This document shows, in pieces, positions 1 through 64,000 of a stretch of 64,000 nucleotides of DNA (within the stretch, counting starts at the first letter, position 1; every line of letters begins with the position of its first letter). The notes under the pieces were generated by a model. The model was not told where the DNA came from, made no database searches, and saw only the letters and a program-made list of their open reading frames with translations. A program made the translations under genes and the position numbers. The DNA is from Octopus vulgaris (lineage: Eukaryota): positions 65,410,001 through 65,474,000 of the forward strand of contig OX597821.1 in assembly GCA_951406725.2 (NCBI GenBank). The letters are read 5' to 3'.

Positions 1-371
1 CTTATATTTTTTTATACACAGACACACATTCGCATATCCAGCAACAGACAGAAATTGCTGGGAGGAATTCAGGTTCGCAACAAGGTCAAAGGAAAGAGAA
101 ACCATAATGCATTTTGTACTTATTTTTTCCTTCAAGAACTCTCTTTTTTAATATATATATATATATCCTTCTTTGTTTTATTTTGTTTATTTTAATTCTA
201 TTTTTACTTATCTATTTTTCGTATTTCTTGCTTTCTTTATTTTTACAGATATTTTCTGCTTCTTCTTCTTTCTGTATTATTTCCCGCTGCCCCCCCCCCC
301 CATTTTTTCTTTCATTCTGGTCTATGTAAGAGAATGGTTTCCTAGAAGGAATAAAAAAAAAAGTCGGTAAC

Positions 372-834
<463 letters not shown>

Positions 835-1217
835 TACGTCTGCAAAAACAATAAAAATAATAATAAGAATGATAATAGGCAGAGCAGCATAGCGACCGGG
901 TGATGCTGGTGGCGAGATTCAGAAACGGTTCTGTAGTTTATTGGCACAATTGGAAACAGATGTGTTTGTTTCCAATGACTGTAGCGTCTGCTTTGTTATA
1001 TCGAACCGTTCTGCACCGGATGACTGCAGTTTTTTGTTGAAGTCGGGACGGGGTGTTGCTTCGAGGAGGGGAGGGAAGAACTGAATACGTATGCATGTGT
1101 ATATGTGTGTGTGTGTGTGTATCATACTATGTACATATATATTTATCATATTATACACACACACACACACACACACCCATATACGTTTGTGTATGTGTAT
1201 ATGTATACATATATATT

Positions 1218-1304
<87 letters not shown>

Positions 1305-1446
1305 GAGAATATATTCAAAATTTGGGTATACACCTATGTGTACGTGTATGTGTATGTGTGTATATGTATATGTATGTATATATTTGTATCTATATACGCA
1401 TAGTCACAAAAATTCAAGCATGCATAAACACAAAAATATATATGCG

Positions 1447-1504
<58 letters not shown>

Positions 1505-1770
1505 TAGATCTGTTTATCCTGTTATGTACGCGCGCACGCACACGAAACGCACAATACACTCAGACCCATATATACATACCCGCACACGTATTTTATGAAT
1601 GGTGGAGTGATGACTGCGTAGTTCTGCTGCGTGTTGATGTGGGGAAAACTGGAATACAGGTTGATGGAGGAACGGGGAGAGAGAGAGGGGTGGGAGAGGG
1701 CGAGAGAGAGGTAGAAAGAGGAGGTTAAGGAAAAGAAAAGAATGAATTGATGGTGACGGTGACGACGATT

Positions 1771-1836
<66 letters not shown>

Positions 1837-2042
1837 GTGATGATGGTGATGGTGGTGGTGGTGGTGGTGGTGGATGTGGTGGTGGTGGTGGTGGTGGTGA
1901 GACAGAACGGAGGGAAGACATTCATCTGTAAGAAAGAAGTGTGATGGATTGAGAAAGAATTGCTAATGTGAAATATAAGGAAATTGAAGCAACAGTGTAG
2001 ACAGACCAGGGAACAGATAAATAGCTAGCTAGATTGATAGAC

Positions 2043-2075
<33 letters not shown>

Positions 2076-2095
2076 AGAGAGAGAGAGAGAGAGAG

Positions 2096-2211
<116 letters not shown>

Positions 2212-2247
2212 AGTGAGTGAAAGAGACAGAGAATGACACGCAATTAG

Positions 2248-2318
<71 letters not shown>

Positions 2319-2408
2319 ATACGCAATTAGACAATATATATATATATATATACATATATATATACATGTATATATATATATATACATGTATATATGTATG
2401 TATGTATG

Positions 2409-2457
<49 letters not shown>

Positions 2458-2948
2458 TTCTATATGCATATAAAATATGAATATCTATTTATATGTGTAT
2501 ATATAGAGGTGTGCTCGTGTGTGTGCGCGCTTGTGTGTGTGAAAAGAGAGAGAAATAAAGAGAAAAATGAGAAAAAATAAATCTACTAATCAGATAAAGG
2601 AATGAAGGTAAGTAAGAAAGAAGGAAGGAAAAAAGGAAGAGAGATGCAAGAGAGCTCGTTATTCAATGTGTCTCATTATAAGAGGGTAGCTAAAGAGAGG
2701 TATGAAGGTGCTTGTTTAGCTGCTTGTTTATGCTGGTCGAGTGACCGTTGGAGGCTCCCTCATTTGCATTGTGATATAGAGTTATTTTTTTTGTTGTTCT
2801 ACCGTCTGCTGTTGTTGATGTGATTAACCGCAAGTCGGCTCTGATCAGCCAAACCTGTGTTCAAGCGGGTTCCATTAAGTACTTTCCTGTGTTTTGAGAT
2901 TTATATTCGAGAGAATAAAATAATAATTTACTCCTTGCTTTTCAAAGA

Positions 2949-3356
2949 CGCAGGCGTGGCTGGGTGGTAACAAGTTTGTTTCCCAACCACATGGTTCCGG
3001 ATATAGTCCCACTGCATGGTACCTTGGGCAAGTGTCTACTACTATATATAGCCTCAGGCCAACCAAAGCTTTGTGAGTGGATTTGGCAGAAGGAAACTGA
3101 AAGAAACCCGTCACATATATATGTATGTGTGTGTATGTGTGTATGATTGTCTCCACCAGCGCTTGACAATTGGTGTTAGTGTGTTTACATCACCGTAACT
3201 TAGTGGTTCGTCAATAGAGACTGATAGAATAAGTACCAGTCTTTATAAAAAAAATTCGCACCGATGCCCATTCAATTGATTAAAATTCTTCAAAGCAGTG
3301 CCCCAGCATGGCCGCAACCTAGCGACTTGAACAACTATTTTTCTTAAAGGATAAAG
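2949..3356 (+). mobile_element. tRNA-derived SINE, family B (bipartite, with internal microsatellite)
   Basis: tRNA-like head (gcaggcgtggctgggtggtaa...ggttccggat), conserved body tgtgagtggatttggcagaaggaaactgaaagaa, internal (TA/TG)n, and tail ccccagcatggccgca; more than 10 copies in the window. Confidence 0.85.
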
Positions 3357-3433
3357 GCCGTAGGGTGTTCCTTGGAGGATATTTGTTGCTATTTCCGCAG
3401 AATCTACATACAAGGACATATAGCAGTATGATA

Positions 3434-3488
<55 letters not shown>

Positions 3489-3502
3489 GTTGTTATTATT
3501 AT

Positions 3503-4150
3503 TCTATTGTCTTTGTACAGCTTCTAACGCTGGAGATGTACTATGGTGTCAGCTGTTCACAACCAGAGAACTAAAGTAACACTCATTTTTCGAGTACCAC
3601 CCTGAGTATTCGAGCGGTTCCAAGCAGTGCTGTTTTCTGCAAGTGCTCCACCCTTATTGCAGACCCTATTTGTTCCATGTACTTCTTAAGATTTTTACGC
3701 ACTGTTCCCAGCGCTCTAACAATTACTGGTACCACTACCACCTTTTCATCGACAACAACTGCTTAACTTCCCAAGCTAACCTGTCATATCTATCGACTTT
3801 TCTTTCTTCCTTATCGCATACTTTGTTGTCAGCTGGGCATGCTATATCAATAATCCAGCATCGTTTGTTTTCTTTCTCAATTAACACTATGTCTGGTTTC
3901 CTATTCTCTATCTCATGGCCGCACTGAATCATAAAATCCAATTGGATCTTTGCATTATCATTGTAGATGATGGCTTAGGGATTATGTTTGTACCACCTTT
4001 TTGCTCTGTCAAGTCCATACTTGTTGCAAAGTGTCAAATGGACAATCCTTGTTACATTGCTATGACGTGTGTTATAGTCTTTGTGGGCTAGTGGCGTATA
4101 TTGACCGGTAATATACCATACTGTTTCACCATTTTGTCCACAAATTCTGC
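3503..4150 (-). mobile_element. 3' fragment of an R4/Dong-like non-LTR retrotransposon (restriction-like endonuclease domain)
   Basis: Translation DFMIQCGHEIENRKPDIVLIEKENKRCWIIDIACPAD...KVDRYDRLAWEV...LQKTALLGTARILR matches the RKPD-x-IID RLE motif; the 3' end abuts (TAA)n. Confidence 0.85.
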
Positions 4151-4244
4151 ACTTATTACTTTCTGATGTGTCGTCATCATCATCATCATCATCATCATCA
4201 TTATCATCAGTATCAGCATCATTATCACCACCACCACCACCACC

Positions 4245-4291
<47 letters not shown>

Positions 4292-4299
4292 TCAGTAGT

Positions 4300-4612
4300 T
4301 TTATTTATGTAGCGTGCTTTCACTTCACTATCGAGCGCAGCTCTGAGCGCCTTGGGTATGTGCTGTGGTTTGTTGTGATGTTCTTTTTGTTACTGTATTG
4401 AAAGTGTTTTTCGTTGGATATGTGCAGTGCCCAGTAGTACAATTTTCTGTATGCTATATATATTTGTAAGTCCTGGTAAATTTGTTATGTATTTGTCTGA
4501 ATATTTTTTATCATACCTAATGCGCCTACTGTGATAAGAATTGCTTCTGTTTTTAGATTCCACATTCGATTTACCTTTATTTCCAGGTCTCTGTATTTTG
4601 AAAGTTTCTCCA
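4300..4612 (-). mobile_element. R4/Dong-like LINE extreme 3' fragment
   Basis: ORF 4390-4728 ends IQKIVLLGTAHIQRKTLSIQ, a typical RLE-clade C-terminus. Confidence 0.7.
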
Positions 4613-4619
4613 TAGGAGA

Positions 4620-4810
4620 GTGTTACAAGTCGTTTACAACGCTCATCGCATAAGTGAATGGGTGTTACAACATGAGGTAGCGAGACGACAAATCCTGAAT
4701 ATTGTGAAAAGAGAAAAAAGGCCCACACAGCTCATCTCTGATGGCTACATTCTAAGAAACAGATATCTGGGAAACGTTATCATGGAAGGAAGTGTAAAGG
4801 GTGGTGTGGT
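4620..4810 (+). mobile_element. Degenerate RTE-clade LINE fragment
   Basis: EWVLQ...RQILNIVKREK...GYILR...LGNVIMEGSVKG resembles the RTE C-terminal region. Confidence 0.5.
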
Positions 4811-4830
4811 AGATCAAGAGGCAGGAAAAG

Positions 4831-5050
4831 AAGGCGGCGAGCTGGCAGAAACGTTAGCGCGCCGGGCTAAATGCTTAGCGGTACTTTCAACCGTCGCTAC
4901 GTTCTGAGTTCAAATTCTGCCGAGGTCGACTTTGCCTTTCATCTTTTCGGGGTCGATAAATTAAATACCAGTTGAGTATTGGGCTCGATGTGATCGACTG
5001 TCCCCTCCCCACAAAACACAGGCCTTGTGCCTATAGTAGAACGGATTATT
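4831..5050 (+). mobile_element. tRNA-derived SINE, family C (Meta/MESC-like central domain)
   Basis: Head aaggcggcgagctggcagaaacgttag, B-box gagttcaaattc, domain gcctttcatcttttcggggtcgataaa; many copies. Confidence 0.85.
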
Positions 5051-5798
5051 GTGGTGTTAAACATCCTAATATTTGTTATAGTTTTAAGTGATGATTATAA
5101 AATAGTATTGGAGTGTTATAACTGTGAGAGAGAGAGAGACAGAGAGAGAGGAAGATTCTTGAGAATACCACGGACGGAATGAAGCAAAAAAAAAAAGAAA
5201 AAAAAGAAAACGATCAATATGGAAGCAAATGAAACCGGATCTTTCTTAGGAAAATTTCGATGTCAAACAAAGATTAAATATCTTTGGACGAGATATGATG
5301 ACGGATGGCATGAAAAGAAGATTATGTTATGAAAAAAACTGCAAGTTGAAGAGGGCGATCACGGTTGAGGTGGAGAGACGGGGTTATTGAGGTGAGTGGG
5401 ATGATGTAGTTGAATTGGTTCCAGATGTGTTTTGTTGAATAAGTACAAGTTGAGAAGATCTAGAGCCATGCGGTCGTCAGATGTGGAAGATGCTGTGAAG
5501 ACGTGCAGACAGTGATAAATCGTGAAAATTACATTAACGTACGATTTCAATGAATGAAAGGAAAAAAAAAATCAAACTATGTTACCCGTATATGCACAAG
5601 TATGGCTATGGGGTTAAGAAGCTCGCTTTATAACCACCTGGATTTGAGTTCAGTCCAAATGCGTGGCACTCTAGGCAAGTGTCTTATACTGTAGCTCTGG
5701 ACTGATCAACGTCTTGTGAATTAATTTGATAGACAGAAACTATGCGGAACACCACCACCGCCGCCGCTGCCGCCGCCGCCGCCACCACCACCACCACC

Positions 5799-5832
<34 letters not shown>

Positions 5833-5924
5833 TCACCATCACCATCGCATACATTCTTTTCTTTTCCTTAACCTCTCTCTCTCTCTCCGTTCCTCCTTCT
5901 ACCTGTATTCCATATATATATATA

Positions 5925-5957
<33 letters not shown>

Positions 5958-6017
5958 ATGTATGTATGTATGTATGTATGTATGTATGTATGTGTGAGTG
6001 TGTGTATGTATGTATGT

Positions 6018-6520
6018 AATTATTCAGTTTTATTTCAAGATTTCTTCCCAGTAGAGAAAGAACCGGTTTCTAACCTAGATCCAAGGCTCCTTCATTGGAA
6101 TTTCAATGGTATTTTTGTTTGTATGTATGCATGTATGTATATATGTATATATGTGTAGATTTATATGTTTTATATATGTATTCTCATGTAATTGATTATC
6201 TAGAGATGTTCATATATATTTAAATGACAAACTTCTGGAAAGTTTTACACATTTTTATAGTTCCAGTGATGGATTGGATCTGAATTCTTTGAATTAGCTT
6301 TCTCATTTCTAGTTTTGAGAAGCCCAATTTCTCAAGATTGCTATTTAGGCAGTGTCTTATATATCCCAGTGCCCCAATAATTACAGGTATAAACCTCAAC
6401 TTGTAATCTGGATAAGTAACTGTATCTCAATAGTTCAGCGTAGATGTTCTCTTTTTCACTGATCTTCAGCTTTATTTTAACACCCGCTCGGCAGCTAATT
6501 CCACCAATATTCCTTGAGTT
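6018..6520 (-). mobile_element. R4-like RLE LINE 3' end, family associated with (TACA)n
   Basis: ISCRAGVKIKLKISEKENIYAELLR... coding remnant plus conserved tail ttgaaattccaatgaaggagccttggatctag; homologous to 18455-19015 and 21425-22110. Confidence 0.75.
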
Positions 6521-6738
6521 AGTTTTTATGAAACCTCCTTCTCCTCCTCCGCGCCTTCTCCTCCCCTTCTCCTCCCCTTCTCCTCCGCTCCTCCTCTTCC
6601 TCCTCCTCCTCCTCCTCCTCATCATCATCATCATCATCGCTGCTACCACCAGCAGTAGCAAGAGTACCGTCATCGCCATCACCATCATCATCATCATCTT
6701 CATCATCGTCATCTCGACGACAGCAGTAGCAATGGTGT

Positions 6739-6773
<35 letters not shown>

Positions 6774-7239
6774 CAAGTGGACTGAATCCGTCACCCGATT
6801 CAACAGAACCACTCGATCCTTAAGGACTCCTTGCAGATTTCTTTCTCTTTGCAAGCATTCAGATCAGATTCTCAGGTTGAGGATAAATTCCCCGTTTTTT
6901 TCTTTTCTTTTCATCTTACAAGTCTCAGATAGCCTGGAAATATATAAAATGCCATGGATGCTGCTCTTCTCTTCCTTTTTAAACGATAAAATAGAAACCG
7001 AGCGATTCCCACGGGGTTGTCCCTTGTACGGATTCATCCTATAAATCGACCCGAGGCCTGGGCAGCAGAGATGAGTGATTCGTTGATTTTTTACTTGGCT
7101 CCTCCTTGAATCCCCGCCCCACAAAAATCACAGCTTTCTTGAATTTTGAAAATCCTTAAACATGGCGTCAGTGCCAGGGGACACTCTCGTTCTGCTTTTC
7201 CTAATTTCTCTGGGGGTGCTTCACGTTGTTGTTATTTGT

Positions 7240-8038
7240 TTCAAACTTTGACACCAGGCCAGCAGTTTGCAGGGAAAGGAGTAAATCGATTACATCCACC
7301 CCCAGTGTTCAGCTGGTACTTATTTTATCGACCCCCTCAAGGGACGAGAGCCTAAATCGTTCCCTGCGAAATTTGAACTCAAGACGTAAAGACCGACGAA
7401 ATGTCGCTAAGTATTTTGTCCAGTGTGCTAACGATTCTTATTTCTTTATTGCCACAAGGGGCTAAACATAGAGGGGACAAATAAGGACAGACAAAGGGAT
7501 TAAGTCGATTACATCGACCCCAGTGCTCAACTGGTTCTTAATTTATCGACCCCGAAAGGATGAAAGACAAAGTCGACCTCGACGGAATTTGAACTCAGAA
7601 CGTAGCGGCAGATGAAATACCTATTTCTTTATTACCCACAAGGAGCTAAACATAGAGGGGACAAACAAGGACAGACAAAGGGATTAAGTCGATTACATCG
7701 ACCCCAGTGCTCAACTGGTACTTAATTTATCGACCCCAAAAGGATGAAAGACAAAGTCGACCTCGGCGGAATTTGAACTCAGAACGTAGCGGCAGATGAA
7801 ATACCTATTTATTTACTAACCACAAGGAGCTAAACACGGAGGAGACAGACAAGGACAGACAAACGGATTAAGTCGATTACATCGACCCCAGTGCGTAACT
7901 GGTACTTAATTTATCGACCCCGAAAGGATGAAAGACAAAGTCGACCTCGGCGGAATTTGAACTCAGAACGTAGCGGCAGACGAAATATTGCTAGGCATTT
8001 CGCCCGGCGAGCTAACGTTTCTGCCAGCTCGCCGCCTT
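7240..8038 (-). mobile_element. SINE family C: one head followed by three tandem ~183-bp body units, plus an older adjacent copy
   Basis: Units start at about 7440, 7623 and 7806; a single head at 7985-8038. Confidence 0.85.
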
Positions 8039-10238
8039 AATAATAATAATTATCGCTGTTGGTAGTAACCGTGGAAATATTCCCGATGATACTGGTAGTG
8101 ATGGTGGTGATGATAGTGGTAGAGATAGCGGCAGTGATGCTGGCAATAACAGCGAGTGTAGTGACGAGAGGCACGATGCTGGATATGGAAACAGACGAGC
8201 CAACCCGCCTCTCTCCACGAATCAAGGTGTGCCAATTCGACTCTGTGACAGATTAGTCTGCTAATATCTCATAGCAGCCATCATTGATGTTTGGCTTGTG
8301 TATCGTCTCTCCAATAACAGATAGTTACATTTAGTGACTTCCGGTACAGACTGTGCGCTGGTGTGGACTAAACAGAGGTGGTGGTGGTGGTGGTGAGACT
8401 GGCATCTTGGGTTTTGAGAGTAGTAGGGGCAGGGGTAGGGGGTACGAGAAGAGTGGTGTGAAGTGGTGGCGGTGGGGACTTGTGCTTGGTGGGTGGAAGG
8501 GTTGCGAACAGGAGTTGTGACGGGTGCCAAGTGGTGTGTTGCAGGTGAGAATGTGAAACAGAGTGGGTTGGAGAGGCGGTGATATCAGAGTGACGGGTGG
8601 ATGGTGAGGGGTGGGCTGCAAAGGAGCTAGGTGTGGGGATGAGGCAGGATGCGTGAGTAGAGGGAGGAACGAAAGAGGGGGAAGGGGTGACGTGGGTGGG
8701 GTTGATGTGAAGGTGTCGGATTGGTGAGATGCAAGAACGGTAGTAGAGAATCGTAGACTAATGTTTAATACTGTGAAATGATGCGTCTGGTGCGGGTACA
8801 GGGTGATTTGGTGAAGCGAGAGTGTAAAACTGGCGGGGTGTTGAAATGGTGAGGTTTGGCAGCGGGTATAGAGGAATACATTAAGACGTGGTGGTGGTGG
8901 TGCTGGTGGTTATTGAGATGGCGGTGGTTGGTGGTTGAGATGATGGTGGTGGTGTTTGTGGTTGAGATAGTGGTGATGGTGTTTGTGGTTGAGATGGTGG
9001 TGGTGATGGTAGTTGAGATGGTGGTGGTGGTGGTGGTGTTTGTGGTGGTTGAGATGATGGTGGTGGTGATGTTGGTTGTTGAGATGATGGTGGTGGTGAT
9101 GTTGGTGATGGTAGTTGAGATCGTGGTAGTGGTGGTGGTTGAGATGGTGGTGGTTGTGGTTGAGATGGTGGTGGTGGCAGTAGTGGTGCTGGTGTTTCGG
9201 TTGTTATTGTTGTTGTTCTTATTGATGTTGTTGGTGTTGCAGCTGGTGTTGTTTCTGTTGCTGCTATTGGTGGGACGGTGATGGTTTTGTTGTTGGTGGT
9301 GGTGGTATAAACTGAAGTTAGTGAACCGACAAGGTTTCGGGAAGTGGTGGCCATTCGGAACAGCCTAGAGGGATGTTGGGAGTAGAACGTTGATGATCAG
9401 ACAGAGACAACAATACCATCGTTGGACAATTAGCTATCATCATCATCATCGCCATCTTCATCGCTATAACCTGATTATCACTAATATTCACATTGCCATT
9501 GTCGTCGCCGTCTCCCCCTCCTCCTTCTCCTCCTCCCACCCCTCCCCCTCATCTTCATCGTTATAACATGATTATCACGAACATTCCCATCGCCGATGTC
9601 GTCATCTTCCTCCTCCTCCTCCGCCTCCTCCTCCGCCTCCTCCTCCGCCTCCTCCTCCGCCTCCTCCTCCTCCTCCTCCTCCTCCTCCACTTCCACTTCC
9701 ACCCTCCTCCTCCCCCTCCTCCTCATCATCTTCAAGACAGTGGCAGCAGTGGGGTTGATGAAGATGTAGGTATTATAATTATTAGGAATAACAAGTACCT
9801 GTTGAAAATTGGAGTCGATGTAATTGACTTAATCCCTTCCACCGAAATTGGCGACCTTGCGCCAAAATCATTTTTATTATTCATTTACACACAGCAGATG
9901 AAACTGTTAGAAAAGAAAAAAATTCTTAAAATAAGGTTACAACAAGTAACCTTAGATGCCAAGAACCCCACTAAGTGTCCCAGCTGTTTTCTGCAGCTGT
10001 ACTGGACTGGGTTTTATGTCTATTTCCTCTATCCATCTGTTCAAATCTTTAAGGATAGTTCCCAATGCACCTATACTACTGGGATACATTTACCTGCACT
10101 TCCCATAGTCTCTATTATTCAATGGCTAGTTCCTGGTATTTGCTATTTTTTCTATACTTCTCATATCGATTATCTCGCACTTTCTATTATTTTTATCTAC
10201 TACTACTAAATCAAGCCTTCTAGTTTTTACATATATAT

Positions 10239-10444
10239 ATGGAGAAGGACGTTATGCTCGGAATGGTCAGTGGCAAGAGAGGAAGAGGCCGACCAAGAAC
10301 CCGCTGGCTTGACACCATCAAGAGTGATACCGGAATGGACATAGCCATTCTGAAAGAAGCGGCCCAGGATAGAACTGACTGGAGGACACTGATCCAACGA
10401 GTAACCGAGAGTCGACTTCGACTGAGCGGATAGATAGAGAGATA

Positions 10445-10445
<1 letters not shown>
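10239..10445 (+). mobile_element. RTE/BovB-type LINE 3' end
   Basis: EKDVMLGMVSGKRGRGRPRTRWLDTIK...AAQDRTDWR...[10 protein letters not shown] followed by a (GATA) tail. Confidence 0.9.
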
Positions 10446-10498
<53 letters not shown>

Positions 10499-10542
10499 TA
10501 TATATGTATATGTATATATATGTATATGGATATATGTATATG

Positions 10543-10584
<42 letters not shown>

Positions 10585-10599
10585 GAATACTATAAGGAT

Positions 10600-11850
10600 T
10601 TGGTTGAAGACCAACTGAAGGATACAACCTTCTATTGTGAAATACCCGCAAATATAGACCACCACATCATGAAAAAGATCAACAACCTGATTTCAACACA
10701 CCACAACTCACTTACGGATAATGAAAAAGACTACATCACCAATTTTGAACCAAAACCCAGCAACTTCTACGGCTTACCAAAAATACACAAATCAAAAAAC
10801 ATTCAACAGGCAGTAAAAGAACAAGAAAGTGAGTACATAAAATTATTACATCCAAAAGACCTAAAACTTAGACCTATTATAGCTGGTCCAGCATGCCCTA
10901 CACACCGTCTAAGCAATTTTATTGACATTGTTTTGAAACCACTATGTACTTACATACCAAGTTTCATCAGGGATGACATCGACTTCCTGTCCCATCTTCC
11001 CAAAACAACAGAAACAAATTCAGTTTTACTAAGTTTTGATGTGGTAAGCCTCTACACCAATATTCCACACGATTTAGGAATAAAGGCGATTAAATACTGG
11101 TTAGAAAAACATAGAGAAGTGATTCCCAGCAGATTCACAGTGCCATTTATATTAGACACAGTCAAACTTATTCTAGAAAATAACACATTCTTCTTCAATG
11201 GAAAGAATTACATCCAAATTAGAGGCACGGCGATGGGAACGAGGTTTGCTCCCGTTTACGCCAACTCTGTAATGGGATACTTAGAAGAACAACTCTACCA
11301 AGAGGTGGAGGTAAACTATGGCACTGGATTTAGAAAGTATATTGAAAAGGCATGGAAGAGATACCTAGACGACTGTTTCATAATCTGGACAGAATCTCTA
11401 AATACTCTGGAAGAGTTCAATATCCTCCTGAACAACCTACACCCATCTCTCAAATTTACAAAGGAGATGAGTAGTACCAAATTACCATTCCTGGATATAA
11501 TGGTAATTAAAAAAGACACCACCATCACCACAGATATATACTATAAACACACAGACACACATCAATACCTAAATTTTAAGTCGTGCCATCCACCACATAC
11601 AAAACGTAACATCCCATACTGCCTAGCCAGAAGAATTTGTACTATTGTAGAAGATGCAAATATCAGGAACAAACGCCTAATAGAACTAAGAGAATTTTTG
11701 CTCAAACAAAAATACCCATCTCTACTTATAGAAAATGGCATACAGCGGGCTATAAAAATACCTATACAACAACTTAGGACAACCCAAGGAAGAGGAAAAC
11801 AAGAACAAGTCATACCATTCATAGTGACACACAACCCATGTCACCTTTGA
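10600..11850 (+). CDS. Penelope-type reverse transcriptase (416 aa, N-terminally truncated, endonuclease lost)
   Basis: Motifs [78 protein letters not shown]. Confidence 0.92.
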
Positions 11851-11990
11851 GTAACCACCTAGCAACATGTGGTCGGAAAATATATATAATATTTCCCTTC
11901 TACAAATTACACAGCCCAAGTGAAATCGAGAGGAAAATCAGAGAAAAGAATTTTATTGATAAATTCGAACCCAAGCTAAATAAGCAATAA
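11847..11990 (+). pseudogene. Out-of-frame C-terminal remnant of the PLE GIY-YIG endonuclease
   Basis: Manual translation [47 protein letters not shown], with the RE..FI..F.P.LN ending typical of PLE endonucleases. Confidence 0.75.
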
Positions 11991-12305
11991 TAATAATACT
12001 TAGAGGTATTACTTCCACTGCTACGACCATGACCACTAACAACAACAACAATACTAAAGGTGATCAAGACGAAGATAGCAGGAAAATTATCTTATTTAGG
12101 GTTATAAGTTCTATTGCCACCACCATCACCACTAGCAACAATAATTAAGGTGCTGACAATGATGATGATGACAATTGAAATATAAAAATATAAAAATCTC
12201 TGACAAAGGATATTTACAACATTTCTAAAAATAACCTAACAATTGCTGCTTCGGCCAGGGTCAAGATACAGGACTCTTGACCTGTCCAACAAAGCGTGAT
12301 GCCTA

Positions 12306-12450
12306 AACCAATCAGCTCAACCAACCAATCAGCTTAAGTAATTGAGTGATACTACACACTGATTGGTCAGAATACAGTTTGCAAAACCTAGCACTCTGGA
12401 GCCTACCCAGCTGTATTTATAGCACAGAATCACTCATCTTGCTACAGTCA
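12306..12450 (+). promoter_or_regulatory. Putative Pol II promoter in the PLE pseudo-LTR
   Basis: CCAATCAG at 12308 and 12325, reverse CTGATTGG at about 12359, TATTTATA at 12414, and Inr-like ACAGTC about 30 nt downstream. Confidence 0.5.
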
Positions 12451-12484
12451 AAAATTGTGAAGCATGACTGTCAACACTACTACA

Positions 12485-12529
12485 TGAACCCGAAGATTGC
12501 AGAATTCAATGCATGAAAGTACTAGTTCA
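12485..12529 (+). ncRNA. Minimal type-I hammerhead ribozyme (U4C core variant)
   Basis: TGAAC-CCGAAGA-t.TGCA(gaattcaa)TGCA.t-GAAA-GTAC-TA-GTTCA: 5-bp stem I, 4-bp stem II, palindromic GTAC loop III. Confidence 0.75.
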
Positions 12530-12691
12530 ATCAGAATGAATATTTAACATTCTACTATTTCATTTTATTTTATTCAATTATAATATATTATCTTATAATA
12601 TATCATTATAAGATTGTAAATAAAACGTGAAAATCAGACAAGGTTGGAATTCTTTTTATTAATATATTCTTCTATACACAATCACACACCC

Positions 12692-12761
<70 letters not shown>

Positions 12762-13184
12762 GAAGGGCTTCCACACAGTTTCTGCCCGCCAAATTCACTC
12801 TCAAAGCATCGATCTGGCTGGGACTATAGTAGAAAACATTTTCCCGAAGTAGTGTGTTATGGGCCTGAAGCTGAAAACATATGGCTGTAAAGCGAACTTC
12901 TGAACTACGCAGCCACGCTTTTAACAAAGCTGTAATCGAAGGGAAAAATGACGATTCAAAAGAGATTATCTTTCTCCTACGCTTTTGTTCGATGTAATCG
13001 TATTCCATAACGTTGTCTAAAAAAAATATGTGTGGACGTTTCATTAAAAAAACAAAAAAGCACAGTTTTGCGCAAAGTCGTGAAGAGACATGATCAATAA
13101 CGAGGGAATTGTCCGAAAGACCTTCAAAATGTAAATAAATTAGTCGATATAATCGTATGCTACACCTTTGATGTATTTTTTGTT

Positions 13185-13396
13185 CTTTTTCTTCTTTTAG
13201 TCATTTGACTGTGGCCATGCTGGAGTACAGCTTTTAGTCGGAAAAATCGATCCCAGGACTTATTCTTTGTAAGCCTAGTACTTGTTCTATCGGGTTTTTT
13301 TTGCCGAACCGCTAAGTTACAGTGACGTAAACACACAAACATCGGTTGCCAAATGATGGTGGTGGTACAAACAGACATAAAAATACATACATACAT

Positions 13397-13442
<46 letters not shown>

Positions 13443-13920
13443 TTATATATATATACTAGCAGTATTGCCCGGCTTTGCAAACTGGTCACATTTCATTCAA
13501 AGCGTTAAAAATGTTATGAACACAAGTGGTATGTGTTCACAAAGTCCAAACGATTAATACGAAAAAACCCTCCAGGCTACATCCCGAAAATTAATTTCTT
13601 TGCCGAATTTCTACAATGTTTTTTTTATTTTTCATGCAATTTATGCATGCTTGCACGCGTGGTGAACACAGTTCACGTCAAACAGCTGAATGAGTAAAGT
13701 TCACTATTCAATGCATGGGATAAGGCCTAAACAAACACATCATCGATTTTTGCACTTGCGAGATGAATTTCTGAACAGAAATAGCGCAGTTCAATTTTCA
13801 TTCGCATAAACTTTAAGTGACCCTATTTTGGTGGTTCTACGATTTGTTGGCTAGGAGGAGATGTGCCGGGAAGTTAAACACACAGACACACACACAAATA
13901 CACACAGACACACAAGTTGA

Positions 13921-13963
<43 letters not shown>

Positions 13964-14100
13964 GACAGGTTTCTTTCGGTTTCCGTCAATCAAATCCACT
14001 TACAAGGCTTTTGGTCAGACCGAGTGCTACACAGTGGGGACTGAACCCGGAACTATGTGGTTGTAAAGCAAGCTTCTTATCACATAGTCACTCCAGTGCC
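13185..14100 (-). mobile_element. SINE family B split by an insertion in its internal microsatellite
   Basis: Tail half at 13185-13380 and head half at 13960-14100. Confidence 0.75.
13454..13930 (+). mobile_element. Non-autonomous Helitron/Helentron-like element
   Basis: Starts tACTAGCagtattgCCCGGCtttgc and ends with an (ACAC/AGAC) microsatellite then ttttatatata, the layout of Lep1-like short rolling-circle elements. Confidence 0.55.
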
Positions 14101-14611
14101 CTAGAAATTTCAAGAAATCTCCAGAAACTTTCATTAACATACATTTATTTTTAAGAAATTGATGTGGAAACAAAGTCGGTGGGTGCACAATTCTATAGCT
14201 ACGCCCAAAAGCAGTAACGATGACAAAAGCGTCATGCTGATGTGTAAGACATCAAATCCCCCGACTGTCAACTTTTGTATCAGTTTGCCATTTATGTAAA
14301 TATATTTAACCCAGAAATAGTTTGTTTATATTATCCTTAAGAAGCTGTGACTTTCTAAACTCCGGTATATAAGAGGTGATGGAGCTAAGCGATCTATGAC
14401 TAGTCGCTAATGAGGGAAGACACAAATATGAGGCTGATCTGCGATTTTAGATGCCGAAACTCCTGCGGCGCAGGCTTGGCATCTATTTTCACTGGGATAC
14501 TAAATGGATGCTTATTGAACGTATCGGGTATGCCCTTCGCATACACAAACACACACGCATAAACACACACACACACACACAGAGACACGCACACACACAC
14601 ACAAACACACC

Positions 14612-14643
<32 letters not shown>

Positions 14644-14669
14644 TGTATGTATGTATGTATGTATGTATG

Positions 14670-14792
<123 letters not shown>

Positions 14793-15032
14793 TTAGATAG
14801 ATAGATAGATAGATTGATTGATAGATAGATTAATAGAGAGATAAGTAGCTATATAATATGTTTGGTATATATATATATATATATATAATATATATACATG
14901 TATACGATATATATATACAAGTACACATACATATACTTATACACAGACACATTTGTATATGTATGTGTGTTCGTGTATATATCTATCTATACACACACAC
15001 ACAAATATATGTACATATATATACATACATAC

Positions 15033-15995
<963 letters not shown>

Positions 15996-16057
15996 CATAC
16001 ATATACATATATAACAAATGAAAAACAGAAGATGGAATATACGAGAATATATTATTA

Positions 16058-16163
16058 ATCACAACAATTGTTTCGACACATCTAGCATCAACTCCTGTCG
16101 TGGGACACACAAAAAAACTGGTTCAGGAGTATCCGGTGGTGCGGACATATCACGTCGGGTGAT
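16058..16163 (-). ncRNA. Hammerhead-like motif with branched stem II (core CCGACGU, probably mutated)
   Basis: Minus strand: ATCAC-CCGACGT-GATATGT[TCCG..CGGA; ACTCCTG..CAGGAGT hairpins]ATGTGTC-GAAAC-AATT-GTT-GTGAT. Confidence 0.55.
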
Positions 16164-16562
16164 AAGTAAATTAAAAAAATAATCTCGTTAAAATGACTGT
16201 TCCATAATGCAACTTTCCGTTTTGTAGAGAGAAAAACAGCCAGTCGGAGGAAGATTCTTCATCTATATATAGAAGACCCAAAACTAAAATTGCAGAAGAC
16301 AAAAAGAGAACCGAACACTTAATCCAGCGAGAAAAGTATTGAAAAATAACCGTTGACCAATATGGATGTATAAACGCCCTCGGCCAAGCAGCATGGCACG
16401 AGTACGCATGCTCATACAAGCATTAGCAAGAATGTGAGCACACGCACACGCGAGGTTAGACGCACTGATAATTACAGAGCGAGTTAGATATTTAGTAGGT
16501 GTCTGGAAGAACGGGGAGGTTTAAAGTAAATTTAAATCATCGGTACGTTAAAGTAAAATAGA

Positions 16563-16955
16563 GGAGGCGCAATGGCCCAGTGGTTAGGGCAGCGGACTCG
16601 CGGTCGTAGGATCGCGGTTTCGATTCCCAAACCGGGCGTTGTGAGTGTTTATTGAGCGAAAACACCTAAAGCTCCACGAGGCTCCGGCAGGGATGGTGGT
16701 GATCCCTGCTGTACTCTTTCACAACTTTCTCTCACTCTTACTTCCTGTTTCTGTTGTACCTGTATTTCAAGGGGCCGGCCTTGTCACTCTCTGTGTCACG
16801 CTGAATATCCCCGAGATATAAGGGTGCACGTGTCTGTGGAGTGCTCAGCCACTTACACGTTAATTTCACGAGCAGGCTGTTCTGTTGATTCGGATCAACC
16901 GGAACCCTCATCGTCGTAACCGACGGAGTGCTTCCAAAATAAAATAAAATAAAAT
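16563..16955 (+). mobile_element. tRNA(Arg)-derived SINE, family A (Octopus OR-like)
   Basis: ggaggcgcaatggcccagtggttagggcagcggacTCGcggtc...ggtttcgattccc with A/B boxes; (AAAAT)n tail. Confidence 0.85.
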
Positions 16956-17304
16956 TACACTAAGTTAACGGTTACTCAAAATTCATTCTCACTGCACTGT
17001 GCGAAAGTACATTTATATGCGCGTAGGCATCTCGATAGTCTTTCAGAAATTCTATTAAATATCTTTTCATTAGTCCACAGAATAGGCAGGGATACCTCGG
17101 AGCGGAGACGGCATCTTTAGGAAATTGCACTGTATGGTTTTGCATGTCTAACTATGGACCAAGTAATGTATTATTTCGTATTAGCCTCCTTCAGTCGCCG
17201 TATAAAATCTGCCAAAGATGTCGAATGTCTCTTGTTGATTGACCTAAAGTTGGCAACATGATTACAAGTAAGGTACCAGGTGTAAAGCATTCGTCTTATT
17301 AGCC

Positions 17305-17399
<95 letters not shown>

Positions 17400-17929
17400 A
17401 TGTATATATATGCACACACACACGCATATATATATATATATATACTCACATATATATGCAAGTATATAATTATATATGTGTATACGTATTTATATGTCTA
17501 TGTGCGTATATTTGTTTAAAAAGCATATATATCTTTACTTTGGTAAGAAGTTCTTCGGCAAGATTTTGAGTTAGATTTAAATATTTATTTTTCCCTGCAG
17601 CATGTCAGCAAATTTCTAGAAACAACGTCGAAGATAAAAGAATTTTAAAATTCCAGTAACTTCGATGCTCATACTTTTTGTCTGAACTTGGGGGTATATT
17701 CGTCAAATTTCGTTCTGCAACTAGCTGATACATGTGTGAATCTATGTGTGTGTGTGTGTGTGTGTGTGTCTGTATTTCATGCAAAAGACGAAATACGCAA
17801 ACGATGCATCTCAATCTTCAAGCTTCTACGTTTATAACGTTTGGATATTGGTATAAAAGAAATCTACTCTTTCGCTTTCACTTCCAACATATATATATGT
17901 CTGTTTTCTTCTATTTTTTAATCATTTAA

Positions 17930-18340
17930 CTTCTTTTTCTGAAGTAGGAGCTGGTTTCTAACAAAGATACCAAGCTCCATCGTTACAATTTAGATAGCGC
18001 AAACAATGTCACGTTTTAAACCTGAGAACATTCTTGAATATTTCCACTGTTCCACTTACAAACCGTATTTGTAATGTGCGAGTTATTTGGTTGATTTCAT
18101 TCTCTGAAAATCCTAGCGCTTATCCAGATTGTCACTTAGTCATTTACTAATAAAACCAAATGCACCAATTAATATTGGTATAAATGTGAATTTCTAATTA
18201 CGATACAGAAATTGACGGTTTCGAAACCATGCCCATAATTATCCTCTTCCTCTTTGATTTTCAAAGAGACATTAACATCAGTATGATAGCTGATCTCTAT
18301 GACGGTATATACTTCTTGTCTGCCTCAAAAAATATCCGGC
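17930..18340 (-). mobile_element. Older R4-like RLE LINE 3' fragment
   Basis: DVNVSLKIKEEEDNYG...KFTFIPILIGAFGFI...LQIRFVSGTVEIFKNVLRF, with stops. Confidence 0.6.
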
Positions 18341-18454
18341 CTCATGTGTGCATGTATATAGGTATGTATGTATGTATGTATGTATGTATGTATGTATGTA
18401 TGTTTGTATGTGTGTATGTGTGTGTGCTTGCATGTATGTATGTATGTATGTATG

Positions 18455-19015
18455 TAATTATTCAGTTTTATTTCAAGACTTCTTGCCAATAGAGAAAGAG
18501 TCGGTTTCTAACTTAGATCCAAGGCTCCTTCAATGGAATTTCAAAATCAACAGGGTAATTTTGTATGTATGTATGTATGTATGTATGTATGTATGTATGT
18601 ATGTATGTATGTATGTATGCATGCATGCATGCATGCGCAGATTTGTATGTTTTACGTATATCTTCACATGCATATAGTTACATATCTAGACATGCTCATA
18701 TATGCTTAAATGATAAACTTTTGGGTAATTTTACACATATTTTTACAATTCCGGTGATGGCCTGGATCTATAGTCTTCGAATAAGCTTTCTTCTTTCTGG
18801 TTTGGAAAGTCTAATTGCTCAAGATTGATATTAGGCAGTGTGTTACGTATCCCAGTCCCCAAATAATTACAGGTATAAACCTGAACTTGCAATCTGGATA
18901 GAGCAATTGCAGGTTTGTCAATAGTTCAGCGTAAGTATTCTGTTTTACACTGATCTTCAGCTTTATGTTCACATCCGCTGGGCAGCTAATTTCCACAACT
19001 CTACAGTTTCTTTTC
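18455..19015 (-). mobile_element. R4-like RLE LINE 3' end with (TACA)n inside its 3' UTR
   Basis: EISCPADVNIKLKISVKQNTYAELLTNLQLLYPDCKFRFIPVIIWGLGYV; 3' UTR, then (TACA)n, then conserved tail. Confidence 0.8.
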
Positions 19016-19030
19016 TCTATCCCAAAGCAT

Positions 19031-19062
<32 letters not shown>

Positions 19063-21424
19063 TGTATGTATGTATGTATGTATGTATGTATGTATGTTTC
19101 ACGTACACCTAAGACAACGTTTTCCCAATATCTCCTTTTTTTAAATTCGGGTTTTGATTGAAGATATATATGTATGTATGTATGTATGTAAGCATGTATG
19201 TATGTGTGTATGTATGTGTGTGTCTGTTCGCGTATAAAAAAGAAATCAACTATAATAAAATGTTTCCGATATATTTGTGAATAACGCAAACCATAATTGG
19301 AGAAGCCTCGGGGCTTGGAATATTAAACAAATTCAAATATTCTTCAAATCATACCATACCGCCTTTAAAAAAAGATGATGGACACATTTAATAATATAGT
19401 TGCGCAGATACCCTGAATATAATGGGGTGGAGTTGATCGCTACTAAGAACACAACACTATTATGACTTCCTTATTTAGAACAGATTTGGGGCTAAATATA
19501 CACTAACAAAAATTAAAATAAAGGGTATTATTAACTTCTTTAAAAGAATTTCTCTTTTTAGATGTCTCTGTAAGGACCGAAATTTTTTTGTCAGAGCCTA
19601 ATTACCATGATGGAGATTTGTTTTTTTCTTTTGCTTTTGTTTTAATTATATATCTTATTTTGTGAGGTTTCAATCATGACATTTTTTTTTTCTATTTTGA
19701 TTTCATTTGTTTAATCTCATTTTGTTTTCACTTCAATATTTTCTTCTCTTACTTAGATATTTGGTAAGATTCCAGTGATACCTCATTTCCATTAAGAAAT
19801 GATTTAACTTATGTTTTAAAACGTAATCAGATAGTAAAAGATTTCTATCTATTTCTCTCTTGCGGCTCTATCTATTTTTCTCTGTTGGCTCCAAGTTAAA
19901 TATTTGTCAGTATCAGAGCAGCGGGATTCTTCCTTTACAGCTCATAGGGAATGTTGTAGCTTCAGGCAATAAATAAATGGAAATTTTTTTAAAATACGGT
20001 GAAAATAAGAAATTTAGGCATTACATCAAGCAGTATTAAAGGAAGAAATTAAGTGGCCAGAAACACTAAAAACGGTCTCCAGCTAAAAGTTAAAAACGTT
20101 TTAAGTTTAAAGAAATTAGAGAAGACACAAAAACTAATGTGTAATGACATGAAGTTTATTATCTCTTTCTTGTCAAAGACTTCCATTACATGCAATGGAA
20201 ATATATCCTAGAACAACATCAGAAATTGGTTGAACGTATTCAGGAGTTTTGGTCGGGTTCGGCCTCATGGAATCATTTACTGAAATGAAGATGTCATTCA
20301 AAGAAACAGGACCACCTTGTCGAATGAATCAACATCTTTTCTTTTCTCACACACCGATTCTCATCACGAAACTCAACTTTTGTCCTGTATTCTGTAGAAT
20401 CAAAATTACTTGAAATTCCTAATCAAAGCATTCCATTCTCTATCAATCCTTCTCACAATACTGACTCGCTGTCTTTTTAACCCTCTCATACCTTAAATCA
20501 GCTAATTTGAGATAATTACGTTAATTCTACATTGATAATCCTTTACAATAATGTATTTCACCCCAAACCCATCTGAGTCTCCAAGGAAAACGAATGACAG
20601 AACCTCTAATATACCATATTCAGAACAAAAATCACAATTTTGTTCAGGGTCCTTTCATTGGTTTGAACCTGCGCTACACTTGCACTGGCAAAGAACATTG
20701 TAACAATTTCGAATTTTCTTATCTGTAATGATTTCAAAGGTGTTACCCAATTTCTGCAAAGAACCATTGACATTAAGAAAATAAAAACTGCATGGCTCCT
20801 GTATGGGCAAGCACTTTCACCTTGAAAATAATCACCAGGTTTCTGATTCCCTTCCAAAATGAATAATATCTACTAATATTGCTAAATCCTCCTAAGGGAG
20901 CCTCGATTAGCTGCTATTTTTGTATTCAACCTCTGCTCTTCCTCCCCGTCTATCCATACTTTCAAGAACACATTTATCGCCAGATCCTCTTGTTATGTAC
21001 TCAAAAAGCGAGATACAGTTACCAACCAAATACAATATACTATATACAATAACCGAATATTCAAATTCTTTGATTGGTCATTTCATAGCAAATAAGGTTA
21101 CTGGTCTGAAATTTCATCGTCTCAAAATTCACGACGAAAAGACTCTGTCCTTCTAAAGTTTCCAAACACACACACTCACACACACACACAAACACACACA
21201 CACAAAATAAACATACAAATAAATATACATACATGCATGTACTTACATGCATACATAAATACATTTATAAATACGTACATACATATATACATACATGCAA
21301 CTATATGTATGCGAATACATACATAACACAAAATATGCAAACCTGCACGCATACATGCATACATACATACATACATACATACATACATACATACATACAT
21401 ACATACATACATACATACATACAT

Positions 21425-22115
21425 ACTCTGTTGATGTTGAAATTCCAATAAAGGAGTCTTGAATCTATGTTAGAATACGGTACTTTTTCTATTGGCAAGA
21501 AATTATGAAATAAAACTAAATGATGACATTGACACACATACATGCATACATACATACATACATACATACATACATACATGCATACATGCGAGAACCCACA
21601 GTATGGTAGAAGACATTGCCACTCATACTAAAACAGAATACTGGTAGAGACCTCAATAAAATGTAAGCACAACAGACCTGATATCATGATTTCGGATTGA
21701 GAAGAGGAACCATGCACAGTTGCGGATGTTAACATAAACAGTGAAAATCTGCGTAAAAGAGAATACCTACTCTGAACTATTAAGAAATATGCTGTTACGC
21801 TATCCAGATTACAAGTTCATGTAATTATTGGGGCCCTGGGATACGTAACACATCGCCTTAATACCAATCTTGAGAAATTAAGCTTCTCAAATCCAGAAAG
21901 GAGAAAGCTAATTCGAAGACTACAGATTCACTGCATCACTGGAACTGCATAAATCTATATAACTTTCCAGAAGTTTATCATTTAAATATATATGAGCATC
22001 TCTACACATGCAACTATATGCATGAGAAAGTAGCCCCTTGTGGGTAGTAGCGAAATATATATGCATGAGAATACATACATAAAGCAAAACAGACAAGTCT
22101 GTACATAATCATACA
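21425..22115 (+). mobile_element. Two R4-like pieces: tail of one copy, then RLE coding remnant of another, separated by (TACA)n
   Basis: Tail at 21425-21530; KHNRPDIMISD...ADVNI...KENTYSELLRNMLLRYPDYKF from about 21660. Confidence 0.75.
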
Positions 22116-22139
22116 TGATTGGAAACCGTCTCTTTCTCT

Positions 22140-22532
22140 AGTACTCTTATATGTTTCAGTCATTTAACTGTGGCCATGCTGGAGCATCGCCTTTAGTCGA
22201 ACAAACCGACTCTGGACTTATTCTTTGTAAGCCTAGTATTTACTCTATCGGTCTTTTTTGCCGAACCTCTAACTTACGGGAACGTAAACACACCAACATC
22301 GGTTGTCAAGCGATGATGGGGTGGGGGACAAACACACACTCAATCTCACGACAGGTTTCTTTCATTTTCCGCCTACCAAATCCACTCACAAGGCCTTGGT
22401 CGTCCCGAGGCTATAGTAGAAGACACTTGCCCGATACTACAGTAGAAGACCCTTTCCCCAGGTGCCACGCAATGGGACTGAACCCGGAACCATGTGGTTG
22501 GTAAGCAAGCTACTTACCACACAGCCACTCCT
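22140..22532 (-). mobile_element. SINE family B
   Basis: Matches the other family B copies. Confidence 0.8.
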
Positions 22533-25500
22533 TAGCAAGAAATCTTGAAATAAAACTGAACAATGCCATAGATACATAGATACATAGATAGATAGATAGA
22601 TAGATACATACATACATACATACATACATACATACATACATACATACATACATACATACATACATACATACATACGTATATACATGCATATGGGTATCTA
22701 CGCCAACGTATGGACAAGATCGCTTACTCTGTCTTGTCGTGGATTCTCCATATCTGATTACTGTTGTAGGCTCATTGTCTTGTCATAGGCTTCTAAAAAT
22801 ACAACCCTTACAGTTATTCCAGTTTACTGATGTATTAATTTAACTCTCAACGTCTCAGAGGTAACGGAAGGAGAAAGCTGAAAATATCTCATTCCTTTCT
22901 TTTATTCAATAACTTTCCAATATCTTTAACTGCCAATAAAATTCCATTGAGTGAGATGTCCCGGTGATTCGCTCCACTGCAGCATGCAACACCGAGACCC
23001 TATCCAACTCATATTCTATCAACTTTGGGATGCGGTTTTCACAGCTTTTACTTTCCTACCTGAACGAATTACATCATGTTACGTATTGTGCAAGACACAC
23101 CACCTATTCAGCTTGTATCAACATGAACTTTCGAACACCGTTAAGTTTTAACCCTCCGTCGTAAAGCTAGACATCTCGTAACAAACATGAATTACTCGCA
23201 TGTCACAAGGAGTTGAAAATATGTTCCAATAGGGACATAATAAATAAGTCTTATTATAGATCACATCTAAAATCTTCTTAAACTTTACAAATGTTTCACC
23301 ACACAACAGTCGATCGTCTCTCCTTATCTATTACTATCTCACGTGCCGTAGACAACAAGAACTTGTGACAACTTACTTTTGCAAGGGTTTAAAGTTAAAC
23401 TTCTTAGAGGCTCATCTCTGCATTAGACGCAGTATATTTCCAGCTTATCCTTTCATCCTTCTGAGGACGATAAACTAAAATACTAGTCTAATACTTAGGT
23501 CAATCGCATCGACTAGCCCTTCTCACAAATTTCAATCCAGCTGCCTGTATTAGAAACAATTATATGTCTCCATGAAATAATGATGGACTAATTATGTAAA
23601 CTTTTGTAAATTAATTAACGACACGCAGCATAATTTTTTGTTGGACAGCTGGTTATAAAACTGACAATCAGAATTCTAACTACATTAAACTGATTTATTC
23701 GATCATGTATAAAACTAATACGATACAATTTAAAACTTAAAATTTAACATTCTACAAATACTTTATAATGACCTTGTTTACTCCGAGTACACTATTTCTG
23801 TAATAAAATTAGAAAGAAAACGTTCACATCAGGTATGCTTTTCATTGTGTGTCTACTCGATCAAGGCTGACTTGAACTTAACCAACAACAACAACAACAA
23901 CAACAGCAGCAATAGCAGCAGCAATAAACACATTGACATCAACATGAGGAAAAAAACACCCTTTATTTCTTTTCCTTTCTTTACACGGTATGTTGCTGAA
24001 CTTAATTTCGTAGATAGCGACATGGAATTATTCCTACTCAGTTCTGTCAAATGAGACAATAAATTTTTACATGATCAGGAAATTGAGATTGAGGGGCGGA
24101 ATGGAGGCGGGCGGAACACTTCTTCAGGCAAGAACCCTATAGAAAATTTGTTGTAAATCGTGAAGTCAAAAGCTGAATTCAAGAAATTGTAAAAGCAAAT
24201 AATCTCTTTATTTGCAAAAATTCGTGTAAAAATGGTACAAATTAGATCGTGCATTATTGAAAACGGGTGGTGACATAACGCGTAAAAGGATTCTAAAATA
24301 AAATCCTCAAAAATTCAGGAAAATCATGGCACAAACATTGATTATTAAATTTTAGTTCTGAATAAACAGAAATTGTATTTTTTTTTTGAATCTCTGAATA
24401 CAATTAATGATGTGATTTCCACGAAACAGGACTTGTTTACCGTAATTTTTGTTTTTCTTTTAGAAAAGTCAAGAATTTTAGACACACCATATTTGTATGT
24501 ATGTATGTATATATGTATGTAATAGTGAGAGAGAGAGAAAGAGAAAGAGTGAGCGGAAAATAGAGAGAGAGAGAGAGAGGGAGAGAAATAGAGTGAGAGA
24601 GAGAGAGAGAGCGGGAGATATAGTGATAGTAATAGACATGTGAGCGGGTGTACATATGCAATTAAATCCCTCAGCAAGAAGTCAGTTGAGAAGATTACAT
24701 AAGTGTGTGTGTGTGTGTGTGTGTGTCTTTACTTGTTTGTTTGTGTGTGCACGCGTGCGCGTATGTGTCTGTCTGTTTGTTTGTGTGTGTGTATATGTGG
24801 TGCGTGTATAAATTTACAGGATGATGACAAATGATATAGGTTATCGCTTACAGTATATATAGGTTGTCACCCTTTCACTACTGGCGAACCGTGACCACAA
24901 TCATTTCAGGCATTACCACATACTACTTCTAGGGTTTTGCTTGACTACATCATCCAACACCAGTTCATGAGTTGAAAGAGCGATGTGGCTACTATTTCTA
25001 GCAGCTCAAACAACTACGTAGAGAATTGTTGGTTCATGTTTATTAGATTAACGAGTTAAATTTCGCCTTTCAACACCCTGTGATCTATAAACGAGTACCA
25101 ATCCTTGGCGGCGGTTGGTGGAACCCAATTTGTTCCGGCTATTTGCATTTAAATTCAACTATGATTCATTTAGATAGTATATTTAATCTATGACCTGATT
25201 TAACACTACCACCAGGCGTAATAGGGATCGTTGGTGGAGTTGTTCTGTTGCATGCATTGGGGGTTAGATCTCTACTTTAAGGATAACTTACCCAAAACCC
25301 ACCCCAATCTCTGAAGGTTGCAAAAGGTCTTGGGTCACGCCTTCCTTCCTAACTCTTTTACTCTTTTACTTGCTTCAGTCATTTGAGTGTGGACATGCTG
25401 GAGCACCGCCTTTAGTCGAGCAAATCGACTCCAGGACTTATTCTTTATAAGCCTAGTACTTATTCTATCGGTCTCTTTTACCGAACCGCTAAGTTACGGG

Positions 25501-25736
25501 GACGTAAACACACCAGCATCGGTTGTCAAGCGATGTTGGGGTGGGGACAAACACAGACACACAAACATATACACACACACATACATACATATATACGACG
25601 GACTGCTTTCAGTTTCCGTCTACCAAATCCACTCACAAGGATTTGGTCGACCCAAGGCTACAGTAGAAAACACTTGACCAAAATGCCACGCAGTGGAACT
25701 GAACCCGGAACCATGTGGTTCGTAATCAAGCTACTT

Positions 25737-27746
25737 TATTTCATAAATGTGTCATATAGACAGTACAAAGAGCTTTGCGGGCTGGACAAATACATTAATG
25801 AATGAAAATGAAATATAATGAATAAATGAGAGACGAAACCCAACACCCGCCGATTGGATTTTTCTCGAAAACATATTTTCTTTTTTTTTTTTAAATCAAT
25901 ATGAGGTTTCGAACCTCTTACAAGGATGAGGCACTAAAACCTCTTACTTAACGTGTCTTCTTTTTTTTTTATTTCTTAAAGCACAAAATTGAGGTTATAA
26001 ACCACTACAAAATAATCCAATAAGATGATGTTTCAAACCCTGTAACGAGGGTCTTTCACATCCTACTCTTCGATATATCCATCGATATATTCATCATTAT
26101 CTTCAATGCCGCTTGAGTTTCTGTATCCCGCCATTTCCCATGCCTCACTCATGTAGGACATGTAAGTCGTGTAAGGGCCACCCGGCCATATGCGACATTC
26201 CTCCCCAAATCCTTTAAGCCTTTCCCACAGGGGAAACCTTATGACCTCCACAGCTATCTGCGGAGGCCATTCGGGATCCCGTGTGAAGGGCATATCTACT
26301 GTTTCTTTATGTTCTTCTACTATTTTTTCCACCTCCCCGCCCTTGTAGAAAAAGATAATTAATTGATCATCTTTAAGGGTGGGGGTGGTTTCTTCCACGG
26401 TGGGTGGCATAACTTCGGGACCTGCAGTCGGCACACCATCTCCCCGCTGAGATGACCCGTTCTTCTTCCTTCTTTTTTTTCTTTTCTTCCTGGCTTCGGG
26501 AGATCTTCCGCTTTGTCCGGAGACTCTCCCTCGCCTTCCGAAGCCTTAGGTTCCTTCGGCGGGCAACTATTGTTGCCCGCCTTCTTCCTTTTTAATCCTT
26601 TGACCGGGTAGAGGAGGTGGCATCTAGTGACTGTTCCAGGACCTTACCATGGTCCTGGGGGCAATTCCTTTTAATGTGGCCTGGCTGCAGGCACGAGTGA
26701 CACTTTGGGGGACGTCCCTCAAGTATCACCGGATACCCGCAGCCAGCCATTTTCAAGAAATCTGGAAAAACCAGTTCTGTTGCAGCCGATGGGGTCCACA
26801 GAGTCAAAATCGCTTTTGACCCTTCCCAATCGACCGCCGGCAATAATCTTACATTTAGGAGCCTGGGCCCGCCATCCCCCAGTCTCCGTCGGATGGTATC
26901 TTCAATCCAATCCGCTTCGATGCCCGGGGGGAGCCCACATACCCAGGCTCGTATTAATTTTCTTTCACAATATGACGGGAGAAACAGAATTTCCTTGCCT
27001 TCTAAAGACTAATTCGCAAACTGGCGAGCCTTTTCCCCGTTGTCAAACAGCAACCATACGGTTGCATGTTTGACACCACGGGATATATATTTTACAGAGG
27101 ACAAATGTTCTTTAAGTTCATTTTTTATGACTTGTTTTGGGAAGACGGTGATGGAATTAAGAACTTTAGAATACGTTCTAAGTACCATCGTATTCTCCTC
27201 CATATCTTGTAACCATTGCTTAGGCGAGTTAATTTCCCAATCTAAGACAGAGTTTTTCTTTTTAAGTTCCTTCTCTGCCATATCAAAAAACAGTTCAAAA
27301 GTAGTTCAAAAGACAGTCTGCCCAAAAATTAAGCCGAATAAAAATAAAACGAAATAAAAGAGAAGGGGAGGAAACTGAAATTAAAGTAATGAAAAGAATG
27401 AACCAAAATTTAGAAAGAAAGAAAAAATAGAAGGGAAAAGTAAAAGAAACACCTCACAAATAGCACAGACAGGGAATCCTTTGTATAATACTCCAAAAAG
27501 GTAATCCAAAAGGTAATCCAAATGGCTTTTTCTTATTTTTCTGGCGAGATACGCCCACTAGAATTCACAAGAAGAATTTTCAAAAAAATTCTCAATTCAC
27601 CGTTACGGTGATGAGAACCCAGTATTTTGCTCGCTATGGCGAGCCATAACTGACAATTTTTCTTTTTGTTCTTTTTTTCTATTCGCGGAGCCGAAACTCA
27701 CATCTGCTCACTGTAACAGTCCAGACCAACTAGTGTTGCATTCTGG
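25737..27746 (-). mobile_element. ORF1-only (half-LINE) retroelement, Tx1/L1-like, with 15-bp target-site duplication
   Basis: TSD gtaa(t/g)caagctactt at 25722-25736 and 27747-27761; 3' end AATAAA; no RT between ORF1 and the 3' end. Confidence 0.8.
26063..27281 (-). pseudogene. Disrupted gag-like ORF1 with CCHC zinc knuckle
   Basis: ORF pieces 27009-27281, 26592-26843 (EGRPPKCHSCLQPGHIKRNCP = CX2CX4HX4C), a basic K/R stretch and 26063-26434; stops and frameshifts lie between them. Confidence 0.8.
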
Positions 27747-27829
27747 GTAAGCAAGCTACTTACCACACAGTCACTCATACGCCTAACTAAAATATTCTTT
27801 TCCAATTTTGGTATAAGTGCAATACTTTT

Positions 27830-28450
27830 TAGGGAGGATGGGGAAGTCGATTATATTGACCCCAGTAATCAACATGTACTTTATTTTATCGACACGAAAG
27901 CACGAAGCGCAAAATAGACCTCGTTGATATTAGAACTCTGAACGAAATGAGCTGGAAGAAACGTCGCAAAGCATTTTATCCGACGCGGTAATAAATCTGC
28001 CAGATCGCCGCCTTCCTCCAGGTCGAAATAGGTTTTCTAATTGTGTCGTAAGGACACCAATTGTAAGGGGAGGGAGTAAGTCGTTTTCATCGACCCCAGT
28101 ACTTGACTATTACTTATTCTGTCGTCCCCGATATTTGAACACAGGATATAATGAATAGGAAGAAATACCGCTATACATTGTTTCAATCGCCTTAACAATC
28201 CTGTCAGCTCACCAACTTCTTCCTGGCTTAGATACTAGTTTCAAATTTTGGCACAAAGCCAGCAATCTCGGAGAAAAAGTTAAGTAAATTTCATCGACGC
28301 CTATGCTCAACTGGTACTTCTTTATTGACCCCGAAAGCATGAAAGGTAAAGTCGACCTTTGTGGGATTTGAAATCACAATATAAAGACAGACTAATTGCT
28401 CCTAAGCATTTTGTCCAGCGTGACATCTCTTCAGCCTACCAGCTGCCTTC
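27830..28450 (-). mobile_element. Cluster of degenerate SINE family C copies
   Basis: Repeated gaccccagt...tttatcgac...gaaag...gtcgacc motifs. Confidence 0.6.
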
Positions 28451-29236
28451 TTTATGGCAAAGTATTAAAAGAGAAATTTATATCGAAATGGAAATCAAGA
28501 ACGTGACCGAACAAAGATATTTTGGCTGGGAATTTATCTACATCAAAGAAGTAACTTTAATTTCTAACATAGTTACAAAGGCATAGATTTACAGGGGAAG
28601 CCACAGACATTCACAACGGACCCATGTGTTATTTCATGGGTTTTTCTCTAATGTATTATAATCTATGCAATCTGGTAAGAATTGGACTCAAAACGTCGTA
28701 GGGCTTAGCTAAAAAAAGGGCTTAGCGAAATATCTTTTGAAATTCATCATAGTCACAACGCTAACCGTTTCCGATGGTAGGTGGAATGGATAATATCTAC
28801 TTTGTACTTTTCTTACCGCTTATTTAGGAGACAGGGGAGAGCTCATGACCCTTTCAAGTAACATCAGGATTGGTGGGAGGAAGGCATCTTTACTCCGAAG
28901 ATGCAGCCTGAGTGCTTACAACAGAATGGATTCCGCTAAAGGCAGTTAAACTACCAGCTGATGTATGTTAAACCTGGATTAGGTCAACATCACAAGTCGG
29001 CTACAACGGGATTTGAACTAAGGACACGAAGAGCCGGAATATGTTGAAGCGATACACGTTTTGTCGAGAGGAAGCCAAAGGAAACACTGGTGGAATTCGC
29101 CGGAAGCGCCTCTGATGCGAAAATCGAGCATCAGAATCAAATGTATGGGTGAAAGACTAATCAAATCGTGTAGCAGCTTCTTCCCTCCGATGTTTGTCTT
29201 ACGACAGCTGACGCCAGCGGCAGAACAACTCGTAGT

Positions 29237-29691
29237 ACTTATTTCTTTATTGCCCACAAGGGGCTAAGCACAGAGAGGACAACCAAGGACAGACAACGGG
29301 ATTAAGTCGATTACATCAACCCCAGTGCGTAACTGGTACTTATTTAATCGACCCTGATAGGATGAAAGGCAAAGTTGTCTCGGCGAAATTTGAACTCAGA
29401 ACGTAACGGCAGACGAAATACAGCTACGCATTTCGCCCGGCGCGCTAACGTTTCTGCCAGCTCATTTCTTATTTCCTTATCGCCCACAAGGGGCTAAACA
29501 TAGAGGGGACAAACAACGACAGACAACGGGATTAAGTCGATTACATCGAGCCCAGTGCGTAACTGGTACTTAATTTATCGACCCCGAAAGGATGAAAGGC
29601 AAAGTCGACCTCGGCTGAATTTGAACTCAGAACGTAACAGCAGACGAAATACCGCTAAGCATTTCGCCCGGCGTGCTAACGTTTCTGCCAG
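29237..29691 (-). mobile_element. Two tandem SINE family C copies
   Basis: Near-identical to the 7440-8038 units. Confidence 0.85.
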
Positions 29692-30931
29692 CATGATTCT
29701 GTCCAACTGAAAACCCTGGAGGCGAACAACTGAAGACTCCGAAGGCGTTGATGGACTCGATCCACTCTTGAAATCGGAACGTTCTAAGCGGGACACTCCT
29801 GTCCTGATCAGAGGCGATTGTATCACGGATAAAGTAAGAACGATATTTTATACCACAATGCATCAAATTCAACGTTTAAACGATCTAGCCCGTCCCACTG
29901 TCCAAGGCTGTTACTAGTTTTTCTACACCGGAATGACGAACGGCAAAGATGATCTAGGCAGAATTTGAACGTATTCCAGAAAAATGACCACGTAGTATGT
30001 TCACCGACGATCTAACCACTCTAAAAATTAACCACCTGTACTTAACCAATTAATATTTCATGAACACATAGACAGCGAATTGGTAGAACAGTTAGCATGT
30101 AGGGCAAAATGCTTAGCGACATTTCGCTCGGCTTAATGCTCTGAGTTAAAATTCCTTTCGGCGTCGGTAAAATAAGTACCAGCTTACGTATTGGGGTCGA
30201 TATAATTGACTTACCCCTCCTCTCCAATTGTTGGCCTTGTGCCAAAATTTGAGATAAATATTTCATGGAGACATAAAGGCGAAGACTTCACAGAACAATG
30301 TAAGCACAATGTAATGACATGCTTTATTTGTTACTGCTGTGTGTGATCTCAGATTTCTAACCACGCCGGAGTCAATTTGGCTTTTTTACTTTTCCAGGGT
30401 CATTAATGCACCAATCAAGTACTCAGATCGATTCTTCCTGCTTTCTTTCTCCATCGTTCTACATCTTGTTTCTTGGAGTCAACCATAAGCAGGTCAAAGA
30501 ATTGTGAGACAAGCTTATGCAGAAAAGACCTGGTTCTATCAGGAATTAGCAGAATCCAAAGCGTGTGCCAATGGACGAAACAGCAGTTCTTGACATCTTT
30601 ACGATTTGAACTCAGAATGACACGAAATAATATATTTAAGACCAAAATACCACAACGCAATTCCCATTCGCCGCCATCGCGTCTCTGCGGCGCCATCGCC
30701 TGCTCACGCAGCCAATCAATTGAAGTAGTAAAACTTCAGAACTTTCTCTTCATAAGCAAAATATTCCAGGTGCGTGACGTTATATAAATTCTTCGTGGTT
30801 CCAACATAAGATTCAGTGGGGCTAATAGAAAATCAAAGACACTATTGCTTACAACGTCCGAATATTCCCAGACGTGCGCGTACACACACACATATATATA
30901 TATACATATGTATATATATATAGATACATAC

Positions 30932-30972
<41 letters not shown>

Positions 30973-31022
30973 TAGATAGATACATACGTATATATATATA
31001 TATATATTTATAGATACATACG

Positions 31023-31054
<32 letters not shown>

Positions 31055-31153
31055 TACATACGTATATATATATATATAGACATACATTAACACACACACA
31101 CACATATATATGAATGTATCATATATATACATACATACATACATACATGCGTA

Positions 31154-31211
<58 letters not shown>

Positions 31212-31596
31212 GTGTTGATATGAAGTCTTTGAAAAGGTTTCCTACGGTAGAAGTGAAAACACATCAATTCTGCTAATTATATTAAGGAATTGATTAAAGT
31301 TTTTCACTGTCCTATCCATCAGCGTTTCTGTCCAGACTATTTGTATAACGGACATGAATTAGAATCGAAAGTTTTCATGTCAATAGCACGTGACATGTGT
31401 TTATATGTGCTTGTGAGCGATTATGACTTGTACACATATTAGTGTTCGATACAGTTGATTGTGCAAACATATGCGTATATTCGGTGTTTGTCTATACACA
31501 CACATACATATATCTATGTGTGCATGTATGTATGTATGTATGTATGTATGTATGTATGTATGTATGTATGTATGTATGTATCTATCTATCTATCTG

Positions 31597-31650
<54 letters not shown>

Positions 31651-31877
31651 TGTATGTATATATATTGTATGTATGTATGTATGTATGTATGTATGTATTT
31701 ACATATGCGGATGTATTTTCGTTGTATGTATTGTGTATATATACAACGAAAATATATCCGCATTGCCTGTGTACATATACATTGATTTATTTGTACATAC
31801 CAGTGCAACTATGTTTTGAAGTATACACACATATCTACCCAAAAATATACTCATACATGTGTGTGTGTGTGTATGTG

Positions 31878-31928
<51 letters not shown>

Positions 31929-32256
31929 TTCTAAACGTACGTTTAAACGTATGAGAATAAAGTGTGTTGTATAGCTGTTTCAGTCTCCAGTCTCTGATGT
32001 TAGACACGTTTCTTCGTTAAGTGGATGGTGTGTTTGTTCCTTGGCCTACACTTCCCAGAATACATACATACATATATACATACATACATACATACATGCA
32101 TACATTACATATATACGTGCATGCATGCATACATAAATGCATACATACATATATATATATATGCGTGATACATGTGTACGTCTATGTATTTATGTGTATG
32201 TATGTATTTATATATACACACACACACACACACACATATATATTTATACATACATG

Positions 32257-32298
<42 letters not shown>

Positions 32299-33062
32299 AA
32301 AAGAAGAGAAAAAACTGGGTAGAGAAAACATTTACCGGTTTATGGTCGCTTAAGATGACATGTCCGCGTTGGAATAAAATGGAAAGATATGTTGAAATGA
32401 ATTAAATTAAACTTTCATAACAATCAAATCTGGAAATTCATATACTTTTAAACATCGTATGGTGCGGTATCTCGTGTGCGTATTTCCGTTGGCTGAAACT
32501 TTGAAATTGCAATCACACCGCTTCTTGTTAAAATGCAATATGGCTGACATTAAGATAGTGAATATAAGTTGGTTGCATGTACCATCCTCTTTCTAGTTGT
32601 TTTAGGTGCTTGTATAATCACTAGCAGACATAGATACTCACTCGAAATTCACACTCTGAGTCAACAGGGTGAGGGATAGCAGCGCAAATTATGATGGTAC
32701 TCAGTTTAGGTGACTGTAGTATTGTGGAATAGGGTACCTTGCTCAAGGCTTATACCCGCCGACCGGTACACGTTCTTATTATCGTGACGTCATTATCCTA
32801 ACCACTTGTACAGGTGCCTTCACTAAATATGCGTCTATGCACGTGTGTGTGCGGTGCGCTTGTGTACGTGTGTGTATGTATGTGTCGGTGTTACACTCAC
32901 GATTGCAAAAACATGAGTGCAGTTCCTGGACCCGTGGGATTCCTTGTGTTCTTGAGCAAAACACTTCATCTAACGTTCTCTAGGATCTCTTTGACACCTG
33001 GTGTATGGTAAACCGTGCTAATTTGACGGCACATGCATTTGGTCATTATAAATAATACATTT

Positions 33063-33282
33063 GAAGGCCGCAAGCAAGCAGAATCGTTAGCACGCCGGGC
33101 GAAGTGCTTAGCGATATTTCGTCTGTCTTTACTTTCTGAGTTCAAATTCCGCCGAAGTCGACTTTGCATTTCATCCTTTCGGGGTTGGTAAATTAAGTAC
33201 CAGTTGCGAACTGGAGTCGATCTAATCGACTGACCCCTCCCGCAAAATTTCGGGCATTGTGCCTAGAATAAAAAAAATAAAT
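33063..33282 (+). mobile_element. SINE family C
   Basis: Head, B-box and Meta-like domain present. Confidence 0.8.
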
Positions 33283-33527
33283 GCGTCCTTTTAAAGCCTA
33301 GGCAGGCTCATGGGCCCGGGGAACACATATGACGTATGTGTTCCCCAGCTGGACGGGACGCCAGTCCATCGCATCGTTACTCATTTTTGCCAGCTGACTG
33401 GACTGGAGCAACGCGAAATGAAGTGTTTTGCTCAAGAATACAATGCGTCGCCCGGTCCAGGAATCGAAACCACAATCTTACGATCATGGTGCTGACACCC
33501 TAACCACTAAACCATGCGCCTCCACAC
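33283..33527 (-). mobile_element. tRNA-derived CORE-like SINE (family D) inserted in the tail of a family C copy
   Basis: Head ggaggcgcatggtttagtggttaggg; ttcttgagcaaaacactt core; flanking duplication tgtgcctagaata at 33258 and 33528. Confidence 0.7.
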
Positions 33528-33724
33528 TGTGCCTAGAATACAAAAGTATAAATAATACATTTGCTCATTATAAACAAATCATTTTGCTGGTTGTTCAGCC
33601 AGAAATTGCAGAACTCTCTTTATCGGACTACGTGAGAATACCATCCATCCCTGAAGGTACCTATGCACGCTGTTTTAGAGAATTGGTGTCCAATATTTAC
33701 CATGCTTTTAGCATATATTCTTAT

Positions 33725-34142
33725 ACATTTTTTACTTGTTTGTCATTTTTGCTGTGGCCATGCTGAAGCACCGCCTGAAAGGGTTTTAGTGGAAGAAATC
33801 AACCCCCAGGACTTATTCTTTGTAAGCTTAGTACTTATTCTATCGGTCGCTTGTGCCGAATCGCTAAATTACTGGGACGTAAACACACCAACATCGGCTG
33901 TCAAGAGATGGTGGTGGTGTGGGGGGAAGGGACACAGACACAAAGGCACACACACGTAAACATATCTACATATATATTTACGACAGGCTTCTTTCAGTTT
34001 TCCTCTACCAAATCCACTTACAAGGCTTTGGCCAGCCCGAGGCTGTAGCAGAAGACAGTTGCCCAAGGTGCCACGCAGTGGGACTGAACCCGGAAACATG
34101 GTTGGGAAGCAAGCTTCTTTTCACTCATCCACCCCTGCGCCT
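33725..34142 (-). mobile_element. SINE family B
   Basis: Matches the other family B copies. Confidence 0.8.
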
Positions 34143-36798
34143 AGCTTCTTACCACACAGTCAAATTATTTTAATAAAATAAACAACGAACATTCATATTC
34201 TTTACATCATTTAAATATGGATACGGTATTAATAAAAGGATACTTTATTTTCAGGATATCGTAATTGGTAGTGTCTCACGGAAATGGTTTGTGGAGTTTG
34301 CAATGGTTTTATAAAATGGTTTCAAATCCTGACGTATGTGATTTTGTTTTCATCTTATTGGGTGTCAATGAAATAATGAACAGCTGGTGAAAAAAAAAAG
34401 ATGCTTTCTTACTACAGGTGCAAGACCTGAAATTTTGTGGGTGGAGGTCAGACGGACCCGGTGCTCTGTACAGAAGTCCTGTAAAGGGTCGTGGCCAATG
34501 AATTCCCTCTTTGCTATAATATTCCTTTCTAATTTTGGAATAAGGGTAACCCTCTTTTGAGAAGAAGGCGAAGCCAATTATATTGTTCCCAGTGTTTCAG
34601 TAGTATTTTGTCTTTCCGACTCTGAAAGGGTGAAAAGCAAAATCGACCTCGGAAGCATTCGAACGCAGAATATAAGGTCGGAGGGAAATACCGTTAAACA
34701 TCTTAACCGGTGAGCTAACAACCATCGTGTCAGCTGGCGAAATAATAATCAATTCGATGGCTAAACAATGAACCTAGGTGAAGAAACCGGAGTAGTGTTG
34801 TACCAGAATCGCTAAAATACAGTACAAGATGACTTTGCACTATTTACGTCTCGTAAAGTTTTGTGTTTCATCTCAGCGGTGTCGACCTGACCTTTAATCC
34901 TTCCGTGGCTGTTGAAACGAAATACCAGTCTAGAACAAAGATCAATTAATGGAACTATGCTCTTTGTATCAGAAGCCTTTTGCTATTTTAGAAATCGTTA
35001 TTATTACAGCTGGCAGAGTGCAATTAGTTTTTGGTAGTTAGGGTAATCCGGGATCCGTGGGGTTCCCAATAATGACTCTATGGGACAATCAGCTAATTAG
35101 GACGCTCCATTTCCGTTCCTATTATATTGTTGTATTTCAACCCTGCTTTCTCATATGTGTGTGTGTGTGTGTGTACGTAAATGTCGAACAACGTGGCCGT
35201 TTTTCTAATTATTCTTCCTAATGTCTCCTCGTCTGTCGCTCACATAAAAACGTACCCTTCAACACTATCTCTCGTTGTCTTCAGTTCTGCGTGTCTTAAC
35301 CGTGTTACAGAGCGCAAATCTGTGCGCCTTAGATACGCGCTACATTTTGTTTTCGTCTTATTGTTTCTAATGCATTAAAATTACTCTACTTCAATGTTTG
35401 CAGTGTTTATCACTGAACTATTTTCTACATGTTGTGTATATCTCTATTTTCTCTTCATTGCGCGATGTGTTTATCAGCATCTCTTTTTCTGTCATTCCTA
35501 AGGCACGTGCTCTTATAAAGATTGCTGCTGTATTTTTATAAAGATCACTGCTGTTTTCACTCGCTACGTCTTCGCTTGCACTATTTCCACATCTTCATAT
35601 TTTTGTTAATTTCTTTATTTCATTTAAAGATACCTTATCATCCAACAGAACTTTATTCGGATTAGGATGTACTTCCTTTCTTGATAGTCTTTGGTAAGTG
35701 TATCCGGCCAATCTGCCTTTTCTTCATATGTGGGTGGATTTGCATAACAAAAGATATTCTCGCTTTGGCATTTTCTGGGATATTTTCTGGTAAAATTGCA
35801 TACAACCACTTTTCTGTTGGTATTTCATATTAATGACAGAATTTTCAGACATTAAAAACTTCAAATGTGCCTTGTATGCAGCTATATTTTTCTCGTAGCT
35901 AAGCATCTTTTAACTTGCTAGCCTATCGTAAGGAGCAGTATTCAGGGCTTTCATAAACCCTCTGAAACCAATGAAATTAATACTGTTAACGTTTCTCTTC
36001 AACCATACTTCCACACAGTGTTCGTCAGTCATATTCGCCCACAGGTCGTTGGTCGGCGTGGGGAAATAAGTGGAAAACACTTGCTCAAGATGCCATGTTT
36101 CAGGGACTGAAACCCGAAACCGCGCAGTTATAAAGCGAGCTCCTTAATCACAGAGCCATTCCTGTGCCTAAAAGCGAAGTTATAGTTTACCCGTGAGACT
36201 ACGTGAGACAATCATTGCTTGTTGATACATGTGAGAAAGATGTATCTAAGGCGAAGGCTCTGTAGAGTCAATAACTCGAAAGCAGGGACTTGGCGTAAAA
36301 GTTTAGACAGATTCTTGGAGTAGAACAGAAGAAGGGCGATGAGTCGTCGTTCTGCACGAGAATATGTGGCATGAGTCAAACCACGTTTGTGTCATTAAAT
36401 GTTTTCTCCCAATCATGGTCGCAGTCTAATCAGTGAAACAAGTAAAAGATAAAAGATATTCTGCAAATTCTAAATGCTTTCTGCTACATTACATCTAGTT
36501 GATAATTTCTGGCTGGAAATGGCATTCTAAAGCTTTTTCTCCCTCAGCTGGTTGAGTCACTAACAGAGAGAGAGCCTCCTTCTAAAAGGTTAGTTTTCTT
36601 TCGATTCTCCTAAAAAATTAGTTTTTATAATTTTCTCTTTCGTCTGTAGCTCCATGATTGTTTGATCTATACTGAAAACTGTTCAAAGTTTCATCCTATT
36701 ATGATTTATATTTTAATTATTGCTAAAGCTTCCAGGACCTACGTGCAGCAAACATTCTGGTAGTCAATCGATTCCATTCTCTGGCATTCTTCTGCAAT

Positions 36799-37189
36799 GG
36801 ATGGAAGCACTCCGTCGGTTACGACGATGAGGGTTCCGGTTGATCCGAATCAACGGAACAGCCTGCTCGTGAAATTAACGTGTAAGTGGCTGAGCACTCC
36901 ACAGACACGTGTACCCTTAACGTAGTTCTCGGGGATATTCAGCGTGACACAGAGCGTGATAAGGCCGGCCCTTTGAAATACAGGCACAACAGAAACAGGA
37001 AGTAAGAGTGATAGAAAGTTGTGGTGAAAGAGTACAGCAGGGATCACCACCATCCCCTGCCGGAGCCTCGTGGAGCTTTTAGGTGTTTTCGCTCAATAAA
37101 CACTCACAATGCCCGGTCTGGGAATCGAAACCGCGATCCTATGACCGCGAGTCCGCTGCCCTAACCACTGGGCCATTGCGCCTCCACAA
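36799..37189 (-). mobile_element. Full-length tRNA(Arg)-derived SINE family A with TSD
   Basis: Reverse complement of the 16563 copy; TSD cttctgcaat at 36789 and 37190. Confidence 0.9.
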
Positions 37190-37590
37190 CTTCTGCAATA
37201 TTATTACAATTAAACAAGTATTTGCCTAGGGTTACTTCTTGTAGTGATATGACTGACCTCTCATTATTGTCTGCTCTGTCTATGTCATTTTAATCATTAC
37301 ATCGTTGTCAATACTCCTCAAAAATTACTGTTAATCCATCATTGATTTATATTTCATCTTTACATAGTTCTTAATAAAATCAGTTTGGGGTGGAATCCAG
37401 CTGATCTTTTTCTTTCTTCAAAGAATCTGTTACCTTTCATAAAAGCTAATTCAGCAAGGATCCTTGTCTTGGATATACTTTGATTTCTTACCCTTTCTTT
37501 CTATGTTGGTTTCCAAATTGTTTCCCTCGGTTTTGGTATTCCTATATATCTGAGTGAGCACATGATTTCCTTCGAAACATATTGTGATTA

Positions 37591-38209
37591 TAGTAAAGAT
37601 TGTTTGCCAACAAAACATGGCAGTTCTGGTTTAGGACTAATGTTACTGTAAATTATCTCCAGGAGACATCGTATCCAGCTGGCTATATGACACGATCTGT
37701 GCCCTAATAATTTCGAACAAGGGAATCTAGCACCCCAACTCAGCTCAAAACAATACCTGTGTATCTAAATTACAGCAACATTAGTCCTAAACCAAGACTT
37801 TACTACAAAGTACTGTTTAATTTCACGTTGTGAGATCTAAAAAAATAGTAATTTTCTAATATATAAATCAGTGACTAGTTCTCACTTTGAAAACTATATA
37901 TTTCGAACGGGAATTTGGCAGCGCCATCTCTAACTGAACAATTATTCTGTGCTGATGAAGAGAAATAACTAAGAAATCGCGATACACAGATATTGTTTTG
38001 AGCGGAGTGGAGGGTGCTAGATTCCCTTGTTCGAAAATATAAGGACACAGATCGTGTCGTATGGCCAGCTGGAGACGATGTTTCCTGGAGCTAAATTACA
38101 GTAACATTAGTCCTAAACCAAGACTGCCATGTTATGTTGGCAAACAATCTTCACTACAAAGTACTGCTTAATCTCACGTTGTGAGATTTTAAAAAATAGT
38201 AATTTTCTA
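37591..38209 (+). mobile_element. Non-coding hammerhead-bearing element (~330-350-bp unit, 5' inverted arm, 12-bp TSD)
   Basis: TSD atattgtgatta at 37579-37590 and 38210-38221; 37591-37765 is the inverted copy of 37981-38156; 37766-37862 is repeated at 38092-38212. Confidence 0.85.
37946..37990 (+). ncRNA. Minimal type-I hammerhead ribozyme
   Basis: TCTGTG-CTGATGA-agag(aaataa)ctaa-GAAA-TCGCGA-TA-CACAGA: 6-bp stem I, canonical core, palindromic stem III; stem II decayed to 2 bp in this copy. Confidence 0.8.
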
Positions 38210-38387
38210 ATATTGTGATTACTACATACATTATTTAGTTTAACCGGGTGGTATTGATCATCGTGTGTTTCTTACCATATCTATGATGTCCAATTTTGTG
38301 TTTTAATTGCTGTCAGTATTTTCTCGCTCACCACTATATTTCGGAAGCACATTCTTTGGTCTTTAGGAAGCGCTTATTTTTATATAG

Positions 38388-38815
38388 ACGCAGGCGTAAC
38401 TGTGTTATATGAGTTTGCTTCCCAACCACATGGTTCCGGGTTCAGTCCCACAGCAGAGCATCTTTTGCAACGATCTTCTGATATAGACCCAGGCTGACCA
38501 AAGTCTTGTGAGTGTATTTGGTAGAGGGAAATTGAAAGAAGCCCGTCGTATAAAAATGTGTGTGTATGTGTGTGTGTGCGAGCAATTGTATGTGTGTATC
38601 TATATGCTTGTGTGTGCCTTTGTGTTTATCTTTGTCCCTCACTGCCACTTGATAATTTGTACTGGTTTGTTTACGTTTTTATTTTTAGTAGCTTAGCAAA
38701 AGGTACTGACAGAATAAGCATTAGGCTTTAAAAGATAAATCACTGGGATCGATTTGTTACATTAAAACATTTCAATCTGATGCCCCAGCGTAGTCGCAGT
38801 CAATGTCTAAAACAT
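38388..38815 (+). mobile_element. Diverged SINE family B
   Basis: Head, body and tail recognisable. Confidence 0.7.
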
Positions 38816-40981
38816 TTTGATAACCATGATTCACCTCACCATATTTACAGCTTACATTCTAAAAACCTTCTTTATATTACTGTATTATATTATTCTGTGA
38901 GTTATTCTGGTTCAGGAACAAAAGAAAATAATAATAACAACATACAACGAAAATTATATATTAAATAATGCACCAAAACAATAAACTGCTATTTGTTGCA
39001 AACGTGGATATGTTCTATCTTCCTAGTCTACTGTTTCACTGTTTACTTGTATTTTCGTTTTACGCTTTTTGCATCAAAATGAGCGACTCTTAAGAAAGGA
39101 TTCTGTGACGATATGTCAATAAAATTGCTCTATTACTACTGGCAATACAATGAAGCTATAATCAGCTTAGAACTCTCACAAAAACTCTGGCGTATATGAC
39201 AAACATTATTTTCAATATAAAAGAACAAAAATCAACCTTTCCTAAAATTGCTGTCGACATTGTTTGTTATCTATCAGCCCTGGACAAAGTCATACCATCC
39301 ATGGTATTCTCGTTTATCGTGGTCTACATATAACTACATTAACCAATGGGTTCTTTCCTTCACTGGGATAGTAGTATATGATCTGAAGTAAATTTGGCTG
39401 CTGTTTCTAGATAGTAGAATGATTATTTAGAGGCGCCACCATTTGCTCATATGATTCAATATTTGAAGTATATAATAGAAATATGGATGCGACCATGGAA
39501 CATAGATCATCTGCAGAGAACTTTTCCTTCACAAAAAGAATCTAAACTTCATATTACATTTTGGAATGACACTCTTTACTTCATAATTATATTACGAGAA
39601 AAGAGGACTTTTTCATCTTAAAGTACAGTATCACAAGTAATCTCAACATCCTGACTCGCCCACAGCCGCTACATTGCTTTCAAACAGTAAGTATATTCAG
39701 TCAAATTTTACAGTTTGATTATTAGTTTATAATAAATGTAAGGTACAAGAGTAGAGAAACACATTTCTCTGCTATTCGTAGACTTCAACTACTATTTAAC
39801 CTGACAATACGCTAAACCTTCTCCATTAAAATAGATAATTTGGTTGTTGAAGAGAGCAGTAAATTTAGATATACTGCCCGCAGCAAATGATGTCGCTTTA
39901 TAGGAATCTTCTCGGTTATTTAGACTGTTTGCTGTAAAAGAGAATTTTTTTCCAGAACATAACTCATTCACATAAAATCGATGTAAACTCCAAAACCCTG
40001 CTCCTATGGAAATTCCTCCTTTTCTGAACTCCTCTCTCGCTGGTCTATTAACCCTTGTAGAATTATCATAGACTTCGTCAAATCTTTTTCCTTCAGTTAT
40101 GAACCTATAATTGGTAGGATATAATAGTGCAAAAGTAGAATAAGTCAGTTTGAAGTGACGAAAAGGAAAACTCTAAGATCTCAGATAAAAATCTTTGTAT
40201 GAGAGAGATATGTTTTCTGAATGTAGACAACTGGCACTTAAAGACATTAAGAACCATCATAAAAATGCTTCTTCGGCGAATATTTCTGTTCCCAGCATTA
40301 GATTTTTCCTTCTTCTGATAGAAAAACAATATACCCCACTTCTTAATGGTTTATTCTGTGTCAGTTGAAGACATAGACCATTACTGTTGTCCTCAGATCT
40401 TACAGCTTATACTCCGTAAGCTAGTTAGACTTCAAAGTCACTTAGTTTCATATATCTAGAATAGCACGCAAAGGTATAGGCAGTAATATTCTCCTTTGGA
40501 ATTGGTAATAAGCACATCAACATATTCGGTTACTGGGTCAATATTTATGTTTGCAACCTAGACTTGGACACTTACCAAAATTTAATATGAAAAATAAAAT
40601 ATATGAATAAATCTTTACACCAACTTCACAAAAATAAATAAAAGAAATGAAAAAAAAAAATCATTTCATATATGAAAAAACAATTCGATTTCAAAATCAA
40701 TCATACTTCTAATTATGCATTAATTAGTATCGCAGAAATCATTATCGCAGAACTGGTTGTAATACACTACAAGTGAAATATTTATTGATTTGCAGAAATC
40801 ATTTGACACGTTAGAACGATTTCATGGATACGTAAACTGCTCATAAAATATTAACCCTTAATGACAAACAGTTATTAAATATGTCCGTACATATATCATA
40901 GACGTATCCCAAACAATTGATAATATGAGCCTCTTTCTATAACATTTCATAAATCCTTTTTCGAACTTACGCTGCAGAGTA

Positions 40982-41529
40982 TCGGTTGTCCGGAAAGTTC
41001 GTATCGATTTATAGTAGCTTACCTTTCGATTTATTTTAGAACATGTTTGAGTCCATAAAATAGGATTTGACTACACCTCCATTTAGAGCACAGTTTAAGC
41101 TATCTTTTCGTGGAAGAAGGTTTATGTTCCTATAAATTGTGTTAATTCTGTAACCCTTTAAAATGGAAGATAAGTTCATTTTCAGCACTTGATGCTTTTC
41201 TTTTTCCAATCAACCAACGAAATATGCGCAATTTACGGTGATGTTTCTTTATCGGAAAGAACTGTACGGAAGTGGTTCGCAAGGTTCCGTGCTGGAGATT
41301 GTAGCCTTATGGATAAAGAGCGATCAGGTAGATCATTCACTACAGATGATGACCAAATCAAGTCATTAATTGAGAATAACCCACATTGGACAACCCGAGA
41401 ATTGGCAGAAAGCCTCAACGTATTAAAATCTGTCGTTCATGAGCACCTGGTAAAGCTTGGGTAATGGCAAATATTTATTGACCTTTTTGTTTCCTTTAAA
41501 AATCGGCACGAACTTTCCGGACAGCCCAA
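40982..41529 (+). mobile_element. Internally deleted mariner (Tc1/mariner) DNA transposon
   Basis: TIRs tcggttgtccggaaagttcgtatcgattt / aaatcggcacgaactttccggacagcccaa with TA flanks; HTH remnant EICAIYGDVSLSERTVRKWFARFRAGDCSLMDKERSGR...TTRELAESLNV; no DDD domain. Confidence 0.92.
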
Positions 41530-41879
41530 TATATCAAATACGTATTTATAAGGAATTGTTTTATCGCGAGAAGAATTAAAAGGTGCAAAAAAGATTCTTA
41601 CTAAACCTGGAATCTTGAAATCCATTCAGGAACATATCAGCCTAACGACTGTGATATATAAACCGCCCCCACCCCCCAAAAAGTAGGAAAATATACTAGG
41701 CACAACAGCAGATTGAAAAGAACATCAGACTAATATAAATGAAGAACTGGTCCTCATCCTAAACAACGAAAAAAGGAGAGAGACAAGACCAGCAATAATG
41801 CTGACACCATCGCCATAACAGCAACAACATTACCACGAGAACTTTGGGAAACCATAATGGACGCATATCACTCGACTTC

Positions 41880-42135
41880 ATGTGCTGTTTTTTAACCGTG
41901 CTTTAATCGACTGATCGGGCAGATGGCGATTCGAAGATGGAGGTGAGTTTTACCGCCCATCTCTTGTCGCGTCTATCAACTGGGGATGCAGAGATTTGCG
42001 AAAGTCAGATATCAGCTGATAAGATACGGAAAATGTTAGACGACTGCATTAGGAAGAATCCACCGAGGCTGGATGATCTATTCTACGATTTTTACTTTTA
42101 TATTCTAGACTTGTTGACGAATATCTATTGCAACT
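41880..42135 (+). mobile_element. Degenerate Tx1/L1 ORF2 fragment
   Basis: RLSTGDAEICESQISADKIRKML...KNPPRLDDLFYDFY resembles the KSPGLDGLPYEFY region just before the RT. Confidence 0.6.
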
Positions 42136-42235
42136 AGCGGCAGAATGGAACAATTCCCGGCCCTGTATTTCGTGGTATAGTTCTGCTGTTGAGAAAGGAC
42201 TCGAAGAAAGGGATATAATTCTAGCCACGCAATTC

Positions 42236-42375
42236 TGCTAATTGAAGGCTTCGTAATTTTCGTCGAAATTTCAGGATGGGGCTTATTCTTTGCGGTTTTA
42301 TGCACGTGCTTCTTGAGATTTTTGCTTGTCATCATCATCATCGTCATCGTCGTCGTCGTCACCATCACCACCACC

Positions 42376-42470
<95 letters not shown>

Positions 42471-42498
42471 GATGATGATGATGATGATGATGATGATA

Positions 42499-42569
<71 letters not shown>

Positions 42570-42664
42570 AACAAGCAAAAATTTCAAGAAGTACGTGCAT
42601 AAAACCGCAGAGAATAAGCCCCATCCTGAAATTTCGACGAAAATTACGAAGCCTTCAATTAGCA
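42236..42664. repeat. Foldback inverted repeat: ~93-bp unique arms extended by complementary (CAT)n/(GAT)n microsatellites
   Basis: tgctaattgaaggcttcgtaattttcgtcg...ttgcttgt versus acaagcaaaa...cgacgaaaattacgaagccttcaattagca, with few mismatches. Confidence 0.9.
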
Positions 42665-43600
<936 letters not shown>

Positions 43601-43639
43601 CTCACAGTGATGATCAATGATATTCTGTCGGTTTTGTTC

Positions 43640-44225
43640 TCTGAACGTAAAAATCGCTACTCGTGCCTTCAGATATTCAATACCGATCTTATGTTTCTAG
43701 ATGTTTCCAGGAGACATACTTTCTGCAGTGTCACAAAGTTCATTGTTTCGTCGATCATAAGAAAAAATAGATATATATGTCAATATTTTCGTATATTGTA
43801 CTTAGAGATGCTCTTAAAATAGGATATATTATTATCTCCCTACACTTCCAACATATTATGATTTCCCAAATTAGGTTCAGGTATTTATCTACCTTCTCGT
43901 ATTCGTTCTCTTTCAACTTAGATGTCAATGTACAGGTTACGTCTATTTTCATAGAAGTTTTTTTCTGGTACAGCAATACCATACCTGGTCATGAGTGTTC
44001 TAGATACATGCGTGTGTGGAGTCTCCTCATGTTCCATATAAATTTCTATCTGTTAATTTTCTTCAATTTTCATTCGTCTATGTTTATACGACTTTTCTGG
44101 GTGTGTGAGTTTTACACAATCCCAGTGTATTAACTGATAAATTGTTGTCTTGTCGTCATCCTTGCTATCGTTTGTGCCAGATCTTTACACCCTAATACTA
44201 AGTGAGCTACGACCTCTTATCTCTC
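43640..44225 (-). mobile_element. Degenerate R4/Dong-like RLE fragment
   Basis: RPGMVLLYQKKTSMKIDVTC...KENEYEKVDKYLNLIWEI; adjacent to a (TAA)n array. Confidence 0.6.
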
Positions 44226-44256
44226 ACCATACAAATATATATATATATATATATAT

Positions 44257-44515
44257 ACGTGAGATAAGGGTGAAAAATTGAATATTAATTTGATTAATAT
44301 CAATTTAAATTTAAAACCAGTGGTCTAGCATATTAAAATCTGAACGTTCCGAAAATTATACGAGGATGATCACTGCGTGGACAACCCTTCTGCTAGAAAT
44401 AGATCCGCTATGGTCTAACCACTAAGAAAGGAATGTTCTGAAGAAAATTTAGCAAATGCCAGAACGTAAGCGAGCAAGACAAATGAAACGAAAAAAAATT
44501 ATAGATTAATCATAT
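44257..44515 (-). mobile_element. Probable PLE-type terminal fragment next to (TA)n
   Basis: Terminus (aagggtgaaaaattgaatattaatt...accagtggtctagcatattaaaa) resembles that of the 47505 element. Confidence 0.4.
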
Positions 44516-45002
44516 ACATGTTTCACTATCAACAGTTATGAAACTATACCTACGCAAATGTCCGTAGTACTTCAGTATGATTGTTATTGCAAATATAATT
44601 TGCAGAAGTATACCCGAGACGTCCGCATGAGATTGAACATGTATACAGTTCTACCAATTACACTTGGGGTTATTTTTCAAATTATATTTGCAATGACGAT
44701 CATACTGAAGAGCTACGGACAATTGCTTAAGTATATATATATATATGCATGTATGTATTGTGTGTGTATGTGTGTGATATATATATACATCTGTAAGGCG
44801 GAGGGAGAGCTGGCAGAATCGCTAGCACGCCGGGCAAAATTCTTTACTGCATTTCGTCCGTCTTTACATTCTCGGTTCAAATCTGCCGCGGTCGTCTTTG
44901 TCTTTCATCCTTTCTAGGTCAATAAAATATGTACCAATCGAACACTGGAGTCGATGTAATTAACTACCCCGACTCCAAACTTCTAAATTTGAAACTAATC
45001 TG

Positions 45003-45095
<93 letters not shown>

Positions 45096-45770
45096 ACATC
45101 TGTATGTCTTCTGAGCATTTGCGTCTTAAAGAACTTGACTTCGGCTGCCATTATATTGCTTTCCGTATCTTCAAACTACCTTTCCTATTGTTCTTTGCTG
45201 CTCCTCTATACTTAAATGATTCCAAGAATACTTTTGAGTGCAGTGTTGTTGGCGAAAATTCCTTGAATATTTCTCGATCATTTTTATTCTTTCAGTTTTT
45301 CATGAGATCTTCCTTTTTCTCCAGGAGTATACATTCTTTCATTTTTGTTTTAACACAGCTCTCAGTAAATTTGTCTTCTTTACTTTCTGACAGTTTTACA
45401 AATAGTGGTCTAACATTACTGCCCGATCTTCTTCGCCAAACAATCTCCTTCCACCGTCACTGTATTTCAAATACTATCTTTTAATATCCCCTTTTAATGT
45501 GAAACATATTTTACATCAACAGTAGCTTCCAAGTCTTCTTATCACTGTCGTACATAATCTGAGGTGTTTCATTTGAGGATATTTTACTGTATCGGATTAT
45601 CGCGATAACTTGTGGATTGATAACTGTGATAACATTTCTATTCTTCATGTAGAATTTTAGTGCATAAAAAGCATTCATTTCTCAAGTCTTCATCTTTTAT
45701 ACAATAAGCTTCCCAAAACTCCTACATGCAATAAAAATAATTCTTATTATTCTTATTCTTTTTATTATTA

Positions 45771-47160
45771 TTATTTGATAAAAACTCTCGGCTTATTTTG
45801 CTGGGTACGAAGGAAAGTGTCAGTTAAGACAATCTTTTGTACTTTCTGCATTGATAGTAAGCCAGGGATCGTTCTTAAATAATTTTCACTTGCCTTTTCG
45901 ATCATTCGAAATGCTCCTACAATCACTGGTATTGCAACCGTCTTGATATGCCACATCTTTTCGATTTCGATTAGCGGATCTTTATATTCTCTGAGTTTAT
46001 CAAATTCATTTGCCGAGATATTATGGTCACAGGGTCTGCTCTTGTCAATCAATAAACAGACTTTATTGCATTTGTCTTTCACAACAATATCTGGTTTATT
46101 TGCTTTGATGGTCCGGTCTGTACATACTTGGAAGTCCTAGTTACATTTTCTCCCTCAGATACAACATCAGAATGATGCTTGTACCATTTGTCAGCAGTTT
46201 AGATTTTATAATACCGACACATTATACAATGTAGATATTTGCTAAATCTGTCATGTCTTGATTTTTACTCTACAGGTGCCAAAACCTTACATCCAGCGAT
46301 TAGGTGGTCGGCGGTCTCTATCCCATCTTTGCAGTATCGGTAATTTGAGTCTACACCATTTTTCATCACATTGGCTTGACAGTTCCATTTTTCGTCACAA
46401 TGGCTTGAGCAGCCAAGAAAGATCCTTCACTCTCTGTCTTTAGCCCTGAGTTCCGTAGCCACTGATGGGTGTGCTTCTGGGCTACATCAGCTTGTTTGCT
46501 ACGGTCCACATATTTGCCATGCAGAGGCTTTTGTTCCCACCTAGCAGCCAACTGTTCAAACGCATTTTGCTTTGCTATTGATTTCACCTTCTTTGCAATT
46601 ACAGTCGCCATACTTCCATTAGGCTCTTCATGCTTTATTATGCATACACTCACTTGAAAATTTGTTGCTCTCCTTCATAACAGAATAAAGATTCTTATGT
46701 CTTTCGTGGTTTTCAACGAGCTTTAGCATCTAGTCGTTAGATATTTCAAGATATTTTGCCAGTCCAATTACGGTGGTTTTGTAAGAGATATCAAATTGGA
46801 TCAGGCCTCGACCTCCTTGAGCTCTGGGTAGCTAAAGACGATCTGTGGCTGCCTTTGGGTGGTGCGTCTTATTGCAAGTCAGTAGCTTACAGATTTTTCC
46901 TGTCAATTTTCCTTATTTCGCTCATTTTCCAGTTCAAAACATTGAAACTGTAAATAACAACCAGAACTCCAAAGGAATTTATCGTCAACACCTTGTTACG
47001 TGCATTTAACTCGGATTTTAGAACTACTCGATCTCTCCTGTAACATTCTTCCTGATCTTCTCCATCATGCTTGCATGCTGAATGCCTGGGTCCTGCTTTA
47101 TTCCGAGGTATTTGTAAGTTTGTTCCTGCTCGAGTTCTTGTATGACTGTGTCAACATCCC
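45771..47160 (-). mobile_element. R4/Dong-like LINE 3' 1.4 kb (post-RT region to RLE), disrupted
   Basis: WEQKPLHGKY...THQWLRNSGLKTESEGSFLAAQ; KANKPDIVVKDKCNKVCLLID...EFDKLREYKDPLIEIEKMWHIKTVAIPVIVGA. Confidence 0.85.
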
Positions 47161-47249
47161 ATTATTATTTTTATTGTTGTTGTTGTTGTTATTGATTTTA
47201 CTAAGGTTCATTCTTATTCCCGACAGAATTTATGCGGGTAGCGGGCTAA

Positions 47250-47469
47250 TATCTTTTATTCTTTTATTTGTTTCAGTCATTTGACTGCGGTCATACTGAA
47301 ACACCGCCTTTAGTTGCGCAAATCGACCTTATGGCTTATTCTTTGCAAGCCTAGTACTTATTCTATCGGTCCCTCTTGCCGAACCGCTAAGTGACGGGGA
47401 CGTAAACACACCAGCATCGGTTGTTAAGCGACGTTGGGGGAACAAACACAGACACACAAACATATACAC

Positions 47470-47500
<31 letters not shown>

Positions 47501-48035
47501 TATATTGTCAATAATAAAAGGGTAAAAATTAATTAATTATTAATTATCAATTTTACCAAGTAGTGTTCAGTATGTAAAAAGACCATTTACGGTATATTTA
47601 AAACATTACGTTATATAATTAGGGTTCAGTAAAATAATTTACTTTACCAAACACCGAACTTTTAGAAATAGCAGCCAAAAAGTTTTAGCTATTTCCTCTA
47701 CTATAAGAAAGGTCTCCCAGACAATGTATACTCAAAAATAATTCACGCAGGTATAGAGGGAAAAATAACGAAAGATCACACGTACATCGATTACTTGAGA
47801 ACGCCGTTTCTGGATTAGTTGGATATAGAGATCAGCCCAATATTTCTTTAGGTTTGGATATATATACATATATACGACGGGCTTCTTTCAGTTTCCGCCT
47901 ACCAAATCCACTCACAAGGCTTTGGTGGACCCGAGACTATAGTAGAAGACACTTGTCCAAGATGCCTCGCAGTGGGACTGAACACGGAACCATGTGGCTG
48001 GTAAGCAAGCTACTTACCACACAGTCACTCCTGCA
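47250..48035 (-). mobile_element. SINE family B with a nested insertion at 47505-47858
   Basis: Tail half at 47250-47460 and head half at 47870-48035. Confidence 0.8.
47505..47858 (-). mobile_element. PLE-type terminal fragment with the 3' half of a hammerhead
   Basis: Inserted in (TA)n; minus strand ...atcca-GAAAC-GGC-GTT-ctcaag at 47799-47810; the CUGANGA half is missing by truncation. Confidence 0.45.
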
Positions 48036-48703
48036 ACTTTAGTTATCCACATGCTTTCAGTTATCTTTCAAGTACTTTAAAACCCTCTTGATAATCTTTC
48101 CCGTCTCTAAGAGGCAAACTTTCACTCGAAGCCCTACAAGACATTCGATTTCCAATCTTCTTCGACTATTTGTTTATACCTTTATCCACAGTTTCCAATG
48201 CACCAATTATTACAGGTACAGCTTTTACAGCTTTCATACTCCAATTTCTTTCTCCCCCTCCCCCTCCTCCTCCTCTTCATCAACATCATCACCACCACCA
48301 CCACCACCACCACCATCATCATCATTATCATCATCATCATCATCATCATCGTAATCATCATCATCATCATCGTAATCATCATCATCATCATCATCGTCGT
48401 CGTCGTCATCATCACCACCACCACCATCATCATCTTCATCATCATGCAAATGTGTCTATTCTTATTTGTGGTGAATTATAATTATTTCATTACTATAATA
48501 AGTAGACTTGCCTTTTGTATCGAATAATTTCACGTTTCTTTGTAAACGCAAACATGCACACACTCGCACTTATAACTGTGTGTATACACACATGCGCTCG
48601 CATGTACACACACGTGTCTACATATGTATATGTATGTACATATTCATGTATCCACGTATGAATATATGTATAAACACACACACACATACACACACACACA
48701 GCT

Positions 48704-48734
<31 letters not shown>

Positions 48735-48901
48735 CGGCAAGAAGAAAATGGAGGGGATACAGAAATAGTATACATCAACTGTTAGACATTATATTATGTC
48801 TATTTATTTATTCTAAAACATTTATGAGAATATTTATACATATGTAAAGTCTGTGTATTACATACATACGTACCAGTAATTCATAGAATAGAAAAAGAAC
48901 A

Positions 48902-48974
<73 letters not shown>

Positions 48975-49989
48975 ATATACATATGTGTGTATGTATGTGT
49001 GTATGTATGTATGTATGTATGCATGTATGTATGTATGTATGTATGTATGTATGTATGTATGTATGTATGTATGTATGTATGTATGTATGTATGTATGTAT
49101 GTTGGTAGGTGTTTATGTGTCCGCGCGAATTCGCGTGTGTGTTCATGTGTCCATTATCGGGTTATCGACCTTTACTAACTTCTCAGAATAGAAGTGCAAC
49201 GTGATTTGTGGTTTTGTTTGCCCTTATGCAAGAGATTAACGGGTGCCAGTGAAAAAGTGACAGACGATAATCGAAATCGGGTTAAAGTGCCTTTTTACTG
49301 ACTGCTTCTCGAATAATCCAAGGCAACGATTTTGGCAGATTAACGAGAGCCTCGTATAGAGTGTTTGTGCACTGATTTCAATTTCCACCAAGGTAAACTT
49401 TGTCTTTCATTCTTTTGGGGTCTATAAATAAAAGCGTTTCCCAGGACTGTTCGATTCTTATCTACCTCTGATACATACTTTGTGTTTATGTTTCTCTCTC
49501 TCTCATTCTCTCTTTCTCCCTCTCTCTCTCCCTCTCTCTCTCTCTCTCTGGCTTACTCTCTCTCTCTCTCTCTTGCAGTCTCTTCTACGTTTTCTATTGT
49601 TCCTGCTATTTATAACTCCATCCTTGTTTCACTGTGTCATGCTCATTGCGCTTGAGAATTGTATTAAGGGAACAAATGTCTCTGGAATACTCAGCTACTG
49701 TCTAAATGTTAATTTCTCGAGTAGGAATTCAACTGATTTATCATCGTCGAGACTGACAAAGAATTTAATCGAAGCTAAGCTACGGTGTATGCAGTCCTCA
49801 CAATGATTTACTTGTCTTCAGCAAACTTCTGGTAATTTTTCATATTAGGGTACGATTCGCAGTTATGAAATTTCTTTCTGTACGTTATTTCTTTCTAAAT
49901 GGTATCTGGTTCCAAATGAGATTCAAAACAGATGTGAAACCGGTTGGGTAGAACAACAACAATAACAACAATAACAATCTTTAAATGAA

Positions 49990-50148
49990 GCACCAGTTGA
50001 ATGCGTAACTATTACTTATTTCATTGACCCTGAAAGGATGAAAGGCAAAGACGACCTCGGCAGAATTTGAACTCAGAACTTAGCGGCAGAAGAAATACCG
50101 CCAAGCATTTCGACCGGCGTGCTAACGATTCTGCCAGCTCACCGCCTC

Positions 50149-50184
<36 letters not shown>

Positions 50185-50350
50185 CCTGATGATGATGATG
50201 ATTATAACAGTCCTTTCTAGTATAGGCACAAGCCCTGAAATTTGGGGGAGGGGGATTGTCGATTGCATCGGCCCCAGTACTCAACTGGTACTTAAATTGT
50301 CGACCCCGAAATGACGAAAGGCAATATCGACCTCGGCAGAATTTCAACTC
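49990..50350 (-). mobile_element. Two SINE family C copies
   Basis: Conserved domain and head. Confidence 0.75.
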
Positions 50351-50478
50351 ACATAATAAGGATAATAATGATGATAATGATGATGATGATGATGATCATG
50401 ACGATGGTGATGATTATGATGATGATGAGGAGGAGGAGGAGAAGGAGGATGAGGATGAGGATGAGGATGATGATGATG

Positions 50479-50668
<190 letters not shown>

Positions 50669-51040
50669 TAATAATAATGATAATGACAACAGCAACAACA
50701 AATCACCAACTCGCTCTTTGCTTTGTGTTCAAAGCACATATATATCTACAGCGGCTCAAGCTGAGCTTCAACGGCATGAATCATACCAGCCTGCGTGGAA
50801 GTTGAGGCTAGTTGAAATACACCCTTTCCATCGGTTTAGTCTCCCCTCTTCTTCTTCTTTCCATTCTGAATGCCTTGCAAAATAACTTTAGGAAAACCAT
50901 GCAACATTTATGCTGTTTCTGTTGCTTCGCTCAAGTTCATCGCTCATCGAGTAGGACTTATTTAGAGGTTCTCAAACATCTTTATTTTTCGTTTCGACGT
51001 TGATTCTGGCTTCATTCGAATGGACTCTTGTAGCGATTTG

Positions 51041-51241
51041 ACAGGACTGGCTGTATGGTAAGTGGCTCGCTTACCAACCACTTCTGGATTCAGTTCCATT
51101 GCGTGGCACCTTGGGCAAGTGCTTCCTACTATAGCCTCGGGCCGACCAAAACCTTGTGAGTGGATTTGGTAGACGGAAACTAAAAGAAGCCCGTCATATA
51201 TATATGTATACATATATATATATATATGTATGTATGTATAC

Positions 51242-51320
<79 letters not shown>

Positions 51321-51495
51321 TGTGTGTATGACAACCGATGCCGGTGTGTTTATGTCCCCGTAACTTAGTGGTTCGACAAACGAGAGGGATAGAATAAACA
51401 CTAGGCTTACAAAGAATAAGACCTCGGGTTGATTTCTTCGACTAAAGGCGCTGCTCCAGCATGGCCGCAGACAAAGGACTGAAACAAATGAAAGA
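51041..51495 (+). mobile_element. SINE family B
   Basis: Full head-body-microsatellite-tail layout. Confidence 0.85.
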
Positions 51496-51529
51496 AAAAA
51501 TAGGAAAAAAATTAAATATTACTCATTTG

Positions 51530-51932
51530 CTCTTTTACTTGTTTCAGTCATTTGAGTGTGGCCATGTTGGAACACCGCCTTTAGTCGAGCAAATCGACCC
51601 CAGGGCTTATTCTTTGCAAGCCTAGTAATTATTCTGTCGGACTCTTTTGTCGAGCCCGTAAGTTACGGGGACGTAAACACACCAATATCGGTTGTCAAGC
51701 GATGTTGTGTGGGGGGGACACGGAGACACAAACATATACACACATACATACATATACATATACATATATACGACGGGCTTCTTTCAGTTTCCGTCTACCA
51801 AATCCACTCACAAGGCTTTGGTTGGCCCAAGGCTATAGTAGAAGACACTTGCCCAAGGTGCCACGCAGTCGGAATGAATCTCGAACCATGTGGTTAGTAA
51901 GCAAGCTACTTACCACACAGCCACTCCTGCAC
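51530..51932 (-). mobile_element. SINE family B (inverted relative to its neighbour)
   Basis: Full copy in the opposite orientation. Confidence 0.85.
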
Positions 51933-53370
51933 CTATTATTAGGAAGTTTATAGCAAAATATTGTTAGAATAGTTTGTGTATTGTGGAAGTATAACCAATA
52001 TATTGCTTTTAAATGTTAACGCCAAAAAACTTATATGAACCCCTAAGTTTCATATGGACCTTAGTTGAGAACCACTGGATTTGGTCTTTGATAAAACGTG
52101 TTCTAGTTGTGACTAACTCGTTTGGTTTCTCTATTTACTGTGAAAGGAGGAACGTATTATAGAACGTGTCTGTTTTTTGTAAGATGGCAGCCTATGATTT
52201 AAGGGAAATTTCTATCATCTCAGGCAACCAGGTAGAAGGATCAACCCTCCTGCTGGTTCGATAGATAACGTTTTCACTCATATATAATGGGGAAGAAATT
52301 CTCTGAGGATTAAGGCTAAATATGAGCTTTTATGAAGAGAGGAAAAGAGTGAAATAGGCCATAGGTAAGGGATTAAAATCGAAAGAGACAGAGAGGGAGA
52401 GAGAGACAGATAGAGAGAAAGAAAGTAAGAGGGGAAAGAGGCAGAGAAAGAAAGAATTAGAACGATAGAAAGTGATAAGAGAATGAGAAAAAGAGAGATA
52501 GAGAGAATGGAAGAGAGAGAATAAGAGAGAGAAAGAAAGAAAGGTGAATAAAAAGGACAGATACAAAGAGAGAGTGAGAGAAGAGAGAGCGAGGGGAAGA
52601 TTAAAAGAGTAAAAGATGGAGAGTTACATATCCAGATCAGAAGTTCCCGATTTGAAGGATAAGTGGAGAGATATTGAAATGAATCTGAGGGGATTCACCG
52701 TTTTGTTAGGTAGAACTCTGGAATTGAATTAAAAATTGAGGAATCCGTTTCATTTAGGAACGAACCAAAAGATAAGAAACAGAAATAAAAACCAACCAAC
52801 ACACAAACCACTACAAAAAAAAAAGAAAAAGAAAAATACAAAACAAAAATAAAGAAAACGACGTGTTCAAAGTTAAAAGGATATGTTTTTCTGAACGGTA
52901 TATGGTTATTTCCCTTTGCAATCGGTCTCACGTAGGGGAGGAGGAAAACTAGATTACGTAAGGCTGGAGTGTATGTATTCTCTGAAAGTGGTCGGTTGTC
53001 ACAAAACGCATTTCATAATCATTACTGCTCCTGCTGCCGCTGCTGCTGCTGCTACTGCTGACGCTACTGCTGCTGCTACAGGTTGTGATGACGATTGTAA
53101 TATCGTTGTTGTAGTTGTGGTTGTTTTTGTGTTAATGAAAAGACGTAGTTCTCGTAAAATTCAAAGGTGTATGACAATGAAAATGATAATAGTATAAGAA
53201 GATCAAAAACGTGATACGAAGATAAATGAATCGAAATCTTAAGAAAGGCCTGCAATCGTCATCGTCGCCATCTTAACCATTGTCATTCATCATCGTCATC
53301 ATGATCATCATCATCATCACACATCCATTACCACCACCACCACCACCGCCGCCGCCGCCGCTGTCACCGA

Positions 53371-53447
<77 letters not shown>

Positions 53448-53577
53448 TGGCGCTGTTGTATACTTCCCTACACATTTTGTAACCCTTTCTGCATGACAAG
53501 TTATGTTTGGGCCTTGTGACCAATAATGAAAGGATTATTATTATTATCAGTATTAATATTATTGTTATTATCAATAT

Positions 53578-53642
<65 letters not shown>

Positions 53643-54171
53643 AATAAGTAAGTAATATGTTAAAGGTAAACGTAAAGGCGGGGAAAGAATGAAAAGTTTT
53701 GCGCTCGCGTCACGGCGATGAAATATCAAAATAAATGAATGGATGAATAAATAAAATAAAATAAAATGAAATTAAAAAAAAAAATGAAAAAAATAAGGTT
53801 TTTCTGTATAAATTATTGAAGTCAAGAAGATAATGAAATATATGTTGGTGAGGGGTGGCGGATGGGAGAATGGAGAGAAAAAGGAAAGAAGAAACGAAGA
53901 GATAACGTGAGAGAGATATCTTTTATTACCTATCTTCGTGCGGCTTTCTCTTTGTTCTGATGGTTAAGAATAATGGTTCTTTGACTGCAATTAACAACGC
54001 CTAGTACTGAAAGGCTAAAACATAGCATTGACACGATATGCCAAATTCTTTCAGGCAAGCAACACAGGAATAAAAGCAAAGACGAAACGGTAAAGGTACG
54101 TATGTGTTTGTATTGTGTGTATTTCAGTGCGTTTGTAGGTGTGTACGTATGTCTCTGTTTTGGGATTTCGG

Positions 54172-54219
<48 letters not shown>

Positions 54220-54558
54220 AATGGAGCTAAGTCAGTTGAAGTTGTACTTCAGTATTGTCTACTGACTTCTCGAAAAACTGGCTTTGATGTTGTCGCTATA
54301 CGTGATTAACTTAAGCACCTGTAGAACGATGAAAACTGTCCGGCTACGTGTACATGAATATGTATTATTTTCGTATTATGGATGTATGTAAATGTGTGTA
54401 TGCATGTATACGTATATAAGTATGTGTGTGTATGTATGTATGTATGAAAGAACGACCAGAATGTGTAGGTGTTTGAATGCATCTCTGTGGATATATGAAT
54501 GGGTGGAAACGTGGACGCATATATGTATGTTTATATACATACATACATACACACACAT

Positions 54559-54625
<67 letters not shown>

Positions 54626-54836
54626 TAGATAGATAGATAAACAGATACATAGATAGATAGATAGATAGATAGAGGCAGAGAGAGGGAGGGAGAGAGTGAG
54701 AGAAATAGATAAATACATACATATATATATATACACATATATATATGTCTTTGTGTATATATATGTGTACATGTGTGTGTGTGTATATGTGTATATGTGT
54801 ATGCATATATTTGTATAAATGTATATATTTTAAACG

Positions 54837-54905
<69 letters not shown>

Positions 54906-55031
54906 CATACATATATACATATATGTGTGTTTCTGCGCGCGCGTATATTTGATTGTTTGTATAAATATATATACGGGTCTATAGATATTTGCATGTATAT
55001 ATATGTATAATTGTATGTGTATAGATACGCA

Positions 55032-55128
<97 letters not shown>

Positions 55129-55374
55129 TAGTATACATACACCTTTGCGTGTATTTATATTAATGTATGTATCATTCATAAATCAAGAAATATGTATATA
55201 TATGCACATGTTCGCAATCATACATACATACATACATACATACATACATACATACATACATACATACATACATACATACATACATACATACATACATACA
55301 TACATACATACATACATACATACATACATACATACATACATACGTACGTACGCACGCACGTACGTATTTTGTGG

Positions 55375-56505
55375 CATTCTGTCGGTTACGATCAATGGAA
55401 CAGCCTGCTCGTGAAATTAAAGTGCAAGTGGCTGAGCACCCCACAGACACGTATAGCCTGAGCACTCCACAGACCCATCTCCTCGGGGAGATTCAGTATG
55501 ACACAGAGTGTGATAAGGCTGGCCCCTTTGAAATACAGGTACAACAAAAACAGGAAGGAAGAGCGAGAGAAAGTTGTGGTAAAAGAGTACAGCAGGGTTC
55601 GCCAGCACCCCTTACGGGAGCTTCGTGGAGCTTTAGGTGTTTTCGCTCAATAAACACTCACAACGTCCAGTCTGGGAATCGAAACCACGATCCTACGACC
55701 GCGAGTCTGCTGCCCTAACTATTGGGCCATTACGCCGTCACACATACGTATACATACATGTATAAGCATAAATGTGAAGGCGCGTGGCTTAGTGGTTAGG
55801 GCATTCGGCTCACGATTGTAAAGTCGTGATTTCAATTCCCGGCGACGCGTTGTATCCTTGAGCAAGGCACATTATTTCATGTTGCTCCAGTCCACTCAGC
55901 CAGCAAAAATGAGTAGTACCTGTATTTCAAGAGCCATCCCTGACACACTCTGTGTCACGATGAATCTCTTTGAGAACTGCGTTAAGGTACACGAGACTGT
56001 GGAGTGCTCAGCCACTTGCACGTTAATTTCACGTGCAAGCTGTTCCGTTGATTGTATCAGCTAAGACCCTCTTCGTCATAACCAACGCAGGCGCAATGGC
56101 CCAGTGGTGGAGGCACGATGCCCAATAGTTAGGGCAGCGGACTCGCAGTCGTTGGATCGCGGTTTCAATTCCCAGACCAGGCATTGTGAGTGTTTATTGA
56201 GCGAAAACACCTAAAACCCCATCAGGCTCCGGCAGGCGGTGTCGGCGAACTCTGCTGGACTCTTTCACCACCACTTTCACTCTTTCTTCCAGTTTCTCTT
56301 GTACCTGTACTTCAAAGGGGTTTGCCTTGTCACACTCAGTATCATCCTTGACACACTCTGTGTCACGTTGAATCTCTTTGAGAACTACGTTAAGGGTACA
56401 CGTGTCTGTGGAGTGGTCAGCCACTTGCACGTTAATTTCACGAGCAAGCTGTTCCGTTGATCGAAACAACTGGAACCCTCGTCGTCGTAACCGACGGAGT
56501 GCCAC
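55375..56505. mobile_element. Cluster of three tRNA(Arg)-type SINEs (55375-55740 -, 55779-56085 +, 56087-56505 +)
   Basis: Family A heads and the shared tail cagccacttgcacgttaatttcacgagc; the middle copy has the CORE-like ccttgagcaaggcac. Confidence 0.8.
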
Positions 56506-56704
56506 GAATCATATATATACGCACACAAACCTGTGCGTATGCCTGTAGGTGTGGCCGTACATCTGTATGTTCCTGTAGTTATGTGTTTCAGCATATGAAT
56601 GAATGAAAATATTTATATATGCGCAGGTGTGCGTTCATACACACACACATACATATTTACAAGCTTACATACATGTGAAAACGCATATGAAGTTATGCAC
56701 AGGC

Positions 56705-56753
<49 letters not shown>

Positions 56754-59591
56754 TGTGCGTATGTACATACGTGCGTGTTCGTGATTATGTGTGTGTGTGT
56801 GTGCGTGCAAAGCGTATGCGTATATGTGTGTCTATGTGGATGTATGTACGTGGATGTGTATTTCTGTGCGTGGGTTCTTTCATCTCCTACTTGGAAGTCT
56901 TAGAAACGGACTTACGGCCAGAAAGATCTGCATGGCGGTGTCGAATTGTTATACTTGAGGTTTCATTTAAAGAAATGCTTCGGGATTAATTCAAAAGACC
57001 TCCACCCTCTCTTTTATCCCTCCCTCCCCCTCTCTCTCTTTATCTATCTATCTATCTTTTTCTCCCTTCCTTTATCTCTCTATCTTTCTGTTTCCTTTTG
57101 TACACCTACGCAAAATACTTTTATGTACTTATATATGCGTGTACTTATGTGTGTGTGTGTGTGCGTGTGTATGTGCGTGTTCGTGTGTGCACTTATCGGC
57201 ATGGACATGTCTTTATTTCTATACATACAGACACATATACATATACATGCATATACACATACACATATATCATATATCATATGTATATATGCATGTGTGT
57301 ATGCATGTATGTATAGATTCAGACACCGTCTAAATATATAAGAGTGGTTTCGTTTGTTCGCAAGTAATAGCAGCGATGATATGAAGGTTACTTAATATGC
57401 TTTATTACCATAATCGTTACTACTCCTGCTGCCGCTGCTGCTGCTGCTGCGGCCGCTACTGCTGCTACAGGTTGTGATGACGATTGTAATATCGTTGCTG
57501 TAGTTGTGGTTGTTTTTGTTACTGTAATTAAACTTTAAAATATTTCAAGGGTACACCGAAGGAGGATAGTAGACTAAATTCCAGCCATAAAGAAACAAAA
57601 GAACTGAAAGAAAATACATTGAGGCGGTGCTCCATCATGGCCGCACGTCTTCGACTCAAAACATTAAAACTAATAAAAGAATGAAAAGAATATTTCTTGA
57701 GTGTTATAGCATTTGTCGATTAGATTTTGGCAAGAAACTTGAAGTAATGAGAAAGCAGTCGATTATCAAATGTTTGGCTGTCTCTTACTGACGATCGGTA
57801 ATGCGGTGAAATTACGTGATGCAACTGTTCTATCCAACGTTGCTGATGATATGTCGTCAAACAATTATATATTCTTTTTAGCATTTGTCCTCTAGTGGAG
57901 ATGATTTCTTGGGGCATTTTCTGCAGTCATGTTTGTTATAAACAACACATCCGATTGAAGCTGGATTTGCTATTAATACACACACACACCACACACCACA
58001 CGCAAACACACACACACACACGATTAAATAAGTACCAGTTACGCACTGGTGTCGATATAATCGACTTAATCCGTTTGTCTGTCCTTGTTTGTCCCTTCTG
58101 TGTTTAGCCCCTTGTGGGTAGTAAAGAAATAAGTATTTCGTCTGCCGCTACGTTCTGAGTTCAAATTCCGCCGAGGTCGACTTTGCTTTTCATTCTTTCG
58201 GAGTCGATAAATTAGGAACCATTCGTATACTGGGGTCGATTTTATCGACTGGCACCCTCCCCCAAAATTGTGGGCCACTTTACGTCGGCAAATAGACTCT
58301 GCTTTTCAGTATTACCACAACTTATTTCTCGCTCACAAATTTAAAACTACTTGTTTTTATCTTCAATGGATTACGGTTATATTTAAAGTTAAGATTTGAC
58401 GAGCATTAGAAAATTATTTTAATCTTTTAATCAGGGAAAAATGTTGTATCAAAAATCCGTTACGGGGGTCTCTGAAATTGGTTGGAGAGAGGAAGTTGTC
58501 CTCAAATTAGACATGTCCCAAATGTTTGCGACGAAATGGGTTCCGCTAAAGTCACTCATGTTGCCAGGGGCTTACACTAAACATGGTGTCGGATTAAGTC
58601 TACCACCTGTATAGACCGCAGCATGATTTCATCTCAGATCGGAAAGTGCTGATTAGGATTAATATTAAACTTAATGCGAGCTTGAAGTTATGATCAGAAT
58701 TTGAATTAGTGACAAGATTCGAAAGAAACGGCCTCAGGAATTGTAATTAGCCTAATGTGAATGTTAGGGATATGCTCACGAATAGATTATCTTTGAGTTA
58801 TACGTATGGGAATTGTTTCAGTGGCTTAGCAAGAGTTTATGCCATCTGTGAGCAACCCTTAAGCTGGAATATTCTTCGACAAGATGAATCCTAGAAAAGG
58901 TTACTTTTTTTATGGAAGACCAGCTGTTATTCAACCAGCCAATCTCTCCTCTTCACGCTACGGATGCCGTCTAAGAGAAAAGTGAGGAGGAAATAGCTCA
59001 GCGACAATGAGTGTCATTGCTAGCAAACTCAGGACATGAAAGAGATAGGACAAAAACCTCGAGGAATTTTAGTCAATGCCCTAACAAATCTTGCCCTTTA
59101 TTTTATCGAATTCTGAAGGACGAAAAGGAAAGTTGACATCGGAGTGATTTGAACGTAGAACATAGAGGGTTGAACTAATGCAATACTTGTGTAATTCCGG
59201 ATGTATTTCATCCACAACACACGGAATTCTCTTTTCCCTTTCTTGATAATGAGCCTGTAACTCGAAATATCGGACTTCGTCTCTGCGCTATATCAACATT
59301 TATTTCTTCTATCACGTTGTACATTTTGATTTATTTCTAATTGCAAATTAAATGCTGGGTTACCGTTGGATATAATTTTCTCTTTATTTTATTTATTTAT
59401 TTCAAACATTAGACCGTGGCCTCGGTATGTTACAGATACGAATGGGTTTTGTCAATCAAATTAACCCCATTCTCAAACTTATTCTATCCGTCCCCTTTGG
59501 CGAATTGCTAGGCTACTAGGAGATAAACAGTCCATCAATGGTTTTAAATGGTTAGACACGCATATAACTACACACACGACCACGCACGCAT

Positions 59592-59622
<31 letters not shown>

Positions 59623-59934
59623 CAGGAAGGGTATCGGCTCAATTTTTGTTAACCAAACGAAATTTACTCATAAGATCAGCCCGCAGCCATAGCCAGAAAA
59701 CTCCAGCCCATGGTGACGTGCAGAGGCCTGAATCAGAAAACATGTGTTTAGTTCAACAGGGGTCTAACATGGGCGAAAATTATAACAATGAGAGCTTGAA
59801 GCTTTTTCACAGTCGATGTACTGATGCGATTCTACAATTGAGAGATTCAGATCATTATGAATTTATTGATAATGGAAACTACAGTGTTTCTCGATAACTT
59901 CGAATGCAAGTTAAACGTTATTATTTATTTTTCG

Positions 59935-61321
59935 AAGGTGGCGAGTTGGCAAAAACGTTAGCACGCCGGGCGTTCTGAGTTCAAATTTTGCCGAGGTTGA
60001 CTTTGCCTTTCATCTTTTCGGGGTCGATAAATTAAGTACCAGTTGCGTCCTCCTCTCCCAAAATTTCGGGTCTTGTGCCTAGAGTAGAGAAAAATGATTA
60101 TTTTTCGTCAGTAGCAGTGGTTGTGTGGTAAGTAGCTTACATACGAACCACATGGTTCAGGGTTCACTCCCACTGCGTGGTACCTTGAGCAAGTGTCTCT
60201 ACTATAACCTCGGGCCGACCAAAGCCTTGTGAGTGGATATGGTAGACAGAAACTGAAAGAAGCCCGTCGTATATGTGTATACATATGTATATAGGTATGT
60301 GTGTATATATGTTTGTGTGTTTGTGATTGTCCCCCAACATCGCTTGACAACCGATGCTGGTGTGTTTACGTCCCCGTACCTTAGCGGTTCGGCAAAAGAT
60401 ACCGATAGAATAAGTACTAGGCTTACGAAGAATAAGTCCTGGGATCGATTTGCTCGATCGACTAAAGGCAGTGCTCTAGCATGGCCGTAGTCAAATGACT
60501 TGAAACAAGTAAAAGAGTAAAAGAGAATAAGGCGGCGAGCTGGTATAACCGTTAGCACGCCGGGTGAAATGCTTCGCGGCATTTCGTCTGCTGCTACGTT
60601 ATGAGTTCAAATTCCGTCGAGGTCGATAAATTAAGTACCTGTTGTATACTGGAGTCGATTAGATCGACCCCCTCCCCCCCCAAAAAAATTTTCTGCCTTG
60701 TGCCTAGAGTAGAAAAGATAATTTATTTTCCGCAACAAGATGGTAGATTCATAAACACGCTTGACGAAATGGTTAACGGCATTTAGCTCGTTATTACGTT
60801 CTAAGTTCAGATCTAGTTGTGGGCGCCTTTGTTTTTCATCCTTTCGGGGTCGGTGATATAAGTACGAGTTATATACTTGGGCAAAAGCAATCCACTAGCA
60901 CAGGCCTCACATATTGTACGGCCTTGTGCTTACGGTAGAAAAGATTATTTGTATGTTTAATACAATGTTATACCGTACATTTCTCGGTTAAAACGTATAC
61001 TTTCGTTCGGTTGTAAATATATATTCTTTTAAATGTAGTCTTAAACCGGAATATTTTTCCTTTCCTAACATGTCGCAACATGAATGCACTAACATGCATA
61101 ATCTAGTAAATTCATGTATAAGTGAGTATATGTGTGTGGGTGTGTGTGTGGGGGGTGGTGTATACAGGCTTGGCTGCGTGGTAAGAAGCTTGCTTCTCAA
61201 CAACATGATTCAGGGTTCAATTCCACTGCATAGCACTTTGAGCAAGTGCCTTCTACTATAGCCTCAAGCCGACCAAAGCATTGTGAGTGGATTTGGAAAA
61301 TGCGAACTGAAAGAAGCTCGT

Positions 61322-61369
<48 letters not shown>

Positions 61370-61600
61370 TAAAAAGTATATATTTATGTGTGTATGTTCG
61401 TCCTCACCGCCATCGCTTGACAACGGATGTTGGTGCGTTTACGTCTCCGTGATCTAGCGGTCCGGCAAAAGTGACCGATAGAATAAGTACTGGGCCTACG
61501 AAGAATAAGTCCTGGGTCGATTTGTTCGACTAAAGGCGGTGCTCCAGCGAGGCCGCAGTAAACGACTGAAACAATTAAAAGGATAGAAGAATAAAGGAAT
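59935..61600 (+). mobile_element. Run of SINEs (family C at 59935, 60530 and 60740; family B at 60110 and 61165)
   Basis: Matches the family consensus stretches. Confidence 0.8.
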
Positions 61601-61726
61601 GTATATATATATATATATATATATGGCGGTGCCCCACCATGGCCACAGCTCGTGAGCTTGAAACTAGATAAAATAAAATATATATAAATATATATACATA
61701 CCTACATATTATATATATATATATAT

Positions 61727-61931
61727 AAAAATTGCAGCGTGGAAGGTGTTTGTAAGCTATTTAAGAAACACACAAAAGCAGTTCGATTCACTTCAACATT
61801 TAAGTTTAATGTGTCAAAATATTTTCGGCTAAAACGCGATTCAGACAAAAGATCGCAGGTTTTTGTCGTAAAATCCGCGACCTGTTCACTGACAAAAGAT
61901 GCAGCACGGATTTTTGTCAGTGAACAGGTCG

Positions 61932-61936
<5 letters not shown>
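61727..61936 (-). mobile_element. ~210-bp non-coding hammerhead-bearing element with a 25-bp perfect terminal hairpin, in (TA)n
   Basis: atccgcgacctgttcactgacaaaa (61873-61897) / ttttgtcagtgaacaggtcgcggat (61912-61936); both flanks are (TA)n. Confidence 0.75.
61812..61894 (-). ncRNA. Type-I hammerhead variant with G3-C8 covariation (GUGAACA) and extended stem II
   Basis: Minus strand: TGTCA-GTGAACA-GGT.CGCGGATT[GACAAAA..TTTTGTC]AATCGCG..GCC-GAAA-ATAT-TT-TGACA. Confidence 0.7.
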
Positions 61937-62005
<69 letters not shown>

Positions 62006-62025
62006 TATCTAAATAAACATATAAG

Positions 62026-62070
<45 letters not shown>

Positions 62071-62172
62071 ATATATATATATATATATATACACATACAT
62101 ATACATACATACGTCCATATATACATTTATATATATATATATAAAGATGTCTGTGATATATTTGACTAGAAA

Positions 62173-62221
<49 letters not shown>

Positions 62222-62235
62222 TATATACTATAGTA

Positions 62236-62270
<35 letters not shown>

Positions 62271-62281
62271 TTTTACTATAA

Positions 62282-62402
<121 letters not shown>

Positions 62403-62432
62403 TATACTTGTACGTATGTATATATCTGTGAC

Positions 62433-62690
62433 TGCGCATGGCTTAATGGTTAGGGTGTTTTGGTTCACGATCGTCTTGGTCGTGTGTTCCATTCCTGGCG
62501 GCGAGTTTTGTCCTTGATCAAGTTTCTTAGTTTCATGTTGTTCCAGTTCATTAAACTAGTGAATATCAGTAGCTCCTGTAATTCAAATGGTTAATCTTGT
62601 CACATTCTGTGTCACGCTGACTCTCCCGGAAAACTACGTTAAATGTACGCGTGTTTGTGGAGTGCTCAACCACGTGCACACTGATCCATT
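62433..62690 (+). mobile_element. Diverged tRNA-derived SINE (CORE-like, family A tail)
   Basis: gcgcatggcttaatggttaggg head; ctgtgtcacgctga...ggagtgctcaaccac tail. Confidence 0.65.
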
Positions 62691-62697
62691 AATCGGA

Positions 62698-62728
<31 letters not shown>

Positions 62729-62737
62729 ATGTATGTA

Positions 62738-62768
<31 letters not shown>

Positions 62769-62978
62769 ATTCATGTATGTATGTATGTATGCATTTATGT
62801 ATTTATGTGTGTAACAATGAAAAACGAGTATCGACAAGTTTTTGACAAGGGAATTAATCCAGTGTTTCATACGTAAATAATTAATGAAACAAATATATTA
62901 ATTAATCGAAACATCTTAACTCGCTACGTTCTTCCCTCAATTTTTCGTCTTTCATTTCTTTCCACTCATCAGCTCTTC

Positions 62979-63043
<65 letters not shown>

Positions 63044-63333
63044 TTCTCTCTATCTGTCTATCTATGTATCTATCAATCAATCTTTCTTTCACTCTTTCTT
63101 TCTTTCTTTCCACTGCACTCTCTCTACTCATTACAGCGTGCTGTTGTTTAAAAACCACCAGCTAGCCACTCATTTAACGCAGTATCGATCCTTGCATGAT
63201 GTGTCCATATCGGTATATTGACTCTAATTGAACACTTCATAAATTCTTGTGTTCTCGCTGGAAATCTCGTAAATGGCTGCATGACCGCAAATATGTAGGA
63301 AGCTCAACGAGAACAAGGTCAGCATATATTGAT

Positions 63334-64000
63334 TTCTTCTTCTTCTTCTTCTTCTTCTTCTTCTTCTTCTTCTTCTTCTTCTTCTTCTTCTTCTTCTTCT
63401 TCTTCTTTTATTATTATTATCATTATTATTATTACTATTATTATTATTATTATACTTCTTCTTCTTCTTCTTCTTCTTCTTTTTCTTCTTCTCCTTCTTC
63501 TTCTTCTTCTTCTTTTTCTTTTTCTTCTTCTTCTTCTCCTTCTTCTTCTTCTTCTTCTTTTCTTCTCCTTCTTTTTCTTCTCCTTCTTCTTCTTTTTCTT
63601 CTTCTTCTTCTTCTTCTTCTCCTTCCTCTCCTTCTTCTTCTCCTTCTTCTTCTCCTTCTTCTTCTTCTTCTTCTTCTTCTTTTTCTTCTTCTCCTTCTTC
63701 TTCTTTTTCTTCTTCTTCTTCTTCTTCTCCTTCTTCTTCTTCTTCTTCTTCTTCTTCTTCTTCTCCTTCTTCTCCTTCTTCTTTTTTCTTCTCCTTCTTG
63801 TTCTTTTTCTTCTTCTTCTTCTCCTTCTTCTTCTTTTTCTTCTCCTTCTTCTTCTTTTTCTTCTTCTCCTTCTTCTTCTTCTTCTCCTTCTTCTTTTTCT
63901 TCTCCTTCTTTTTCTTCTCCTTCTTTTTCTTCTCCTTCTTCTTTTTCTTCTCCTTCTTTTTCTTCTCCTTCTTCTTTTTCTTCTTCTCCTTTTTCTTTTC
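63334..64000. repeat. (TTC)n / polypyrimidine tract running off the window end
   Basis: Visible; briefly interrupted by (TAT)n. Confidence 0.95.

Follow-up and report, generated by a model that had tools for sequence, protein, structure and literature searches.

A hammerhead-bearing, ORF-less repeat in Octopus vulgaris DNA and its probable insertion by a Penelope-like protein

Positions 37579 to 38221 of a 64,000-nt stretch of Octopus vulgaris DNA (the window) hold a short ORF-less element in which an inverted arm stops close to the predicted cut of a hammerhead ribozyme. The first-pass annotation of the window read this arrangement as a trace of self-cleavage: the ribozyme would have made the template RNA's 5' end, and the copy would have been integrated by target-primed reverse transcription with inversion. 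The locus raises the questions of what wrote the insertion and whether the ribozyme set its breakpoint. We consider it probable that the insertion is old, that it belongs to an abundant non-LTR retrozyme family with a unit of ~350 nt, and that a Penelope-like (PLE) RT/GIY-YIG protein wrote it in trans. We found that the arm itself does not carry the end that self-cleavage would have made.

The element is bounded by two copies of ATATTGTGATTA that are identical at 12 of 12 positions (Table 1). Among 5,000 random end-pairs of the window, 6 reached a repeat of at least 12 nt, which is the chance level for such a TSD. Inside the TSD, the arm aligns to 37981-38159 over 178 nt with 89.9% identity (18 differences in 179 columns). 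Its outer end corresponds to 38156-38159 and adjoins the preferred 3' end of the family, which is described below, and its inner end lies 3 to 4 nt upstream of the scissile bond. The forward part (37765/37766-38213, 448 nt) makes 1.3 laps of a unit of ~351 nt; the lap spacing is 326 or 351, owing to the ~25 nt missing from the first lap. The deleted piece is present in the family, as seen in loose contig ends behind 37799. The arm differs from lap 2 by 10%, and the two laps differ from each other by ~5%. All six frames of 37579-38221 are closed, with no ORF and no open stretch of any length. The element has no terminal direct repeats other than the lap overlap, and no further copy of the unit was found elsewhere in the 64-kb window. 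The 2-kb bins around it have 35 to 40% GC. These results bear out four points of the first-pass annotation: the exact 12-bp TSD, target-primed insertion as read from it, the inverted copy of a downstream segment, and the more than one unit of a ~330- to 350-bp ORF-less repeat.

Table 1. Features of the element and the Penelope-like ORF of the same window (window positions)
Feature	Positions	Strand	Remarks
5'-truncated Penelope-like RT ORF, 421 aa	10585-11990	+	65% to best relatives
Left TSD, ATATTGTGATTA	37579-37590	+	its 3 final nt also fall in the aligned arm
Inverted arm	37588-37765	-	reverse complement of unit positions 37981-38159
5'-truncated first lap	37765-37862	+	equivalent to 38091-38213, with a private deletion of ~25 nt
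Complete ORF-less unit, 351 nt	37863-38213	+	contigs cross the 37862/37863 lap junction
Long imperfect rod-like stem, hammerhead at tip	37892-38043	+	fold of the unit
Type I hammerhead	37946-37990	+	predicted cut between A37984 and C37985
Stem I	37946-37951/37985-37990	+	6/6 pairs
CUGAUGA box	37952-37958	+	core intact
Stem II, AAAUAA loop	first pair 37960/37971	+	first pair broken in this copy
GAAA box	37973-37976	+	core intact
Stem III, 2 bp	U37977-A37982	+	encloses palindromic loop CGCG; then U37983, A37984
3' extension (tail) beyond the common 3' end of the family	38157-38213	+	small hairpin; ~55-60 nt
Right TSD	38210-38221	+	first 4 nt also match the unit (microhomology)

The numbering of the hammerhead core and the rule that places its cut are established, and we applied both to the motif. 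A hammerhead descriptor matched the window once, and none of 30 dinucleotide shuffles gave a match. One Rfam search gave three matches, none of them a hammerhead, and no Rfam hammerhead was found among the 150 of 279 window matches listed. With core and stem I intact, the canonical CUGAUGA/GAAA hammerhead of the first-pass annotation stands, and its helix sizes are as described in PMC4209133. The same annotation called stem II decayed, which is partly right. The first pair is lost in this copy (G.A; G-C in the family majority) and the middle pair is A-U (G-C in the majority), but the third G-C pair is kept. A check of the consensus on contigs showed that stem II is intact in the family majority, with three G-C pairs. 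We also found that the unit folds on itself (linear fold of -94.5 kcal/mol, z -3.8, 0 of 100 shuffles as stable). The circular fold gave a z of -3.1 for the plus strand and -3.7 for the minus strand (40 shuffles each). Because the minus strand folds as well, self-pairing does not mark a strand.

Part of the stretch is contained in 20 sequencing runs from 11 studies and four coded organisms, and none of these 20 is on record as RNA. We mapped four of the runs (X1, X4, X10, and X16), which consist of short assembled contigs, onto 37440-38360 at 80% likeness. The family is abundant: 8,334, 7,161, 5,558, and 714 contigs mapped to the region. The 714 contigs of X16, a run only guessed to be RNA, were not counted as evidence of transcription. 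In each of the four runs, sequence downstream of the hammerhead had several times the depth of sequence upstream; we did not use this contrast, since contig depth cannot rank parts and the downstream part occurs twice in the reference. Scans of metagenomes with two 23-letter motifs gave 0 matches each. The contigs also contained the locus itself. Its left junction was present with 0 differences in organisms A and B and with 11 differences and 6 gaps in organism D, and its right junction with 0 differences in A and with 11 differences and 21 gaps in D. The same insertion locus is common to these three organism labels, and an empty site was not seen. The presence of the junctions across organism labels indicates that the insertion is old, and the 5 to 10% divergence between its parts fits this.

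Copies differ around the ribozyme. Position 37984 is absent from all four A>C places counted (X1, X4, and X16), and A is thus what usually precedes the cut. In all three DNA runs, loose ends before 38012 form a diverged group (agreement, 0.63 to 0.65) with C for A just before the cut, possibly a second subfamily. Joints from 37902/37903 to 38028 in X1, X4, and X10 skip ~125 nt, so that the rod loses the tip that carries the hammerhead; these copies are recurrent ribozyme-less derivatives. One joint in X1 (38098 to 37876) belongs to a family copy with a 34-nt filler that starts with TTAGGG-like repeats, which we take to resemble telomeric repeats.

We found that the family has a preferred 3' end at 38151-38155. 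Three DNA runs have loose ends behind 38151 (32, 42, and 31 contigs), and X4 has 37 contigs with loose ends behind 38155. These ends are long (median, 255) and disagree with one another (agreement, 0.44 to 0.47), so many copies end at 38151-38155 in unrelated flanks. This copy runs on past that point into 38157-38213, a hairpin with a z of -2.0 (10 of 200 shuffles as stable). By analogy with PLE insertions (PMC3846280, PMC8557442, and PMC11167929), this extension may be a one-sided PLE-type tail. No second 3'-end cluster near 38213 was present among the best 24 of 1,236 loose-end rows. Near 38166-38170, both forward laps are without the same few bases that are present in the family majority.

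By its testable features, the family belongs with the metazoan non-LTR retrozymes, with predicted self-cleavage and a putative circular RNA. The class unit is ~150 to 450 bp with no ORF and a GC content below 50%, and the period here is 351. As described for the mussel (350 to 390 bp) and the axolotl (330/350 bp) (Cervera and de la Pena 2020, PMC7229834), the octopus unit is an ORF-less ~350-nt sequence of low GC with a canonical type I hammerhead and a self-paired fold, and its insert is longer than one unit, with a TSD longer than 4 bp (12 bp here). It shares with the description of axolotl HHR_Amex2 in that paper a 2-bp helix III closed by a tetraloop and, where helix II begins, a mismatched basal pair. 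In contrast to the tandem arrays described there, we found a dispersed copy of 1.3 units with an inverted arm and a tail, and the available sections of PMC7229834 describe neither arm nor tail for retrozymes. Among the papers listed, our literature search found no cephalopod or octopus retrozyme; the supplements of PMC7229834 and of a bioRxiv preprint (10.64898/2026.07.22.740005), which lie outside that search, may include this family or inverted copies of this type, and the octopus mention in PMC10886601 is a reference title only.

The arm and the tail are instead features of EN+ Penelope-like insertions (Arkhipova 2013, PMC3846280; Craig 2021, PMC8557442; Frangieh 2024, PMC11167929). Those insertions, as described, are partial tandems with a head-to-head, inverted, 5'-truncated copy, and they also have a one-sided tail, a TSD near 10 bp, a fixed internal 3' start, and an AT-rich target with ATT, all of which resemble the octopus locus. 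A typical Penelope structure is given as a direct repeat and an adjacent inverted repeat with a TSD of 8 to 10 bp and an optional tail of ~31 bp at one end (PMC3846280, PMC8557442). The purified PLE protein is reported to cleave and extend both strands and to start at two adjacent internal sites that bound the tail (PMC11167929). Unlike EN+ PLEs, the octopus element has no RT or GIY-YIG ORF, we identified no autonomous partner, and the tail measures ~55 to 60 nt rather than 30 to 40. The tail length counts against the PLE account, as does the fact that we found no partner PLE with a matching terminal repeat and that the PLE of the window has no DNA similarity to the unit. Noncoding elements are known among nonautonomous PLEs: MRC1 of Chlamydomonas is PLE mobilized and inserts head to tail, as described in PMC8557442. 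MRC1 differs in that it belongs with the Chlamys clade and in its 3'-end similarity to an autonomous family, which is described only there. A PLE origin of animal retrozymes has been argued (bioRxiv 10.64898/2026.07.22.740005). We conclude that this is a new sequence family of animal non-LTR retrozymes, probably mobilized by a PLE.

The window itself holds a PLE. Its RT ORF (Table 1) begins right after a (TA)n tract and is internally deleted, and what is left of the endonuclease domain, its C-terminal end, lies in another frame. We found no hammerhead descriptor match near it. This RT and the endonuclease remnant indicate that PLE machinery exists in this genome. The window as a whole is animal DNA with many microsatellites and short repeats, and the named relatives of its retroelement protein are mostly bivalve. 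On the minus strand, 27008-26066 has two open frames (138 and 160 aa) and is probably a retroelement remnant; the 138-aa frame presumably holds a CCHC zinc-knuckle-like motif. A 184-bp unit occurs as three head-to-tail copies with 94% matches at 7439-7987, a diverged 28S-derived piece lies at 29035-29178 on the plus strand (65.9 bits against eukaryotic LSU rRNA; gathering score, 50), and a long hairpin at 51409-51616, which hits Rfam MIR841 far below the gathering score, is probably two inverted short repeats. The flanks of the element (37170-37578 and 38222-38380) read like decayed minus-strand coding sequence with no match to Pfam or PLE proteins; two left-flank pieces gave 0 Pfam families. 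We rejected the idea that these flanks are a decayed PLE endonuclease (best E values, 0.47 by tblastn and 0.098 by profile).

We infer the following course of insertion from these footprints. The endonuclease of a PLE protein acting in trans would have cut the two target strands at points 12 nt from each other, and either 3' end would have primed a cDNA inside the RNA. The first cDNA would have started at the tail site (~38213) and run at least 448 nt through the uncut hammerhead into the previous lap; the second would have started at the main site (~38156) and run ~178 nt. The two would then have been joined head to head via 1 nt of microhomology (G37981, common to the arm and the forward start). 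The second cDNA would have stopped 3 to 4 nt past the scissile bond, which would most simply mean that the site was unbroken, and its stop would be an ordinary 5' truncation, probably favored by the structure of the rod and the ribozyme. Inversion would need no special cause by analogy with PLE insertions, in which an inverted 5'-truncated copy is described as routine (PMC8557442, PMC3846280). The hammerhead would act earlier, in the processing of multimers into monomers or circles that has been shown for other retrozymes, and would not fix the breakpoint.

The forward template may have been a circle or an uncut tandem. It was longer than one unit, which upholds that part of the first-pass proposal of a circular or tandem RNA. 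A rare A at 38121 is present in both forward laps, whereas the arm has the majority G. This A and the bases missing from both laps near 38166-38170 fit one template variant copied twice, and would do so for a circle and a linear tandem alike. Minority letters common to the arm and lap 2 occur at 38089 (the family has G in 77 to 98% of depth) and at 38102, where lap 1 has the majority letter. Since the arm carries these lap-2 letters but, at 38121, the majority G, it may come either from a second template or from a fold-back of the first cDNA.

The likelihoods that we attach to the main account and to its rivals apply to different steps, and their sum is not one. Fold-back survives best, and we still consider it unlikely. 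According to this model, there was one forward cDNA, which folded back or primed itself and so copied 37981-38159 without a second primer, and the inner end of the arm is the annealing point. The arm lies wholly within lap 2 and shares its minority letters, and among the 10 joints of other copies, at least 2 (37998/37937 and 38045/38025) have the rod axis or a local palindrome as their center of symmetry; self-priming has also been proposed for the inverted junctions of PLEs (PMC3846280). However, the microhomology here is just 1 nt, and the outer end of the arm coincides with the independent 3' start site of the family. The majority G at 38121, where both laps have the rare A, also argues against fold-back, as does an arm-lap 2 difference twice that between the laps.

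The self-cleavage model, in its surviving form, concerns the inner end of the arm only. The second template would have begun at the self-cleavage site, and RT would have run off its 5'-OH end. We found that the arm does end within 4 nt of the scissile bond, as annotated (a chance of 2.6% per unit beforehand), but not at the cut. Its sequence GATACACAG includes A37982, T37983, and A37984, the 3 bases upstream of the bond, whereas a cleaved RNA would start at C37985. The arm thus does not show that self-cleavage made the RNA end, and its cDNA most simply crossed an unbroken bond. An extra step is needed to explain TAT at 37762-37764: either a jump across the nick to the 5' fragment held by stem I or a filler that matched by chance, for which we estimate ~1 in 30 to 60 for 3 bases. 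The forward cDNA of this insertion crossed the whole intact site.

We then compared the breakpoints of other copies with the cut. Of 27 joints listed (15 of 245 and 12 of 133), 10 were used as head-to-head joints of other copies. The other 17 were splits between duplicated reference parts, plain deletions, the ambiguous 37847/38020, and the one row with a 34-nt filler. Relative to 37985, the arm-side ends lie at +62, +60, +20, +13, -2, +11, +74, +10, +1, and +27, and the forward starts, in the same joint order, lie at -103, +40, -41, -48, -56, +54, +108, -12, -136, and -12. Forward starts are upstream of the cut in 7 of the 10 joints, which indicates that uncut templates are common. Under assumed uniform ranges, the number of ends within 4 nt of the cut, 2 of 20 overall (P = 0.09) or 2 of 10 on the arm side alone (P = 0.12), is not a significant excess, and 0 of 20, a small sample, fall exactly at it. 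Arm-side ends do crowd between -4 and +30 (7 of 10; nominal P = 0.002, with the window of positions chosen post hoc). This count is small, and it is biased by the arm of the reference, which stops at this place, and by the self-complementary rod; the crowding just downstream of the cut could also come from RT stalling in the rod. Among the best 24 of 1,236 loose-end rows, which do include the 38151 cluster, there was no cluster at 37985.

Other observations speak for cleaved templates. The family hammerhead looks competent from its sequence, and most invertebrate type I hammerheads are reported to cleave well as monomers (PMC7761336), which makes such templates plausible. Ribozymes also make the precise 5' end of R2 elements (PMC3774820, PMC3414825), and the HDV-like ribozyme of R2 (PMC3774820) is in effect the model of the first-pass annotation, in which the ribozyme defines the integrated 5' end. 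In R2, as described, the cut matches the 5' junction, whereas the octopus arm extends past the cut and the majority of the copies sampled continue across it. For the single PLE that has been tested, PMC11167929 reports that the purified protein mainly used uncleaved RNA, that hammerhead mutants inserted normally, and that the site was neither the start nor the end of any RNA read. With 3 upstream bases in the arm, most forward starts upstream of the cut, and few ends near it, the proposal that self-cleavage made the template's 5' end is not supported. This copy does not establish a genomic fossil of self-cleavage, and we regard a self-cleaved second template as rather improbable.

Still less probable is that the unit is the pseudo-LTR of a longer coding PLE and that the copies are short 5'-truncated PLE insertions, with no independent ORF-less family. 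All of the footprints are PLE-type, and retrozymes and pLTRs are described as homologous in frogs (bioRxiv 10.64898/2026.07.22.740005). Against this, contigs run from the unit end straight into the unit start (80, 79, 48, and 6 in the four runs at 37861, up to 22 to 34 nt from contig ends) with no gap for an ORF, which favors an ORF-less head-to-tail unit over the terminal repeat of a coding element. Only 1% of mapped contigs, in each of the four runs, continue into unlike sequence, and no agreeing exit sequence was found among the best 24 of 1,236 loose-end rows, on which the evidence on exits rests. The hammerhead is also canonical, with a helix III, whereas many PLE hammerheads are described as minimal (PMC4209133). 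For this copy, we found no RT/GIY-YIG ORF in the element or its flanks and no similarity to PLE proteins there (best E value, 0.47). Two complete hammerheads were found in 0 contigs, which are too short to hold them, and this copy has one; an "active" element is defined by two complete units in bioRxiv 10.64898/2026.07.22.740005, more than this copy contains. Finally, L1-style twin priming on one RNA that starts at the cut was rejected, as it needs a 68-nt overlap of arm and forward start and leaves the arm end at the family 3' site unexplained.

Mobilization of animal retrozymes by PLEs was previously argued from co-occurrence and sequence kinship. The octopus family contributes footprint evidence on an ORF-less hammerhead unit, namely, a 3' start at a fixed internal position, a tail on one side only, arms joined head to head, and a long TSD. 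The family is abundant and common to at least four organism labels, which makes it a ready data set for breakpoint statistics. It is doubtful, on present counts, that in this family the second cDNA tends to stop at the hammerhead cut, whether the cut is open or is a nick bridged by stem I, often enough to make it a true hot spot. If it is, thousands of copies would record self-cleavage in vivo and two-ended priming by a PLE RT on retrozyme RNA, and both the mobilizer of retrozymes and the role of the ribozyme in transposition would be testable from breakpoints alone.
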